From: Promethearchaeota archaeon
Lineage (GTDB): Archaea > Asgardarchaeota > Lokiarchaeia > Sigyniarchaeales > SOKP01
Length of the DNA: 64,000 nucleotides
Assembly (NCBI GenBank): GCA_030603385.1
Contig: JAUVXW010000022.1
Location: forward strand, 1-64,000
Direction: 5' to 3'
The position numbers were made by a program, and so were the translations under genes. Under the pieces are notes generated by a model. The model was given only the letters and a program-made list of their open reading frames with translations. It was not told where the DNA came from and did not search any database. Shown here piece after piece: positions 1 to 64,000 of this stretch (position 1 is its first letter; each line of letters begins with the position of its first letter).

Positions 1-137
1 TGGATATTACAGGAGCGATTCTCTTGGGACAGAGTATTGGGCTTATTCAAAGCGTGGAAAATGTCAAAAAAATCGTTGATGAAATAGTTGATGATGCAGA
101 AAAACGCTTGAGACATGCTTATGGATTTTTAAAATAA
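1..137 (+). CDS. 3' end of nitronate monooxygenase / FabK-like flavoprotein (partial)
   Basis: Frame from nt 3 reads DITGAILLGQSIGLIQSVENVKKIVDEIVDDAEKRL..LK*; GQSxGLI is the typical C-terminal motif of this family. Confidence 0.6.
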   Translation, partial: DITGAILLGQSIGLIQSVENVKKIVDEIVDDAEKRLRHAYGFLK

Positions 138-206
138 GCAATATTTATTTTTTTTTAATTTTTTCTTATATTAGTATTTTTAAAAAAAACTTTGAGAGTG
201 AAAAAG

Positions 207-1370
207 ATGGATGTAAAAAATATTGTTGTAATTGGAGTCGGACTTATGGGTAATGGTATTGCCCAAGTTTCTTTAATGGCAGGATATAACGTAACACTCG
301 TTGATATAAAACAAGATTTCATCGATAAGGCTGTTGAAAGCATTAAAGGTGGTCTAACTAAACTTGAATCAAAGGGAGTATTAAAAGCAGCAGAAATCAT
401 AGCACGAATGAAGACAAATTTAGATCTAGCTTCTGCTGTGAAAGATGCTGATTTGATTATTGAAGCTGTTGTTGAGGATATGGATGTAAAGAAAAAAATA
501 TTCAAAACTTGTGATGACAACGCTCCCCCTCATGCGGTAATTGCCTCAAATACTTCTACAATGTCTATAACTGAAATGGCTTCTGCCACCAATAGAGAGG
601 ATAAATGTATTGGTATGCATTTTTTCAATCCAGCGCCATTAATGAGATTAGTAGAGGTTATTGCTGGTGAGAAATCTTCTGAAGAATCAATGGAGATTGG
701 TGTAAATGTAAGTGAAAGTTTGCCTTGTCTTAGAGGAGACAGATACGTCGCGAAAGTTTTGAAGGATCGACCTGGATTTATTGTAAATAGGTTAAATGCT
801 CCTGGTGGTATCTATATGAATTATCTTCTTGACACTTGCTTAGAAAAAGGAATTTCTTTTGAATCTTTAGATGCTGATTTTGGAAGTCGTGGTCCGATGT
901 CTCCTCTTGTTCTTTCAGACTATACTGGTATTGATACAGGATATCATGTACGCAATTATTATGCAGATACGTTACATGAAGACTTCAGACCTGGAAAAGT
1001 TGTCACTAAAATGTTTAAAGAAGGAAAACATGGTAGAAAATCAGGGCAAGGTTTCTATGATTGGACCAAAGGACGACCGCAGCCTGACTTCTCTAAAATT
1101 GAAAAAGCGGGTTTAGTAAACCCAGGAATTTTTCTAGCTATTAGCTTGAATGAAGGATGTAGGATTTTAGAAGAGGGTATTGCATCTGGATGGAAAATAA
1201 TTGATGATGCTAATATGGCAGGTATGAATGCTCCTGGACCTTTTGAATATGGTATCCAAAACTGGGAAGGACTCGTTAAATTATTAGAAGAATTCTCTGA
1301 AAAAATGGGTAGGGAATACCTTAAACCATGTGATTTGTTTAGAAGTGGAAAATTTGTAGATATGAAATAG
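207..1370 (+). CDS. 3-hydroxyacyl-CoA dehydrogenase family protein
   Basis: GVGLMGNG Rossmann motif, IIEAVVE, ASNTS, GMHFFNPAPLM, PGFIVNR; ATG at 207 preferred over TTG at 192. Confidence 0.92.
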   Translation: MDVKNIVVIGVGLMGNGIAQVSLMAGYNVTLVDIKQDFIDKAVESIKGGLTKLESKGVLKAAEIIARMKTNLDLASAVKDADLIIEAVVEDMDVKKKIFKTCDDNAPPHAVIASNTSTMSITEMASATNREDKCIGMHFFNPAPLMRLVEVIAGEKSSEESMEIGVNVSESLPCLRGDRYVAKVLKDRPGFIVNRLNAPGGIYMNYLLDTCLEKGISFESLDADFGSRGPMSPLVLSDYTGIDTGYHVRNYYADTLHEDFRPGKVVTKMFKEGKHGRKSGQGFYDWTKGRPQPDFSKIEKAGLVNPGIFLAISLNEGCRILEEGIASGWKIIDDANMAGMNAPGPFEYGIQNWEGLVKLLEEFSEKMGREYLKPCDLFRSGKFVDMK

Positions 1371-1421
1371 TTTATATTTTTCCTTTTTTTTTTATTTAAT
1401 TATAACTTTTAGTTTTTAATT

Positions 1422-2645
1422 ATGTCAAAAGAGAATAAAGAACAATCTGACAGTGTAGACCCCATAAATGTAATTTCCTTTGAGGTGACCTTTGATAACC
1501 CAATTAAAGATGTGCATACAGCAAGGGCGCCTTTATCTAGCTGTGGTTGGATTGATACAACTGAGGGAGTTGTGCTTATTGATACATTATTAGCTAAACG
1601 CTGGGCTAAACAAGTTAAAGAACGAATCAAAGATAAAATTAAATATCTAATTTACACACATGGTCATATGGACCATATGCTTGCGGCACCAGTATTCATG
1701 GAGGATAACCCAGAGGTTATCGCAAGTAAATACTTACCTGATCGACTGGATAAATATCAAATGTTAGCCCCATATAAAGCTAGGAAAGATGCTCAACAAT
1801 TTGGTTTCCCTGAAATTATTCCAAAGCTAGATTTAATTTATCCAACTAAAACATTCCTTGGTGATATGACATTTTCATTGGGAGATAAAACTTTTGAACT
1901 TCACACAGCACGAGCAGAAACTGACGATGCGGTGTGGATTTATGTCCCAGAACTCGACGCTGCGTTCATAGGAGATCTGATGATTGGGAGTTTTCCCAAT
2001 ATAGGTAATCCTTGGAAACCTACTCGCTTTGCATTGGATTGGGCAAAAGAGTTAGAAAGAGTAAGGGAATTAAATCCGAAATATATTTTCTATAGTGGAG
2101 GGGGGACTTTTATTGAAGGTGAAAACGCTATAAGAGGTATAAATGATCATATTGAAGTCATTCGCTCTCTACATGATCAAGTAGTTGATCATATCAACAA
2201 GGGAACACACATAACTGAAATGATCCACGAAGTAAAAATACCTGAACACTTAAAAAAAAGTCCCTTTCTTCAGGCAAGCTATTCAAGACCAGAATTTTTC
2301 GCGTTTAATTGTTATAGGTGGTACCACGGATATTTTGACGGTAACATTACCCATCTTTTACCGAGACCAGAAAAAGAGGTTATGGGAGAATTATACAATC
2401 TTATAGGAGACCCTGAAAAAATCATAAAGAGAGCAAAAGAGCTCTTAGAGCAAGATCAAGCTCAACTTGCATTAGAAGTCTTAGATGTTTTAATTCAAGC
2501 AGATCCAGAAAATATTGAAGCAAAAAAGATGAGAATTAAACTCCTTGAAAAGATTGGCAAAGATGATTATTGTTTAATGTCTCGAAATGCATGGGTTTAC
2601 TTTATTAATAAGGATAAAGATTTTATTAAGTCAAAGGAAAAGTAG
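1422..2645 (+). CDS. MBL-fold metallohydrolase, alkyl-sulfatase-like, with dimerisation domain
   Basis: THGHMDH metallo-beta-lactamase motif, AETDD, FPNIGNP, YRWYHGYFDGN. Confidence 0.8.
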   Translation: MSKENKEQSDSVDPINVISFEVTFDNPIKDVHTARAPLSSCGWIDTTEGVVLIDTLLAKRWAKQVKERIKDKIKYLIYTHGHMDHMLAAPVFMEDNPEVIASKYLPDRLDKYQMLAPYKARKDAQQFGFPEIIPKLDLIYPTKTFLGDMTFSLGDKTFELHTARAETDDAVWIYVPELDAAFIGDLMIGSFPNIGNPWKPTRFALDWAKELERVRELNPKYIFYSGGGTFIEGENAIRGINDHIEVIRSLHDQVVDHINKGTHITEMIHEVKIPEHLKKSPFLQASYSRPEFFAFNCYRWYHGYFDGNITHLLPRPEKEVMGELYNLIGDPEKIIKRAKELLEQDQAQLALEVLDVLIQADPENIEAKKMRIKLLEKIGKDDYCLMSRNAWVYFINKDKDFIKSKEK

Positions 2646-2778
2646 CAAATTAAAGCTTAATTCTTTCCATTTTTTTTCTTTACTGAGCCTTTTAAAGACA
2701 GTTGTTTATATGTTTGTCGACTGTCAAAATAATAGAAAAGAGAAATTTTATTTCTCCTAATTTAAAGTCATGTACCTC

Positions 2779-3978
2779 TTATATTTCCTGGAAAGAAGCA
2801 TCTGATTGTTCCTTTCTAAGTCTCTTAAAGATATCAGTGACTATTTTTTCGACATATTGGCGTCTTTCAGAGGTTTCTACATATGGATTAGCAATTTTTC
2901 CAGCTTTTTCAAGTTCGTCTGCTTCTTCCTTAGACAAGATTATGTTATCACCATTTTCTTTGGTCACAACACAACCCGAATTTGTTAATATACGATAATT
3001 TTCAGCAGTTTCATCGTGATCGCCCGAACAAATCAATTGGCAGTTTCCACATGTTAGAATGAAGTTTTCTGTAAATGTATTTGATGCAATCTCCCCTGAT
3101 GAAATATATTCTTGAGCGATTTTATCATTTATTAATTTAGACTCAGCATAACTCCCCTCCTCGCCTACAACACGTAAATTTTTTACAGGATGGGTGAATA
3201 GGTGAGCAAAAGTTCCATCCGCATCTTCTTCTGTTTCGGGGTAAGGTGTTCGACCAGGAGACCATGTAGACCATTTTCTGGTTTTATCCAAGCCTGATAA
3301 TCCCCCACATACAGCATAACAGGAAGATAAATTATTTCGCTTTGAAAATGAAAAGGTATACCCTCCAAGAGCGTATGAATCCTCTTCTTTTTTATCAAAC
3401 ATCCTAAAAGCGCAGACTTGAACGCAGAGTTTACATTTATCACAGGGTGATTCTTCGGGTGGGATAGGATCTGTGGGTTCTAATTTCGCAGAAGTTACAA
3501 GAGCACCTAATAAAACAGCAGCGCCATATCCTTTTACAAGTATATTACCAGACCAACCGATTGAACCAACACCTGAACGGGCTGCAACCAATCTAAGAGC
3601 GAGAAGTGGTGGTAATTTCGTCCGCCAATCAGGCACATCCTCACGATATTTGAAGTTGTTAATGACTGGAGCAGATTTATATCCCTTTTCCTCTAAGAAA
3701 TCAGCAGCAACTTTTGCATATTTATATGCCTTTAAGTATGCATCTCCATTATCAATTACATGATCAAAACGTCCCCTAGGAAGTTCTTTTCCCAAATAAG
3801 GACGTATTTTTGGCTTCTCCAACGGAACAGCAAAACAGATTGCAGTTTCTGCTTCCGGAAGTATATAAGTCATATCCGTAGTAGGGGGTCCTCCTTCTAG
3901 TGTTCTCTTTGTGGCAAATCCTACACTCACAGCCCCCTGCTCTAATAAAAATTTTTCAATTTCTTCATTTAGATTAAT
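2779..3978 (-). CDS. Epoxyqueuosine reductase / reductive dehalogenase-like Fe-S (cobalamin) protein
   Basis: AARSGVGSIGWSG, CDKCKLCVQVC ferredoxin motif, CYAVCGG, CGNCQLIC. Frame extends upstream of GTG 3930 to ATT 3978 (NLNEEIEKFLLEQGAVSVGFA), 7 nt after GGTGA. Confidence 0.7.
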   Translation of the reverse strand: MNLNEEIEKFLLEQGAVSVGFATKRTLEGGPPTTDMTYILPEAETAICFAVPLEKPKIRPYLGKELPRGRFDHVIDNGDAYLKAYKYAKVAADFLEEKGYKSAPVINNFKYREDVPDWRTKLPPLLALRLVAARSGVGSIGWSGNILVKGYGAAVLLGALVTSAKLEPTDPIPPEESPCDKCKLCVQVCAFRMFDKKEEDSYALGGYTFSFSKRNNLSSCYAVCGGLSGLDKTRKWSTWSPGRTPYPETEEDADGTFAHLFTHPVKNLRVVGEEGSYAESKLINDKIAQEYISSGEIASNTFTENFILTCGNCQLICSGDHDETAENYRILTNSGCVVTKENGDNIILSKEEADELEKAGKIANPYVETSERRQYVEKIVTDIFKRLRKEQSDASFQEI

Positions 3979-4157
3979 AGTTTTATCACCAATTATCCCC
4001 TTTAAAGGGTATTTAATATTAATTCATTTTTTTTTTTAAAATACTTTTTCATTATTTTATGAAGTGTAAACCTTTCTTGACATTCATGAGATAAAATCAC
4101 AAACTTAAGATAATATTAAGTTTTTCACTAAATATCACGTATATTTAAACTTGTTAT

Positions 4158-5210
4158 TTGCCGGTGATCACTATAAAACCTATGAACAAATTTAAAACCT
4201 ATAAGTTTGACGCAGCTCCCTTTTTCTTTTTTATTGATATTTTCCCTCCGGACTATTCCAACATAAATAAACCAAATTTGGCTAACATAATCAGTTCTAT
4301 AGGAACCAATCCAATTATGCCCCAACCAATGAGAGTTGATCGAGTATTCAATGGTGAAAGATCAGTTTTAATACGACCTAGAGAACCGATTTCATTTCCA
4401 ATAACCGAAGATCTTACAGCTATAATCGATCCTCTTCAATTTCTTAAATTTGGATTTGAAAAATTATTATATTTTACTGAGGTTCGTTCTCGCGAGGAAT
4501 TCTTTTTATCTCTTTCCCAAGAACGAGTATCAAAATGGTGGGAATTCACAAAGTATCTTCATGGAAATCTACCCACTTTAGAAGAAGATTTCTCTGCTTT
4601 TTTGAGAGCTTATTTACACACTATCGTTAAAGCAAAAATACTTGAAGACGATCTCATAGACGCTGCAAAAGATTATTGTCAATTAATTTCAGATATAAGT
4701 AGGAAACGATTTGAACAAAATTCCATTCTTGTTGACATAGAAGGAAAGCAAGAAACTGTGAAAATGTATAAAGTAAAAGAATATACATATTATAGAAAAC
4801 TTAAAAAATCAAAAGAAACTGAATATCACCCTGAGTTAATAGATATTGAAATTTACGATCTCTCAAACATAGGCTTTATAACAGAAAAAAATGATCGAGC
4901 TAGCTTATTGAATGGTTTAGATAATAAGATAATAAAATATATTCCACTTCTATTTTATGATGATTTACTTGAGTGCATGCTTCAAAATATAAAAAAACTT
5001 GAAGAAGGTGATAAGGACATTATAGATCCTTCTTTTCTTTTAGACAACGGAGTTATAATTACACAAAACTCAAAAGATTTAGAGAAAATCAACATGGGGG
5101 ACTATTCATGGTGGAACAGTTTTGATACTATTAATTTTAAGCCAATCTTAGAATCCATTAGAAAAACTCATGAACAATTTATTCTTAATTTAGATATTGA
5201 GAAATTTTAA
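4158..5210 (+). CDS. hypothetical protein
   Basis: 350-aa open frame with protein-like composition, no recognised motif; start uncertain. Confidence 0.7.
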   Translation: MPVITIKPMNKFKTYKFDAAPFFFFIDIFPPDYSNINKPNLANIISSIGTNPIMPQPMRVDRVFNGERSVLIRPREPISFPITEDLTAIIDPLQFLKFGFEKLLYFTEVRSREEFFLSLSQERVSKWWEFTKYLHGNLPTLEEDFSAFLRAYLHTIVKAKILEDDLIDAAKDYCQLISDISRKRFEQNSILVDIEGKQETVKMYKVKEYTYYRKLKKSKETEYHPELIDIEIYDLSNIGFITEKNDRASLLNGLDNKIIKYIPLLFYDDLLECMLQNIKKLEEGDKDIIDPSFLLDNGVIITQNSKDLEKINMGDYSWWNSFDTINFKPILESIRKTHEQFILNLDIEKF

Positions 5211-5381
5211 ATTCTAATCAACGAAAAGAAATCTTAATATATTTTATACTAATTTAACGCCGTTAATTAAAAATTAACTTTAAAGTTAGAGTTTATTTAA
5301 CTCGTTAATAAACAATCTTAAAAAACATAATTATTTATTTATATTTTAAGAATGTATGAGAAGCTTATAACAATTTTGTAA

Positions 5382-6518
5382 ATGTTGTATAAGAAGGAAA
5401 GACCAGCAATTTTAATGTTTCAAGATGGTCGTTATTTTAGAGGTGTAGGATTCGGAGCAATTAAGAAAGTTACAGGAGAACTAGTTTTTAATACAATGAC
5501 AGGTGCGGGTTACAACGAAGCTTTGAGCGATCCCTCCTATCAAGGTCAAATAGTAACAATGACACACCCTCTTGTTGGAAATTATGGCGTTCCATCATGG
5601 GAAAAGGACATTTACGGCATTTATAAACATTTTGAATCAGATTCCATTAAAGTTTCTGGCTTTGTAGTTAATGAATGTTGTAAAAACCCCAATCATTATG
5701 AGAGTGTAAAAACTTTAGATGAGTTTCTTCGCGAGGAAGATATACCTGGAATTGAATGGGTAGATACCAGGGCAATAACAAAAATTTTGAGAGAAGAGGG
5801 TGTTCAAGTAGGATTACTCTCTGTATTTAACTCAGGAGAAGAACCTAATATTGATCAATTAAAAGAAGAAGTTAAAAAAGCAGAAGATCCTAACCTAAGA
5901 CTGTTAGCAAGTGAAGTCTCAACAAAAGAAGTAAAAATTTATAGTCAACCTAACCCGATTGGAAAAGTTGTTGTCTTAGATATGGGTGCTAAATTAAATA
6001 TATTACGGAATTTTGCAAAAAGAAGATTAGAAATTATAGTTGTGCCGTATAACCATTCATATGAGCAAATTATGGAATACAACCCAAATGGAGTCTTTAT
6101 TTCAAATGGTCCTGGAGATCCTGCAATGTATAAAAGGGCAATTGAGGTTTGTAGAAATTTGATTAAGAACAATATTCCAACTTTCGGAATTTGCTTAGGA
6201 AATCAAATTATTGGGTTAGCTGCTGGAGGAACTTCTTACAAGTTAAAATACGGGCATAGAGGCGGGAATAAAACAGTCATAAATACTGAAACTAATCACT
6301 GTTATATTACCTCTCAAAATCATGGTTTTTGTGTGAAAGATTTTGAAATTGGCGGTTTTAAAGAATTTTTAAGAAATATTGATGATCAATCTAATGAAGG
6401 ATTAATTCATGAAAGTAAACCTGTTTTTGCTGTACAATTCCATCCCGAAGCTTGTCCTGGTCCTCTAGACTCTTTATATTTATTTGATAAATTTATGGAA
6501 GTAATGGAGTTGAAATAA
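5382..6518 (+). CDS. carA: carbamoyl-phosphate synthase small subunit
   Basis: GELVFNT, DPSYQGQI, SNGPGDP, GICLG (catalytic Cys), SQNHGF, QFHPEA. Confidence 0.97.
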   Translation: MLYKKERPAILMFQDGRYFRGVGFGAIKKVTGELVFNTMTGAGYNEALSDPSYQGQIVTMTHPLVGNYGVPSWEKDIYGIYKHFESDSIKVSGFVVNECCKNPNHYESVKTLDEFLREEDIPGIEWVDTRAITKILREEGVQVGLLSVFNSGEEPNIDQLKEEVKKAEDPNLRLLASEVSTKEVKIYSQPNPIGKVVVLDMGAKLNILRNFAKRRLEIIVVPYNHSYEQIMEYNPNGVFISNGPGDPAMYKRAIEVCRNLIKNNIPTFGICLGNQIIGLAAGGTSYKLKYGHRGGNKTVINTETNHCYITSQNHGFCVKDFEIGGFKEFLRNIDDQSNEGLIHESKPVFAVQFHPEACPGPLDSLYLFDKFMEVMELK

Positions 6519-6520
6519 AA

Positions 6521-9500
6521 TTGCCATTAGATAAGAGTATAAAAAAAGCATTGGTATTAGGATCCGGTGGTATAAAAATAGGTCAAGCTGGAGAATTTGA
6601 TTATACCGGAACTCAAGTACTAAAAGCTTTAAAAGAAGAAGGGATTACAACAATTTTAATTAACCCTAATATAGCTTCGGTGCAGACTGACCCTCAATTA
6701 TCAGATTGCGTTTATTTATTACCTATAAATATTAAATATGTAGAAGAAGTCATTAAAAAGGAGAAACCTGACGGCATTTTATTATCTTTTGGTGGTCAAA
6801 CTGCCTTAAATGTTGGTGTTGAATTAAATGAAGCAGGTATCTTAGAAAAGTATAAATTGAGAGTGTTAGGAACTCCAATAGATGCCATTGAAGCAACAGA
6901 AGATCGTGATTTGTTTATTAAAGCAATGGAAGAATCTAATGTTAAGGTATGTAAAAGTTATGCTGTAAATTCTTATCCTGAGGCGTTAAAAGCTGTTAAG
7001 GAGATTGGATTTCCATGTATGATACGAGTAGCATATACTTTAGGTGGAAGAGGATCAGGTATAGTTAATAATATGAAAGATTTCGAAAGAATGGCAAAGA
7101 AAGGTTTAGCTCAATCAAGAATAAATCAGATTCTAATTGAAGAGAGTATATGGGGGTGGAAAGAAATTGAATATGAAGTTGTACGAGATTCTGAAGATAA
7201 CTGTTTTATTAACTGTAACATGGAAAACTTTGATCCCGTCGGCATTCACACAGGAGAATCGCTTGTTGTAAGTCCTAGCCAAACTCTTACAAATGAGGAA
7301 TATCAAATGCTTAGATCCGCTTCCATTCGGGTTATACGAAACCTTGGTATTATAGGGGAATGTAACATTCAATATGGATTAGATCCATTTTCAAAAGAGT
7401 TCCGCGCAATAGAAGTAAATGCTCGGCTTTCAAGATCATCAGCACTTGCTTCTAAAGCCACGGGATACCCATTAGCATATATAGCAGCAAAACTAGCAAT
7501 AGGGTACACATTACCGGAATTAAAGAACAAAATTACTGGAATTACAACAGCTTGTTTCGAACCAGCATTAGATTATTTAGTACTTAAGATTCCTAGATGG
7601 GATCTCACAAAATTTCAAAAAGTGGACCGTCGTTTAGGGAGTCAAATGAAATCTGTTGGAGAAGTAATGGCAATTGGCAGAACTTTTGAAGAAGTTCTTC
7701 AGAAAGCCCTTAGGATGTTAGACATCGGTATGAAAGGATTTGTAGCTAATGATTTAGAACCTATTGAGGACATCAATGAATTAAAATATGCATTAAGAAA
7801 TCCAACTGATTTAAGAGTGTTCAGAATTGCTGAGGCAATAAAAAGAGGAATTTCTTTAGATGAAATATATCGCCTTTCAAGAATTGATAAATGGTTTTTA
7901 CATAAACTAAAAAATATTATTGATATCGAAGGCAACCTCGAGCATCTTGATTTATTAGAATCTAAAGATCTTGAAAAAAGTTATTGGTTAGAAAGAGCAA
8001 AAAGATTTGGATTCTCTGATGGACAGATTGGTAAGATTATGGGCGTCGATACAATTTTTATAAGACAAATGAGAAAAAAATTAGGAATCCATCCATATGT
8101 AAAAAGAATTGATACTTTAGCCGCTGAATGGCCAGCAGTAACTAATTACTTATATCTTACCTATAGTGCATCTGAACATGATATAGATTTCGAAAAAGAA
8201 AACAATTCAAACTTAAATAAAGTAATAGTATTAGGTTCAGGAACTTATCGTATTGGAGCTTCAGTAGAGTTTGATTGGGGATCTGTTAATTGCTTATGGG
8301 GGATTAAGAAACTGGGTGTAGATCAAGCTATTATGATTAATTTCAATCCTGAGACAGTTTCCACTGATTGGGACACATCTGATAAGCTTTACTTCGAGGA
8401 GATTAGCGGAGAAAGAGTACTGGATATATGTGAACTTGAAAAACCAACTGGAATTGTAGTATCCGCAGGGGGTCAGATCGCCAACAACTTAGCAACAAAA
8501 ATCACTAAATATTCTGAATTTTTTAGAAAAACTAACTTAAAAATACTCGGTACTCATGGTTCCCGTATAGATATGGCGGAAGATAGAAGTAAGTTTAGTG
8601 CTTTACTGGATCAACTCGAGATAAGGCAACCAGAATGGAACGCATTGACAAATGAAGAAGAAGCTTTAGAATTTGCTAGAAAAGTAGGTTACCCCGTTTT
8701 GGTTAGACCCTCATATGTATTAAGTGGTGCCGCCATGAGAGTATGTTATGATGAAAAAACGCTCAGAGATACTCTTGATCTTGCAGCTTCGGTTTCAAGG
8801 GAATATCCTATAGTAATAACTAAGTTTTTTATAGATGCTAGAGAAATTGAATGTGATGGTATATCTGATGGTGATAATGTATTGATAGGCGCTATTGTCG
8901 AACACATAGAAAATGCGGGAATTCACAGTGGAGATGCCACTATGGTAATTCCACCTCAAACAGTTCCTAAAAATGTTATAGATACAATTGAAAACTATAC
9001 TAAACAAATTGCTTTAGCACTTAAAATACATGGACCTTTTAATGTCCAATATTTAGTAAAGAATGGAAATGTTTTTGTGATTGAATGTAATTTACGCTCA
9101 AGCCGTAGCATGCCGTATGTGTCAAAAACTAGAGGGATTAACCTAATGAGATTAGCAGCAGAGGTAATAATGGGTAATAAAATTCCTGAAAGACTCCTTA
9201 ACCTTCCTTATGGAAACTATGTTGGGATTAAAGCACCAATGTTTTCCTTTATGAGGTTAGATAAGGCGGATTTCAGACTTGGTGTTGAAATGGCATCAAC
9301 TGGTGAAATAGGAATTATTGGAGAGGATTTCCAAGATGCACTAATAAAGGCTTTAGAAGCTACAGAAATGTATATTCCTGTTGAAGGAGGGAATATTTTA
9401 ATTTCTATAGGAGGAGAAGAATTGAAGAAACAAGTGATACCACTTGCCAAAAAACTGAAAAGTCTAGGTTTTAGCATTTTTGCCACAGAAGATACTGCTA

Positions 9501-9832
9501 TTGCCCTAAATAAAAGTGGAATTGAAGCGGTAAAATTATATAAAGTTCATGAATTTGGAAGAGAACCCAACATAATGGCGTGCTTGCAGGAAGGGCATAT
9601 AGATATGGTAATCAATATCCCAATGCCAACAACAGTGGAAGAAGAATTTAGAACTATCATTGAAGATGAATATAAAATAAGAAGAATGGCTGTAGATTAT
9701 AATATTCCTGTGATAATTAATCTACAACTTGCTAGAGCTGTAGTAGATGCGATAGAAAATGTTAGAAAAAAGAAAGTAGAAATAAAATCTTTAAATGAAT
9801 ATCATAAGACTTTAAAAGAAGTATATTGGTAA
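6521..9832 (+). CDS. carB: carbamoyl-phosphate synthase large subunit
   Basis: LGSGGIKIGQAGEFDY, two ATP-grasp domains, C-terminal MGS-like domain; follows carA. Confidence 0.98.
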   Translation: MPLDKSIKKALVLGSGGIKIGQAGEFDYTGTQVLKALKEEGITTILINPNIASVQTDPQLSDCVYLLPINIKYVEEVIKKEKPDGILLSFGGQTALNVGVELNEAGILEKYKLRVLGTPIDAIEATEDRDLFIKAMEESNVKVCKSYAVNSYPEALKAVKEIGFPCMIRVAYTLGGRGSGIVNNMKDFERMAKKGLAQSRINQILIEESIWGWKEIEYEVVRDSEDNCFINCNMENFDPVGIHTGESLVVSPSQTLTNEEYQMLRSASIRVIRNLGIIGECNIQYGLDPFSKEFRAIEVNARLSRSSALASKATGYPLAYIAAKLAIGYTLPELKNKITGITTACFEPALDYLVLKIPRWDLTKFQKVDRRLGSQMKSVGEVMAIGRTFEEVLQKALRMLDIGMKGFVANDLEPIEDINELKYALRNPTDLRVFRIAEAIKRGISLDEIYRLSRIDKWFLHKLKNIIDIEGNLEHLDLLESKDLEKSYWLERAKRFGFSDGQIGKIMGVDTIFIRQMRKKLGIHPYVKRIDTLAAEWPAVTNYLYLTYSASEHDIDFEKENNSNLNKVIVLGSGTYRIGASVEFDWGSVNCLWGIKKLGVDQAIMINFNPETVSTDWDTSDKLYFEEISGERVLDICELEKPTGIVVSAGGQIANNLATKITKYSEFFRKTNLKILGTHGSRIDMAEDRSKFSALLDQLEIRQPEWNALTNEEEALEFARKVGYPVLVRPSYVLSGAAMRVCYDEKTLRDTLDLAASVSREYPIVITKFFIDAREIECDGISDGDNVLIGAIVEHIENAGIHSGDATMVIPPQTVPKNVIDTIENYTKQIALALKIHGPFNVQYLVKNGNVFVIECNLRSSRSMPYVSKTRGINLMRLAAEVIMGNKIPERLLNLPYGNYVGIKAPMFSFMRLDKADFRLGVEMASTGEIGIIGEDFQDALIKALEATEMYIPVEGGNILISIGGEELKKQVIPLAKKLKSLGFSIFATEDTAIALNKSGIEAVKLYKVHEFGREPNIMACLQEGHIDMVINIPMPTTVEEEFRTIIEDEYKIRRMAVDYNIPVIINLQLARAVVDAIENVRKKKVEIKSLNEYHKTLKEVYW

Positions 9833-9893
9833 AAGATTCTTTAATAACAATAAAAATAAAAAAAAATTATCCTAATATATAGGTGTCAAATTA

Positions 9894-10178
9894 ATTTATT
9901 ATCGTGGTTATATTCTAATTCGATTGAAAATCATCGGGACTCAATGGAAAGTCACAGAAAAACTAAAAGGCTTAAAATCTAACAACTCAAATGAAGATTG
10001 GGAAATAACTTATGCGACACCTATCTACGGTGGTTGGGACTTAATGGTTGAATGTAGATTTAATAGATTAGAAGATCTAGATAAAATCGTTATTTTCTGC
10101 AGATCTGATAAGGAATTATCTAAGTGGATAGAAGCAACTACGACTCTTATTAGTACCAAGAGGAATTATCCCCCTTAA
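9894..10178 (+). CDS. stand-alone Lrp/AsnC ligand-binding (RAM) domain protein
   Basis: YRGYILIRL...PIYGGWDLMVE...IEATTTLI pattern; N-terminal strand lies upstream of TTG 9924, candidate start ATT 9894 after AGGTG. Confidence 0.6.
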   Translation: MYYRGYILIRLKIIGTQWKVTEKLKGLKSNNSNEDWEITYATPIYGGWDLMVECRFNRLEDLDKIVIFCRSDKELSKWIEATTTLISTKRNYPP

Positions 10179-10306
10179 TTGGATTTATTCTTATTTATTA
10201 TACCTTAATTTCTTAATTTATAACATAAAACTCTATTAATCATCAAATATTTCAAATAAAATAATTTGAGAGATTTTTTTTTTATTAAATAAGGCAATAG
10301 TAATCG

Positions 10307-12154
10307 ATGAAAAATAGAAAAAACAATACTATTCAAAAACGTATTGTTGAGTTTTCACCAGGAAAAGATCCTTTTGAAAAAGCTCGCCATAAAGGTTCAC
10401 GAAATTGGATTTTCTCGCATATTCTTTTTAAATCTAATAAGTTCTATGTTGTAATTGTGTTATTTACGACAATTTTAACTTCCAACTTAACTTCTATTAC
10501 TTCTGTTCTTATCGGTAAAGCCATAAACGATTTATATTTTGGTATTACCTCTTCATTGGTATATTATACTATTATTATCTTAATATTGAGCATTTTTTCA
10601 CCAATTTTGAGAATGATAAGCTTTGCACTAAGAGAAATTATAGCTCATAGGATGGAAAGAGACTGTAGGAGGGAATTCTATTCTAACCTTTTAGGAAAGA
10701 GCCAATCTTTTCATGAGCAAATACAAATTGGCGAATTGATGGCCCTAGCAACTAATGATGTCCGCATGCTTAATTTTCTTATTAGTCCAGGAATCTCCTT
10801 AATATTCGAATCATTCACTGCTTTGGTAATCCCTTTAATTTATATAATACTCTTTTTTCCACTTCAACTAATATTAGCTCCACTTGTGTTTGCTGTATTA
10901 TTTTTAATTTCATTGAGATCTTATGTTAAAAAAATAGCTCCAATTTCATGGAGACTAAGGGGATTCTTCGGAGGGATGAATACAACTTTAAACGAAACAC
11001 TAACGGGGATAGAAGTTGTTAAGGCTACAGTTCAAGAAGTTGGTGAATTAGAAAAGTACATTTTAAACGCGAGGGGATATCGAGATGCTTTTATTGATCA
11101 AGGGAAAGTCCAGGCAAAATATATTCCTTTCTTAATATTAGCCCTAACTATTACTTTTGGTCTAACTCATGCAATTAGTCTAAATTTAATACTTGGGAAT
11201 CTATTGTTCCCAATTGGTTCCATTATTGGATATTTAGCGTTATTAAGGCAATTACGTTTTCCTACTCAAATTTCTCTATTTGTTTTTGCAATGGTTCGGG
11301 TAGCAATTACCAGTGCTCAAAGATTACTTAATATAATGAATCGAGAGACCGAAATTGATGAAAATATTGAAGGAATTTCGAAATCATTAGACGGAAGAAT
11401 AAAATTCGAGAATATGTCATTTTCTTACCCAGGAAGTGAAAAACCAGTATTAAAAAATATCAATTTGGAGGTGAAGCCAGGACAGACAGTAGCTTTTGTA
11501 GGTACAACGGGTTCAGGAAAAACAACACTAACCAAATTGATATCTCGTTTATATGATGTTGATAAAGGCAAAATATTAATTGATAATATTGATATCCGAG
11601 AATATGCTTTAAAATCGTTGAGGAGTCAAATATCATATATAGAACAAGATGTTTTCCTGTTTTCAGATTCAATTTTTAACAATATTTCATTTGGTAGAAC
11701 GTCCTCTAAGGAAGAAATTATTCAAGTAGCTAAAGAAGCTCAAGCTCATGATTTTATTTGTCAATTACCTAACCAATATGATTCTGAAGTTGGAGAGAGG
11801 GGCGTTCAATTGAGTGGTGGGGAAAGACAAAGAATAGCAATCGCTAGAGCATTTCTCTCTGATCCAAGAATTCTTGTTTTGGATGATTCAACTTCATCAA
11901 TAGATTCAAACACCGAGGATAAAATTCAAAGAGCAATTCGAAATATTCTCAAGGATAGAACAACACTTCTCATAACGCATAGGCTTTCACAGATAAGATG
12001 GGCAGACCTAATAATTGTCTTAAAAAGGGGAGAAATAACCGCAATGGGAACTCATGATGAACTTTTATCAACTTCAGATGAATATCAAAAAATCTTTATC
12101 AAAAAGTTTGATGTAGACATAGACCAAATAATAAAACACAAGGAGGCTTCTTGA
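10307..12154 (+). CDS. ABC exporter subunit (TMD+NBD), heterodimer partner 1
   Basis: TM region, Walker A GTTGSGKT, LSGGERQ, non-canonical Walker B LVLDD. Confidence 0.95.
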   Translation: MKNRKNNTIQKRIVEFSPGKDPFEKARHKGSRNWIFSHILFKSNKFYVVIVLFTTILTSNLTSITSVLIGKAINDLYFGITSSLVYYTIIILILSIFSPILRMISFALREIIAHRMERDCRREFYSNLLGKSQSFHEQIQIGELMALATNDVRMLNFLISPGISLIFESFTALVIPLIYIILFFPLQLILAPLVFAVLFLISLRSYVKKIAPISWRLRGFFGGMNTTLNETLTGIEVVKATVQEVGELEKYILNARGYRDAFIDQGKVQAKYIPFLILALTITFGLTHAISLNLILGNLLFPIGSIIGYLALLRQLRFPTQISLFVFAMVRVAITSAQRLLNIMNRETEIDENIEGISKSLDGRIKFENMSFSYPGSEKPVLKNINLEVKPGQTVAFVGTTGSGKTTLTKLISRLYDVDKGKILIDNIDIREYALKSLRSQISYIEQDVFLFSDSIFNNISFGRTSSKEEIIQVAKEAQAHDFICQLPNQYDSEVGERGVQLSGGERQRIAIARAFLSDPRILVLDDSTSSIDSNTEDKIQRAIRNILKDRTTLLITHRLSQIRWADLIIVLKRGEITAMGTHDELLSTSDEYQKIFIKKFDVDIDQIIKHKEAS

Positions 12155-12157
12155 AAC

Positions 12158-13972
12158 ATGTGGGTTGGACTAGAAGCTGAGGAATATGACAGAGAATTTT
12201 CAGATAGAGCCTTAATAAAACGGATCTTGCAATATTTTAGCCCGTATAAACGTCCCATGGGATTTGTAGTGTTCCTTTTAACCATTGCTTCTCTCTCTAG
12301 TTCTCTCATACCAATTTTGACGACTGTAGTTCTAAATAATATAGAAACCAATAGAAATGTAGTATATATTATTTTTGTAATAACACTTACTTTTACGTTG
12401 AATATATTAGGATGGGTTTTTAATTATTTTAGACGTCGTAAAATTTCTACAATCATTGGAGATGTGGTATTAGATTTAAGAAGGGATGCGGGGGAAGCAG
12501 TTTTAAATCATGATTTATCTTTTTTTGATAGAAATCCGATTGGTAAGATAGTGAGTCGAACTAATACAGATTCTAGAGATGTGGGTCAAATTGTTGAGCT
12601 CTCCCTTGATTTAGTATCCTCTTTTTTTATAGTAATTTTTTTATTAGTAATAATGGTTTTTATGAATATCATGTTATTTTTCGCAACATTGATTTCATTT
12701 CCTTTATTTTTTATTATAGCACTCTCTTATCGTAAAATTGCAAGAAGGAGAGCGTTATTAGGACAACGAGCACTCGCTTCCGTTAATGCATATGTCAAAG
12801 AAAGTTTCTCGGGAATTCAGATTGCAAAAACCTTCCGACAGGAACAAAAATTATATGAGACTTTTAATGAAGTAAATGACACCTCTTACAGAGTTAATCT
12901 ACGAAGAGGCTTTGTTTTTAGTGTGGTATGGCCTGCTTTGAGCATGATTCAAGGGTTGGTATTAACTTTAATAGTATTTCTTGGGGGATCAAGGGTAATA
13001 GATGGTACAATAAGTATCGGAGATTTGAACCTGTTTTTATCTGGGTTAGGTTTTCTATTTTTTCCATTGTTGTCTATTGCCTCATTTTGGCCAGTTTTTC
13101 AGACAGGTATGGCTGCTTCAGAGCGAATTTTTGCTTTAATAGATGCATTACCATTAATTGTTCAAAATGATAATATAAAACCACCAAGGCTTAATGGTGA
13201 AATTGAGTTTAGGAATGTTAATTTTAGATATGAAGCATCTAAGGAAATATTTCAAAATTTTAATTTAAAAATTAAACCTGGAGAATCTTTAGCTATTGTA
13301 GGTCATACAGGTGCAGGAAAATCAAGTTTAGCAAAATTGCTTGCTAGATTTTATGAATTTCAAGAAGGAGATATTTTAGTAGATGGAATTAGCATAAAGA
13401 GTTACGATCTAAATGAATATCGTAAACAGATTGGAATAATACCACAAACTCCGTTTCTTTGGGCTGATTCTCTCGAAAATAATATCAAATACTGTTGTAA
13501 AAATGCCACAGAAGAAGCTGTTTTTAATGCCCTTAATAACTCTAGTGGTTTTGATTGGATTGAAGATCTATCAAATGGTTTAAAGACTTATACTGGTGAA
13601 CGAGGTTGTCTAATTTCAATGGGACAGCGCCAATTAGTAGTTTTTGCTAGGGTCTTATTAGAAAACCCCTCAATCCTCATATTGGATGAAGCAACGGCGT
13701 CTGTCGATCCTTTTACTGAAACAAGAATTCAAGATGCATTACAAAAAACAATTGAAGGGCGAACATCCATCATTATTGCACATCGACTTTGGACAGTGAG
13801 GCATGTTGATCGTATAATTGTACTCGATCACGGACAAATTGTCGAGGAAGGTAATCATGATGAGCTAATGGCTAAAGGAGGAACTTATGCTGAGCTTTAC
13901 AACACATACTTCCGCCATCAATCGTTAGAATACATAGAAAAAATGAAAGAAATTGTGGAAAACAAGACTTAA
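12158..13972 (+). CDS. ABC exporter subunit (TMD+NBD), heterodimer partner 2
   Basis: Walker A GHTGAGKS, degenerate signature ISMGQ, ILDEAT; AGGAGG RBS at 12141; TmrAB-type asymmetry. Confidence 0.95.
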   Translation: MWVGLEAEEYDREFSDRALIKRILQYFSPYKRPMGFVVFLLTIASLSSSLIPILTTVVLNNIETNRNVVYIIFVITLTFTLNILGWVFNYFRRRKISTIIGDVVLDLRRDAGEAVLNHDLSFFDRNPIGKIVSRTNTDSRDVGQIVELSLDLVSSFFIVIFLLVIMVFMNIMLFFATLISFPLFFIIALSYRKIARRRALLGQRALASVNAYVKESFSGIQIAKTFRQEQKLYETFNEVNDTSYRVNLRRGFVFSVVWPALSMIQGLVLTLIVFLGGSRVIDGTISIGDLNLFLSGLGFLFFPLLSIASFWPVFQTGMAASERIFALIDALPLIVQNDNIKPPRLNGEIEFRNVNFRYEASKEIFQNFNLKIKPGESLAIVGHTGAGKSSLAKLLARFYEFQEGDILVDGISIKSYDLNEYRKQIGIIPQTPFLWADSLENNIKYCCKNATEEAVFNALNNSSGFDWIEDLSNGLKTYTGERGCLISMGQRQLVVFARVLLENPSILILDEATASVDPFTETRIQDALQKTIEGRTSIIIAHRLWTVRHVDRIIVLDHGQIVEEGNHDELMAKGGTYAELYNTYFRHQSLEYIEKMKEIVENKT

Positions 13973-14010
13973 CAAGTGAAATTTAAAAAAAAAGTTTGAA
14001 AATAATTAAG

Positions 14011-14553
14011 TTAATCTGCTATTTTTGCTATAATATATGCGAAGATTAAAATTCCCCCAGCAACCATTGTTAATATCATACCTAATCCCATGGTAAATCC
14101 AAAAATAATCCCATACTCCTCTAAGATTCCAGGAATGATAGCGACCATAATTACAATCACTACTACTTGAGAAATTATCTTGGCAATTCCAGAACCTAAC
14201 CATCTTTTTCTTGCTTTTTTGACCTCTTTACTTCCAGTTTTAACTCTAATTGCTCCGATTAGTAATGTCAAAGCATCAAGTCCATACCCAACTGCAAATA
14301 TAATCCCTACCCACATGAATGCATTTCGCACATTTTCAGCATCTGAGTATAAACCGACATAAGCTTCAAGCTCCTCTAAAAAGCTACCCCCAAAAGGTAA
14401 AAGATCTCCCGCAACAGAGAAATCAGGTGGAGGTGGGTGAGGCGCAATATAATAATCCATAGAAAGATACATAATAGGTAAGAATAGTAGAACTATCATT
14501 AACACAACGACGATTATTGGAAATAGAAAAATCCAATCTTTTGTTTCCGCCAA
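14011..14553 (-). CDS. four-TM membrane protein
   Basis: Four hydrophobic segments, large first loop; architecture resembles 58414..58965. Confidence 0.75.
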   Translation of the reverse strand: MAETKDWIFLFPIIVVVLMIVLLFLPIMYLSMDYYIAPHPPPPDFSVAGDLLPFGGSFLEELEAYVGLYSDAENVRNAFMWVGIIFAVGYGLDALTLLIGAIRVKTGSKEVKKARKRWLGSGIAKIISQVVVIVIMVAIIPGILEEYGIIFGFTMGLGMILTMVAGGILIFAYIIAKIAD

Positions 14554-14924
14554 ATTTATTCCCTTTTTGTTTTTTATAAAATTTTTTTAATAACAAGAAA
14601 TAATAAACTACCTTTTAAAAAGCTTATAGAAAAAATTGAACTATATAAGAAAATAATTTTAAAAATTTATAAACGGGTTATATATCGAGTTCTCTCCCAT
14701 TCACTTACTACAAGTTTAAAAAGCTTATAGCAAATTGGTATAAGAATTTCTAAAAAAGACCATTTCTAAAAATTAAAACTAAAATTAATTTTTGGGCAAT
14801 AATTACCCTTAAATTTGAATCTGTAAATCCGTACTTGATAATTATTATATTCTTATAATATTTATTTAATCATGGATACACATATATATCAAGTAATGAT
14901 AAAAATCTCTTTGCTAAAAAGTAA

Positions 14925-15422
14925 GTGAAATTAATGCCATCCGAATATTTTGATGAACGGTATTATAATGGTGATGAAGATATTAGTGAATCTGAACTTC
15001 TTTTAAGACGAGATTTTGATGTAACCGGAAAAGAATTAGAAAGTTTGACTGAGTTCCTAAGCAACATTCTTAAACATTGTGATTTCGAAATATTGGCATT
15101 AACCAGTAGAAATGGGATGCTAGTTTCTGCTGTTTTCATTAACATTATTAAAAACCTTCATAAAGAGTTCGATCTTCTATATTCTCGTTACTTATGGGAT
15201 TATGAAGATGTTAATGGTAATAATAAAGAGTTTATTAAAAAAGGATGGAGCGATATAGAAATACGAGGGGAATTGGGTAAATTGATCGTTGCAGAAGCAG
15301 GAATATTTCTGTTAATAGGTGTATTATTTAAAAAATCAGATTTAAAGAAATTGGAAACAATAATTCAATATTATTCGGGAGAAATCAGAAAAAGATTCCA
15401 TAAAAAGTTCCTTGAGAGATAA
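14925..15422 (+). CDS. roadblock/LC7-like domain protein
   Basis: ILALTSRNGMLVSA and IEIRGELGKLIVAEAG..LLIGVL match the roadblock strand pattern. Confidence 0.55.
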   Translation: MKLMPSEYFDERYYNGDEDISESELLLRRDFDVTGKELESLTEFLSNILKHCDFEILALTSRNGMLVSAVFINIIKNLHKEFDLLYSRYLWDYEDVNGNNKEFIKKGWSDIEIRGELGKLIVAEAGIFLLIGVLFKKSDLKKLETIIQYYSGEIRKRFHKKFLER

Positions 15423-15540
15423 AAAATTGTAAATTAAGAAAAAAAAAATATAGTTTTGATAAAAATAATTAACTAAAATATGAGGGAGGTAATAATTAAA
15501 TTTATTAAAGAAATTAGCCAAAACTTTATTAAGCAAGATT

Positions 15541-16890
15541 TTATAACCTTATGTAGCGATTTCTTTCCCATTCCGAGACTACTACTCTGTAAGCATTATA
15601 CTCTTCAAGCTTAGCATAGTAATAGTTCTTGAAAGCAGTCTCTCCAAAAATTTCCTTCATCAATTCAGAGTCTTTGAATTCTTTTAATGCTTCCTGGAGG
15701 CTTCCTGGCAAAGATATAATCCCTTCCTTTTCCATTTCCTTGGAAGTAAGATGATAAACATTTCTATCTGTCGCTTCAGGAATCTCGATGTTATCTGATA
15801 AAATCCCCTCCAATCCGGCTGCTAAGAGCACACTAAACTGAAGATATGGATTTCCTGATGGATCTGGGCAACGGATCTCTACTCTAGCAGCATTAGGGCT
15901 CCCATGAAAATCAGGTACTCTAAGCAAAGGTGATCTATTTCGAAATCCCCATGCGAGATAGACAGGTGCTTCATATCCAGGAACAAGTCTCTTATAGGAA
16001 TTTGGCCAACTACTTAAAACAGCACACATAGCCCTGGCATGCTTTAATTGACCAGCAATCCATTTCTTCATGAGATGTGAAATATTATCACCATCTTTCT
16101 CATCGTAAAATACATTTTTTCCATTATTCCATAAAGATTGATGTACATGCATCCCAGAACCATTTATTCCATGAAAAGGCTTAGCCATAAACGTTCCTAC
16201 AAGATTATGATTCGCAGCAACAGTTTTAACTATTGTTTTTATTGTAATTGTATTATCAGCTGTATTTACGGCTTTATCATACCGGAAATCTATTTCATGT
16301 TGGCCAAAAGCGACTTCATGATGGACGCATTCAACGGAGATCCCCATAGCATCGCAGTATTCTGCAATCGTATATCTTATCATTTCACTTATATCATAAG
16401 GGTCATAATCGAAATAACCTCGCAGATCTGAAGGTTTAAATTCTTGTTTAGTATCTGGAGTTAGTATAAAAAATTCCATTTCTGGAGCACAATAATAAGA
16501 ATAACCATGATCTTCTACTTTTTTTACAGCTCGCTGCAAGATATAGCGAGGATCTCCTTTATATCGTTCACCATCTGGTTTATAGATATCACAAATAGCT
16601 CTTGCAACCTTATTTTCCTTTCTCCATGGTAAAAGATAAAAAGTACTGGGATCTGGGAGTGCAACCTTATCAGATTCCTCAATAGCACCATATCCTGTTA
16701 TTGAACTTCCATCAAAACTCTGACCAATTTCAAAGATATCTTCAATCCTTTTAGAATTAACCTCAAACGATTTTATAATACCATGAATATCCGTAAATTG
16801 GAGATAAATGAACTTAACGTCATCCTCCTTTATTTTTTCGATTACGACTTCACACAATTCTTTCCTTTTTGGATTATCTTTTTCAATCAT
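15541..16890 (-). CDS. glnA: glutamine synthetase type I
   Basis: FDGSSI, HHEVAFGQHEI, GINGSGMHVHQS, NSYKRLVPGYEAP, RNRS, EIRCPDPSGNPY. Confidence 0.97.
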   Translation of the reverse strand: MIEKDNPKRKELCEVVIEKIKEDDVKFIYLQFTDIHGIIKSFEVNSKRIEDIFEIGQSFDGSSITGYGAIEESDKVALPDPSTFYLLPWRKENKVARAICDIYKPDGERYKGDPRYILQRAVKKVEDHGYSYYCAPEMEFFILTPDTKQEFKPSDLRGYFDYDPYDISEMIRYTIAEYCDAMGISVECVHHEVAFGQHEIDFRYDKAVNTADNTITIKTIVKTVAANHNLVGTFMAKPFHGINGSGMHVHQSLWNNGKNVFYDEKDGDNISHLMKKWIAGQLKHARAMCAVLSSWPNSYKRLVPGYEAPVYLAWGFRNRSPLLRVPDFHGSPNAARVEIRCPDPSGNPYLQFSVLLAAGLEGILSDNIEIPEATDRNVYHLTSKEMEKEGIISLPGSLQEALKEFKDSELMKEIFGETAFKNYYYAKLEEYNAYRVVVSEWERNRYIRL

Positions 16891-17063
16891 CTTATTTTAA
16901 TTAAAAACTTTCTTATATTAATATAATTAAATGCAATTACACTTAAAAATCATTTGATCTTTTTCAGAAACTACCTCAAATTCTGAACTTTTTAAATTAG
17001 TTTTTGTCGGCGAATGAAAAAAATCCGTTATATTTATTAGGAAATAAAACCCACTATTACTAG

Positions 17064-17594
17064 ATGAATGTTATTAAAGATAACAAGGTTGATGAGTTAG
17101 ACCTTGAAATATTGAAAATTCTAAGTATTGATAGTCGAAAAAATAAGAGTACTATAGCTGAAGATCTAAAACGTTCACCAAATACCATAATTAAGCATGT
17201 TAAAGATTTAGAGGAGGCTGGTATCATTAAAAATTATGGTATTCAAATTGATTATGAGAAATTAGGCTATGAAATTATAGCCATTATAGAAATAACTGTT
17301 TCAAAAGGTAAGATGTTTGAAGTCGAGGAAAAAATAGCACAAAATCCCAATGTATATGGAGTTTATGATCTAACAGGAACCTATGATGCTCTAATTTTGG
17401 CAAGATTTAAAACGAGATCAGAACTCAGTAAGATGATAAAAGAAGACATCCACGCATCACCTTTCGTTGAGCGCACTAATACACATATAGTATTGAATAT
17501 AATTAAAGAAAAAAGCTCCTTAGCTGAATTAATAACAAAAGAAGATGAGAATAAGAAACTACTAGAAATAAATCAAATTAAAAGCGAACTTTAG
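17064..17594 (+). CDS. Lrp/AsnC family transcriptional regulator
   Basis: DELDLEILKIL HTH, IDYEKLG, YDLTGTYD, VERTNTHIVL; divergent from glnA. Confidence 0.93.
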   Translation: MNVIKDNKVDELDLEILKILSIDSRKNKSTIAEDLKRSPNTIIKHVKDLEEAGIIKNYGIQIDYEKLGYEIIAIIEITVSKGKMFEVEEKIAQNPNVYGVYDLTGTYDALILARFKTRSELSKMIKEDIHASPFVERTNTHIVLNIIKEKSSLAELITKEDENKKLLEINQIKSEL

Positions 17595-17718
17595 AAAATG
17601 TTTTATTCATAACCTATGTTATTAAAAATGTTTCATCAAAATTATCAGGATCTCTAATTTCGTTCACATCTTATCGAAAACTTTTTGTAGAATCCTGAAA
17701 TTATTTCAATAAAAACAC

Positions 17719-17774
17719 ACTTTTGTCAAAAATTCATTCACTTTTAATAAAATTCTTGAATTTTGTCGAAAATT
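17719..17774. promoter_or_regulatory. two palindromic TTTT-GTCR-AAAA sites 40 bp apart (candidate Lrp-type operators)
   Basis: acTTTTGTCAAAAAtt at 17719 and aaTTTTGTCGAAAAtt at 17759; related site ataTTTGTCAAAAtat at 28138. Confidence 0.4.
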
Positions 17775-17941
17775 AAAAGATTTTAGGTAAAAATTGTTCA
17801 ATAAATGACAGTAAATATTAAATAGGAGTATCCTAAAACTAAAGAGTTTTCATTTCTATTCTCGAATATCTTCAATCCGTTCAGTATTGATCTAAAATCT
17901 TGTAAACATTTTTAGAAAAATCAGAAAAAACTAGAAGAAAG

Positions 17942-17991
17942 TTTAAATAATCATGATCCTATATTATACTAACTACGGGAGAAAGTTCCCG
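17942..17991 (+). promoter_or_regulatory. TATA box plus GC-rich palindrome CGGGA-N6-TCCCG (candidate operator)
   Basis: TTTAAATA at 17942 preceded by purine-rich BRE-like run; CGGGAGAAAGTTCCCG at 17976-17991. Confidence 0.5.
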
Positions 17992-18050
17992 CAATTATAA
18001 AACAAAGGTAATTAAAAAAAATAAAATAATAAATTTTCAAGTAGGAGGTA

Positions 18051-18284
18051 ATGCAAATAACAATTCAAGAGTATTTTCGAACATGGGAAGAAATTTGCTT
18101 AGAAAAGTTAAGAGAAATAGGAAGAAGCTCATCAGCAGAATGGGCTAGGGCAATGGGATATGGAGAAAACCGTAATGGAGTGACAACAGTGATTAAGCGA
18201 ATTAAAAAAACTATGCCTGAAAGGTTAATGATTTATTATAATGCAAGACCACGATTATATGAAGTGGTACAAGGAGAGATTTGA
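18051..18284 (+). CDS. small winged-helix-like protein
   Basis: GGAGGT RBS; helix-turn-helix-like SSAEWARAMGY..GVTTVIKRI followed by a beta-wing ARPRLYEV. Confidence 0.6.
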   Translation: MQITIQEYFRTWEEICLEKLREIGRSSSAEWARAMGYGENRNGVTTVIKRIKKTMPERLMIYYNARPRLYEVVQGEI

Positions 18285-18302
18285 AAAAGAGTGTGAATTA
18301 AA

Positions 18303-18800
18303 ATGCCGTTAAAATGTCAAATTTGTGGAGAAGAATATTTATACGATGGAAAGATATGCCATACCTGCGAAGAAACTGCCATAACTAGCGGTTTAAGTTC
18401 TCAAGATGGAAATTATCGTAAGTGGAGATGTGATAATTTTACAGAATTAAACGGTTTAGTATTTGGAAGTAATCTAGATAACAGAAAAGAATTAAAATTG
18501 ATTGAATGTCCTGAATGTGGAGAAAAATATTCATATGGCAGGATAATATGCCATACTTGTAAGGGCAATTCAATACCGTTTGGAAGAATATTCGAGTCAG
18601 AGAGAAAAGCACGTAGGTGGAATTGTGATACCACAATGGCTTGTATGGAGTTATTAGCATCTGATTTAGATCCCCTTGAGTCAATTGTAAAAGAAGTACC
18701 CCATTTAGAAAAACTCGAGAATAATGAACGCGATTGGAACATATTTAACAATATACAAATTAATGAAAGAAAATTAAATAATTTTTTAAAGTTTGAGTGA
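18303..18800 (+). CDS. protein with two internal zinc-ribbon repeats
   Basis: CQICGEEYLYDGKICHTC..RKWRCD and CPECGEKYSYGRIICHTC..RRWNCD. Confidence 0.7.
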   Translation: MPLKCQICGEEYLYDGKICHTCEETAITSGLSSQDGNYRKWRCDNFTELNGLVFGSNLDNRKELKLIECPECGEKYSYGRIICHTCKGNSIPFGRIFESERKARRWNCDTTMACMELLASDLDPLESIVKEVPHLEKLENNERDWNIFNNIQINERKLNNFLKFE

Positions 18801-18859
18801 AAATTTAAAAATTCAAAAATAAAGAATAGAAAAATAAAACAAGGGAGTTAAGAGAAAAA

Positions 18860-20509
18860 ATGACGAAATTTTCGATGGTTACCCATCAAACAAGCATGAT
18901 CGGGTCTAGAACGAGAGTTGAGGATTCTTGTGAGTCTGGATTATGCCCGATTTGTATTGCTGATTGTCCTGTTTTTTGCGAAGTTTCAAAATCAGCTTTA
19001 CGAGGACGTGAAGTTTTATATCCTCGGAGAGAATATTTTGGAAATTCTACTGCGGGTTCTCCAAAAGATTTTGGATTCTCGTTTAGCGACTTTCAAATTC
19101 AATTTGAATGTCGAGGAGCCCAGGGAATAGAAGCAGACGCAGATAAAGTGATATTTCCTAATGTTAGCATCAAAACTAAGTGGGGGAATATTGAACAAAA
19201 GTATCCATTTTTACTTCCAGGTTTAGGAAGTACTTACGTTGCAAAACGAAATTGGGATGGTTTGGCAATAGGAGCTGCATTAACAGGAGTTAGTATGACT
19301 ATAGGCGAGAATGTGGTTGGGATGGATCCCTATGCCAAATTTGCAAACCACGCCTTATACCCTAAAGTGATCGATACTGAAGACATGAAAAATCGAGTTG
19401 AAAAATATAGAGAATTTTGGGATGGGAAGCATGGGGATATTATTGTCCAGAAAAATGTAGAAGATACAAGATTAGGTGTTTTTGATTACGTCATGTCTAA
19501 TTTAGAAGTAAACTCTCTTGAAATAAAATTTGGTCAAGGTGCAAAAGCAATTGGAGGCGAAGTGAGATTAGAATCGTTGGAGCGTGCACAATTATTGCAA
19601 AATAGAGGATATTTAGTGTTTCCAGATCCTTCTGATCCTGTTATTATTGAGCAATGGAAAGCAGGATTAATACCTGACTTTGAAAGACATAGTAGAGTTG
19701 GATTATCATCTACAGAAGATGTTTTAGAAGAAATTGATCAAGTTCGCTCGAGTGGAGCAAAAAATATTTTTATCAAAACAGGAGCATATCGACCAGCAGC
19801 AACAGCCTGGATTTTGAGGTTAGGTATTGAAGGAAAAGTGGATGGAATGACTTTTGATGGTGCTGGTGGAGGCACTGGAATGAGCCCTGTAAGTATGATG
19901 AATGAAGGATCAATTCCTACAGCCTATTTAGAAGCACTTATAGTTGGATGCCTTGATATGATTAAAAATAAAAACCCAAACGCTACTATACCCTCTATTG
20001 CAATAGCAGGCGGGATTGCAAATGAAACACAAATATTTAAAGCACTTGCAATGGGCGCTCCTTATATAAACTGCATTGCTATGGCAAGAGCACCAATTAC
20101 TGCTGCTATGAAAGCGAAATATATAGGAGAAGTTATTGGCAAAAGAGAAGCCACACCAGCAATGTTAACGAACTTAGGATTCCCTAAGGATAAAGATCCT
20201 AAAAGTTTAACCTTAAGTGAAGCTTTTGTTGAATATGATGGTTTAAATAGAATTCATAATGGACATCTTATTCCTCCTTCGGCGATTGGAGTTTATACTT
20301 ATTTTACTAGCAAATTAGGTATTGGATTAAAGCAGTTGCTGGCCGGAGTTCGAAAATTTAAATTAAATCTCTTGGATCGCCAAGACATCGCATATATTTC
20401 TCAAAGAGCTAAAGAAGTGTGTAAAAAGTGGAGCCTTGGAGTTAAATCTCAAGAATCAATTGATTTTGAGTTAGTTAAAGAGGAAATTTATTCGGGGAAT
20501 TATGAATAA
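18860..20509 (+). CDS. FMN-binding glutamate synthase family protein (archaeal stand-alone type)
   Basis: CPICIADCPVFCE cluster, EIKFGQGAKAIGGE, DGAGGGTGMSP, IAGG, ALAMGAP. Confidence 0.85.
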   Translation: MTKFSMVTHQTSMIGSRTRVEDSCESGLCPICIADCPVFCEVSKSALRGREVLYPRREYFGNSTAGSPKDFGFSFSDFQIQFECRGAQGIEADADKVIFPNVSIKTKWGNIEQKYPFLLPGLGSTYVAKRNWDGLAIGAALTGVSMTIGENVVGMDPYAKFANHALYPKVIDTEDMKNRVEKYREFWDGKHGDIIVQKNVEDTRLGVFDYVMSNLEVNSLEIKFGQGAKAIGGEVRLESLERAQLLQNRGYLVFPDPSDPVIIEQWKAGLIPDFERHSRVGLSSTEDVLEEIDQVRSSGAKNIFIKTGAYRPAATAWILRLGIEGKVDGMTFDGAGGGTGMSPVSMMNEGSIPTAYLEALIVGCLDMIKNKNPNATIPSIAIAGGIANETQIFKALAMGAPYINCIAMARAPITAAMKAKYIGEVIGKREATPAMLTNLGFPKDKDPKSLTLSEAFVEYDGLNRIHNGHLIPPSAIGVYTYFTSKLGIGLKQLLAGVRKFKLNLLDRQDIAYISQRAKEVCKKWSLGVKSQESIDFELVKEEIYSGNYE

Positions 20510-20578
20510 ATTAATTCCCTCCTTTTTCATACAATAAAATTAGAAATAATTAAATCTAAAATAAATAAAAAATTTCGA

Positions 20579-22369
20579 TTATTTCATAAGATTTTCTAAT
20601 TGGTTAACAAAGTCTTCATATTGTTTTATTCCTAGATTCCAGAAATCTTGTTTTGTGATATCTAGTCCCACAATCAACCCTAATTCTTCTGGGGGAACAC
20701 TACCTCCGGCAGCGAGAAGCTTCTTAAATTTAGGAACAAATTCTTTTCCTTCCTTTTTATAAGTTTGATACAATGCGTAAACGAATAGTTGAGCGTAGAC
20801 ATAGGGATAATTATAGAAGCGAAAATTCGGGAAAAAGTAATGCTGCTTCATAGTCCATTCCCAATCCATCTCCTCAAACCATTCAACAGAATCTCCATAT
20901 ATTTTGTCTCTACCAGCGCACCAATATTTTGAAATTGTTTTTCCATCTAAATTTTCTCCTTTTTTAACAGCTTTATATAGATCTTGTTCAAACCAAAATC
21001 TTGCGCTTACTTGAAATGCGGCTTGTCCAGCATCGTCTAATACATGGGCCAGTATTGCCATTTTTTCTTCTTTAGATTGTGCCGCTTCAAGAAGCAAATC
21101 TGTTAATAGAAGTTCCCCAAATATAGATGCAGTTTCTGCTACTGTATACCCTGGATGAATATTAAAGTATGTTTGTGCTTGAAAGGATAAATAATCATGA
21201 ACTGCATGACCAAGCTCATGGATAAGTGTAAAAATTTCATTAATTTCTCCAGTGTACGTCATGAGAACAAAGGCAGATCTACCTTTATACCAAGAAGCGC
21301 AATTGGCTCCATTTCTTTTACCCTTTCTAGGACTTGCGTCAATGTGATTTCGACTAAACATATCATTAAGATACTCCACAAATTCATTGTCAAATTTTTC
21401 ATTTGCTTGAATTACAAGTTCTTTAGCTTTTTCCCATGAATATTTTTTATGTGGGGCAATCGGAAGCGGAGCACGAACATCAGCACAATTTAACCTAGGA
21501 AAACCTAGGATTTTTGCTTTAAGATTAATATATCTACGATAAACGCCTACACCTTTTTCTATTGCCCTCATCAAATTATCAATTATTTCCTGAGTTGTAT
21601 CATTTACAATGAGACTATCATGCATTGGGCTATCGTATTTTCTTCTCTTCGAATTATTAAACCAGTCGCTACAAATACTTCTCAAAGCAGAAGAAAATAT
21701 ATACTCATCTTCTCCAAGCAAGCCATAAATAGACTTGTTTGCTGATATTCTAGTATCCCTATCTGGATGGTTAAGTAAAGCATTAGCTTCCCCATAAGAT
21801 AATTCCTTCTCCTCACCTTCAACTTTTACTACTATTTTTCTTGTATTTAACCATTTAGACTGTAAAGTACTCCATGCTCTTATCCCGTATTGATCTTTTT
21901 CAAGAATTAATTGTTCTTCTACTTCAGAAAGATTATGAGGAAAATTTCTTTTAATAATTTCTAATAAATGTTTATAATTTGATAAAATTGGATTATTAAT
22001 TATATCAGAATTATCATTAACGAATTTTGCTATATCTAATTCCAAAAAAGCCAGATCTTTAGAAATTTTTGTAGAAAAATCATCAATACGATTCTTCAAA
22101 GCCTCATTTTCTGGAATTATCATATTAGCACTGTATAATCTATTCTTATAAAGATCTAATTCACCAATATCTGCTTGAAATTCTTCTTGTATTTTAAACA
22201 ATTCTAACAATTTCTCAGGTGTAAATTCAGTAGAGTTAATTTTCCCTTTATAATCTTTGATAAGTATAGTAGCCTTACTGGAAAGGTTATCTATTCTTTC
22301 AGTGATTTTGGGGTCATCATGCCCGGAGAAAATTTCTGTTAAATCCCAAGCGATTTCTTTTTCAGTCAT
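20579..22369 (-). CDS. pepF: oligoendopeptidase F (M3B family)
   Basis: WDLTEIF N-terminus, GKRNGA, HELGH zinc motif, AETASIFGE, FYNYPY; ATG 22369 preferred (alternative 22378). Confidence 0.9.
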   Translation of the reverse strand: MTEKEIAWDLTEIFSGHDDPKITERIDNLSSKATILIKDYKGKINSTEFTPEKLLELFKIQEEFQADIGELDLYKNRLYSANMIIPENEALKNRIDDFSTKISKDLAFLELDIAKFVNDNSDIINNPILSNYKHLLEIIKRNFPHNLSEVEEQLILEKDQYGIRAWSTLQSKWLNTRKIVVKVEGEEKELSYGEANALLNHPDRDTRISANKSIYGLLGEDEYIFSSALRSICSDWFNNSKRRKYDSPMHDSLIVNDTTQEIIDNLMRAIEKGVGVYRRYINLKAKILGFPRLNCADVRAPLPIAPHKKYSWEKAKELVIQANEKFDNEFVEYLNDMFSRNHIDASPRKGKRNGANCASWYKGRSAFVLMTYTGEINEIFTLIHELGHAVHDYLSFQAQTYFNIHPGYTVAETASIFGELLLTDLLLEAAQSKEEKMAILAHVLDDAGQAAFQVSARFWFEQDLYKAVKKGENLDGKTISKYWCAGRDKIYGDSVEWFEEMDWEWTMKQHYFFPNFRFYNYPYVYAQLFVYALYQTYKKEGKEFVPKFKKLLAAGGSVPPEELGLIVGLDITKQDFWNLGIKQYEDFVNQLENLMK

Positions 22370-22533
22370 TATAATCATGACGTTAAAAATTGGAAAATTT
22401 AAAAACCTTTACCATAGTCATAATTTTATACTTCAAGTCGGGCATGGAAACAAGAAAAAGAAACTATACCTAAACTATAAATTAAATCTTAATTTTTATT
22501 TTATTCTTTTTATTAATTTCAGTCAAAGTAAAT

Positions 22534-24093
22534 TTATTCATATTCAATCGTCCCAGGAGGTTTATTGGTGATATCATATACAACCCTATTTATACCCTTA
22601 ACCTCATTGGTAATTCGTGTTCCTATTTTCTCTAACAAATCCCAGTTCAGTTTAGCAAAATTAGCAGTCATTACATCAAGAGACTCAACAGCTCTAATCG
22701 CACAAATATATTCATATGTACGAGAGTCTCCCATGACACCGACGGTTTTTAGTGGTAGAAAAACACAAAAAACTTGCCATAAGCTTTCATATACTCCTGC
22801 TTTCTTAATCTCATCAATTAAAATCTCATCTGCTTTCCTCAAAATATCAAGTTTTTCTTTGTTTATAGAACCGACAATTCTTACAGCCAAACCAGGTCCC
22901 GGAAATGGATGTCTTGAAATTATTTCTTTTGGGACACCAAGTTTAATCCCAATTCTTCTAACTTCATCTTTATACAAGTCTTTTAATGGCTCAATGATTT
23001 GCAGTGTCATATCTTCGGGTAAAGTTACGTTATGATGAGACTTGATTTTTGCTGAAGCATTACTAGTTGCGCTTGTTTCTACACGATCAGGATAAATCGT
23101 CCCTTGTGCAAGGTATTTAATATCTGGATTTACTTTTTCTAGCTCAATCGTTTTATTTTCGAATACTTCAATAAAAGTATGACCAATTATCTTACGCTTC
23201 TCTTCTGGATCCTCAATATTCTCAAGCCTTTTTAAAAATAGTTCTTGGGCGTCTATATAATGAAAATTTTTAAAATTCAATTGTTCTTTGAATGTGTTTT
23301 GGACTTCTATTTCTTCATTCTTTCTCAATAAGCCATTATTCACAAAAACGCTGTGTAAGCGATCACCAATAACTCTATGAATTAAAACAGCTGTTACCGA
23401 AGAATCAACACCCCCACTTAGCCCTAAAATCACTTTTTTATCTGGTCCTAATTCATTTTTAATTTCTTCAATAATTTTATCTATTAAACCTTCAACTTTC
23501 CATTCTTTTTTACATTGAGCTATTTTAAATACAAAATTTTCTAAAATTTTATTACCTTTAGGAGTATTCACTACTTCGGGATGAAACTGAACACCGTATA
23601 ATAGTTGATCCTCATTTGCATAAGAGGCTATTGGGCAAGTATCTGTTTTGGCCAAAATTTTGAAGCCATTGGGTAAAGAGATAACTTGATCACCATGAGA
23701 CATCCATACAATTTCTTCTCTATCTAACGAGTCAAAAAGAAGACTTTTCTCTATAATAATAAGATTTGCTCTACCATATTCCTTTGTTTCTTTAGGTTCT
23801 ACTTCTCCTTCATGCTTATGTATAATTAAATGATGCCCATAGCAGATTCCTAATAAAGGGATTTTATTTTCAAAGGTAAATTTAAAAAATTCATTACTAA
23901 TAGTCGGGCTATCTTTTTCATAAATACTTCTTGGACCTCCAGAAAATATTATTGCCTTAGGTGTGATTTTTCTAATTTTATCTAGATCAACATCATAAGG
24001 TAAAATCTCAGAATATACTCCAAAATCTCGAATTCGCCTTGCAATTAAATGCGCATATTGCCCACCAAAATCTAAAACAATAACACTATCCAT
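22534..24093 (-). CDS. guaA: GMP synthase (glutamine-hydrolysing), fused GATase+ATPPase
   Basis: LDFGGQY, GICYG, QFHPEV, SGGVDSS, IKSHHN, HPFPGPGL, KPPGTIEYE. Confidence 0.98.
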   Translation of the reverse strand: MDSVIVLDFGGQYAHLIARRIRDFGVYSEILPYDVDLDKIRKITPKAIIFSGGPRSIYEKDSPTISNEFFKFTFENKIPLLGICYGHHLIIHKHEGEVEPKETKEYGRANLIIIEKSLLFDSLDREEIVWMSHGDQVISLPNGFKILAKTDTCPIASYANEDQLLYGVQFHPEVVNTPKGNKILENFVFKIAQCKKEWKVEGLIDKIIEEIKNELGPDKKVILGLSGGVDSSVTAVLIHRVIGDRLHSVFVNNGLLRKNEEIEVQNTFKEQLNFKNFHYIDAQELFLKRLENIEDPEEKRKIIGHTFIEVFENKTIELEKVNPDIKYLAQGTIYPDRVETSATSNASAKIKSHHNVTLPEDMTLQIIEPLKDLYKDEVRRIGIKLGVPKEIISRHPFPGPGLAVRIVGSINKEKLDILRKADEILIDEIKKAGVYESLWQVFCVFLPLKTVGVMGDSRTYEYICAIRAVESLDVMTANFAKLNWDLLEKIGTRITNEVKGINRVVYDITNKPPGTIEYE

Positions 24094-24342
24094 GATTGGA
24101 AAACTTTAAAGTTAGATTTGAAAATTAACTTGATATTATATTTATTATATTGAAATCGTTTCTTAGTTAATTTTTAATAAGCCATTTAATCAAATTAATT
24201 TTTCCAATTAATCATATATTTTTTCTTAGTTAAAATCTTTAATTAAACAAGTATTCACAAAACCATTAAAGCCAATACAACGCTTAGAACGAATTAAATT
24301 GTTTTAAAATTAAAATTTCAATAGAATCTATAAACAAGAGGA

Positions 24343-25227
24343 GTGGCATTGCCTTATAAGATTTTAAAAAAAAAACAACTTGGAAAAAGTGGGACTTTAT
24401 TTGAAATTGATATCCACGCACCACTAATTGCTAAGAAAGCAAATGCAGGTAATTTTATATTAATAAGAATCAATGAAAAGGGTGAGAGATTTCCCCTCAC
24501 TATTGCCAATTATAATAGACAAAAAGGCACAATTACACTTGTAGTTCAAATAGTTGGCAAGTCAACATTACTCCTTTCTCATCAAGAAAAAGGTGATGAG
24601 ATATTAGATGTAGTAGGTCCATTAGGAAATAAAATCCATATTAAAAAATATGAAAATCCAATTGTAATTATAGGTGGTGGTGTTGGAATTGCACCATGCT
24701 ATCCACAAGCTAAGGAACTTAAAGAAGCAGGTAACACAATTATTTCAATATTAGGTGCTCGTACAAAGGATTTATTATTTTGGCAAGACAAAATGATGGC
24801 TGTAAGTGATAAACTAATAATTACTACAAATGATGGAAGTGAAGGAATGAAAGGTTTTGTAACTGAGCCCTTAAAAAAATTACTTTCGGAAGAAAAAATA
24901 AGCTTAGTTATTGCGATTGGACCTATGATAATGATGAAAAATGTTGCATTAATGACAAGTGGAGTTGAAGGATTGCCAAGAGTAAAAACTCTCGTATCAC
25001 TAAATACTATTATGGTAGATGGAACAGGAATGTGCGGAGGATGTCGATTCCCTTCAAAAGATGGTGAAATCCATTTTGCTTGCGTTGAAGGTCCAGATGT
25101 TGATGGTCATATGGTTGATTTTGACATCCTATTAAACCGAGAAAAACGATTTACTGAATTTGAGAAGAAATCTTTTGATCTTTATAAACATGAATGTAGG
25201 GTTTTAAAAGGAATTGAAAAAAATTAA
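24343..25227 (+). CDS. NfnA/SudB-like FAD/[2Fe-2S] subunit
   Basis: ERFPLTI, GPLG, GGGVGIAP, MVDGTGMCGGCR, FACVEGP. Confidence 0.92.
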   Translation: MALPYKILKKKQLGKSGTLFEIDIHAPLIAKKANAGNFILIRINEKGERFPLTIANYNRQKGTITLVVQIVGKSTLLLSHQEKGDEILDVVGPLGNKIHIKKYENPIVIIGGGVGIAPCYPQAKELKEAGNTIISILGARTKDLLFWQDKMMAVSDKLIITTNDGSEGMKGFVTEPLKKLLSEEKISLVIAIGPMIMMKNVALMTSGVEGLPRVKTLVSLNTIMVDGTGMCGGCRFPSKDGEIHFACVEGPDVDGHMVDFDILLNREKRFTEFEKKSFDLYKHECRVLKGIEKN

Positions 25228-25250
25228 AAATAATATAGAGACAGATTATA

Positions 25251-26645
25251 ATGGCTAAAATTCCACCCCGACAAAAAATGCCAGAACAAGATCCTAATAT
25301 TAGAATAGATAATTTTGAAGAAGTAGCTTTAGGGTTTACTGAAGAAATGGCTAAAAATGAAGCTGAGAGATGTCTACAATGTGATGAGCCTAAGTGTGTC
25401 AATGGATGTCCTGTTAATATTGATATTCCAAAATTTATTAAACTAATTAAAGAAAATGATTATTTAGAAGCAATTCGGAGCATTAAAGAATACAATATAT
25501 TACCTGCTATATGTGGTAGAGTCTGTCCTCAAGAAATTCAGTGTGAGAAAGCATGTATTCTTAGTAAAAAATGGGAACCCGTTGCGATTGGAGCTCTTGA
25601 GAGATTTTTAGCAGATTGGGAATTAAAAAATCAATTAAAAGAATGTCCCGATTGTCAGGCTCCAAATAATATTAAAGTTGCTGTTATTGGTTCAGGTCCC
25701 GCAGGTTTAACTTGTGCTGCAGACCTAGCCAAATACGGATTCGAGGTAACTATATTTGAAGCATTTCATACAGGTGGCGGTGTTTTAGTTTATGGTATTC
25801 CAGAATTTCGGCTCCCTAAAGATATTGTTGAGAATGAAATAGATACTTTGAAAATGTTAGGTGTAAAAACTGAATATAATATGATAATAGGAAAAATTTT
25901 AACTATCAATGATTTAAAGAATATGGGTTTTATGGCTATTTTTATAGGTGTAGGTGCTGGTGTACCTTTAATACCCAAGATCCTTGGATTGAATCTAAAT
26001 GGTGTTCTTACTGCAAATGAGTTTCTTACCAGAACAAATTTAATGAAAGCCTATAAATTTCCAGAATATGACACCCCTATAAAAATTGGAGAAATTGTTA
26101 TTGTAATCGGTGGTGGAAATACAGCTTTGGATTCTGCACGTGTTGCACTAAGACTCGGTGCTGAAAAAGTAATAATAGCATATAGAAGAAGTGAAGCTGA
26201 AATGCCCGCAAGAAAAGAAGAATATCACCATGCTGTAGAAGAAGGGATAGAATTCAAATTTTTAACTAATCCTGTAAAAATTTTAGGAGATAAAGATAGT
26301 AATGTGAAAGAAATTGATTTTATAAAAATGGAATTAGGAGAATATGATGAATCTGGAAGGCGAAGACCTATTCCTATAGAGAATTCAGAATTCAAAATAA
26401 AATGTGATACATTGATTTTAGCTATTGGTACCCTCGCAAATCCAATATTAATAAAATCTCTCCCAGAAATAAAATTAAATAAAAGGGGTTATATCCAACT
26501 GGACGAAAACGGAATGACTAATATAGAAGGTATTTTCGCGGGGGGAGATATTGTATCAGGATCAGCAACTGTTATAAGTGCTATGGGTGCTGGACGTAAA
26601 GCAGCTAAAGCAATAAATCGATATATAAAGTCAAAAATTCATTAA
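25251..26645 (+). CDS. NfnB/SudA-like (GltD-family) NADPH oxidoreductase subunit
   Basis: EAERCLQC..CVNGCP, CGRVCPQE..CE, GSGPAG, YGIPEFRLP, GGGNTA, FAGGD. Confidence 0.93.
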   Translation: MAKIPPRQKMPEQDPNIRIDNFEEVALGFTEEMAKNEAERCLQCDEPKCVNGCPVNIDIPKFIKLIKENDYLEAIRSIKEYNILPAICGRVCPQEIQCEKACILSKKWEPVAIGALERFLADWELKNQLKECPDCQAPNNIKVAVIGSGPAGLTCAADLAKYGFEVTIFEAFHTGGGVLVYGIPEFRLPKDIVENEIDTLKMLGVKTEYNMIIGKILTINDLKNMGFMAIFIGVGAGVPLIPKILGLNLNGVLTANEFLTRTNLMKAYKFPEYDTPIKIGEIVIVIGGGNTALDSARVALRLGAEKVIIAYRRSEAEMPARKEEYHHAVEEGIEFKFLTNPVKILGDKDSNVKEIDFIKMELGEYDESGRRRPIPIENSEFKIKCDTLILAIGTLANPILIKSLPEIKLNKRGYIQLDENGMTNIEGIFAGGDIVSGSATVISAMGAGRKAAKAINRYIKSKIH

Positions 26646-26784
26646 ATTTCCTTCAGGAGACTGATACTATATTTATTTTAAATAAGAGATAATTATTTAT
26701 ATTTTAAAAAAAATTGAAAATTATTCAGAAATTTATTACAAACTTTACTTAAATTGAAAAAAAAATATTATAAGTGAGATTAAA

Positions 26785-28035
26785 ATGACTGAAGAATTAG
26801 ATCCTTTTAAGATCTCTCAAAAACAACTTTATGGGGCTTGTAAAATTAGTGGTTGTTCTAGTGATGTTTATAACGTCTTAAGTGAACCGGAAAGATTTGT
26901 TGAAGTAAAAATCATTATGAAAATGGATGATGGTTCATTAAAAGTTTTTAAAGGATTTAGATCCCAATATAATTCCGCTAGAGGCCCTATGAAAGGTGGT
27001 ATCAGATGGCATCCTGATGAAAGTGCATCTCTTGTTAAAGCTTTATCTGCATGGATGACTTGGAAATGTGCTTGCGTTGATATCCCTCTAGGGGGCGCTA
27101 AAGGGGGAATAATTGTCAACCCAAAAGAATTGACTAACAGGGAGCTTGAAATGCTTGCTAGAAATTATATAAGACAACTTGCAGATTTTATTGGACCTAA
27201 TATTGACGTACCAGCACCTGATGTTTACACTAATCCTCAAATTATGGCATGGATGATGGATGAATATGAAAAAATCATGCGAAAGCATGTTCCATCAGTT
27301 ATTACAGGTAAACCTTTACCCTTAGGGGGTAGTGCAGGAAGATTGATTGCAACAGCTAAAGGAGGTTCTTTTTGTATTAGAGAAGCAGCTAAAGACATTG
27401 GATTAAATCTAAATGGAGCAAAGGTTGTTATACAAGGATTTGGAAATGCGGGTTCATGGGCTTCTAGAATTTTAAAACAAGATTTCAATTGTAAAGTAAT
27501 TGCTGTATCTGATTCTAAGGGAGGAATCTACAACAGAAATGGGCTTGATCCAAATAGAGTTATAGATCAAAAAGAAAAAACATCAACAGTATTGGGTGTA
27601 AAAGATACTCAAGAGATCACAAATGAGGAATTATTAGAATTAGAATGTGATATATTAATTCCTGCTGCGCTAGAAAATGTTATTACCAAAAAAAACGCGA
27701 AAAATATAAATTGTAAAATCCTTGCAGAACTTGCAAATGGACCAACTACGCCCTCAGGAGATGAAATTTTGTCTAATAATGGAGTTCTCATAATTCCTGA
27801 TTTTTTATGTAATGCTGGAGGGGTTACTGTTTCATATTTGGAAATGGTCCAAGGCTATTATCAATACTTTTGGTCTGAAGAAGAGGTAATTGCAACTTTA
27901 GATCGTACGATGACTAAAGCATACCATGAAACTGTTGAAAAAGCAAAAGAATATAATACTCATAACCGACTTGGTGCTTATATAATAGCTGTTGATAGGG
28001 TTATAAATGCGATGAAATTACGTGGTTGGATATAA
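26785..28035 (+). CDS. gdhA: glutamate dehydrogenase (copy 1)
   Basis: [40 protein letters not shown]. Confidence 0.95.
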
Positions 28036-28190
28036 ATAAAAATTGCTGAAAAACTTTTATAAATTTAAGAATTTATTATACAAATAGCTAATTTTTTTTA
28101 CTATTTCTTAATAATATTAAAAACTATTTAATTTTAAATATTTGTCAAAATATTAGCTAATTATAATGATGAATAATTAATGGTGAAAAA

Positions 28191-29447
28191 ATTTTACTTG
28201 ATATTAATCCATTTGAAAGTGCTAAAAAAAAGCTTGATATTGCTGCTAAGTTAATAGATTTAAATCCAAATACATTGGAATATCTTAAAAAAGTAGAAAG
28301 AGCTTTAATAGTTTCTATTCCTATACTTATGGACGATAGTTCTCTTAAGATTTTCGAAGGTTATAGGGTTCATCATTCTACCTTACGAGGTCCGGCAAAA
28401 GGAGGTATAAGATATTCGCCTGATGTTACTCTTGATGAAATGAAAGCTTTAGCGTTTTTAATGACATTTAAAACAAGTCTTCTAAACATCCCCATGGGAG
28501 GATCTAAGGGAGGAGTCTGCGTAGACACTAAAGATCTATCGAAGAGAGAATTAGAGAGATTAACTCGAAGATATACTGCTGAAATTATTAATATGATTGG
28601 ACCAGATATTGATATTCCAGCACCAGATATGTATACTGATTCAACCACAATGGCTTGGATTATGGATACATATAGTATGCAAAAAGGTCGAACTATTCCC
28701 GGTGTGGTAACTGGTAAACCGCTTGAAATTGGAGGGTCAATAGGAAGAATAGAAGCTCCAGGGACTGGAATGTATTATATCCTTGATCATCTTTGCCAAA
28801 AACTAAATTATGACTTAACTAAAATGAAAGTAGTTATTCAAGGTTTTGGGAAAGTGGGATCTAATGTTGCTAAGCAATTATGTGACCGTTCATGTAATAT
28901 TATTGCAGTTTCTGAAAAAGAAGGAGGGATTTATTCACCAGATGGTTTAGACATTAATGAAATATCAACGTGGAAACAAAAAGGGAATTTATTAAAAGAT
29001 TATGAAGGAAAAGATATTACCCACATTACAAATAAAGAATTACTCAGTACAAAATGTGATGTTTTGATTCCTGCTGCGGTGGAGAATCAAATATATAGCA
29101 AGAATGCAGACAAAGTAGAATGCAATATTATATTAGAAGGTGCAAACAGTCCTACAACTTCCCAAGCCGATGCTATCTTAAACGAGAAAGGAGTAATTAT
29201 CGTTCCAGATATTCTTGCAAATAGCGGTGGGGTACTTGTTTCATATTTTGAATATATTCAAGATATACATAGCTATTTCTGGGGATTAGATCGTGTCAAT
29301 AGAGAAATGAAAAATATTCTCATTAAAACATTTGAAGATGTTTATGAACTTTCGAAGAAAAGGCATACCTCGCTTAGAACATCAGCATTTGCTATTGGTG
29401 CAAAGAGATTAGCGAAAGCCCACGAACTAAGAGGTTTATTTCCATAA
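28191..29447 (+). CDS. glutamate dehydrogenase family protein (copy 2)
   Basis: GPAKGGIRY, GGSKGG, PAPDM, QGFGKVG. Conserved N-terminus NPFESAKKKLDIAA lies upstream of TTG 28275; start is ATT 28191 or ATG 28180 with a one-base A-run slip. Confidence 0.9.
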   Translation: MLLDINPFESAKKKLDIAAKLIDLNPNTLEYLKKVERALIVSIPILMDDSSLKIFEGYRVHHSTLRGPAKGGIRYSPDVTLDEMKALAFLMTFKTSLLNIPMGGSKGGVCVDTKDLSKRELERLTRRYTAEIINMIGPDIDIPAPDMYTDSTTMAWIMDTYSMQKGRTIPGVVTGKPLEIGGSIGRIEAPGTGMYYILDHLCQKLNYDLTKMKVVIQGFGKVGSNVAKQLCDRSCNIIAVSEKEGGIYSPDGLDINEISTWKQKGNLLKDYEGKDITHITNKELLSTKCDVLIPAAVENQIYSKNADKVECNIILEGANSPTTSQADAILNEKGVIIVPDILANSGGVLVSYFEYIQDIHSYFWGLDRVNREMKNILIKTFEDVYELSKKRHTSLRTSAFAIGAKRLAKAHELRGLFP

Positions 29448-29523
29448 TATATCATATTGGAATAAATCTACGTTATAAATAGAAATTGATATGATCTTAA
29501 TAACTTAATAATAAATTTGAGAT

Positions 29524-29580
29524 ACTATTGCTCTTTCTCGTGTAGCAAAAGCTATTAAGCTGAGAGGTATTTTTCCATAA
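29524..29580 (+). pseudogene. 3' remnant of a third glutamate dehydrogenase paralogue
   Basis: Reads TIALSRVAKAIKLRGIFP*, parallel to AIGAKRLAKAHELRGLFP* of copy 2. Confidence 0.7.
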
Positions 29581-29598
29581 GTTATGATTAATTTGTTT

Positions 29599-30036
29599 TT
29601 ATCCAAATATTAGAACTAAAATCAATAACGAAATTATCGCGATTCCAATATGAATCAACGCAAATAACGCACCCATTTTAAACAAGCGTTTATAGTTCAA
29701 GTTATCTACTCCCGAATCGCGTGTTATTTTTTGGGTCATCATATCACAAGCGACTCCTTGAGGAATAATATTACCTCCTATATTAATTGCAACTATAAAT
29801 GCAAAAAGAAGAGGAACTGAAAGAAATCCAAAGGTAACGATCAAAGTATCAATGATTGGAATGAATACAAGCGCAGTAGGGGTGTTAGCTAGGAAACCAG
29901 AAATTAAACTAACAATGACTAAGATAATGGTTATTAAAAGAAAAGGATTAATTAATTCAAACGGAATTTTTTCGAAGATTTCTCTAAATCCTACCTCTAA
30001 AAGGCATCCTATAACTACATATAGAGATAATAAAAA
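29599..30036 (-). pseudogene. 5'-truncated paralogue of the neighbouring SLC13/ArsB-type permease
   Basis: Open frame SLYVVIGCLLEVGF..ANTPTALVFIPII..NIGGNIIPQGVACDMM aligns with the C-terminal third of 30167..31477; no N-terminal part. Confidence 0.8.
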
Positions 30037-30166
30037 ATTAATTCCTAAGAATTGAAGACTAGAATTATAATTTAGTAGAAAAAGGTTCAGTTCAAGGGGA
30101 TTTAGAGATCTACTTCCTTTGATACTGTATTTTATTTTTTTAATTGATCACTTCTAATAGATCAAA

Positions 30167-31477
30167 TTATCCAGAGATTGGAACTAAGATCAGTAAGTAC
30201 AATAATGATATTCCAATATGAATTGAGGCAAACAAAGCTCCTGTCTTTAATAAGCGCTTATAATTAAAATTTTCTACACCTGAATCCCGTGCAATTTTCA
30301 GAGTCATCATATCGCAAGCCGCTCCCGAAGGCAGGAAATTTCCGCCAAGATTGATACCGATTATAAGCGAAAAAAATAGTGGAACTGATGAAAATCCAAA
30401 ACCCAACTCTGGATCTATTAATGTTGTTATAATAGGGATAAAAATTAACGCAGTAGGAGTATTTGCAACAACGCCAGAGATAAAACTGATTATTATTAGG
30501 ATAATAAAGGACAAAACAAAAGGATTCAAAGCTTCAAACGCGATCATTTCAAAAATCTCTCCAAATCCAGCCTCTATAAGACATCCAACGACTACATACA
30601 ATGAAATGAAGAAGAACAAAATTTCCCACTCAACATCCTTTAAAAGATCGCTCATAGCTTTTCCCGTATAACCCCTATTAACTAGTACCAAAATTAAAGT
30701 GGCAATCATGGCAGTTAAAAAAAGTAAAGGGAGAATACCAAATAATATAACTGTTATGATTATGGCAATACCGTTAAAATAAAACATTTTTTTGTTTTTA
30801 ATCATAATTTCTGTATCTATTAAATCTATTACAAACTTCTTCTGCGCTTCTTCAATTTTTGGTTCTTTACTCAGGATAAATCTGTCAAGTAAAAAAATCG
30901 TACAAAACAGCAAAATAAATGAAAATAACCAATAAAACTGAATAAAGTAAAGTGTATCGAGCTCGGTAAATGCGGTAGAAATGATAATGTTTTCTCCACT
31001 TGAGAAGGGAGTTAGTATTGAGCCAATATTGATACAAATCGTCATTCCTAAAAGATACGTTCCAGCTCTAATTTTTAAAAAATGACATAATCGAATAACT
31101 ATTGGAGCAAGAATTAATACTACAACAACATCGCTGATAACTGATGCTAAAAAAGTAGTCAATATACAAAGGAACCAAAAAAAAGTTCTTCTATTCCCTT
31201 TTGATAGTTTAAAGAGTTTTACAGCAAGATATTCTAAAAGATTAGAATCTTGAGCTATTTTAGTAATAATACTCATACTTAATATAATTATGATTGCTTT
31301 CCATTCAATAAAACCAATAAAAATATCAATCCCTATTCCCTTTACTAAACCCGTAATTGTCGCTGCTATAAAGCAACATAAAAGAGAAATAGCTACAAAA
31401 TCTAAATTAGATTTGGAGTAACTTAGAATTATTAAAAAAAACAGGATAAAAATGATGATAAGAAGTACCAGATCCAT
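30167..31477 (-). CDS. SLC13/CitMHS/ArsB-NhaD family permease
   Basis: Many TM helices, NIGSILTPFSSGENIII, VEWEILFFF, ANTPT, NLGGN. Confidence 0.88.
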   Translation of the reverse strand: MDLVLLIIIFILFFLIILSYSKSNLDFVAISLLCCFIAATITGLVKGIGIDIFIGFIEWKAIIIILSMSIITKIAQDSNLLEYLAVKLFKLSKGNRRTFFWFLCILTTFLASVISDVVVVLILAPIVIRLCHFLKIRAGTYLLGMTICINIGSILTPFSSGENIIISTAFTELDTLYFIQFYWLFSFILLFCTIFLLDRFILSKEPKIEEAQKKFVIDLIDTEIMIKNKKMFYFNGIAIIITVILFGILPLLFLTAMIATLILVLVNRGYTGKAMSDLLKDVEWEILFFFISLYVVVGCLIEAGFGEIFEMIAFEALNPFVLSFIILIIISFISGVVANTPTALIFIPIITTLIDPELGFGFSSVPLFFSLIIGINLGGNFLPSGAACDMMTLKIARDSGVENFNYKRLLKTGALFASIHIGISLLYLLILVPISG

Positions 31478-31659
31478 GGTAAATTAACATTATTTTCTAA
31501 GAATTAATTAATAAATTAAATAAATTGCTTTTAATAAATCTATTTGAAATTAATAGCATTTAATTTGAATAGTAAATAGTTAAAAGTACAAAAGATTTGA
31601 TTTAGATCTTCTTTCTCTTTCTCTTCTGGATTGAATAAAATCAAGAATTTGAATATAAA

Positions 31660-32506
31660 TTACTTTATCAGAAAAAGCTTAATTAGAAAAATAAATAGAT
31701 TTAAATCATTAAGAAGCGAAAAATTTGAGATAAGATAATCAAAAATATTTTCTTCGATAAAAAATTTTATTGATGTGAAATATCCCTCTTCATCCTTAAG
31801 GATTTCTACCATACGCGTGATTAAATTTATGATTTCTTTTTCCACAATAACCATATCACAGTTCATAGGGTCTATGTTAATAATATTGATTCCTGTCTTT
31901 CTCTGAAATGTTATACTGCTCAATTCTGGATTCTTTTTTACAATATCTAATTGAGAGTAATTTTGGAACATATAATCGATTTTCTTATAAATTCTTTTCT
32001 TTTTTTTTTTTGGATAAATGAACTTCAATTACATTCATAACTAAATTTAATATTTGTTGAAATATCCCTAACATATCGAAGAATTCAGCAACTGTGGTTA
32101 TACGTTCAGCTTGTTTCCATTGAGTATAATATTCTTCTATAATCTTTTCAAATGGCTTGTAGATTTCAACATTTCCTGCCCATTTACTCCCCCACCGATT
32201 TTTTTCCTTAGCGTATTGTTGTATAAAAGTGTGGCGTATTACATCCAATCTCGATCTTAAGGTATCAGTACTTACTTCTTTAGAATCTGCTCCTATAAAT
32301 AGAAGATTAGTTTCCTTATCTAGTATGTAAACCCATCTTAATCCACCCATCTCAATAGATTCTATTCCTTGTTTAAATTCCACTATAGTAAATTGATTTA
32401 GAGCTGTAAGAAGTCCAGAAACAAGATCTTCATTTACTGGAAAATCCATGAATGGTTTGTACACTAGAGTAATTCCTGAATCAGATTCCATAACCCAAAT
32501 GTTAAT
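31660..32506 (-). CDS. longin-like domain protein, split by a frameshift in a long T run (~32000-32011)
   Basis: NIWVMESDSGITLVYK..DLVSGLLTALNQF..IESIEMGGLRWVY longin-like pattern; ORFs 31985..32491 and 31660..32028 overlap at the homopolymer; candidate ATT start 32506. Confidence 0.6.
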
Positions 32507-32730
32507 CCTAAAACACCTAGTCGAGTATTAAATTATTTAATAAATATTTTTCTAAGCCTATTACTAAAACCTTAATTTATAGAATATTAATTTAGGGCTT
32601 AATTAAAATAGGGATTTAAACCTTATAAATTCACTATTAACAATAGATCCTTAATCAATCATATTTGAATTGTAGAAAATATAAAATCATATCAATCCTG
32701 TTTAGTAAATTTATAAGACCTATGAGAGCT

Positions 32731-33222
32731 TTATAATAGATCTTTTAAAGAATTATTCCTAATCCAACGTTCCAGATTTCTTAACATTTCTGTTATTTTA
32801 TTCCTCAAAGTAAGCTCCGCTGCGCTCTTTCCAATTAAGTTAATAAAATCGCTCCCTAATTTAAAACTCTTTATAAATACGCCTAATTTTGTTTTATTAT
32901 CTGATAATGCCTTAATTCTTAATCGGCCTTCAAGTTCTCTTACGTCTTTATTATTCCGAACGTTTAATTCAATTAATCGTCCTTTCCCCTCTTCTTGCTC
33001 ACCCTCATCCTGTAAAACTAGCTCTCCCTCCATTTCAATGGGGATTTTCACAAATTCATCAGTTATTTTACTATATAAAACATTAGGTGCGATGAATTTT
33101 GCTTCTATTTTCTTTGCGGGATTAACAGTTTCCCAAAATTTTACCGTATACAGCGCTTTTATGAGTAAATCCTTATTACAATTATCTAATTCTATTACTT
33201 TTGAAATAATATTTGCTGTCAA
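32731..33222 (-). CDS. hypothetical protein (possible SRPBCC/CoxG-like fold)
   Basis: 163-aa ORF with strand-rich core and long C-terminal helix; fold is a guess. Confidence 0.6.
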   Translation of the reverse strand: MTANIISKVIELDNCNKDLLIKALYTVKFWETVNPAKKIEAKFIAPNVLYSKITDEFVKIPIEMEGELVLQDEGEQEEGKGRLIELNVRNNKDVRELEGRLRIKALSDNKTKLGVFIKSFKLGSDFINLIGKSAAELTLRNKITEMLRNLERWIRNNSLKDLL

Positions 33223-33469
33223 AATGCCTTACCAATAATATAATTTTCTTAATTATTAAAATTCAGAAAGCTTATAATAGTTTATATCTTTGCTAAATTT
33301 TTTAAGTATATATGATTTTTTTAGCTTCAGTAACAATTTTGCCTCAGTCTTCCTCTGATTTAATCATTTTTTCTGATAAAATCATATTTAAAATATTTTC
33401 ATCATAGGCTAAATCGTGTTATGAGCAAATCTTTTTCTAAAGAAAAGTAAACGGGAAAAAATTTGATCA

Positions 33470-33679
33470 TTATGTTAATCTAAATAATTTACTCTCTTCA
33501 AGGTTATTTTCTTCTTTACAATGGGGACAAACCCAAGTTTTATCATTTTTCTTCGTAGAGTTTATACAATCATGGCAGATAGCAACGTCACATATGCAAT
33601 AGTAGGTATTTTCCATTGAACTTTCACAGCTTTTACCACAAATAAAGCAAATTGGGGGAGGGGGATGGTGGTCTGACAT
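33470..33679 (-). CDS. stand-alone C4C4 RING-type zinc finger protein
   Basis: C-x2-C-x13-C-x-C-x4-C-x2-C-x12-C-x2-C spacing. Confidence 0.7.
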   Translation of the reverse strand: MSDHHPPPPICFICGKSCESSMENTYYCICDVAICHDCINSTKKNDKTWVCPHCKEENNLEESKLFRLT

Positions 33680-33778
33680 TTTTCAAATAATATAATCTAA
33701 TTAAATTAATTCTATATTATACTTTTAATTCTAAGTAATATATTACTTTAATTATTCAATATAAGTTTATAATGAATC

Positions 33779-33973
33779 ATGGATAAAGTACGATCGACTA
33801 TTCGATTATTAGCGCTGTTTAGTATTTATTTTATTTATAAAGCGATTATGGGAGTAATTGATGATAACACAAATGAAGTTACTATATGGTCATTAATTAC
33901 GTTCGTTTATGTTATTTCACTTGTTATAGCGTATTTTGTTCTTACGAGATGGGAAAAGGAACAAAAAATTTAA
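33779..33973 (+). CDS. small two-TM membrane protein
   Basis: 64 aa, two hydrophobic segments, ATG start. Confidence 0.6.
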   Translation: MDKVRSTIRLLALFSIYFIYKAIMGVIDDNTNEVTIWSLITFVYVISLVIAYFVLTRWEKEQKI

Positions 33974-33976
33974 TAT

Positions 33977-34243
33977 TTATTTCTTTTTTTTTAGAAAATC
34001 TGGAATCATCCCATCAATTCCGAGACTCTTCAAAATCGTATCTCTTATATTCATCTGAATGGTCAAATCTGACATTGTTCTCATCGTAGCGTCTAATGAT
34101 TTGCTCATTTCTTTAATAGTTTGAGAAGTCAACTTTAAAGAATCCCTAATAGTGATACTGGTTTCATGCAATTCTTCTGTTAAACAATTTATACTTTTTC
34201 TTAATTCAGTAAGTTCCATTCTTATCTCTTTAATTCCAGCCAT
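33977..34243 (-). CDS. small coiled-coil protein
   Basis: Heptad pattern IRMELTELRKSINCLTEEL; ends IPDFLKKKK. Confidence 0.65.
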   Translation of the reverse strand: MAGIKEIRMELTELRKSINCLTEELHETSITIRDSLKLTSQTIKEMSKSLDATMRTMSDLTIQMNIRDTILKSLGIDGMIPDFLKKKK

Positions 34244-34364
34244 TTTATTCCCAATATTCTCGTTCTTAAGCTAATTAAATGTTTACTATTTATTAAAATT
34301 AGTAACTCCTATTGGAAATAAATATATTTTAAAACCATGAAAAAAATAAAAAAAAGTGTTTGAA

Positions 34365-35054
34365 TTATAAGATATTTAAACCAAAGATACTTACACCCCA
34401 AATCCATAACGCAAATCCTTGAACTAAGCAAAAAATCATAATAATGAAAGCAATAGGAGGCCATGATAGAAATTTTGATATTGTTTTCAATACGCCAACA
34501 TAGAATTTCACGGTGAGGGCAACGATGACTGTTATTATAATAAATATTATTACCAGCAACCATTTTGGATTAATCACACCAGCAATTAATTTAACTGCTG
34601 AATCTGGTACGATTACAGCAACAATTATGGCTGTAGCTGTCCCTGCTAAAAGACCAATAATACTAGATAATGGAAGATCGCTTATTGGCTTCATGAACAT
34701 GGTAATCCCTATGACGATCAAAAAGATACATGTGAAGTGATTTGCAGCATCTTCGGTGACATCTCGATATTCAAAACTAGGAGGTATGTTTCTGATTAAC
34801 CCAATAACACCTGACCATATAACGAATATACCAAGTACTAAACCAAGATAAGATAATCCCCGTAAAAACTTTGTTATATCAAATTCTTCCTCTTCAGCTT
34901 TTCTTTTTGTAAATGATCCTCTTCGCTTTCTTTCAAAACCTAACCATGTAATTGCCATTAGGCCACTTAAAACCATCATGATTGCAGCTGATTCACCAAC
35001 CCAACTAAAAAATCCTCGGATCGCATCCCAATAATCAAATAGCACATAAATCAC
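34365..35054 (-). CDS. multi-pass membrane protein
   Basis: About six hydrophobic segments in 229 aa. Confidence 0.75.
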   Translation of the reverse strand: MIYVLFDYWDAIRGFFSWVGESAAIMMVLSGLMAITWLGFERKRRGSFTKRKAEEEEFDITKFLRGLSYLGLVLGIFVIWSGVIGLIRNIPPSFEYRDVTEDAANHFTCIFLIVIGITMFMKPISDLPLSSIIGLLAGTATAIIVAVIVPDSAVKLIAGVINPKWLLVIIFIIITVIVALTVKFYVGVLKTISKFLSWPPIAFIIMIFCLVQGFALWIWGVSIFGLNIL

Positions 35055-35239
35055 TTTTTTGAAATTTCTAATTTTAAATATAAGTTAGATTTTGGTTTTA
35101 AAAATTTATTCTAAAAAATAGGGTTTAAGAGAGTGGTTAAATTTAAGCTAAGAATTCTACAAACTTATCTAATATAAAAATAATATATTTATTCTTTTAT
35201 CTATTACATAATTAAAAAACTTCTAATTAACCGATTCAA

Positions 35240-35401
35240 ATGTCTGAGTGGAAAAATAGGATTCATACTTCGATCTGTAATGATTCGTATAATACAGGTT
35301 GAATTACGATCGATCAAATCATAAATAAAATTAAAAATTTAAGACTAAAGAGACAATCAAGAAAAAAAGCAAAACATAATAACAAAAATCTCAAAGATTA
35401 G
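35240..35401 (+). CDS. candidate small selenoprotein / UGA-readthrough peptide A (53 aa, TGA at codon 21)
   Basis: MSEWKNRIHTSICNDSYNTG-(TGA 35300)-ITIDQIINKIKNLRLKRQSRKKAKHNNKNLKD*; frame stays open 32 codons past TGA. Confidence 0.5.
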
Positions 35402-35453
35402 CTTAGTAAATGCTAGAAGCTAATCTTAGAAATTCCGCAATGAATTCGAGATT
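35387..35453 (+). ncRNA. three-way-junction RNA element, copy 1 (candidate cis recoding element)
   Basis: P1 AATCTC/GAGATT; P2 AGATTAGCTT/AAGCTAATCT with loop AGTAAATGCTAG; P3 AATTC/GAATT with loop CGCAAT. Confidence 0.7.
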
Positions 35454-35606
35454 AAATAACCTTCTTCTTTTTATTAATAATTAACAAAAATTAATTCTTT
35501 TTTATAAAAAATTAACTTCTTAGCTATTGATTTTATCTTTTATAATCGTCATCCTTTAATCTCTCATTCGTTTCTGATTACATAAGATATTAATAGGTAT
35601 ATTAAA

Positions 35607-35753
35607 ATGGAAGAAGAAGAAGCTTACCTCGATTTAGAATTTGATGATGGTTGTTATACTACAACTTGATCAATGATTAATATGTGGTATCAAAGAGCTC
35701 GTAAATTACAAAAACTAAAAGAAGAAGAAGTAAAAATAACAAATAATGATTAA
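35607..35753 (+). CDS. candidate small selenoprotein / UGA-readthrough peptide B (48 aa, TGA at codon 21)
   Basis: MEEEEAYLDLEFDDGCYTTT-(TGA 35667)-SMINMWYQRARKLQKLKEEEVKITNND*; AGGT RBS-like site upstream; frame open 27 codons past TGA. Confidence 0.55.
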
Positions 35754-35817
35754 ATCTCAAGAAATTAAATCATAAAATGTTAGGATTTAGTTTAGGGTTC
35801 CGCAAGAACCAGAGATT
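35753..35817 (+). ncRNA. three-way-junction RNA element, copy 2 (candidate cis recoding element)
   Basis: P1 AATCTC/GAGATT; P2 AAATTAAATC/GATTTAGTTT with loop ATAAAATGTTAG; P3 GGTTC/GAACC with loop CGCAA; stems covary with copy 1. Confidence 0.7.
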
Positions 35818-35836
35818 AAAATAATATCTTTTTTAT

Positions 35837-37204
35837 TTAAATAGAATTGTGTTTTGACCCTTCTCCTATTTTTCTATAAATAAATCCTTTACTTTCTATG
35901 ATTTTCTTATCAAAAATATTACGACCGTCGATAAGAATTGGTTTGTTCTTCATAGTTTGTTTTAAAACATCAAGATCAACAGAATAATATTGCTTGTGAT
36001 TTGTCGCAAAAATCAAGACATCGGCATCCTTCACGGCAGCATCAAAATCGGCTGTTAATTCAGTTTCTTTATAATCTTTTTCTCTGACCCAGGGATCGTG
36101 AGCGATGTATTCTATGTTATGAGAATGGTACCTATTTTTCAAAAAATCTACAATTCTTTCAGTAGGTGTATTTCTTGTATCGTCGCAATCTGCTTTATAT
36201 GCAACACCCATTAAAGTAATTTTGATGTTATCATGTTTGTCTGCTTCTTTTAAAGCGTCCTCCATTAATTCAACCGTATGTTCTGGCATAAAATCATTCA
36301 ATTCTCTACCATAGGGTAATAATTTCACTCGGTCGAGAAATTTCTTTGGTGTATAAGTTTGAAGGCCGTACATTAACAACCATGGATCCTTCGTGAGACA
36401 ATGCCCTCCAACTCCGCTGCCAGGAAAGTGCATCATCCTATCATGTCTGTAATTTATTAATTCTATAATTTCAAAAATGTTCCTATTAAAATCCTCAGCT
36501 ACTAGTGCCATTTCGTTGGCAAAAGCAATATTTACATCTCTATAAGTGTTTTCTATACATTTTGTTAACTCTGCAGTCAAAGTATCTGTAACCTGAAGTT
36601 CTTTCTTAACAACTTTTCCATAGAGAAATTTACCATTCTCATTCGCTTTCTCGCATCCACCACCTATAACTCTCGGAAAATCTGTAATATACTCAAGCAT
36701 TTTTCCAGGCATCACCCGCTCAAATGAAAACACTAGATAAAAATCTTCCCCTCTCTTCATACCACTTCCTTTTTCTAAAATCGGTTGTACAATATTATCA
36801 GTAGTCCCTGGTGCTACAGTTGATTCTATAATTACAGTAACCCCCTTTTTCAATTTTGGAGCAATTAATTTTGATACATCTCTTAAAGATTCATAACGTG
36901 GAATTTTATGGTCATCAACGGGGGTTTGGACATCAATCAAAATATAATCTGCCTCATCTATAGCATCATATTTGTCTGTTACGTAAAACTTTTTATTTTT
37001 TACAATACGAGCAATTAGATCATCTAATCCTGGTTCATCTCCTTCGAAAGGGGTCTTACCACTATTTAAACAGTCTATTTTCCAGCCGGATCTTTTCGAT
37101 CGACGTTGAATGCCTGTAACATAAAAATCTTCTACATCCGCTAAGAGTGCGCTCATTGGAATTCCAACATAACCCATTCCGATTACTATTATGTTAGTTG
37201 TCAT
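35837..37204 (-). CDS. nucleotide-sugar dehydrogenase (UDP-ManNAc/GlcNAc dehydrogenase family)
   Basis: GMGYVG, IESTVAPGTT, ERVMPG, KCIENTYRDVNIA, GVGGHCLTKDP, DTRNTP. Confidence 0.93.
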   Translation of the reverse strand: MTTNIIVIGMGYVGIPMSALLADVEDFYVTGIQRRSKRSGWKIDCLNSGKTPFEGDEPGLDDLIARIVKNKKFYVTDKYDAIDEADYILIDVQTPVDDHKIPRYESLRDVSKLIAPKLKKGVTVIIESTVAPGTTDNIVQPILEKGSGMKRGEDFYLVFSFERVMPGKMLEYITDFPRVIGGGCEKANENGKFLYGKVVKKELQVTDTLTAELTKCIENTYRDVNIAFANEMALVAEDFNRNIFEIIELINYRHDRMMHFPGSGVGGHCLTKDPWLLMYGLQTYTPKKFLDRVKLLPYGRELNDFMPEHTVELMEDALKEADKHDNIKITLMGVAYKADCDDTRNTPTERIVDFLKNRYHSHNIEYIAHDPWVREKDYKETELTADFDAAVKDADVLIFATNHKQYYSVDLDVLKQTMKNKPILIDGRNIFDKKIIESKGFIYRKIGEGSKHNSI

Positions 37205-37326
37205 TTTCCTTTTTAAATTGCTATTAATGAATTTTATATTAAGTATTATCTTTTCAAGTAATCCATTATAGAAAAAATTTTATCATTTTGATTAATTTTT
37301 TATAATTCTAACCATTTCAGAAACCT

Positions 37327-38442
37327 ATGAATGATACAAATAAAGATGTGTATCGAAGACTTCAAGAACATCTGAATAATATGCCCGTAGGATTTCCAGC
37401 TACGCAATCTGGTGTGGAAATTAGGGTTTTAAAACATTTATTTACCCCTAAGGAAGCCGAAGTAGCGTTACATCTAAAGTTCCAACCTGAACCCTTGAAA
37501 AAAGTATATAGACGGTTTAAGAAGAGTGGTATAACATTAGAAGAACTTGAACAAAAATTAGATGAAATGTATTTAAAGGGTTTAATTAATCGCGGTTCTA
37601 GAAATATTGGAGATACAGAGGAAAAATACTATGCTAATGCTGCTTTGGCAATTGGGATGTATGAATATCAGTTAGGTAGACTTACCAAGGAATTTTATAA
37701 TGATCATGAGCAGTATGTAGATGAAGCCTTTATGGATGAATATAATTCTTCAGGAATCCCTCAATTACGCGTCATTCCTATTGAAGAAACAATAGATTAT
37801 GAACAAAAAATCGCGTCTTATGATGATATGAGAAATCTAATTGAGAATATAGGTGAACCTATTGCTGTAGCTGAATGTATATGTAGACAAGCTAAAGAAT
37901 TAATAGGAGAGCCATGTACAAAAACCAAATTAGTTGAATCATGTTTTACATTTAGAAATGCAGCTAAATCCTATTTAGAGAAAGGTCTTGCTAGACAAAT
38001 AACTAAAGAGGAAGCACTTGACCTATTAAGAAAAGCAGAAGAAGATGGATTAGTTCTCCAACCAGGGAACTCTCTTAGACCAATGAATATTTGTACCTGT
38101 TGTGGGTGTTGTTGTGCAATCTTGACTCATGAGAAAAAGATCCCTGAACCGGCTCAATTCTTCGCGACCAACTATTATGCAGAAGTTGATCAGGATTCTT
38201 GCATAGGATGTGGAACATGTGAAGAACGCTGTAATATGGACGCTATTCACGTGGAGGATGCTATCGCCCATATAGATTTAACTAGATGTATTGGTTGTGG
38301 GGTTTGCGTGCCTACATGTACATCCGATGCTATGAAATTATCTAAGAAAGAAGAAGAAACATTACCACCCAAGAGTACTATTGCAACATATATGGCAATT
38401 ATGGATAAAAAGGCAGAGTTTGCTCGAGCTGATAAAAATTGA
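37327..38442 (+). CDS. 4Fe-4S dicluster domain protein with N-terminal helical domain
   Basis: CICR, ICTCCGCCCAIL, CIGCGTCEERC and CIGCGVCVPTC ferredoxin motifs. Confidence 0.88.
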   Translation: MNDTNKDVYRRLQEHLNNMPVGFPATQSGVEIRVLKHLFTPKEAEVALHLKFQPEPLKKVYRRFKKSGITLEELEQKLDEMYLKGLINRGSRNIGDTEEKYYANAALAIGMYEYQLGRLTKEFYNDHEQYVDEAFMDEYNSSGIPQLRVIPIEETIDYEQKIASYDDMRNLIENIGEPIAVAECICRQAKELIGEPCTKTKLVESCFTFRNAAKSYLEKGLARQITKEEALDLLRKAEEDGLVLQPGNSLRPMNICTCCGCCCAILTHEKKIPEPAQFFATNYYAEVDQDSCIGCGTCEERCNMDAIHVEDAIAHIDLTRCIGCGVCVPTCTSDAMKLSKKEEETLPPKSTIATYMAIMDKKAEFARADKN

Positions 38443-38490
38443 AATTAGGATTTAGACTAAAAAAAAAATAGAAAAAAAAATGGAGCTTTT

Positions 38491-39180
38491 TTAAGACTTC
38501 TTTTTCTTTTTGTAGGATTCCCCTTTGACTGCTTTAAAGACTCCCGCAATTATTGCTCCTGCTATGAATCCCCCAACATGGGCGAAATGCGCTGTAGATC
38601 CAAGGGTAAATGGATCCATTAGTGATACTAAAGCATATGTTAACTCCGCAATAAAGTAGGTTATTATAAAATAACCTGCACTTACTTTTCTCATTGTCAT
38701 ACCAGTTGAAGATGGAAGATAGAATTTATTACCAGAGTATAGAATTAAATAAACGCCCATAAGACCAAAAATTGCTCCAGATGCTCCTAAAGAAGGGATA
38801 TCTGCTAAAAATGGACCCCAAACTGGAATAATTATTGTACTTAGAGCGTGAAGCAAACTACCAAAAAGTCCAGCAACAATGTAAGTAAATAGGAATAAAA
38901 TATGCCCCATAGCATGTTCACAGTTATCCGTTACCACAAAAAAAAACCACATATTCATTATTATATGTACAATATCCCCGTGCATAAACATTGAACTAAA
39001 TAATGTCCATAGATTTTTACCTTCAAAAAAATCAGCGGGGACAAAAGCAGCTTCAATATGCATTTGACCTGTTGGATCCATCATTTGCCAAATAAATGCA
39101 ACAATATTAATAATCAATATTACGACAGAAAAATATTGCTTAAAAAATGGAATCTTATCACTTTCAGCTTCCATTACCAT
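38491..39180 (-). CDS. rhomboid family intramembrane serine protease
   Basis: SMFMHG..HIIMNM, GASGA (catalytic Ser), AHFAHVGGF (catalytic His). Confidence 0.93.
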   Translation of the reverse strand: MVMEAESDKIPFFKQYFSVVILIINIVAFIWQMMDPTGQMHIEAAFVPADFFEGKNLWTLFSSMFMHGDIVHIIMNMWFFFVVTDNCEHAMGHILFLFTYIVAGLFGSLLHALSTIIIPVWGPFLADIPSLGASGAIFGLMGVYLILYSGNKFYLPSSTGMTMRKVSAGYFIITYFIAELTYALVSLMDPFTLGSTAHFAHVGGFIAGAIIAGVFKAVKGESYKKKKKS

Positions 39181-39371
39181 TATTATTAACTCCTTTTATA
39201 AGTTTTAACTAAAAATTAGGTGTTAAAGATATTTTTCTCAAATTACTTAAAAATATTTCTAGTATTTTTGAAAAATACCTTTTTTTAAATGGTATAATAG
39301 CTTTTTATGGAATTTGAAAAATCTCAAAATAAATTAGAAGATAAGAAGTTATATTCTTATTATATAACCTT

Positions 39372-39797
39372 CTATTGTAGCTTTTCTTGAACATATTTAA
39401 GTAAATCTTTTCCCGAAAAAGGTTTTACAATATATCCATCTGCCCCTAATGCATGCCCCTTTTGGATGTCTTCATTAAAGCTTTTGACTGTAAACAGAAC
39501 GACCAGAATATGCTTATAGCGCTCCTCTGCCTTTATTTGACGCAGAACATCCATACCTGACCTCCCAGGCATCATAACGTCTAGAAGTATAAGGGAGATT
39601 TCGGTATAACGCTCCTCTACCACTTTCATGGCCTCTTTAGCGTTGGCACTCGTGATAGTCTCGAAATCTCCTAATTTCAAAAATTTCTCGGTTAAATTCA
39701 AAATATCTGGTTCGTCATCTACGATTAGAATGAGGTGACTTTTGTTTTGCCCTTTCTGGTTCACATTTTCAATTAACTCTTTCTCCGACATAAGCAA
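39372..39797 (-). CDS. single-domain response regulator (CheY-like receiver)
   Basis: ILIVDDE, LLDVMMPGRSG, GADGYIVKPF. Confidence 0.93.
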   Translation of the reverse strand: MLMSEKELIENVNQKGQNKSHLILIVDDEPDILNLTEKFLKLGDFETITSANAKEAMKVVEERYTEISLILLDVMMPGRSGMDVLRQIKAEERYKHILVVLFTVKSFNEDIQKGHALGADGYIVKPFSGKDLLKYVQEKLQ

Positions 39798-39938
39798 ATC
39801 CTAAGTACAATTTTTTGTCTTGATTAAGCATAATATAATTTTTCTATATATAATTGAATTTAGTCAGTTATATAAATGAGCTTATTTTTTACATTTGTGA
39901 TCATCAAAATCACAATCAAAATTCACATATGAGTTAAT

Positions 39939-40595
39939 ATGGTAAGAAAAAATCAGTTGCCCCAATTCCCTAATGATTATTTAAATGAAAAAGCTAATGA
40001 ATATGATAGTTCAAAATGGATGGAGCGAAATCAAAAAAGGTCCACTTTATTAAGTATTCAGTATCTTTTCGATAAGAAATTGAATGACCAAGAAGAGGAT
40101 GGTATAGAAAGGGGAGATTCATTTTTAATTTTAGATTTAGGGTGTGGAACGGGATTTTCTTCGGAAATCCTGATTGAAAATGGATATAAAGTAATTGGTA
40201 TCGATATATTACCTGATATGATATTAAAGACAAGAGAAAAAAAAAAAACCCTTAAAGAGAAAAAAAATCTCGAATTAATCTTAGCAGATATTAATTATTT
40301 GCCAATTAAGACTAATGTAATCGATCATGTCATTTCAATTTCATCTTATAACTTCATAACATACGGAAAAGAAAATTATGGTGAAAAAGTTAAACTTTTA
40401 GGCGAGACTGCTAAATATTTAAACAAAATTCTTAAGAAAAGGGGAAGAATTATAATTGAATTTTATCCTAAAGATGATCATGAATTAGATATTTTTAATA
40501 AATCATTTATTAACAATGGATTTGAAGGATTTATGGTGAAAAACAATCCAATGCAAAAATCTGGTCAGACCTTTCTATTGTTAAAGAAAAGTTAG
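39939..40595 (+). CDS. class I SAM methyltransferase, Bud23/WBSCR22-like
   Basis: ILDLGCGTGFS, GIDI, VISIS, EFYPKDDHEL, GFEG..NNP..FLLL. Confidence 0.75.
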   Translation: MVRKNQLPQFPNDYLNEKANEYDSSKWMERNQKRSTLLSIQYLFDKKLNDQEEDGIERGDSFLILDLGCGTGFSSEILIENGYKVIGIDILPDMILKTREKKKTLKEKKNLELILADINYLPIKTNVIDHVISISSYNFITYGKENYGEKVKLLGETAKYLNKILKKRGRIIIEFYPKDDHELDIFNKSFINNGFEGFMVKNNPMQKSGQTFLLLKKS

Positions 40596-40600
40596 TAAAA

Positions 40601-41740
40601 ATGGGAACTTGTAAATTTTGTGGGAAAGCAGATAGAACAATATCTGAAGTTCTTCAAGTATGTAGAAAATGTATTTTGGAAGCTGATTGGAATACAATCA
40701 AACCCCATATTTTAGGAGTTCACAAACAGGTTCGACAACTTGTAGAATTACCAGAAAAACCTCCTAAAGCAGAGAAACCAAATATCAAATTAAAATGTAA
40801 TTACTGCATAAATGAATGCTCTCTTTCTGATAATGATGTAAGTTATTGCGGTTTAAGAAATATTCGAAGGAACAACTCTGGAGATTTACCTTTTCCGTCT
40901 AAATCAAAAGGATACATTCATGGTTATATCGATCCCAATCCTACAAATTGTTGCAATGCATGGTTTTGCCCTGCTGGGACTTCGGTTGGTTTTCCAAAAT
41001 ATTCTGATTATGAAACTCCTGAATTTGGGACATATAGCTATGCTGCATTTCTATATGGATGCACATTTTCGTGCCTCTTCTGCCAGAATAGTAGCCATAA
41101 GCAATTTCAGAAGCAATATCTGTTTGATAGTGAAACTTTAGCAAATCAAATAGTAAAAAATGAGAAAATTACTTGTCTATGCTATTTTGGGGGAACTCCT
41201 GAATCCCAATTGCCATTTTCTATTAATTTAGCAGAACTAATTTTAGAAAAAATAGAAACTAAAGATAAAAAGAGAATAATGCGTGTATGTTGGGAATGGA
41301 ATGGAAGTGGGAGACAAGATTTAGTAGAAAAATGCATGAAAATCGCAATAAAAACGGGGGGTAATATAAAATTTGATTTAAAAAGTTTCGATGAGAAATT
41401 AAATTTAGCATTATGTGGTATTAGTAATAGCAGAACTCTTGAAAATTTTAATTTCTTAGCTGAAAATTATTTTGGAACCAGGGGAAAAGAAATGCCAGAA
41501 ATAAGTGGCTGTACATTAATGGTTCCAGGTTATGTCAACCATGAGGAAGTGGAGTTAATAGCAAATTTTATTAGGGAGATAAATCCTGATATTCCCTATA
41601 GCCTCTTAGTGTTTCATGGTGATTACCAAATGAAAGATTTACCTATTACTCCAAGAAAACAAGCAGAAAATTGCCTTAAAGTTGCTCAAAGATATCTAAA
41701 TAATGTACATTTGGGGAATAAATTCTTGTTAGGATCATGA
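40601..41740 (+). CDS. radical SAM protein (PFL-activase/AmmeMemoRadiSam-like) with N-terminal Cys-rich domain
   Basis: GCTFSCLFCQN CxxxCxxC motif, CYFGGTP, CWEWNG, KFDLK, TLMVPGY, VHLGN. Confidence 0.9.
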   Translation: MGTCKFCGKADRTISEVLQVCRKCILEADWNTIKPHILGVHKQVRQLVELPEKPPKAEKPNIKLKCNYCINECSLSDNDVSYCGLRNIRRNNSGDLPFPSKSKGYIHGYIDPNPTNCCNAWFCPAGTSVGFPKYSDYETPEFGTYSYAAFLYGCTFSCLFCQNSSHKQFQKQYLFDSETLANQIVKNEKITCLCYFGGTPESQLPFSINLAELILEKIETKDKKRIMRVCWEWNGSGRQDLVEKCMKIAIKTGGNIKFDLKSFDEKLNLALCGISNSRTLENFNFLAENYFGTRGKEMPEISGCTLMVPGYVNHEEVELIANFIREINPDIPYSLLVFHGDYQMKDLPITPRKQAENCLKVAQRYLNNVHLGNKFLLGS

Positions 41741-41801
41741 TTTAAATCAAATTTTTAAAAATTTGGTAAAAATTTATTTAATCCTATAATAAAACTGCTT
41801 C

Positions 41802-43484
41802 TTACAAGATTAAATGGTATTTACCATTTCTAAAAGTAATAAAATTAGATCTTAGTAGATCATCAACAGAAGAAATTAGCGAAGTTTCAAGTATTCTATG
41901 TTCATTTTTATTTTCGCAAATCCATAAATTTTCCAATCTATTATCCATAGCATCAAAATTGATATGATGAACAATACATTCTGGTTTTAAGTATTTTCTA
42001 TCGATAATATACTTTTTTGACCATTCTAATTCAGGATGCTTTGCTAAGTCTCTTTCCATAACATAACGATGCTCGTACATCCATCCTTTATTATTCTTGG
42101 CAGTAAGATTTCCGTAACCTTCTGGTATTCTCATCCAAACTCGACCTTCGCTATGTTGGTATTTTCCAAAGCCTCTCTCCTTATTTTCCATATCAATATT
42201 ATGTTTTACTTTAGACCAATAATAAATCACACCTCTATCAACACCGCACAGTTTGGCAAGTCTTCTTTGTGTTAGGTTAAAATTTTCATCGTGAATAAGT
42301 CGATCAACCCATTCTTTGTGCAAATATAAGGGATTTTCGTCCGAACAATCTGAACAAGGATCTAACAGTATTTCTTTTTCTGAAGGTTGGTTTTCACGAA
42401 TTTTGACAATCCAATCGTCAGAAATCTCTTTCCAATTAATTTTTTTAATTTCTACTTTTATCAAGTTTATATCTTTATAAGGATTAATGGATATCGGTTT
42501 TAAAATTTCTTTAATCCTTGATGAACTTAATTCTCTACAATCGAAATTAGTGTTAAAGTAATATTTCCCATCTTTAAAACCTATTTGATTCAATTTGATT
42601 AAATCTCTATAACATTCATTTAATGTTCCGTCTGCTTTTTTATGGTTCTCAGTATTTTCATATAACCATAAATTTTCCAACCTATTATCAGATTTTTTAA
42701 AGTTAATATGATGAACTATAGTTCCTTTTTTCAAATATTTTCCTTCAATTAGATATTTTTTTGACCATTCTAATTCAGGATGTTCTGATAAATATTTTTC
42801 CATTACAATAACATGTTCAAATCGAACATTTCTACCTTTTTGAGGTACTAATTCTGGATGTAAATATCCCTTAGGCATATATAATTTTACATAACCTCTT
42901 TCATCAATCCATCTTCCATTTGTCCAATCTTTTGCGGGAATTTCATGTATTTTACGCCATCCAAGTATAGTAGAATAATGCACTCCGCATACTTCACCAA
43001 TTAATTGATCAGTTAACTTCAATTCTTTATTATTATAAACTGTCTCCAACCATTTTTTATGTTTATATAAAGGATTTGCTCTTGAACAATCTTGTTTAGG
43101 ATCTAATTGAATCTCATAATCAGAATATTGATTTTTTGGGTATTTTATAGTCCACTCTTTTGCAACCTTATCCCAATCTATATTTCTAATTTCTTCTCTT
43201 ATTTTTTGTATATCATAATTTTTACTATCCGTTTTTTTATAATTTATAATTTCTTCATTTCTTTCTATATTTTCTTGATGTAATTGTTTTGCTTTATCAT
43301 CTTTAGGATCTTGTTCATAATCCAAATTTTCATATTCTGCAAAAGGATCTTCAGTGTCTTCCCTTGGTTCCCAATCATTCTCTAATTCTTCCGATTTAAT
43401 TTCTTCACCTTTAACTTCATCCACTTCTTTATTTTTTTCATGAGAATCTAGTTGATCTTCCCAGTCACTACCATATTCACTCAT
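41802..43484 (-). CDS. protein with two tandem HTH + HNH endonuclease modules and an acidic N-terminus
   Basis: Two repeats: NPLYxHKxW..HTH..EHxxVME..HPELEWSKKY..IVHHINF...DNRLENLW...H; 26-nt exact DNA repeat near 42013 and 42757. Confidence 0.85.
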   Translation of the reverse strand: MSEYGSDWEDQLDSHEKNKEVDEVKGEEIKSEELENDWEPREDTEDPFAEYENLDYEQDPKDDKAKQLHQENIERNEEIINYKKTDSKNYDIQKIREEIRNIDWDKVAKEWTIKYPKNQYSDYEIQLDPKQDCSRANPLYKHKKWLETVYNNKELKLTDQLIGEVCGVHYSTILGWRKIHEIPAKDWTNGRWIDERGYVKLYMPKGYLHPELVPQKGRNVRFEHVIVMEKYLSEHPELEWSKKYLIEGKYLKKGTIVHHINFKKSDNRLENLWLYENTENHKKADGTLNECYRDLIKLNQIGFKDGKYYFNTNFDCRELSSSRIKEILKPISINPYKDINLIKVEIKKINWKEISDDWIVKIRENQPSEKEILLDPCSDCSDENPLYLHKEWVDRLIHDENFNLTQRRLAKLCGVDRGVIYYWSKVKHNIDMENKERGFGKYQHSEGRVWMRIPEGYGNLTAKNNKGWMYEHRYVMERDLAKHPELEWSKKYIIDRKYLKPECIVHHINFDAMDNRLENLWICENKNEHRILETSLISSVDDLLRSNFITFRNGKYHLIL

Positions 43485-43606
43485 ATTGTTATCGTAATTA
43501 CAATTTTTATCATTTTAATAAAAAATAAATTGAAAATATTTAAAAATAAACAGAGAAAAGTATTTGTGATTATTAAAATCAGCTTAAATTAAGCAAAAGC
43601 AATGTC

Positions 43607-44217
43607 TCACACAAGAATTTTTCAAAGAGATATCTATTTGATGCTGAATTGTTAGCAAACCAAATAGTGAAAAATAAGGATATTACATGTATATGTTATT
43701 TTGGAGGAACTCCAGAGGCTCAATTACCATTTTCCATTAACTTATCTAATAAAATTCTTGAAAAAATTAAACAGGAAAACAAAAATCGAAAATTTAGGAT
43801 ATGCTGGGAATGGAATGGGAGTGGAAATCAGGCTTTAATCGAAAAATGTATGCAAATAGCCATTGAATCAGGCGGAAACATAAAATTTGATCTGAAAACA
43901 TTTAATGAAAAGTTAAATTTAGCAAATTTCTAGCCGAAAATTACTTTGGAATAAGAGGTGAAAATATGCCTGAGATGAGTGCTTGTACTTTACTAGTTCC
44001 AGGATATACATCGCATGAGGAGGTTGAGTTAATTGCAAAATACATAAAATCAATTAACGAAAACATTCCTTATAGCCTATTAATATTCCACGGAGATTAT
44101 CAGATGAGAGATTTAGGGATTACACCCAGAAAGCAAGCTTTAAAGAGCTTGGAAATCGCAAAAAAATATTTAACGAGAGTAAATTTGGGAAATAAGTTCT
44201 TATTGGGATTTAATTAG
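43607..44217 (+). pseudogene. 5'-truncated, frameshifted paralogue of the radical SAM gene 40601..41740
   Basis: Begins SHKNFSKRYLFDAELLANQIVKN (just after the missing CxxxCxxC); ~40-nt deletion near 43925 splits ORFs 43649..43933 and 43966..44217. Confidence 0.85.
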
Positions 44218-44338
44218 TTTTATTACTATACCCTTTAAAAATTAAGATAACAAAATTTATTTAATAGAAATAATTTATAGAATAGAAGAATATACGTTTA
44301 AACGTAAATTTAAAATAATATCTTTTGGTGAGTGAAAC

Positions 44339-44644
44339 ATACAAAAAGCACGCATACGGTTGTCATCTACGCAATTAGATGCATTAAAATCAGTATGCGA
44401 ACAAGTTTCTCAAGTGTGCGCCAGTCAGGGCATCCGTAAACATGGACCTATTCCTCTTCCTACCAAAAGGCTCCGGGTACCTATAATGAAAGCTCCAAGT
44501 GGGCAGGGCACATCAACTTGGGCTAAATTCGAGATGCGTATTCATAAACGTCTGTTTGAAATAATTGCGAACGAAAGAAGTATGCATCTCATCATGAAAA
44601 TTCAAATTCCTGAAACTGTACTCGTAGAAATTGAGTTAATGTAA
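44339..44644 (+). CDS. rpsJ: 30S ribosomal protein S10 (uS10)
   Basis: QKARIRLSST..GPIPLPTKRL..KAPSGQG..WAKFEMRIHKRL; start ATA 44339 with in-frame TGA two codons upstream. Confidence 0.96.
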   Translation: MQKARIRLSSTQLDALKSVCEQVSQVCASQGIRKHGPIPLPTKRLRVPIMKAPSGQGTSTWAKFEMRIHKRLFEIIANERSMHLIMKIQIPETVLVEIELM

Positions 44645-44661
44645 ATATAAATTTTACTAGA

Positions 44662-45420
44662 TTATAACTCATCTAAATTAATCTGAGTTGGTTCATTAGC
44701 TAGTTTTGCTTTTTTATCAATTTCGATTTTATCAACATAATAAACAGTTCCTAGGATTTCTGACCCTCGACCAATTGTCACATCTTTACCTTTAATATCT
44801 CCCTCGACCTGTGTTCTGTTAACATCCACAGTGTTTTTAGCTAATATGCTTCCATGAATTCTGTAATGCTGTTTTTTTCTAACGCCTTCTGAAGCACCCA
44901 TAAGAACATTTTCGGCAACTACATTACCTTCAATTTTTGTTGATCCATCAATCTTAATACTTTTTTGAGCAGAAAGGTTTCCATTTATATTTGAAGATCC
45001 AGAGAACTCAATTCCTTCATCAACGGTTACAAAATGCCCTACTTTAAATGAACCCGAAGCTACTAAAGCTCCCTGAATCCTTACGAGATTACCTATTTGT
45101 GTTGAACCGGAAAAATCAGCGCTTCCATCCCCATAAAGAAATCCAGCAATGTTTAATGAACCTGAACTGCTTATATCCCCATGTGCAGTTAGATTACCTG
45201 ATCCTTTTAAAGTGCCTGAAGATGTAAGTCCATCGCATTCTAAATCTCCATTAATCCCTCCTGAACCTGAGATTCGTATAGACTTGTTAACTTTTCCACC
45301 CGAGATTTTAGCAGATCCAGTAATGCTGATATGTTCTTCAAATTCCATTAAGTCTCCTGAACTACTAATCATGGCTCTTTTCTCTTCTTTCTCAACAGAA
45401 TCAATATTTTTTTTTTCCAC
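44662..45420 (-). CDS. polymer-forming cytoskeletal (bactofilin-like) beta-helix protein
   Basis: Many Gly/Ser/Ile repeats (ISGSGGINGDL, FSGSSNINGNL, IEGNVVAENV). Confidence 0.75.
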   Translation of the reverse strand: MEKKNIDSVEKEEKRAMISSSGDLMEFEEHISITGSAKISGGKVNKSIRISGSGGINGDLECDGLTSSGTLKGSGNLTAHGDISSSGSLNIAGFLYGDGSADFSGSTQIGNLVRIQGALVASGSFKVGHFVTVDEGIEFSGSSNINGNLSAQKSIKIDGSTKIEGNVVAENVLMGASEGVRKKQHYRIHGSILAKNTVDVNRTQVEGDIKGKDVTIGRGSEILGTVYYVDKIEIDKKAKLANEPTQINLDEL

Positions 45421-45608
45421 CTTAATTCACAACCAAAAGAATTGATTACAATTATATAATACAATTATATAAAATCAAATTTAATAAAACTTTTACTTAT
45501 TTACTAAGTTTCAAAAAAAGAACTGTGTTTAATTAATCAGATTTAAATCCATAAATTAATATGATTTTATTAAGTAATTAGATAGCATCTTAACAAGAGT
45601 GGATTTTA

Positions 45609-46328
45609 TTGGCAGATTTCCATACTAAGACGTTTTATGGTCAAAAATCAAGTTTAATGGTTACTAGCCCTGCAAGGATGGTTCCCTACATTTTTTTAAG
45701 TTGTATTCATAGAAAGGATGATGGTAAATGGGAAAAAACATCTAAAGGTGAAGGAAAAACTGTCAAACTATCAATTGAAGAAATAATCTGTATTTTAGAA
45801 GTTCTGCATAGAAGAAGTGCAAACTGGAGAGGATATCATGTTTTTAGAGAGCGTAAAACGGAGATCTATGTAGGCTGGGAAGATGAGAGTCGTCAAGTAT
45901 TAAGAATAAAAATTGGAGATTATAAGAAGAAAATTCGATTTCCGAATTTAAATTTCCTTACATTATTGCTTGAGCACGTGCTTAACGAGAAAATAGAGTT
46001 TGCTACTAGTGGTACATTTGAGTCAAAAGAAAAGGAGGATATGGTTGATGGAGAGGCTGAATATAGTGTTTTTGCAGAGCATATTACAGCTAGAGATGGA
46101 TTGCACATTGTTGAAACTACTGAATATGGTGCTTCCATTGATAGAGTTGATATAAAAGCAAGGATTAAAGTTGAAAGCCCTAAAGCGTTACTTATCACAT
46201 TAGAATCAGATGAAGAATTCTGGATACCTAAAAGTACAGTACATAATGAGTATGATGTGAGAAATAAAGATTTACAGAAATTTACCGTCGATAAATGGAT
46301 AATTGAGAAGCATAAGATCTTAAAATAA
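45609..46328 (+). CDS. hypothetical protein, Whirly/PC4-like N-domain plus small beta C-domain
   Basis: FYGQKSSLMV..IFLSC..KWEK..TVKLSIEEIICI..YH pattern; C-terminal ESPKALLI..EFWIPKS. Confidence 0.6.
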   Translation: MADFHTKTFYGQKSSLMVTSPARMVPYIFLSCIHRKDDGKWEKTSKGEGKTVKLSIEEIICILEVLHRRSANWRGYHVFRERKTEIYVGWEDESRQVLRIKIGDYKKKIRFPNLNFLTLLLEHVLNEKIEFATSGTFESKEKEDMVDGEAEYSVFAEHITARDGLHIVETTEYGASIDRVDIKARIKVESPKALLITLESDEEFWIPKSTVHNEYDVRNKDLQKFTVDKWIIEKHKILK

Positions 46329-46419
46329 ATAAGAATATGAAATCTTAATTTTAAAGAAAAGATAAATAGTAATAGTATCTACACCATTTTTGAGATATTT
46401 ACGATAGATTTGAGCCCTC

Positions 46420-47250
46420 ATGGATCTTAGTATTGATTTCTTAAAACAAGTCGCTTTAGATATTTATAAAGTAGTAAATCCACTTTTGGGTACAAGAGAA
46501 GCTGCCAAAAAATTAAAAAAGGGGGCTGGCGGGGATATTTCAATGCATCTTGATATAGTTGCAGAAAATGCAATTATTGAATCTCTGGAAAAGAAAAATG
46601 TCCCTTTATTACTAATTAGTGAAGAAATAGGAGAAAAATATATCGGTGATAAAGAAAAGGCTAAAAAAGGACAAATCAAATTAATAGTAGATCCACTGGA
46701 TGGGTCGAATAATGCTGTTAGAGGTGTTCCCTATTGCTCTGTCTCCATAGCTTACGCTGTTGGCGATATGATGAATGATATTGTAAAAGGTGTAGTTCTT
46801 AATTTAAATACAAAAGACATCTACTGGGCAGAAAAAGGAAAAGGAGCTTTTCTCAATGGAACTAAAATTCATGTTTCTGACTTAGATATTTCGCAAAAAT
46901 GCCTTTTTGAACTTAATCTTCCCATGAATAATTTAATGAAGAATCTACAAGATTTAAGCCCAATAATAAGAAACTTTTATAGAATCAGAATATTGGGAAG
47001 TAGTGCTCTAACCTTATGTCAAATCGCAAATGGAAGTATGGAAGCATTTATTAATTTGAGAGAAAGCAACCGATTAGTAGATGTAGCTGCAGGGGTGTTG
47101 ATTGTAAAAGAGGCAGGTGGTAAACTATTCTCTTTAGAGGGAAATGAAATTGATCAAGAATTATCAATAGATGTAAAATTTCCATTCATAGCATCTAATG
47201 CTAAGCTAGAATCTTTCCTTAAAGAAGTATTATTCGATAAAATCAATTAG
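46420..47250 (+). CDS. suhB: inositol monophosphatase / FBPase family protein
   Basis: ISEE, VDPLDGSNN, AEKGKGAF, RILGSSAL, DVAAG. Confidence 0.9.
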   Translation: MDLSIDFLKQVALDIYKVVNPLLGTREAAKKLKKGAGGDISMHLDIVAENAIIESLEKKNVPLLLISEEIGEKYIGDKEKAKKGQIKLIVDPLDGSNNAVRGVPYCSVSIAYAVGDMMNDIVKGVVLNLNTKDIYWAEKGKGAFLNGTKIHVSDLDISQKCLFELNLPMNNLMKNLQDLSPIIRNFYRIRILGSSALTLCQIANGSMEAFINLRESNRLVDVAAGVLIVKEAGGKLFSLEGNEIDQELSIDVKFPFIASNAKLESFLKEVLFDKIN

Positions 47251-47385
47251 TTTAAAAGAAATTTTGAGAGTCTAAAACCGGGCGGTGGGTTTGTAGCAGC
47301 AAATATCCATAATATTACAGCAGAAGTACCACCCAAAAATATTGTAGCTATGTTTGATGCCGCAAATGAGATTAAGAATTATTAA
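47251..47385 (+). pseudogene. 3' remnant of a uroporphyrinogen decarboxylase-family gene
   Basis: FKRNFESLKPGGGFVAANIHNITAEVPPKNIVAMFDAA is the typical URO-D/MtaA C-terminus; no start. Confidence 0.75.
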
Positions 47386-47388
47386 AAA

Positions 47389-48573
47389 TTAATCTGGCAC
47401 TTCAATTGGATATTTTCCATATTTTCTTTTAATATTTTGCATTGCTTCAAAACTGTCTACTGAAATTGCTGGATTAATACTATGCCCTGAACTAAATACA
47501 TATCCTCCTCCAGGAGCTATTTCACAAATTAATCGTTTAGCAGAGGCTTCAATCTCAGCTATTTCACCTAAAGTTAATAAAACTGGAGATACATTTCCTA
47601 TAAAAGTGATTTTATTTCCATATTTCTCATTTAATTTAAAAATATCATAATCTGGATTTGCTGTAGTAGGTTCAATAGGATTTAAAGCATCTACACCACA
47701 ATTTATAATATCTTCAAAAATTTCAGATAAATCCCCATCTGAATGTAGAATTACTTTACAATTATGTTTATGAGCCGTACTACAAATACGTTTTAACCAG
47801 GGGAAGACATAAGTCTGGTAATTTTTAGGACTCATAAATAAACCATTTTTAAACCCATAATCATCCCATAAAAGCACTAGTTGAGCGTCATTCTCAGCTA
47901 AAAGTTTAACTAATTCAAGTGTAAATTTACCTCGATCATCAAATATTTTCCTAACTTGTTTTGGTCTTGTTAAAATTCTTGAAAAATTCTCTAAGCCAAA
48001 ACCTTCCCAAGAACATTCCATTAGAGCACCTAAAGAAGGTACGGAGAAAATTTCATCATTTTTTTCTTCTTGAATTTCCCTACCAGCCTTGAAATTTATT
48101 AATCTTGCTTCCCAATAAGGATCTGGTTGCTCCCATGATTCATAATCATCAAAATTTTTAAAATATCCCCCAAAGTATTCATTAATAACTGTTTCTGTGC
48201 CATCTTTTGCCTTGTAAACTCGTTGTTTCATAATTCGACCGTATTCATCAATTATGCCATCTCCTTCTTTTAATATTTTTCTAGGATATATAGATGCTAA
48301 AGTAAGAGCAATATCAATCTCAGCGCGTCGAAAAAATTCATGTGATTGCTTTAAGACTCTTTTAACATAATCAAAACTTGTATATCCTTTTACAATGAGT
48401 TCATTCCCCTTTTCTCCCAACTTACTGAGTTGCTTTATTCCGTCTCTATACCCCTTTCCAATAGGGATATCATAATACTTCAAGATTGAATTGTTAGTTA
48501 CAATCTCAAATGAGGGTACTCTATCAGGTTCTTCATGGTCTATTGCTTTCAACACTCTTTCTGGAGCGTTCAT
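47389..48573 (-). CDS. uroporphyrinogen decarboxylase / MtaA-CmuA methyltransferase family protein
   Basis: ERVLKAI.HEEPDRVP, WDDYG, LHSDG, LNPIEP, GNV, PGGGYVFSSGHSI. Confidence 0.88.
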   Translation of the reverse strand: MNAPERVLKAIDHEEPDRVPSFEIVTNNSILKYYDIPIGKGYRDGIKQLSKLGEKGNELIVKGYTSFDYVKRVLKQSHEFFRRAEIDIALTLASIYPRKILKEGDGIIDEYGRIMKQRVYKAKDGTETVINEYFGGYFKNFDDYESWEQPDPYWEARLINFKAGREIQEEKNDEIFSVPSLGALMECSWEGFGLENFSRILTRPKQVRKIFDDRGKFTLELVKLLAENDAQLVLLWDDYGFKNGLFMSPKNYQTYVFPWLKRICSTAHKHNCKVILHSDGDLSEIFEDIINCGVDALNPIEPTTANPDYDIFKLNEKYGNKITFIGNVSPVLLTLGEIAEIEASAKRLICEIAPGGGYVFSSGHSINPAISVDSFEAMQNIKRKYGKYPIEVPD

Positions 48574-48667
48574 AATCCCCTAATTCTTAAGAAGTAATTA
48601 GACTTTATATAAGTATTAACATTATTCTTGTTAAATAAATAATTCTTTCAATAATGTAAATAGGTCG

Positions 48668-49273
48668 TTGATTAATCTTAAAAAACTAAATAGAGAGTTC
48701 TTCAATAGAAAAACTGAAATAGTAGCGGAAGACTTATTAGGGACGTATTTAGTAAGAGAAACAGAAAAAAGTAAGATAGTTGGAAAAATTATCGAAGTTG
48801 AAGTTTACCTCGGCCCTAATGATAAAGCCAGCCATTCATATAATTACAAAAAAACTGAAAGGACAAAAATAATGTATAGTAAACCCGGTACTCTTTATGT
48901 TTACCTCATATATGGCATGTATTTCTGTCTTAATGTGATTACGGAGTCAGAGGAGATGCCATGCGCAGTTTTAATAAGAAAATTATACCCTATTGATGGA
49001 ATCGAATTAATGATTGAAAATCGAAAAGTAAATTTAGGAAAAAACTTTAAAAATTTGATCGACGGTCCCGGAAAACTGTGTATGGCATTTAATATAACAA
49101 AAGAAGAATTAAATGGAAAAGATTCTTGTTCTATCGGTTCAAGACTATATTTTACTCAAGGTGAAAAGATAGATCAGAAAAATATTATAAAAAGTAAAAG
49201 AATCGGTATAGCCTACGCAGAAGAAGATAAAGATCTACTATTAAGATACATACTAATTAACAGAAAAAAATAA
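48668..49273 (+). CDS. mpg: DNA-3-methyladenine glycosylase (Mpg/AAG family)
   Basis: VAEDLLG, IIEVEVYLGPNDKASH, YVYLIYGMYFCLN, AVLIR, GPGKLC, RIGI. Confidence 0.92.
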   Translation: MINLKKLNREFFNRKTEIVAEDLLGTYLVRETEKSKIVGKIIEVEVYLGPNDKASHSYNYKKTERTKIMYSKPGTLYVYLIYGMYFCLNVITESEEMPCAVLIRKLYPIDGIELMIENRKVNLGKNFKNLIDGPGKLCMAFNITKEELNGKDSCSIGSRLYFTQGEKIDQKNIIKSKRIGIAYAEEDKDLLLRYILINRKK

Positions 49274-49422
49274 AATAAGGTTTCATTTTCTACATTTTCA
49301 TAGGAGAAATTAGACATTAATGGATAAATTTAAATACCTAAGTTTACAAATTATATCTTGGAATAGGGTTATTAGTTGTAGGTTTAGTTTAATTAAGTTA
49401 ACAACGTCAATAAGGTGATTTT

Positions 49423-49875
49423 ATCGTAAGAGATGCCTTGAAATTTTTTCAAGCTTATGTGAAAGAAATGATTGATATAGGTGGGAGTAATTTACCAAAG
49501 GCTATATCTTCTAAATCTGGTGCGAAGTTAGGTAAGTTATATAAAAATAAAGGATTACCATTGAAAATAGAAGATGCGTTAAGTCAAATCTATACTGTAT
49601 TAAATGCCAAACCAATAATAAAAAAACTAGATGATAATACATATGATGTAATTATTAAATATCCAAAGAAATTTTGCCCAATTGGGGGTTCCAATAACTC
49701 TTCACGCGCAACCTTATTTCAAGAAAATATATGTATGCCTTATACACGGGGTTTTTTGAATGAGCTTTTTCCAGAATACAAGTTTGAAGCTGATATCTTA
49801 AATTGTATTCCTCTAAACGATAACAAAACTTGTCATTATATCTTAAAAATAGAAAATAGAACAAATGCTCTTTGA
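49423..49875 (+). CDS. V4R / methanogen-output-domain-like protein (copy 1)
   Basis: FCPIGG..ICMPYT..CI..CHY Cys pattern; RDALKFFQ shared with copy 2 lies upstream of TTG 49438; candidate ATC start. Confidence 0.6.
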   Translation: MVRDALKFFQAYVKEMIDIGGSNLPKAISSKSGAKLGKLYKNKGLPLKIEDALSQIYTVLNAKPIIKKLDDNTYDVIIKYPKKFCPIGGSNNSSRATLFQENICMPYTRGFLNELFPEYKFEADILNCIPLNDNKTCHYILKIENRTNAL

Positions 49876-50020
49876 GCTATCTATTTCTATTTAAATTCCG
49901 ATAATATAGATTTTTTCTATATTATCAACTAAATATTTTCTACATAAAGTATTAAATAGTCTAAAATTGAGATTTATGTAAGATATTCTCATTATTACTA
50001 TTAAGAAGGATTCTGTAATT

Positions 50021-50461
50021 ATGTCTAAAAATAGAGACGCTTTAAAGTTTTTTCAAGCATTTATCAATGAAATGATTGATGTAGGAGGAATAAATCTTCC
50101 AAAATCCATATCCGTTAGTCTGGGTGCAAAATTGGGTAAAATATTAAAGGAACGGGGAATCTCTAGTTTAGAAGGTAGTCTACAAAAAATTTATTCGGTA
50201 TTAAATGCTAAAACTAAAATTAATTCCATTGATAATAATACCCGAGAAATAACACTTAAATTTCGCTCAAATTTTTGCCCTCTTGGTGGAAAACACAATC
50301 CTGATCGAGCAGAACTTATTCAAAAAACAATATGCATTCCATATACTAAAGCAATTTTGAATTCTCTAGATCCCGATACAAAATATAAAATAGAGTTAAT
50401 GGATTGTATCCTTAAATCTAATAACAAAAGTTGTCAGTATATATTAAGAGTTAAAGAATAA
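50021..50461 (+). CDS. V4R / methanogen-output-domain-like protein (copy 2)
   Basis: Paralogue of copy 1: EMIDVGG.NLPK, FCPLGG, ICIPYT, CI..CQY. Confidence 0.65.
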   Translation: MSKNRDALKFFQAFINEMIDVGGINLPKSISVSLGAKLGKILKERGISSLEGSLQKIYSVLNAKTKINSIDNNTREITLKFRSNFCPLGGKHNPDRAELIQKTICIPYTKAILNSLDPDTKYKIELMDCILKSNNKSCQYILRVKE

Positions 50462-50474
50462 AAAACCCGAATCT

Positions 50475-50766
50475 CGACCTCAATTCTATTGCTAAAACCA
50501 AATGCTACGCCTCTCCACACCCTTACTATAAAGCGTAAATACCTATAGTTACCGTTGCTCTATCCCTAGCCTAACGGATTTTCTAATTACGAGCTTATCT
50601 CTTTCCTTCAAAAGAGACCGCTCTGATACCTACCATTATAGGGAGCGCTTCGACGAGAACATAACGCTGGCTAACAATACTCATGAAACCTTGATACGGG
50701 CAATTTCCGCTATGAGGATACTACGGTCCGTCCAGCAATGGGACTTCAGACCACCCCAAAAGGTCC
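50475..50766 (-). ncRNA. ffs: archaeal SRP RNA (7S)
   Basis: GC-richer ~290-nt island. Minus strand gives helix 8 CCGUU-AGG-CUA-GGGA-UAG-AGCA-ACGG (50552-50577), helix 6 UCUCUUUU-GAAG-GAAAGAGA (50598-50617), and 5' GACCU pairing with 3' AGGUC. Confidence 0.9.
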
Positions 50767-50832
50767 ATAATATAAAATGAACTTAATAATAAAAATATAT
50801 TGTAATGATTAGTATTATTGCTGAAACAATTC

Positions 50833-50994
50833 TTATTTCGATGCTGCTTCTTTATTTATTTTTCTCCTTAAAATTGAAATAAATTCTTTTGTATCAGGAA
50901 AAACATATACTAAATCTTCGTCATCTCCATATTCAACTACAATTTCTTTAGAAAATCTCCCATCAACTTTAGCTTTTAAATCGTTTAAAATCAT
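50833..50994 (-). CDS. small hypothetical protein (53 aa)
   Basis: MILNDLKAKVDGRFSKEIVVEYGDDEDLVYVFPDTKEFISILRRKINKEAASK*; below the ORF-track cutoff. Confidence 0.4.
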   Translation of the reverse strand: MILNDLKAKVDGRFSKEIVVEYGDDEDLVYVFPDTKEFISILRRKINKEAASK

Positions 50995-51098
50995 AAATTA
51001 AAGATATGAAAAAAAGTCTCAAAAATACATATAGCATGGTGATAACACCAGAATTATCGAAGTGTAAAAGAAAAATTATTTTAAGAAAAATAACGAAT

Positions 51099-51956
51099 TT
51101 AATTCACAAGAAGCTGATCTAGAAAAGTTTTAATCTGCTCATCAGCGGTTCGGCCATTATTAAAAATATTTCTAAAGTATCCATTCAAATATAGTTTTAT
51201 TTCCAAATTAAGATCTCGTATATCCACGTAATTATATTTGCTTTTCAGCTTCTTGCCGTTGATCAAAGGTTTAATATGTTTTTCAATTAGGTTTAACGTG
51301 AAACCTGTAACAGCTCTATTAACTTTTGCTTTATCACCATCAGATAATTCATAGTCGCTATGGATTGTTTTATCTCTAATCTCATTCAATTCTAATAGTA
51401 TTTCTTCTAAATCTGCTGATAATTCTAATAATTTGATTTTATCTTCTAAATCCTTATTAATTTCTTCAGAAAATTGTGAATTGCAATAATTTTCTAAATT
51501 AGCAAAAAATCGCACTAAGAGTTTGAATGTCTCCTTTATTTCATGCATATTTTCAAAGGCACTTAAATTTAAATTCTTTAATGATGTTTCAATAGTGGAT
51601 TTGACTTTTTCTGCAACATTTTTTAAATATTGCGAATAATCTTCAAACGGGAATCCAAAATAATAATTGTTATATTTTTCTTTAATATCTTTAACTAACG
51701 CTCTCTGTGACTGAATCTTCTCTTTCTTCACAATTTCTTTTACAAACTTTAATACATAATTACAACTGGGGCAATATGTAATCCAAGAGCTCAAAATTAC
51801 TTCCGTTGGTTTTACCCCCCTCGAGCTTATGTACCCATTAAACCCTGATAATTTTTTACCGTCCGAAGTGGAAAAAATTGCTTCTTCTGGATAAAATGTT
51901 CTTGGAATGAATTTTGAATTACACACAGGGCATTTTAGTTTCTCTTTTTGCGTCAT
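51099..51956 (-). CDS. zinc-ribbon protein with C-terminal HEPN-like domain
   Basis: CPVC..CPSC ribbon; helical domain with LNEIRDKTIH (R-x4-H). Confidence 0.6.
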   Translation of the reverse strand: MTQKEKLKCPVCNSKFIPRTFYPEEAIFSTSDGKKLSGFNGYISSRGVKPTEVILSSWITYCPSCNYVLKFVKEIVKKEKIQSQRALVKDIKEKYNNYYFGFPFEDYSQYLKNVAEKVKSTIETSLKNLNLSAFENMHEIKETFKLLVRFFANLENYCNSQFSEEINKDLEDKIKLLELSADLEEILLELNEIRDKTIHSDYELSDGDKAKVNRAVTGFTLNLIEKHIKPLINGKKLKSKYNYVDIRDLNLEIKLYLNGYFRNIFNNGRTADEQIKTFLDQLLVN

Positions 51957-52199
51957 AACTCGATTATCTACGTGTTTTAATTAAGAATAAATTAACTTTA
52001 AAGACTCAATAATATGATATTTCTATTTGTTATATATACGGAAATAATATGTAGAAATTATAATAAAGATACAATTTCTAAAAACTAAATTATTAATTAA
52101 ATAGCATAAGTAATATTTTAATCTCAAAATTTTAATAATATCTTTGTTTAATAAGCAAATACTTATCCAATATTTATTTACAGATTTATAGCGTTTAAA

Positions 52200-53303
52200 A
52201 TGTCAGAAGAAATTACATATGTTGATGCAAAAACCCTTGAAAATTTTATGAGAGATGTTTTCATAGGGCTTGGAGTACCAGAAGAAGATGCAAAGATTAT
52301 TGCTGAAGTTCTCATTACTTCTGATTTAAGGGGAATTGAGTCTCACGGTATTCAAAGATGTAAAATGTATTATGATAGGATTAAAGCTGGTATTTATGAA
52401 GTAAATACAAAAATAGATATCATCAAGGAGGGTCCAACAACGGCGCTTTTGGATGGCAATTGTGGGATGGGGCACGTTATTGCATATAAAGCAATGAAAA
52501 TGACGATTGAAAAAGCAAAGAAATATGGTCTCGGAGCAGTAGCCGTGAAAAATTCAACCCATTTTGGAATTGCTGGATTCTATTCACTCATGGCAATTAA
52601 GGAGGGAATGATTGGGCTAGCTGTGACTAATGCACGACCTTCTATTCCTCCAACATTTGGCGTAGAGCCTATGTTAGGTACTAATCCCTTGACAGTTGGA
52701 GCACCTACAGATGAACAATTCCCATTCCTAATAGATGCGGCAACTTCAATTATTCAGAGAGGAAAAGTTGAAGTGTATGATAGGATTAAAAAAACACTCC
52801 CAAAAAATACTGTTATTGATGAAAATGGTGAATTTATTACAGATGCAACCAAGGTTTTAGAAAAGATGCTCGAAAGAAAAGCAGCATTATTACCATTAGG
52901 TGGAAAAGGAGAAGACACAGCAGGATATAAAGGATATGGATATGCTACTGTTGTTGAATTATTATCTGCTGCTTTGCAAAATGGAATATATTTAAGAGAT
53001 ACCTTAGGTATTGTTGAAAATGGTCAAAAAAGGTTAAAAGTAGGGCATTTCTTTTTGGCAATCAATATTGACAATTTTAATGGGTTGGATTCATTTAAGA
53101 ATGTCGCCGGAAATATTATGAGAGACCTTAGGAAATCACAAAAAGAACCAGGTGAGAAAAGAATATATACTGCGGGAGAAAAGGAATATTATGAAGAAAT
53201 TGAGAAAAAAAAAACAGGGATTCCCCTTAATAAAAGCTTACAAAATGATATTAAAATAATGCAAACTGATCTCAATTTAGATGGTTATAATTTCTCATTC
53301 TAA
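52200..53303 (+). CDS. Ldh_2 family oxidoreductase (malate/L-sulfolactate dehydrogenase-like), copy 1
   Basis: DLRGIESHG, NSTHFG, GTNPL, LLPLGG, YKGYG. Confidence 0.92.
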   Translation: MSEEITYVDAKTLENFMRDVFIGLGVPEEDAKIIAEVLITSDLRGIESHGIQRCKMYYDRIKAGIYEVNTKIDIIKEGPTTALLDGNCGMGHVIAYKAMKMTIEKAKKYGLGAVAVKNSTHFGIAGFYSLMAIKEGMIGLAVTNARPSIPPTFGVEPMLGTNPLTVGAPTDEQFPFLIDAATSIIQRGKVEVYDRIKKTLPKNTVIDENGEFITDATKVLEKMLERKAALLPLGGKGEDTAGYKGYGYATVVELLSAALQNGIYLRDTLGIVENGQKRLKVGHFFLAINIDNFNGLDSFKNVAGNIMRDLRKSQKEPGEKRIYTAGEKEYYEEIEKKKTGIPLNKSLQNDIKIMQTDLNLDGYNFSF

Positions 53304-53470
53304 TTTTTATCATTTTCTATAGAACTATTCTTTATATTAAGAAAACCAGAAAAAATTATTAAAACATGTGAATGAAACACTAACATTCACCTTATATTAA
53401 ATAGGATTTTAATTAAATAGAAAGTTTTATAATTAATCTCTATCACAATTTTTATTTTCTCTTTAATAAA

Positions 53471-54610
53471 ATGGTAGAAAAAGCGGTAGAAGAAACAATC
53501 AGTTCTACATCAGATGGTATTGTGTTCTTGGAACATGATATTCTTAAGAGTTTTATGAAAGATGTTTTTATTGGGCTTAAAGTTCCAAAAGAAGATGCTG
53601 AGATTATTGTTGATGTTCTTATAACGTCAGATTTAAGGGGTATTGATTCGCATGGTATTCAAAGATGTAAAATGTATTATGATCGAATACGAGAAGGGAT
53701 TTACAATCCAAAAACAGAAATCGAAATTGTAAACGATAACATAGCTACTGCTGTTATTGATGGACATTGTGGAATGGGGCATGTAATTGCCTACAAAGCT
53801 ATGAAAATGGCAATTCAGAAAGCCAAGCTTTATGGTCTCGGAGCAGTAGCAGTGCGCAACAGTTCGCACTTTGGAATCGCAGGTTACTACAGTCTTATGG
53901 CGATTAAAGAAGGAATGATTGGATTTGTAACCACTAATACGCGCCCTGCTGTTCCTCCGACCTTTGGGGTTGAGCCAATGCTAGGAACTAATCCATTAAC
54001 CTACGGCGCTCCTACAGATGAGGCGTTTCCATTCCTTATGGATGCAGCAACCTCAATTATACAAAGAGGTAAAGTAGAAATATATAATCGAATTCATAAA
54101 CCACTTCCAAATGGATTAATTATTTCTAATAATGGTAATTCAAAAACAGATCCAAGTATTGTATTAAACAAATTACTTAACCGCTCTGCAGCATTATTAC
54201 CTTTAGGAGGGGAAGGCGAAGCTACTTCAGGGCATAAAGGGTATGGTTATGCTACTTTCTCTGAAATCCTTTCTTCAGCCTTACAGGATGGAATTTACCT
54301 TCGAGACACAGCTGGAGTAACTGAAAACGGTCAAAAAAGGCTAAAAGTAGGACACTTTTTTCTAGCTATTAACGTAAGTAATTTTTTACCCATAGAGAGA
54401 TTTAAGGAAATCGCAGGTAATATTATGAGAGAATTAAGACACTCCAAGTTAGCTCCGGGTAAGAATAAAATATACACGGCTGGAGAAAAGGAGTTTAATG
54501 CTGAGATGGAAAGAAGAGAAACCGGTATTCCAATAAATAAAAGCCTACAAAATGATATTAAAATCATGCAGAGAGAACTTGGATTAGATAAATATGATTT
54601 TTCATTTTAA
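53471..54610 (+). CDS. Ldh_2 family oxidoreductase, copy 2
   Basis: Close tandem paralogue: DLRGIDSHG, NSSHFG, GTNPL, HKGYG. Confidence 0.92.
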   Translation: MVEKAVEETISSTSDGIVFLEHDILKSFMKDVFIGLKVPKEDAEIIVDVLITSDLRGIDSHGIQRCKMYYDRIREGIYNPKTEIEIVNDNIATAVIDGHCGMGHVIAYKAMKMAIQKAKLYGLGAVAVRNSSHFGIAGYYSLMAIKEGMIGFVTTNTRPAVPPTFGVEPMLGTNPLTYGAPTDEAFPFLMDAATSIIQRGKVEIYNRIHKPLPNGLIISNNGNSKTDPSIVLNKLLNRSAALLPLGGEGEATSGHKGYGYATFSEILSSALQDGIYLRDTAGVTENGQKRLKVGHFFLAINVSNFLPIERFKEIAGNIMRELRHSKLAPGKNKIYTAGEKEFNAEMERRETGIPINKSLQNDIKIMQRELGLDKYDFSF

Positions 54611-54625
54611 TTATTTTAAATTACT

Positions 54626-56065
54626 TTAAAAAACAATTCCATCAGTTCGTCCTTCTAATGGTTCTGAATGGAGGATTATTGTATCTAAATTATCAATTCC
54701 TAAATCCTCACGAATATTTCTTTCTAATTCTGAAATATAGTTATGAGTTTCTGAAATATTCAGAGATCCATCAAAAAAAACGTGTACTTCTAAGATACAA
54801 TTATCTAATGTAGCCCAAAATTCTAGTCCATGATATCCCCTTACTTGAGGGTTGCGCTTTAGAGCTTCTTCAACCACCTCATTAATATGTTCTAGCATTT
54901 CGGGTCCAACATCGACACATTTAATTTGGTTTGGAGATAAGGCTTCGCTATACATTAAACTTTCAATATGGGTTATTACTCGAGATAAGTAGGGTGCTTG
55001 TTTTTTTATTTCCCTTTCAAAATCAGTACAAATTTTATGTGCTTCTGAAAGTGAAAGGGTTTCGTTAACTACAACAATTAGTGAAATAAAGTATTCATCC
55101 TCAATTCTAAAAAGATTTAGATCTTTAAAGTTTATTATATTTGGGTATTCTGATTTCATAGAATAAATAAGATTAATTAAACCTTCTCCTAATGATTTTT
55201 CACTAGCTAACGGATTCATTTCTACAATACACTCAACATTATAGAGAGGGAATATTTTTTTACTCATGTTTCTAATCGAGGTTGTTATTTCATTTGCATG
55301 AACAATTGAAATGTGGTCTTCTACGGATAAGTGAACTTCTAAAAATAGAGTCTTACCACTAACTCTCATTTTAATATCATGAACACCTACGACGTGTTCA
55401 AGGGCAAACATTTCCTGTCTTAACTTTTCCACGATAATTGAGCTTATTGGATTTGTATCTATAAGTTCTTTTACCCCTACTTTAGCTAATTTAAACGCTC
55501 CAGTAATAATCCAAACAGAAAGTACAATACTAAGAATAGGGTCGAGAAAAATTATATTAAAAGAAGCGAAAACAAAACTTAATAAGACTATAATAGCTCG
55601 TATGGAATCTTGAAATAAATTAAGACCTTGTATTTCCATCGTAAGACTTTTCTGTTGTTTTCCCTGCGAAATTAATATTCTTGAAAAAATAAAGTTAACT
55701 ATAAAGGAAACAATAAGTATGACTAAACCAAATTCTGGATTTAAGATTTGAAATCTACTTGCTATGCCTACTTGAATAGCATTATATATCAATATAACAT
55801 ATATATTTATTAATATTATTCCTTGGATCAATCCAGAAATGGAATCTATTTTACTATGGCCGTACGTATGTTCGTAATCTGCTGGTTTCTGGCTAGTATG
55901 TAATGAATATAATGTTATAGAGACAAACAAAATATCAGTAAGAGTATCTGCGGTTTCAGATAAGAAACTTAAACTTCCGGTTATCAAAACTCCAAAAAGC
56001 TTTATTGATGACTGGAATAATATTATAATAAGAGTTAATATTCCAAATTTGATTTTGATATCCAT
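54626..56065 (-). CDS. cation diffusion facilitator with three C-terminal ZT dimerisation domains
   Basis: PADYEHTYGHSKID; three repeats of the (E/S)VH..V..lS..aH..(H/E).(E/N)P-type domain. Confidence 0.88.
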   Translation of the reverse strand: MDIKIKFGILTLIIILFQSSIKLFGVLITGSLSFLSETADTLTDILFVSITLYSLHTSQKPADYEHTYGHSKIDSISGLIQGIILINIYVILIYNAIQVGIASRFQILNPEFGLVILIVSFIVNFIFSRILISQGKQQKSLTMEIQGLNLFQDSIRAIIVLLSFVFASFNIIFLDPILSIVLSVWIITGAFKLAKVGVKELIDTNPISSIIVEKLRQEMFALEHVVGVHDIKMRVSGKTLFLEVHLSVEDHISIVHANEITTSIRNMSKKIFPLYNVECIVEMNPLASEKSLGEGLINLIYSMKSEYPNIINFKDLNLFRIEDEYFISLIVVVNETLSLSEAHKICTDFEREIKKQAPYLSRVITHIESLMYSEALSPNQIKCVDVGPEMLEHINEVVEEALKRNPQVRGYHGLEFWATLDNCILEVHVFFDGSLNISETHNYISELERNIREDLGIDNLDTIILHSEPLEGRTDGIVF

Positions 56066-56390
56066 TTTTTAATCGTTTGAAATAAAAATAAAACCATTAA
56101 AGATGTAATAGATGAATTCTAAGATAAATATTTTGTAAATAAAACTTTACTTATTCCCTGCTTCTTAATTATATTCTGAAAAATATGTGTTAAGCAAATT
56201 TTTAAACCATATTTCTTAGATAATCAATTTGAGATTTAAAAAAGAAGTTACCTAGACATTTATGTAATTCTTATTATATTTCTTAAAAAATGGACTACTA
56301 AAATAATAAGTCAGGTTTAATTTTATTAAATACAAAAAAGCTAAAGCTTATAAAACTAGTTTAAAAAAGGTTTAGTAATAATTATACTAT

Positions 56391-57266
56391 TTATTCTAGT
56401 AATTCTCCTTTAGCAACAATATATGCTTTCCCCCCTACAGAGACACTAATCTGACCTTCTTTTTCTTCTGATCTTAACAATAATAAACTCGGTCTCCCAA
56501 TTTCGTAACCTTGTTCTACTCTAATATCAACACTACTTTTACCAAAATATTGATGATGTACCAGATATGAAGCTAAACATCCATTCCCTGAACCAGTTGC
56601 GGGATCCTCGAATCCAGGGACTTCAGTAAAAACACGAACACTCATATGATTTCCTTTTTTGCGAGCTTCAGGACAAAATATCAATATAGATTTAGCATTG
56701 GTATTTTCTACTAAATCAAAAAACTTTTCTCGCTCTACTCGAGCTCTTTTTAAAGCATCTAGAGTCTTCAATGGAACAATGATAAAAGGGAGCCCCGTAG
56801 AAACTTCTTGAATAGGAAACCTAATATCAATATCTTCTTCTCTTAGATATAATGTATTAGTAATTAATTCTGGATCAAAAAATTGTCCAAAAGCAGGAAC
56901 ATTTTGTTCCATCCAAATTTCTTCAGCTTCACCAGATTTATATTTAAATAATATGGGGATTTGGCCAATTTTGAGATTTAGCAGAAGTGTTTTAATATTC
57001 GATTTTATTATTTCTCTTTGAATAACATAAGCTGTCCCTAAAGCTGGGTGTCCAGCAAAGGGTAACTCCATTTCGGGTGTAAAAATACGAACAGTATAAT
57101 TTTCAATTGAAGTAATAAATGTCGTTTCAGAATAATTCATTTCCTTCGCTATTTTTTGCATTTCAGAATCCGTAATTCCATTTTCACATAAAAAGACTGC
57201 AAGTTGATTTCCTTCGAACTTTTTTTCAGCAAAAACATCCACAATATAAAATGTACATTTAGGCAT
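56391..57266 (-). CDS. PhzF family isomerase
   Basis: VDVF..GNQLAV, EMNYSETTF, RIFTP..ELPFAGHP, EDPATGSG, EQG. Confidence 0.93.
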   Translation of the reverse strand: MPKCTFYIVDVFAEKKFEGNQLAVFLCENGITDSEMQKIAKEMNYSETTFITSIENYTVRIFTPEMELPFAGHPALGTAYVIQREIIKSNIKTLLLNLKIGQIPILFKYKSGEAEEIWMEQNVPAFGQFFDPELITNTLYLREEDIDIRFPIQEVSTGLPFIIVPLKTLDALKRARVEREKFFDLVENTNAKSILIFCPEARKKGNHMSVRVFTEVPGFEDPATGSGNGCLASYLVHHQYFGKSSVDIRVEQGYEIGRPSLLLLRSEEKEGQISVSVGGKAYIVAKGELLE

Positions 57267-57361
57267 TTTCTACCCCTCTTATTTGTTAAAGCTTAAGATA
57301 TAAAATTAATAGTAGTAATATGAAAATAAATGTTTTTGATTTTCTTCATTATTTTAAAATT

Positions 57362-57807
57362 TTATTTTGCTAGTGTTATTCCAAACTCTTTACATTTTGG
57401 GAGATCTTCTTCTACGATTGGTCCTTTCATCCCTCCAACTTTAATAGATAATCCAGAACTTGCTTGATTTAAATTTGGCATAACCTCATTGATTTGTTTT
57501 TCCATTTTTTTACTGCTTTTTCATAATCCTTTGACATATATGTATCAAATACAGCAAAAGATTTTCCCTTTAATGAAGCATTGGGAAGACCCTTTATGAA
57601 TTTCTTAACAGATTTCGTATGACGCCCCACATGATTCGGAGAACCAACAAGAATTAAATCGTAAATCTCATCTTTATTCAGATCAATCTCTTTCACATTT
57701 TCAATTGTGACCTCATTTTCTTCAATAGTTTTAAGGCCTTCACCAATCAATTCTGCCACTTTTTTAGTATTTCCGTGTTTTGTATCATATACTATAAGAA
57801 TTTTAAT
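57362..57807 (-). pseudogene. flavodoxin-like protein with one-base frameshift (pseudogene or sequence error)
   Basis: ATT-KILIVYDTKHGNTKKVAE..LVGSP..FAVFDT; adding one A to the run at 57505-57511 continues MEKQ..VGGMKGPI..CKEFG to TAA 57362. Confidence 0.8.
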
Positions 57808-57894
57808 CTTATTTCACTCCTTTATTTCAATTATGTTTTAATTAATTCAGTATAAATTAATTCTTTACATTAGTAATAAAAATTTGGGATATTT

Positions 57895-58030
57895 TTGTAT
57901 TCCGAAATGGGAGTGAGTATGGATCTATGGATGATTGGGTTCTGGGATGCAGGCATTTTAGGTGATGGATGGGTAAATGATATAGATGCGTATAATAATG
58001 GTTATAACACTTCAGCGAGAATGTTTACTA
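57895..58030 (+). pseudogene. internal fragment paralogous to loop 1 of membrane protein 58414..58965
   Basis: MDLWMIGFWDAGILGDGWVNDI vs ADLWLISYWDGGTYLGKGWVDEI. Confidence 0.6.
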
Positions 58031-58413
58031 TTAAGTCTTATTGTATGCTTTATGTCAAGTTGGTATTAGTGAACATTTAGTTTAAAGAAAATACCATTAA
58101 CATCAAAATCCATTTTTGATTTATTATTGATTATTTAATATTAATCATTGATCATGTGCCAAAAAAATATGAAGAGAAAAGAAACATACCCTTTCTAACA
58201 TTTTTAATTAATGTTATCTGATACTACTTCAACATCGAAATCCTTAAAATTGATGTAGCTGCAAATCTACTAGTTTTGTTATAATTATAGAGAAAATAGG
58301 TTTGTAATATTGATAGATCGCTTCGATTACAAATATTTAAATATTTTCAAATCACATCTTTACTTACACAAATTTGTATATAAAAAAAAAGACTTAATGA
58401 GAGTTGATATCCA

Positions 58414-58965
58414 ATGGCTGATTGGAAAGAATATATATGGGTTTTACCTATTATTGGTGGTATCTTCGCAATCATATCGATTATTACTCCTGTGGCTTCC
58501 TTTTCCTTTATGGGGCAGAATGCGGATCTATGGTTGATTTCGTATTGGGATGGAGGTACTTATTTGGGTAAGGGATGGGTAGATGAAATAAGGATTAATT
58601 ATATGGAATATTCATATACAGCTGAAATAACCGCTAGTAAACTTCCTTTTTTATTAGGTTTTTGGGGTGTATTAATTGGTGGTATTATAGCGCTAGGCGT
58701 AGGTGGGCTAGGTTATCGTGGAAATTTTAGAAAAGGCCTTGCTTTGCTTAGTGGGATTTTAATGATTGCTCTTACACTTCTTTTTATATGGTGGGTAGAG
58801 TATGATAATGACCTCTTCTCTTATCCAACATTGACGATTGTTGATCCATATCAAGAGGTAGAATTATTGGGACCTGATATTGGCTTTGGATTAATTGGTC
58901 CTTTTATTGGTGGGGCCTTTTGCCTCGCTGGGGGTTTAATTCCCACTAAGGCTAGAATAGGATAA
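58414..58965 (+). CDS. four-TM membrane protein
   Basis: Four Gly-rich hydrophobic segments with two extracellular-type loops. Confidence 0.8.
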   Translation: MADWKEYIWVLPIIGGIFAIISIITPVASFSFMGQNADLWLISYWDGGTYLGKGWVDEIRINYMEYSYTAEITASKLPFLLGFWGVLIGGIIALGVGGLGYRGNFRKGLALLSGILMIALTLLFIWWVEYDNDLFSYPTLTIVDPYQEVELLGPDIGFGLIGPFIGGAFCLAGGLIPTKARIG

Positions 58966-59002
58966 ATTTTCAAATATTTTTTTTTTAAAATTAATTAAAA
59001 TG

Positions 59003-59026
59003 ATCGTGAAACACCTCTTTCACGAT
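59003..59026. repeat. perfect 9-bp inverted repeat between convergent genes
   Basis: ATCGTGAAA-CACCTC-TTTCACGAT. Confidence 0.6.
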
Positions 59027-59148
59027 TCTTTATATATATAGCAGTAATATGTTTTTGTAATTTTTTAACTTCTGCAATTATACTTTAATATTTTTTTATT
59101 ATTTTATTTATTTCTTTACTTCTCTTATGAAATAGGGCTTTATTTTTT

Positions 59149-60468
59149 TTAATAATAATTTTCCAAATCTTTTAATGGAGATGCATCAAAACCATCTAAT
59201 AGTCCATCATAATCAGTATCAGGATTATTTGGATTAGTTCCACTATTAATTTCTTTAACATCTTTTAATCCATCAGCATCTGTATCTTTTAGCTTTGACA
59301 TATCAAGCATATTTATCTGTTTTCCTCCAAGATTGAAAGAAATAAATGTTATTTTGTCTGGACTGTATTTATATTCTATTAAATGAAATCCCGAGGTTAA
59401 AAGACCATATGACTTCGATATAGAATGAGCTGTAAAATCAGTATTAATTTCAACATCCTTAAGTGTTAAATCATCGTCGTCAATACTTATATCTGATATT
59501 ATCCCACTAAAAACATGTATTGATAAATATTTACTGCCAGTATATCCATCTGGAATATAACAGCGGAAAAGACCTGTTTCATTAATATAATTATCAACAT
59601 TAGTCATTATAGCTCCTTTTTCAAAATATCCCCATACGTTTGGAATTGTAGGATCTAATTCAGAATTAAAATTTTGTTTTTGTACTTCCTCTACATCTGA
59701 AATTAAATCATTATCCCAATCATATGATGAAATTATTTTGTAGTCAATAGTTCCATTCCCTTTAATTTTTATTTGATGTTGATCTGGTTTCATATGTAAA
59801 TCGAATTGTAAATATGTTCCATCATATTTAAAAGCAATTACATAAACAGAATCAATCTCAGGGTATTCTGGCACAGGATATACATCATTTATTACCACAT
59901 CATCTACTTCTAAATATAAACAATTATAAGTAAAATTTGGTTGTAGTAAAATTGATATCAATCCACTTCCATTAAATAATATTTCTTCAGGTGTTACCAT
60001 ATTTACAGTTATTATATCTTCCTTTATATATAATGGTTGAACAGATATCCAATCAAAAATATCATTATCAATATCATCTTGGCTTATGCTAATATTATAT
60101 GAATTAAAATTCTCGCCAAAATCAACAGGTAAAACATTTAATCCATAACTTACATCATATTGAGTGTCATTGAACGTAAAAGTAGTATAATCAGTATTTT
60201 TAATATCTGTTATAATATAACACTCTTCCTTTGCACTAAAATTATAAAGTGTTTGATCGACATCATCCTCATATAGATACTCCGGGAAATCTGGATTATA
60301 CCAACTTCCTTTGAGTTTATCATTATTTCTCCCTGAACCTAACAGATTATCATCTAAAAACGGAGTAAGTCCAGAGAATAAAGTAAGAGTAATAATTAAA
60401 CACGCAATTAGACCATGTCGATATTTTTTTTTTCTTTTTCTTTGTTTAATGCTTAACATTATTTTCAT
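59149..60468 (-). CDS. secreted/surface protein with Ca-binding DxDxDG (TSP3-like) motifs, possibly truncated
   Basis: Basic N-terminus plus hydrophobic signal; DWDNDLISDVEE, DTDADGLKDVKE..NPNNPDTDYDGLLDG. Confidence 0.75.
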   Translation of the reverse strand: MKIMLSIKQRKRKKKYRHGLIACLIITLTLFSGLTPFLDDNLLGSGRNNDKLKGSWYNPDFPEYLYEDDVDQTLYNFSAKEECYIITDIKNTDYTTFTFNDTQYDVSYGLNVLPVDFGENFNSYNISISQDDIDNDIFDWISVQPLYIKEDIITVNMVTPEEILFNGSGLISILLQPNFTYNCLYLEVDDVVINDVYPVPEYPEIDSVYVIAFKYDGTYLQFDLHMKPDQHQIKIKGNGTIDYKIISSYDWDNDLISDVEEVQKQNFNSELDPTIPNVWGYFEKGAIMTNVDNYINETGLFRCYIPDGYTGSKYLSIHVFSGIISDISIDDDDLTLKDVEINTDFTAHSISKSYGLLTSGFHLIEYKYSPDKITFISFNLGGKQINMLDMSKLKDTDADGLKDVKEINSGTNPNNPDTDYDGLLDGFDASPLKDLENYY

Positions 60469-60891
60469 CTTTTAGCTTATTTTTAAGTAAATGTATGTCA
60501 CCCTCTTTTTCATAAAAAGAATAAGTCAAGAAAAATTGGATTACTCTTAATAACTAATTTTTTTTTATATAAAAATCTTATAGTGAAAAAGTTTACTAAT
60601 TTAATGATCCTAAAACTATGTTTATGTTATTTTCCTATTTTTTTGGTCATATCCAACGTTTTTATCACTTTTTTTGAAAAGAAGAGAATTATTAATTGTT
60701 AGATAATCATAAAAAATCAATCGATTATATGAATATGATTTTCATGCATATTTATTGATTGATATATTCGCCATAAGCATGTTTTTAAAGTAAAAAAATA
60801 ATATCTCAATTGAGAATACGGACCTAATATTCCTCCATTTTGTAAGCTATAATTTAGGGCCTTTCTCTTTAATATTTGAAGAGGAATGTTA

Positions 60892-61029
60892 ATGTCAAGA
60901 ACTTATGTAAAAGGAAGAAATAAATACAAAAGACTCGATTGTAAACATGGACATTGTTTTTACTGTGGATGGGATAAAAAAAAATCAATGAAAGGAAAAA
61001 CTGAAAAAAAAAAGAATTTAATTTTATAA
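60892..61029 (+). CDS. small basic Cys/His peptide (45 aa)
   Basis: GAGGA RBS; MSRTYVKGRNKYKRLDCKHGHCFYCGWDKKK.. Confidence 0.5.
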   Translation: MSRTYVKGRNKYKRLDCKHGHCFYCGWDKKKSMKGKTEKKKNLIL

Positions 61030-61054
61030 ATTTATCCATACCTGGGGTTCTTTA

Positions 61055-61645
61055 TTAATCCTGATTTAGAATCATTTCTATGAATTTCCTAAACATTTTT
61101 TTTTCTACATTTTCTCTTGTTTGAAGAGAGATCTCCATCGATTCTGAAATATTATTCTCTTCTTTAAATTTCTTTACTTGATCGTTAGATACTTCTCGAT
61201 ATTCTTCCAAGTCTAATTTATTTCCTACTAATAAGAGGGGAAAATCATATTTTTCCCTAGCTTTTTTTACATCCTGAAGAACTATAGATAAGAAATCCAA
61301 ACTTTTTGAATTAGTAATATCATACAATAGGATAACTCCATTGGAACCATTAATAAAAAAGTGATATAAAAAAGTGATATTTCTCTCTTGCATCATCTTT
61401 ATCAGACCATATCCATAATCCTCTTTATCAGAAAATATCCATAATTGTAGTTTTGCCTTCTTTCCTTTAATTTCTATATTTTTTGAAAAGAAATCAACAC
61501 CAATAGTACTTCCATAATTCAAATCAGAGCCCACTTTTTCTAAAAATCTTGCTAAGGTTTTTTTTCCTACATCTTTATCTGCAAACAAACAAACCTTAAA
61601 TAAATAATCATATTCTTCAGCCATATTTTTTTCTACCTCTTTCAA
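61055..61645 (-). CDS. Rab-like small GTPase with degenerate G1/G3 motifs
   Basis: YDYLFKVCL, STIGVDF, KLQLW, ILLYDIT, LVGNKLDL, EIS; G1 ADKDVGKK, G3 WIFSD. Likely start ATG 61624. Confidence 0.8.
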   Translation of the reverse strand: MKEVEKNMAEEYDYLFKVCLFADKDVGKKTLARFLEKVGSDLNYGSTIGVDFFSKNIEIKGKKAKLQLWIFSDKEDYGYGLIKMMQERNITFLYHFFINGSNGVILLYDITNSKSLDFLSIVLQDVKKAREKYDFPLLLVGNKLDLEEYREVSNDQVKKFKEENNISESMEISLQTRENVEKKMFRKFIEMILNQD

Positions 61646-61658
61646 TCATTCTAATATT

Positions 61659-62201
61659 TTAACAAAAATTCTGGTATTTAATTTTAAATATATTTTTTAA
61701 TATCTCAGCTAATTCTTTATTCGCATCTCCACAGGACTTAAGAATTATTTTCGATTGTTTTAGATACGAGATTTGTTTTTCTTTATCCCAAACATCCATA
61801 TCTAATAGATTGTCTATTCTATCAGCAATTTTAATAATTCTTGCCTCTCTTGAAAAATATTTGAAATTTTCTAACCATTCCTCTTTTTCAATTTCTTCAG
61901 GTTGAGTAAGTTCGTTTACAATTACAGCAACTTTACTTCCAAATAATCTTTCAATTTCTTCTAATCTTGTATCAGTTTCCTTAAGAACATCATGTAATAA
62001 AGCAGAAATCATTAGTTCTTTATGTTCATATTCATTGTATCCAAAAGCTCGTAAAATTGATTTAATTCGAATAGGGTGAGCAACATAAGGAACTAGTTTT
62101 CCATCTCGTTTTAGATTATCATATTTTATAAAAGCATACGAATTCGCATCCCAATAATTTGATAACTCTTGTATTTTATTCACTTCCTTTTTCAATCTCA
62201 T
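61659..62201 (-). CDS. HD-domain protein, Mesh1/small alarmone hydrolase-like
   Basis: PYVAHP, ALLHDV, FGSKVA.IV.ELT, IKIADRIDNL. Confidence 0.8.
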   Translation of the reverse strand: MRLKKEVNKIQELSNYWDANSYAFIKYDNLKRDGKLVPYVAHPIRIKSILRAFGYNEYEHKELMISALLHDVLKETDTRLEEIERLFGSKVAVIVNELTQPEEIEKEEWLENFKYFSREARIIKIADRIDNLLDMDVWDKEKQISYLKQSKIILKSCGDANKELAEILKNIFKIKYQNFC

Positions 62202-62511
62202 TTTTAAGATTTTCTATAGAAAAGTAATCTCCTTTATACTCTTTTAAAATTCTGTTTTCATAAAGAAAGCTAATTAATTCTAAAATTTTAACAAGATCTC
62301 CTCGAACTTCTTTTTCATATTGTTCATACTGGCCATGAGAAATAGGTTGCATTATTCCGTTGATAATTTCATTAATTTTAACGATAGATTTTGGTAGGAA
62401 AATCAATCTTTTAATTACTGAATCATAAGTTTCTCTATCAATAATTTTTAACTCTTTAAGCTCTATTAGAGTATTTTTATGTATTTGAATCGTAGTTATT
62501 TTTTTTGACAT
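62176..62511 (-). CDS. ribbon-helix-helix-like DNA-binding protein
   Basis: TTIQI..T..ELKELK...ETYDSVIKRL, the common archaeal RHH/antitoxin-like N-terminus. Confidence 0.65.
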   Translation of the reverse strand: MSKKITTIQIHKNTLIELKELKIIDRETYDSVIKRLIFLPKSIVKINEIINGIMQPISHGQYEQYEKEVRGDLVKILELISFLYENRILKEYKGDYFSIENLKNEIEKGSE

Positions 62512-62676
62512 GATATAGATATCTATAGAATGCTATAGTATTTAAATTTATTTATCTCAAATAAATATAAAAAAAGGTCATCTTTAGAAAAATCGTTTAC
62601 AATTTAGCTTTTTTCACTAGTTTTTGGGCATTTTTACCAAAACATTTAAATAGTTGATTAGAATTTATTTTAAATA

Positions 62677-62826
62677 ATGATGTCTTTAGAAATGGATTCT
62701 GAAAGGAATTTTGCTAAGGAATTTTTAGCAGCAAAAGAGAAACTTGATAAAATTGGTTTTGAAGTAGTTGGTACTAAAGACATTAAGGGCCTTATTTATT
62801 TTGTTGTGAAAGAAAAGAAATCTTAG
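62677..62826 (+). CDS. small hypothetical protein (49 aa)
   Basis: MMSLEMDSERNFAKEFLAAKEKLDKIGFEVVGTKDIKGLIYFVVKEKKS*; TTTAAATA box ~30 nt upstream. Confidence 0.5.
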   Translation: MMSLEMDSERNFAKEFLAAKEKLDKIGFEVVGTKDIKGLIYFVVKEKKS

Positions 62827-62929
62827 TTATATATACTAAGAAAAAATAGAAAATCTAATTTAGAGATCCAAAGAATTTAAATGTATTAATATTTATTTAA
62901 CATAAGAAAGATAGAATTTGTGATTTTAT

Positions 62930-63118
62930 ATGAGCAAAGAAATTGAAGATGATTATTTAGAATTAATAAAATTAGGTGAAAAAGCAGGAATTTCTGAATT
63001 AATGGAAGTATATGGTCAATCTGAAGAAAATATGAAAATCACTGAAGAATATTTAAAAGAATATGATGGAAAGTTTTTTTTAACAACAACTAATTCTACT
63101 AAACAACCTCTATGGTAA
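62930..63118 (+). CDS. small acidic protein preceding SDH protease
   Basis: 62 aa, ends 3 nt before next ATG. Confidence 0.6.
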   Translation: MSKEIEDDYLELIKLGEKAGISELMEVYGQSEENMKITEEYLKEYDGKFFLTTTNSTKQPLW

Positions 63119-63121
63119 ATT

Positions 63122-64000
63122 ATGCCTAATTGGGCCGAAATTTTAAATGAAATTCATAAATTAGTTGAGAACTTAAAAAAATCCCAGCCACCTTCAAAAA
63201 AAAGCCCTTTTGATATAATAAGAAGAAAATATTTAAAACTAGTAAATAAAAAGACTGGAAGAAATACTATTTTATATGCTTCTAATTGGACGCAACCTGG
63301 AGATATACCTTCTAATTTGTTAATGGTAAATGATAAAGATGTGCAGGGCTTTATGACGGTAATTCATGGTTTACAAGGCGAAGAGCTTGATATAATTTTG
63401 CATACTCCTGGAGGTTCGCCGACAGCAGCAGAAGCTCTAGTTACATATTTAAGATCTAAATTTAATAATATTCGTGTTATTATTCCTTATGCTGCAATGT
63501 CAGCAGGCACTATGTTGGCTTGTAGTGCCGATGAGATAATTATGGGAAAAAACTCATTTATAGGTCCAACCGATCCACAAGTGATCTATCGTACTCCAGA
63601 TAGAATAGGCACTTCCCCCGCACATGCTATTTTAGATCAATTTGAAAAAGCAAAAGAAGAATGTATAGAAGAACCTAGAAATATTGGTGTTTGGATGCCA
63701 ATTGTTAGAAGTTATGGCCCCTCTCTTCTTGTGGAATGTGAAAATTCTATTAGACTCTCAAATGAATTAGTTGAGAATTGGTTAAAAAAATACATGTTTA
63801 AGGATGATAATGAGAGCGATGAAAAAGCAAGAGAAATATCTCGATATCTTTCAGATCATAAAAATTTTTTAAGTCACGATCGTCATATTGGAATTGAAGA
63901 AGCAAAGAGTCTAGGATTAAAAATATCTAATTTAGAAGATGATCAAACATTTCAAGATTTAATATTATCTGTTTTTCATGCTACAACACATACATTTGGA
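63122..64000 (+). CDS. SDH/S49 ClpP-like serine protease (partial, runs off window)
   Basis: MPNWAEILNEI..LDIILHTPGG..AMSAGTMLAC..IGPTDPQ..SHDRHI. Confidence 0.88.
   Translation, partial: MPNWAEILNEIHKLVENLKKSQPPSKKSPFDIIRRKYLKLVNKKTGRNTILYASNWTQPGDIPSNLLMVNDKDVQGFMTVIHGLQGEELDIILHTPGGSPTAAEALVTYLRSKFNNIRVIIPYAAMSAGTMLACSADEIIMGKNSFIGPTDPQVIYRTPDRIGTSPAHAILDQFEKAKEECIEEPRNIGVWMPIVRSYGPSLLVECENSIRLSNELVENWLKKYMFKDDNESDEKAREISRYLSDHKNFLSHDRHIGIEEAKSLGLKISNLEDDQTFQDLILSVFHATTHTFG

Follow-up and report, generated by a model that had tools for sequence, protein, structure and literature searches.

Two proposed mini-selenoprotein families and an associated three-way-junction RNA element with a variant SECIS-like architecture in Lokiarchaeia

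Tandem Reading Frames with In-Frame UGA Codons

The window analyzed in this work is a stretch of 64,000 nucleotides from a Lokiarchaeia genome assembly (3.9 Mb, 31% G+C, 94% complete). Between leftward genes for a membrane protein and a UDP-glucose dehydrogenase it contains an apparently empty gap, in which a preliminary description, made without database searches, had recognized two tandem cassettes of about 366 bp, each consisting of a small ORF with an internal TGA and a structured element downstream of it. The window sequence bears out this arrangement, with a cassette period of 366–367 nt (Table 1). The limits given for ORF A and ORF B, the TGA that forms codon 21 of each, and the 32 (ORF A) and 27 (ORF B) further codons over which the frames stay open are likewise correct when read from the sequence, as are the cysteines C13 and C16 and the shared residues Y17, T19, I24, and L34. 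ORF A begins with MSEWK, carries C13 and U21, and has a C-terminal part that is basic and amphipathic; its final five codons fall within copy A of the RNA element. In ORF B an acidic N-terminal part is followed by C16-x4-U21 and then by a helix of the pattern xM[ILV]NMWYxRAxKLxKL. Given the local base composition, the probability that both frames would remain open that far beyond the TGA by chance is approximately 0.002, and the comparative data described below place the observation far beyond chance.

Table 1. Positions of the genes, reading frames, and sequence elements in and around the gap (numbering of the window).
Feature	Position	Strand	Remarks
Membrane-protein gene	34365-35054	leftward	Left neighbour of gap
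Gap, 780 nt	between 34365-35054 and 35837-37204		Contains two rightward cassettes
AT-rich promoter-like block 5' of ORF A (ATAAAAATAATATATTTATT..CTTTTATCT..)	35168..35214	+	Function inferred
ORF A, putative family A mini-selenoprotein, 53 aa	35240..35401	+	ATG 35240, stop TAG 35399-35401
UGA codon 21 of ORF A, inferred to be read as Sec	35300..35302	+	TGA in 36/36 aligned orthologues
SECIS-like three-way-junction RNA, copy A	35387..35453	+	Covariance model 80.3 bits
T-rich run 3' of element A, likely archaeal transcription stop	35462..35475	+	Terminator role inferred
Promoter-like block 5' of ORF B (TTTTATCTTTTATAATCGTCATCCTTTAATCTC)	35529..35563	+	Function inferred
Shine-Dalgarno-like TAGGTA, 8-13 nt 5' of ORF B ATG	35594..35599	+	Function inferred
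ORF B, putative family B mini-selenoprotein, 48 aa	35607..35753	+	Stop TAA 35751-35753
UGA codon 21 of ORF B, inferred to be read as Sec	35667..35669	+	TGA 34/38, TGT 4/38 aligned orthologues
SECIS-like three-way-junction RNA, copy B	35753..35817	+	Covariance model 76.8 bits
T-run 3' of element B, likely transcription stop	35828..35838	+	Terminator role inferred
UDP-glucose dehydrogenase gene	35837-37204	leftward	Right neighbour of gap

The region containing ORF A and ORF B is conserved in nearly all genomes of the genus. The block upstream of ORF A is conserved among the orthologues of the genus, where it occupies positions of about −70 to −45 relative to the ATG; that upstream of ORF B is kept at about −80 to −45 in orthologues across the genus, and most orthologues of ORF B have a GGTG/AGGT motif at the spot equivalent to that of TAGGTA; a comparable T-run is present 3' of the element in other loci. 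The upstream blocks and the GGTG-like motif fit separate promoters for the two ORFs and a ribosome-binding site, although these functions are inferred. Thus, of the earlier suggestion that the two cassettes have their own promoters, the conservation of the upstream motifs across the genus is confirmed but a promoter role has not been shown. Genes found in the neighbourhood code for an unknown membrane protein, UDP-glucose dehydrogenase, a 4Fe-4S protein, a rhomboid, an 88-residue coiled-coil-like protein and a weak longin-like protein, and synteny with several of them is maintained across genera. The neighbouring genes provided no functional lead for ORF A or ORF B, and no modification enzymes were conserved near them.

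A sequencing error at the two codons, which would have refuted the initial reading, receives no support from other data: the TGA is retained in other assemblies, in which independent metagenome contigs from the samples of another study, 95–97% identical and representing close strains, cover the full stretch with both TGA codons unchanged. Two contigs of 103 and 72 nt from one metatranscriptome, about 92% identical and from a relative, map over positions 35669–35793, which correspond to the post-UGA coding part of ORF B and run into element B; no metatranscriptome contigs covered the remaining stretch. Since a carry-over of DNA cannot be excluded, these RNA contigs give no more than a weak indication that the region is transcribed in a relative.

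Distribution and Sequence Conservation of the Two Families

The families to which ORF A and ORF B belong were defined by translating homologous loci with UGA as U. The consensus of family A is MSEWKxK..(acidic)..[FY]C[TS]G-U-GIIDG[IV]IxCIxxIKKRRxxRK, and that of family B is M(acidic)DYLDLEFDDxCYxT[ST]-U-[GS]M[ILV]NMWYxRAxKLRKL. In profile searches, family A was detected in 101 of 161 genomes of the class; with a broader profile (A5) it was found in 105/134 genomes of one family, representing 10 of its 13 genera, and all 106 real matches of this search contained exactly one in-frame TGA. The same profile indicated its absence from 265 other genomes of the phylum, where the one weak match lies within a 575-residue ORF and is regarded as spurious. 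Family B, which is present in 64 of the 161 genomes of the class, is confined to one family and four genera. Of its matches, 62 have one in-frame TGA and four (from genomes G022, G033, G097, and G030) have none; the latter carry TGT (Cys) at the aligned codon. The flanking sequences indicate that these Cys forms arose in at least two events, one in G022 alone and another in the trio G033, G097, and G030. No replacement other than TGT was seen at codon 21 in the aligned orthologues, and no Cys form of family A was found by the profile searches.

The preliminary reading of the two ORFs as Sec-containing peptides is upheld by homologues in which the sequence is conserved before as well as after the TGA, and in more than 100 species neither TAA or TAG at codon 21 nor a frameshift after the TGA, which would have spoken against that reading, was observed. 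Selection on the two parts was estimated by the Nei-Gojobori method using 36 family A and 38 family B sequences. The dN/dS ratio upstream of U was 0.25 in family A and 0.19 in family B; over the next 20 codons it was 0.36 and 0.28, respectively. The values of dS were in the range of 1.3–1.5, and about 1.3 for the codons following U, which are thus under purifying selection. The low-complexity tails of the ORFs are near neutral (dN/dS about 0.9–1.1). As dN/dS values of 0.28–0.36 indicate, the stretch that follows the UGA evolves as protein-coding sequence; the NMWYxRA and GIIDG motifs within it are preserved via differing codons. Sec/Cys exchange is a classical signature of a Sec site, and the fact that TGT is the sole replacement at codon 21 argues against both a true stop and a read-through by which another amino acid is inserted.

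When the profiles of families A and B were compared, they matched with 58.7% probability (E = 9.5e-5) with their U columns aligned, and inspection of the two alignments by eye indicated that hydrophobic residues recur at the same distances behind U in both (+3, +6/7, +10, +13). Based upon these sequence comparisons, the two families are probably paralogous, which the profile comparison suggests without proving it. Neither peptide has a match in Pfam. The only matches in a large protein database were two clusters of the Cys form of family B, both consisting of unnamed JGI hypothetical proteins, and a look-up of the Cys form in the ESM Atlas gave no usable match.

The Three-Way-Junction RNA Element

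The structured element begins 87 nt (ORF A) and 86 nt (ORF B) after the T of the TGA, i.e. at 35387 and 35753, exactly as first described. The element is 65–67 nt in length, and its two copies in the window fold alike (z = −3.2 and −2.0 for A and B, respectively). Copy A consists of a closing stem (AAUCUC/GAGAUU), a hairpin in which a stem of 9–10 bp carries the 12-nt loop AGUAAAUGCUAG, and a short hairpin whose loop is CGCAAU. Copy B has the same closing stem, a 10-bp hairpin stem with the 12-nt loop AUAAAAUGUUAG, and the short hairpin GGUUC-CGCAA-GAACC. An RNAalifold analysis of 41 hand-collected copies yielded a 5-bp closing stem and two hairpins, the long one with a 10-bp stem and a 12-nt loop in which AAA and UAG are invariant, and the short one with a stem of 4–6 bp and a YGCAA loop, which is replaced by GCGA or GCAG in some copies; compensatory changes were present in 14 of the 19 pairs of this alignment. 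A covariance model recovered 86 copies in 52 loci. Among these 86 elements, 96% of the cells are paired, as compared to 20–56% when the partners are slid by 1–3 columns, and double changes affect each of the 10 pairs in the long hairpin and each of the four in the short one. The closing stem, AUCUC/GAGAU, is virtually unchanged among them and does not covary.

In this genome the model matches only the two copies described here (80 and 77 bits, the next best match scoring 25 bits). Matches were obtained in 108 of 135 genomes of the family, mostly with one or two copies in each, and every match that was checked within the family proved to be located at the end of an A or B ORF. The covariance model also provides a practical tool for finding members missed by protein searches; it led to a divergent family A member from another genus, which had been missed by the first profile (A3) and was later found with A5. 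The spacing between the UGA and the element varies little, its median being 87 nt for family A and 84 nt for family B. Relative to the final base of the stop codon, the element starts at positions from −36 to +17 nt, and at up to 175 nt in family A operon loci. At the operon-type loci, which are seen in two genera, roughly 20 nt separate A from B, which is preceded by a Shine-Dalgarno-like GAGGTG; one element alone is present, behind B and about 250 nt from the UGA of the upstream A gene. That the element of such an operon serves a UGA at this distance fits with the action of a SECIS from afar. In general, element counts follow those of the Sec ORFs or operons. Behind the Cys-B genes of G033, G097, and G030 no element was detected by a model search with the filters off, and that of G022 is followed by a degraded element (45 bits versus 60–83) in which the closing pair and the short loop are altered. 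The Sec-containing A genes that stand beside these Cys-B genes retain their own element.

We have compared the element with the features of known SECIS classes. A search of Rfam at E values up to 10 revealed no SECIS family near the ORFs; the only matches, miRNA-like ones to the long hairpin on both strands, were rejected as chance matches. A scan with a strict canonical-SECIS pattern gave no match on the whole contig, and neither element fits this pattern. In the aligned elements the long helix is flanked by AA[AGU][AGU] on the 5' side and by variable sequence on the 3' side. No conserved kink-turn (tandem G.A) was identified at the junction in the alignment, for which several registers were tried; those formed by AAGA/UAG next to the long hairpin, by AUGA before the short hairpin, and by the GA of GAGAU were discarded, since they are not conserved. 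Of the features that define a lokiSECIS, the helix and loop (9–10-bp stem, 11–12-nt loop with invariant AAA and UAG) and the location (3' region of a UGA-containing gene) are matched by the element, but the kink-turn core ([A/G]UGA on the 5' side, GA/AA on the 3' side) is not, and because of the absence of the AUGA/GA core we have not assigned it to this class. The euryarchaeal type of SECIS is also not matched (AU-rich stems, no GAA_A bulge, no Rfam match). In stem length and loop motif the long hairpin agrees with the eight canonical lokiSECIS of this genome, and a family B element (locus L068) and the SECIS of a vhuD gene share the identical loop GAAAAUAUUAG. As the downstream structure lacks the AUGA/GA core, its role as a SECIS is inferred from its association with the Sec ORFs, its loss in Cys forms and the similarity of its loop, and does not rest on membership in a known class.

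Selenocysteine Machinery and Canonical SECIS Elements of the Genome

Sec machinery, upon which the Sec reading depends, is present in this genome. A tRNA-Sec gene (C41:48216-48308) adjoins the gene for SepSecS (C41:48516-49673), a SelB-like gene (C41:42328-43230) is located 5 kb from them, and a PSTK-like gene is present on another contig (C1:4327-5079). The genome also has bona fide Sec genes, including four vhuD genes with two in-frame UGA codons apiece. Three of these are followed by a lokiSECIS consisting of AUGA, a stem of about 9 bp, an A-rich loop of 11 nt ending in AG, and GA/AA; for the fourth (on contig C26) a lokiSECIS was found by the strict pattern scan and could not be cleanly parsed by eye. 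By this strict pattern, which requires the core, there are eight canonical lokiSECIS in the genome, and AUGA is present in all eight. No SelD gene could be identified with confidence in the assembly, which is 94% complete; the matches to TIGR00476 (SelD) were set aside as sub-threshold, AIR-synthase-like and devoid of UGA. The gene for SepSecS is present in 153 of the 161 genomes of the class, and because of this its co-occurrence with the two families is uninformative.

Proposed Mechanism and Alternative Explanations

Taken together, we consider it very likely that ORF A and ORF B code for Sec at UGA codon 21 and that the downstream element directs its insertion. No direct evidence is available of translation or of selenium in the product, and both the insertion of Sec and the recruitment of factors by the RNA are inferred. 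According to the mechanism that we propose, ORF A and ORF B would be transcribed independently of each other and encode a pair of paralogous mini-selenoproteins, each about 50 residues long, in which UGA codon 21 is decoded as Sec by Sec machinery of the archaeal/eukaryote type, this decoding being directed by the structured RNA located about 85 nt downstream, at the stop codon or overlapping it. This RNA would represent a lineage-specific SECIS variant that has kept helix II and the apical loop (RAAAAU..UAG) and in which the AUGA/GA kink-turn core is replaced by a three-way junction formed by the invariant AUCUC/GAGAU closing stem and a second hairpin with a GNRA-like cap. The apical loop and the helix would then be the recognition part that is common with lokiSECIS, and the junction may, by inference, provide the bend that is otherwise given by the kink-turn.

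The absence of a canonical SECIS core leaves room for a different decoding of the UGA, in which it is read through as Trp, Cys, or Arg by structure-stimulated near-cognate or suppressor decoding. Downstream structures act as read-through signals in viruses, and the fixed distance of about 85 nt is also compatible with a structure-stimulated signal. However, the only replacement seen at this codon is Cys (TGT, 4 cases), the element is absent from three of the Cys-B genes and degraded in the fourth, and its apical loop matches that of bona fide SECIS elements of this genome. Additionally, the Cys located 3–5 residues upstream resembles known selenol/thiol motifs, and at the operon loci one element some 250 nt off serves the upstream UGA. 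In view of these observations, we regard a read-through of this kind as quite improbable. Another possibility, that the TGA is a genuine stop and that the loci specify 20-residue micropeptides, or no peptide at all, followed by a conserved non-coding RNA or 3' UTR in which the frame is open only by accident, would account for the failure of gene callers to annotate the ORFs in this very AT-rich DNA, and also for the near-neutral evolution (dN/dS about 0.9–1.1) of the last part of the ORFs. It is already contradicted by the comparative sequence data, in which dN/dS is 0.28–0.36 for the 20 codons that follow the TGA, with synonymous change near saturation, the frame is open and unshifted in more than 100 species, NMWYxRA and GIIDG are conserved through different codons, and the Cys forms read straight across the position; we give it hardly any credence.

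It is also conceivable that the selenoproteins are real and that the RNA has a different function, as a terminator, stability element, or small RNA, with Sec being directed in some other manner. The missing AUGA/GA core and the T-run behind each copy can be cited for this explanation, and the closing stem, which is invariant and does not covary, could mean that another factor is bound there. Nevertheless, no other candidate for directing Sec is apparent from the pattern scan, which gave no canonical SECIS on the contig, or from Rfam, which identified none near the ORFs. Moreover, it is solely behind Cys forms that the element is lost or degraded, its number follows that of the Sec ORFs or operons, and its hairpin bears the apical loop motif of a SECIS. 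This explanation thus appears to us highly improbable, and the insertion of Sec under the direction of the downstream element remains our preferred reading.

A more far-reaching form of the preferred reading can be offered only tentatively, and we think it rather unlikely in its entirety. Here the element would constitute a second, kink-turn-less class of SECIS in Lokiarchaeia, which has only helix II and the apical loop in common with the eukaryote-like SECIS; an Asgard factor would read the apical loop rather than the AUGA/GA quartet; and the class would be dedicated to a pair of basic and acidic mini-selenoproteins that form a Cys2Sec2 redox or metal centre via their amphipathic helices.

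Properties and Possible Role of the Peptides

The peptides are 44–58 residues long across the two families, with a median net charge of +6 for family A and −3.5 for family B; in the latter, the N-terminal half is very acidic (median −8) and the helix is basic. Most members of family A contain C-x-x-U-G and those of family B Cx4U. For the natural Cys form of family B, structure prediction gave a disordered N-terminus and one helix comprising residues 14–44 (pLDDT 92–93 over residues 21–40), and a complex prediction for a homodimer of this form scored 0.02, which speaks neither for nor against such a dimer. Each peptide would be expected to consist of a disordered N-terminal segment and one long amphipathic helix, with CxxU or Cx4U at the start of the helix.

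Judged by its sequence, the C-x-x-U-G of family A recalls a redox motif of the CxxC type or a metal knuckle, and we infer that CxxU/Cx4U at the start of an amphipathic helix represents a redox or metal-binding site, in which a selenol/thiol pair would act in redox chemistry or bind a metal; this function is unproven, and our confidence in any particular biochemical role is far lower than in the coding of Sec. ORF A of the window and its closest relatives have no CxxU cysteine, their Cys being located at −8, which weakens a simple CxxU redox model. The preliminary description had also considered modified-peptide precursors. This possibility is ranked below a selenol/thiol redox or metal site, an inference based on the lack of modification enzymes conserved nearby. 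The basic A and acidic B peptides may possibly cooperate, and they could pair in parallel, which would join the two Cys/Sec motifs.

Significance of the Two Families and Comparison with Known Systems

We propose that A and B represent two new families of mini-selenoproteins with a new SECIS architecture. Lokiarchaeia serve as a model for the origin of the eukaryotic SECIS, and to our knowledge the mechanism by which a SECIS is recognized in archaea has not been determined. If functional, a SECIS without the core would be a natural mutant that reveals which parts the insertion machinery needs. Methanococcus employs another type of SECIS; a reporter system for Sec exists in this genus (PMC9622424, for Methanococcus maripaludis; PMC11881835).

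With a length of about 50 residues, the proteins are overlooked by gene finders, and standard methods of discovery based upon canonical SECIS or Cys homologues do not detect them either. The original Lokiarchaeota study searched by a canonical SECIS pattern or by homology, and such a search would miss the A and B genes. The claim that the peptides are unlike the known archaeal selenoprotein families holds, as they are absent from the Asgard and prokaryotic inventories that were consulted (PMC11227280, PMC13188914). For Asgard archaea, a selenoproteome survey (PMC11227280) and a 2026 review (PMC13188914) give seven families, viz. SelD, FrhA/VhuU, HdrA, FrhD/VhuD, Prx-like, AhpF-N-like, and DsbA-like, to which A and B would add two. 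They have in common with these selenoproteins the organisms and the Sec machinery, a UGA at a position equivalent to Cys, and the occasional occurrence of orthologues with Cys. In contrast, A and B show no sequence or Pfam kinship with them and differ in their size of 44–58 residues, their predicted single helix, their restriction to one family of Lokiarchaeia, and the form of their SECIS.

Of the known RNA elements, the closest comparison is with lokiSECIS and the Asgard type I eSECIS-like elements (Mariotti 2016, PMC4989117; Huang 2024, PMC11227280). The element described here is like them in its 3' position near the stop codon and matches their helix II of 9–10 bp with an 11–12-nt loop that has an A-rich start and ends in (U)AG; just as one lokiSECIS serves the adjacent hdrA-vhuD genes, one element is present in the A/B operon. 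However, all of the Asgard eSECIS-like elements that have been described contain an [A/G]UGA...[G/A]A core (PMC4989117; PMC11227280), whereas the A/B element has neither AUGA before the helix nor GA/AA after it. The AUGA/GA core is likewise a feature of all eukaryotic SECIS described. The A/B element differs further in that the helix is built into a three-way junction whose closing stem, AUCUC/GAGAU, is invariant, that a second hairpin with a YGCAA/GCGA cap is added, that it follows the UGA at a short and almost constant distance of about 85 nt, and that the stop codon often lies inside it.

With regard to the peptides, the CxxU found at the start of the helix in most members of family A recalls the CxxU of thioredoxin-fold selenoproteins (SelW/SelT/SelH/Rdx). 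However, the A/B peptides are far too short for this fold, family B has Cx4U, and the Cys of ORF A is at −8; a thioredoxin-like fold is also not indicated by their 44–58 residues, the lack of a Pfam match, and the single helix predicted for the Cys form of family B. A different parallel is provided by the very small, Sec-containing hydrogenase subunit VhuU of Methanococcus voltae, which is a split-off C-terminal piece of the large subunit of the [NiFeSe] hydrogenase and bears a metal-ligand motif of the DPUxxC type. Although the A and B peptides have no such motif and no hydrogenase genes are adjacent to them, VhuU resembles them in being likewise a very small archaeal selenopeptide that is made from a gene of its own.

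RNA Conservation and Second UGA Codons in Family A

In family A, one of the two mini-selenoprotein families encoded in the window, the 3' end of the gene lies inside the downstream SECIS-like RNA element. The invariant closing stem of this element, AAUCUCAAAGA (window 35384-35401), encodes the C-terminal residues N-L-K-[DE], and the stop codon also falls within the structure. Because these residues are specified by the closing stem, their conservation is that of the RNA and is only apparently a conservation of the protein. In two species (L011:1370-1558 and L015:1923-2111), the family A ORF terminates at a second UGA, which is located within the element. In these loci, UGA would be read as selenocysteine at codon 25 yet as a stop about 100 nt further on, presumably due to the excessive closeness of the second UGA to the SECIS.

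Gain and Loss of the Cassette

Within the genus, a single genome (G006) contains three family B genes and five elements (G006:C1:189500-191800, locus L086, and G006:C1:2131811-2132405), which indicates that the cassette is capable of duplication. Another genome of this genus (G012, 99% complete) lacks both A and B genes, and a degenerate element remnant without an ORF (30.7 bits; L085, G012:C64:11244-12310) is all that was observed. Based upon this remnant and the absence of either gene, the locus has been lost in this genome, despite the presence of the Sec machinery.

Genomic Surroundings

Two genes, one for an 88-residue coiled-coil-like protein and the other for UDP-glucose dehydrogenase, adjoin the peptide genes in 13–14 of 17 loci, from several genera; no functional tie of either to the peptide genes was found. 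Elsewhere in the window, two overlapping ORFs on the reverse strand (31660..32028 and 31985..32491, within 31660-32491) correspond to one 282-residue ORF in relatives (e.g., L087:1438-2286), which has a weak Pfam match, longin-like. Either a frameshift, pseudogene formation or an assembly error accounts for this split.

Features adjoining the peptide genes and canonical lokiSECIS of the same genome (G000)
Feature	Location	Strand	Basis
88-residue coiled-coil-like protein	window 33977-34243	-	
UDP-glucose dehydrogenase	window 35837-37204	-	
lokiSECIS	C4:200283		strict pattern
lokiSECIS	C10:102572		strict pattern
lokiSECIS	C10:120878		strict pattern
lokiSECIS	C20:5929		strict pattern
lokiSECIS	C20:48003		strict pattern
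lokiSECIS	C47:3236		strict pattern
lokiSECIS	C26:64833	-	strict pattern
lokiSECIS	C34:53480	-	strict pattern

Canonical SECIS Elements

Scanning the window's genome with a strict pattern for the canonical Lokiarchaeial SECIS (RUGA, 9 bp, an 11-nt loop ending in AG, 9 bp, then GA or AA) identified eight such elements. Three of them, the only ones whose upstream genes were inspected, sit behind vhuD genes.
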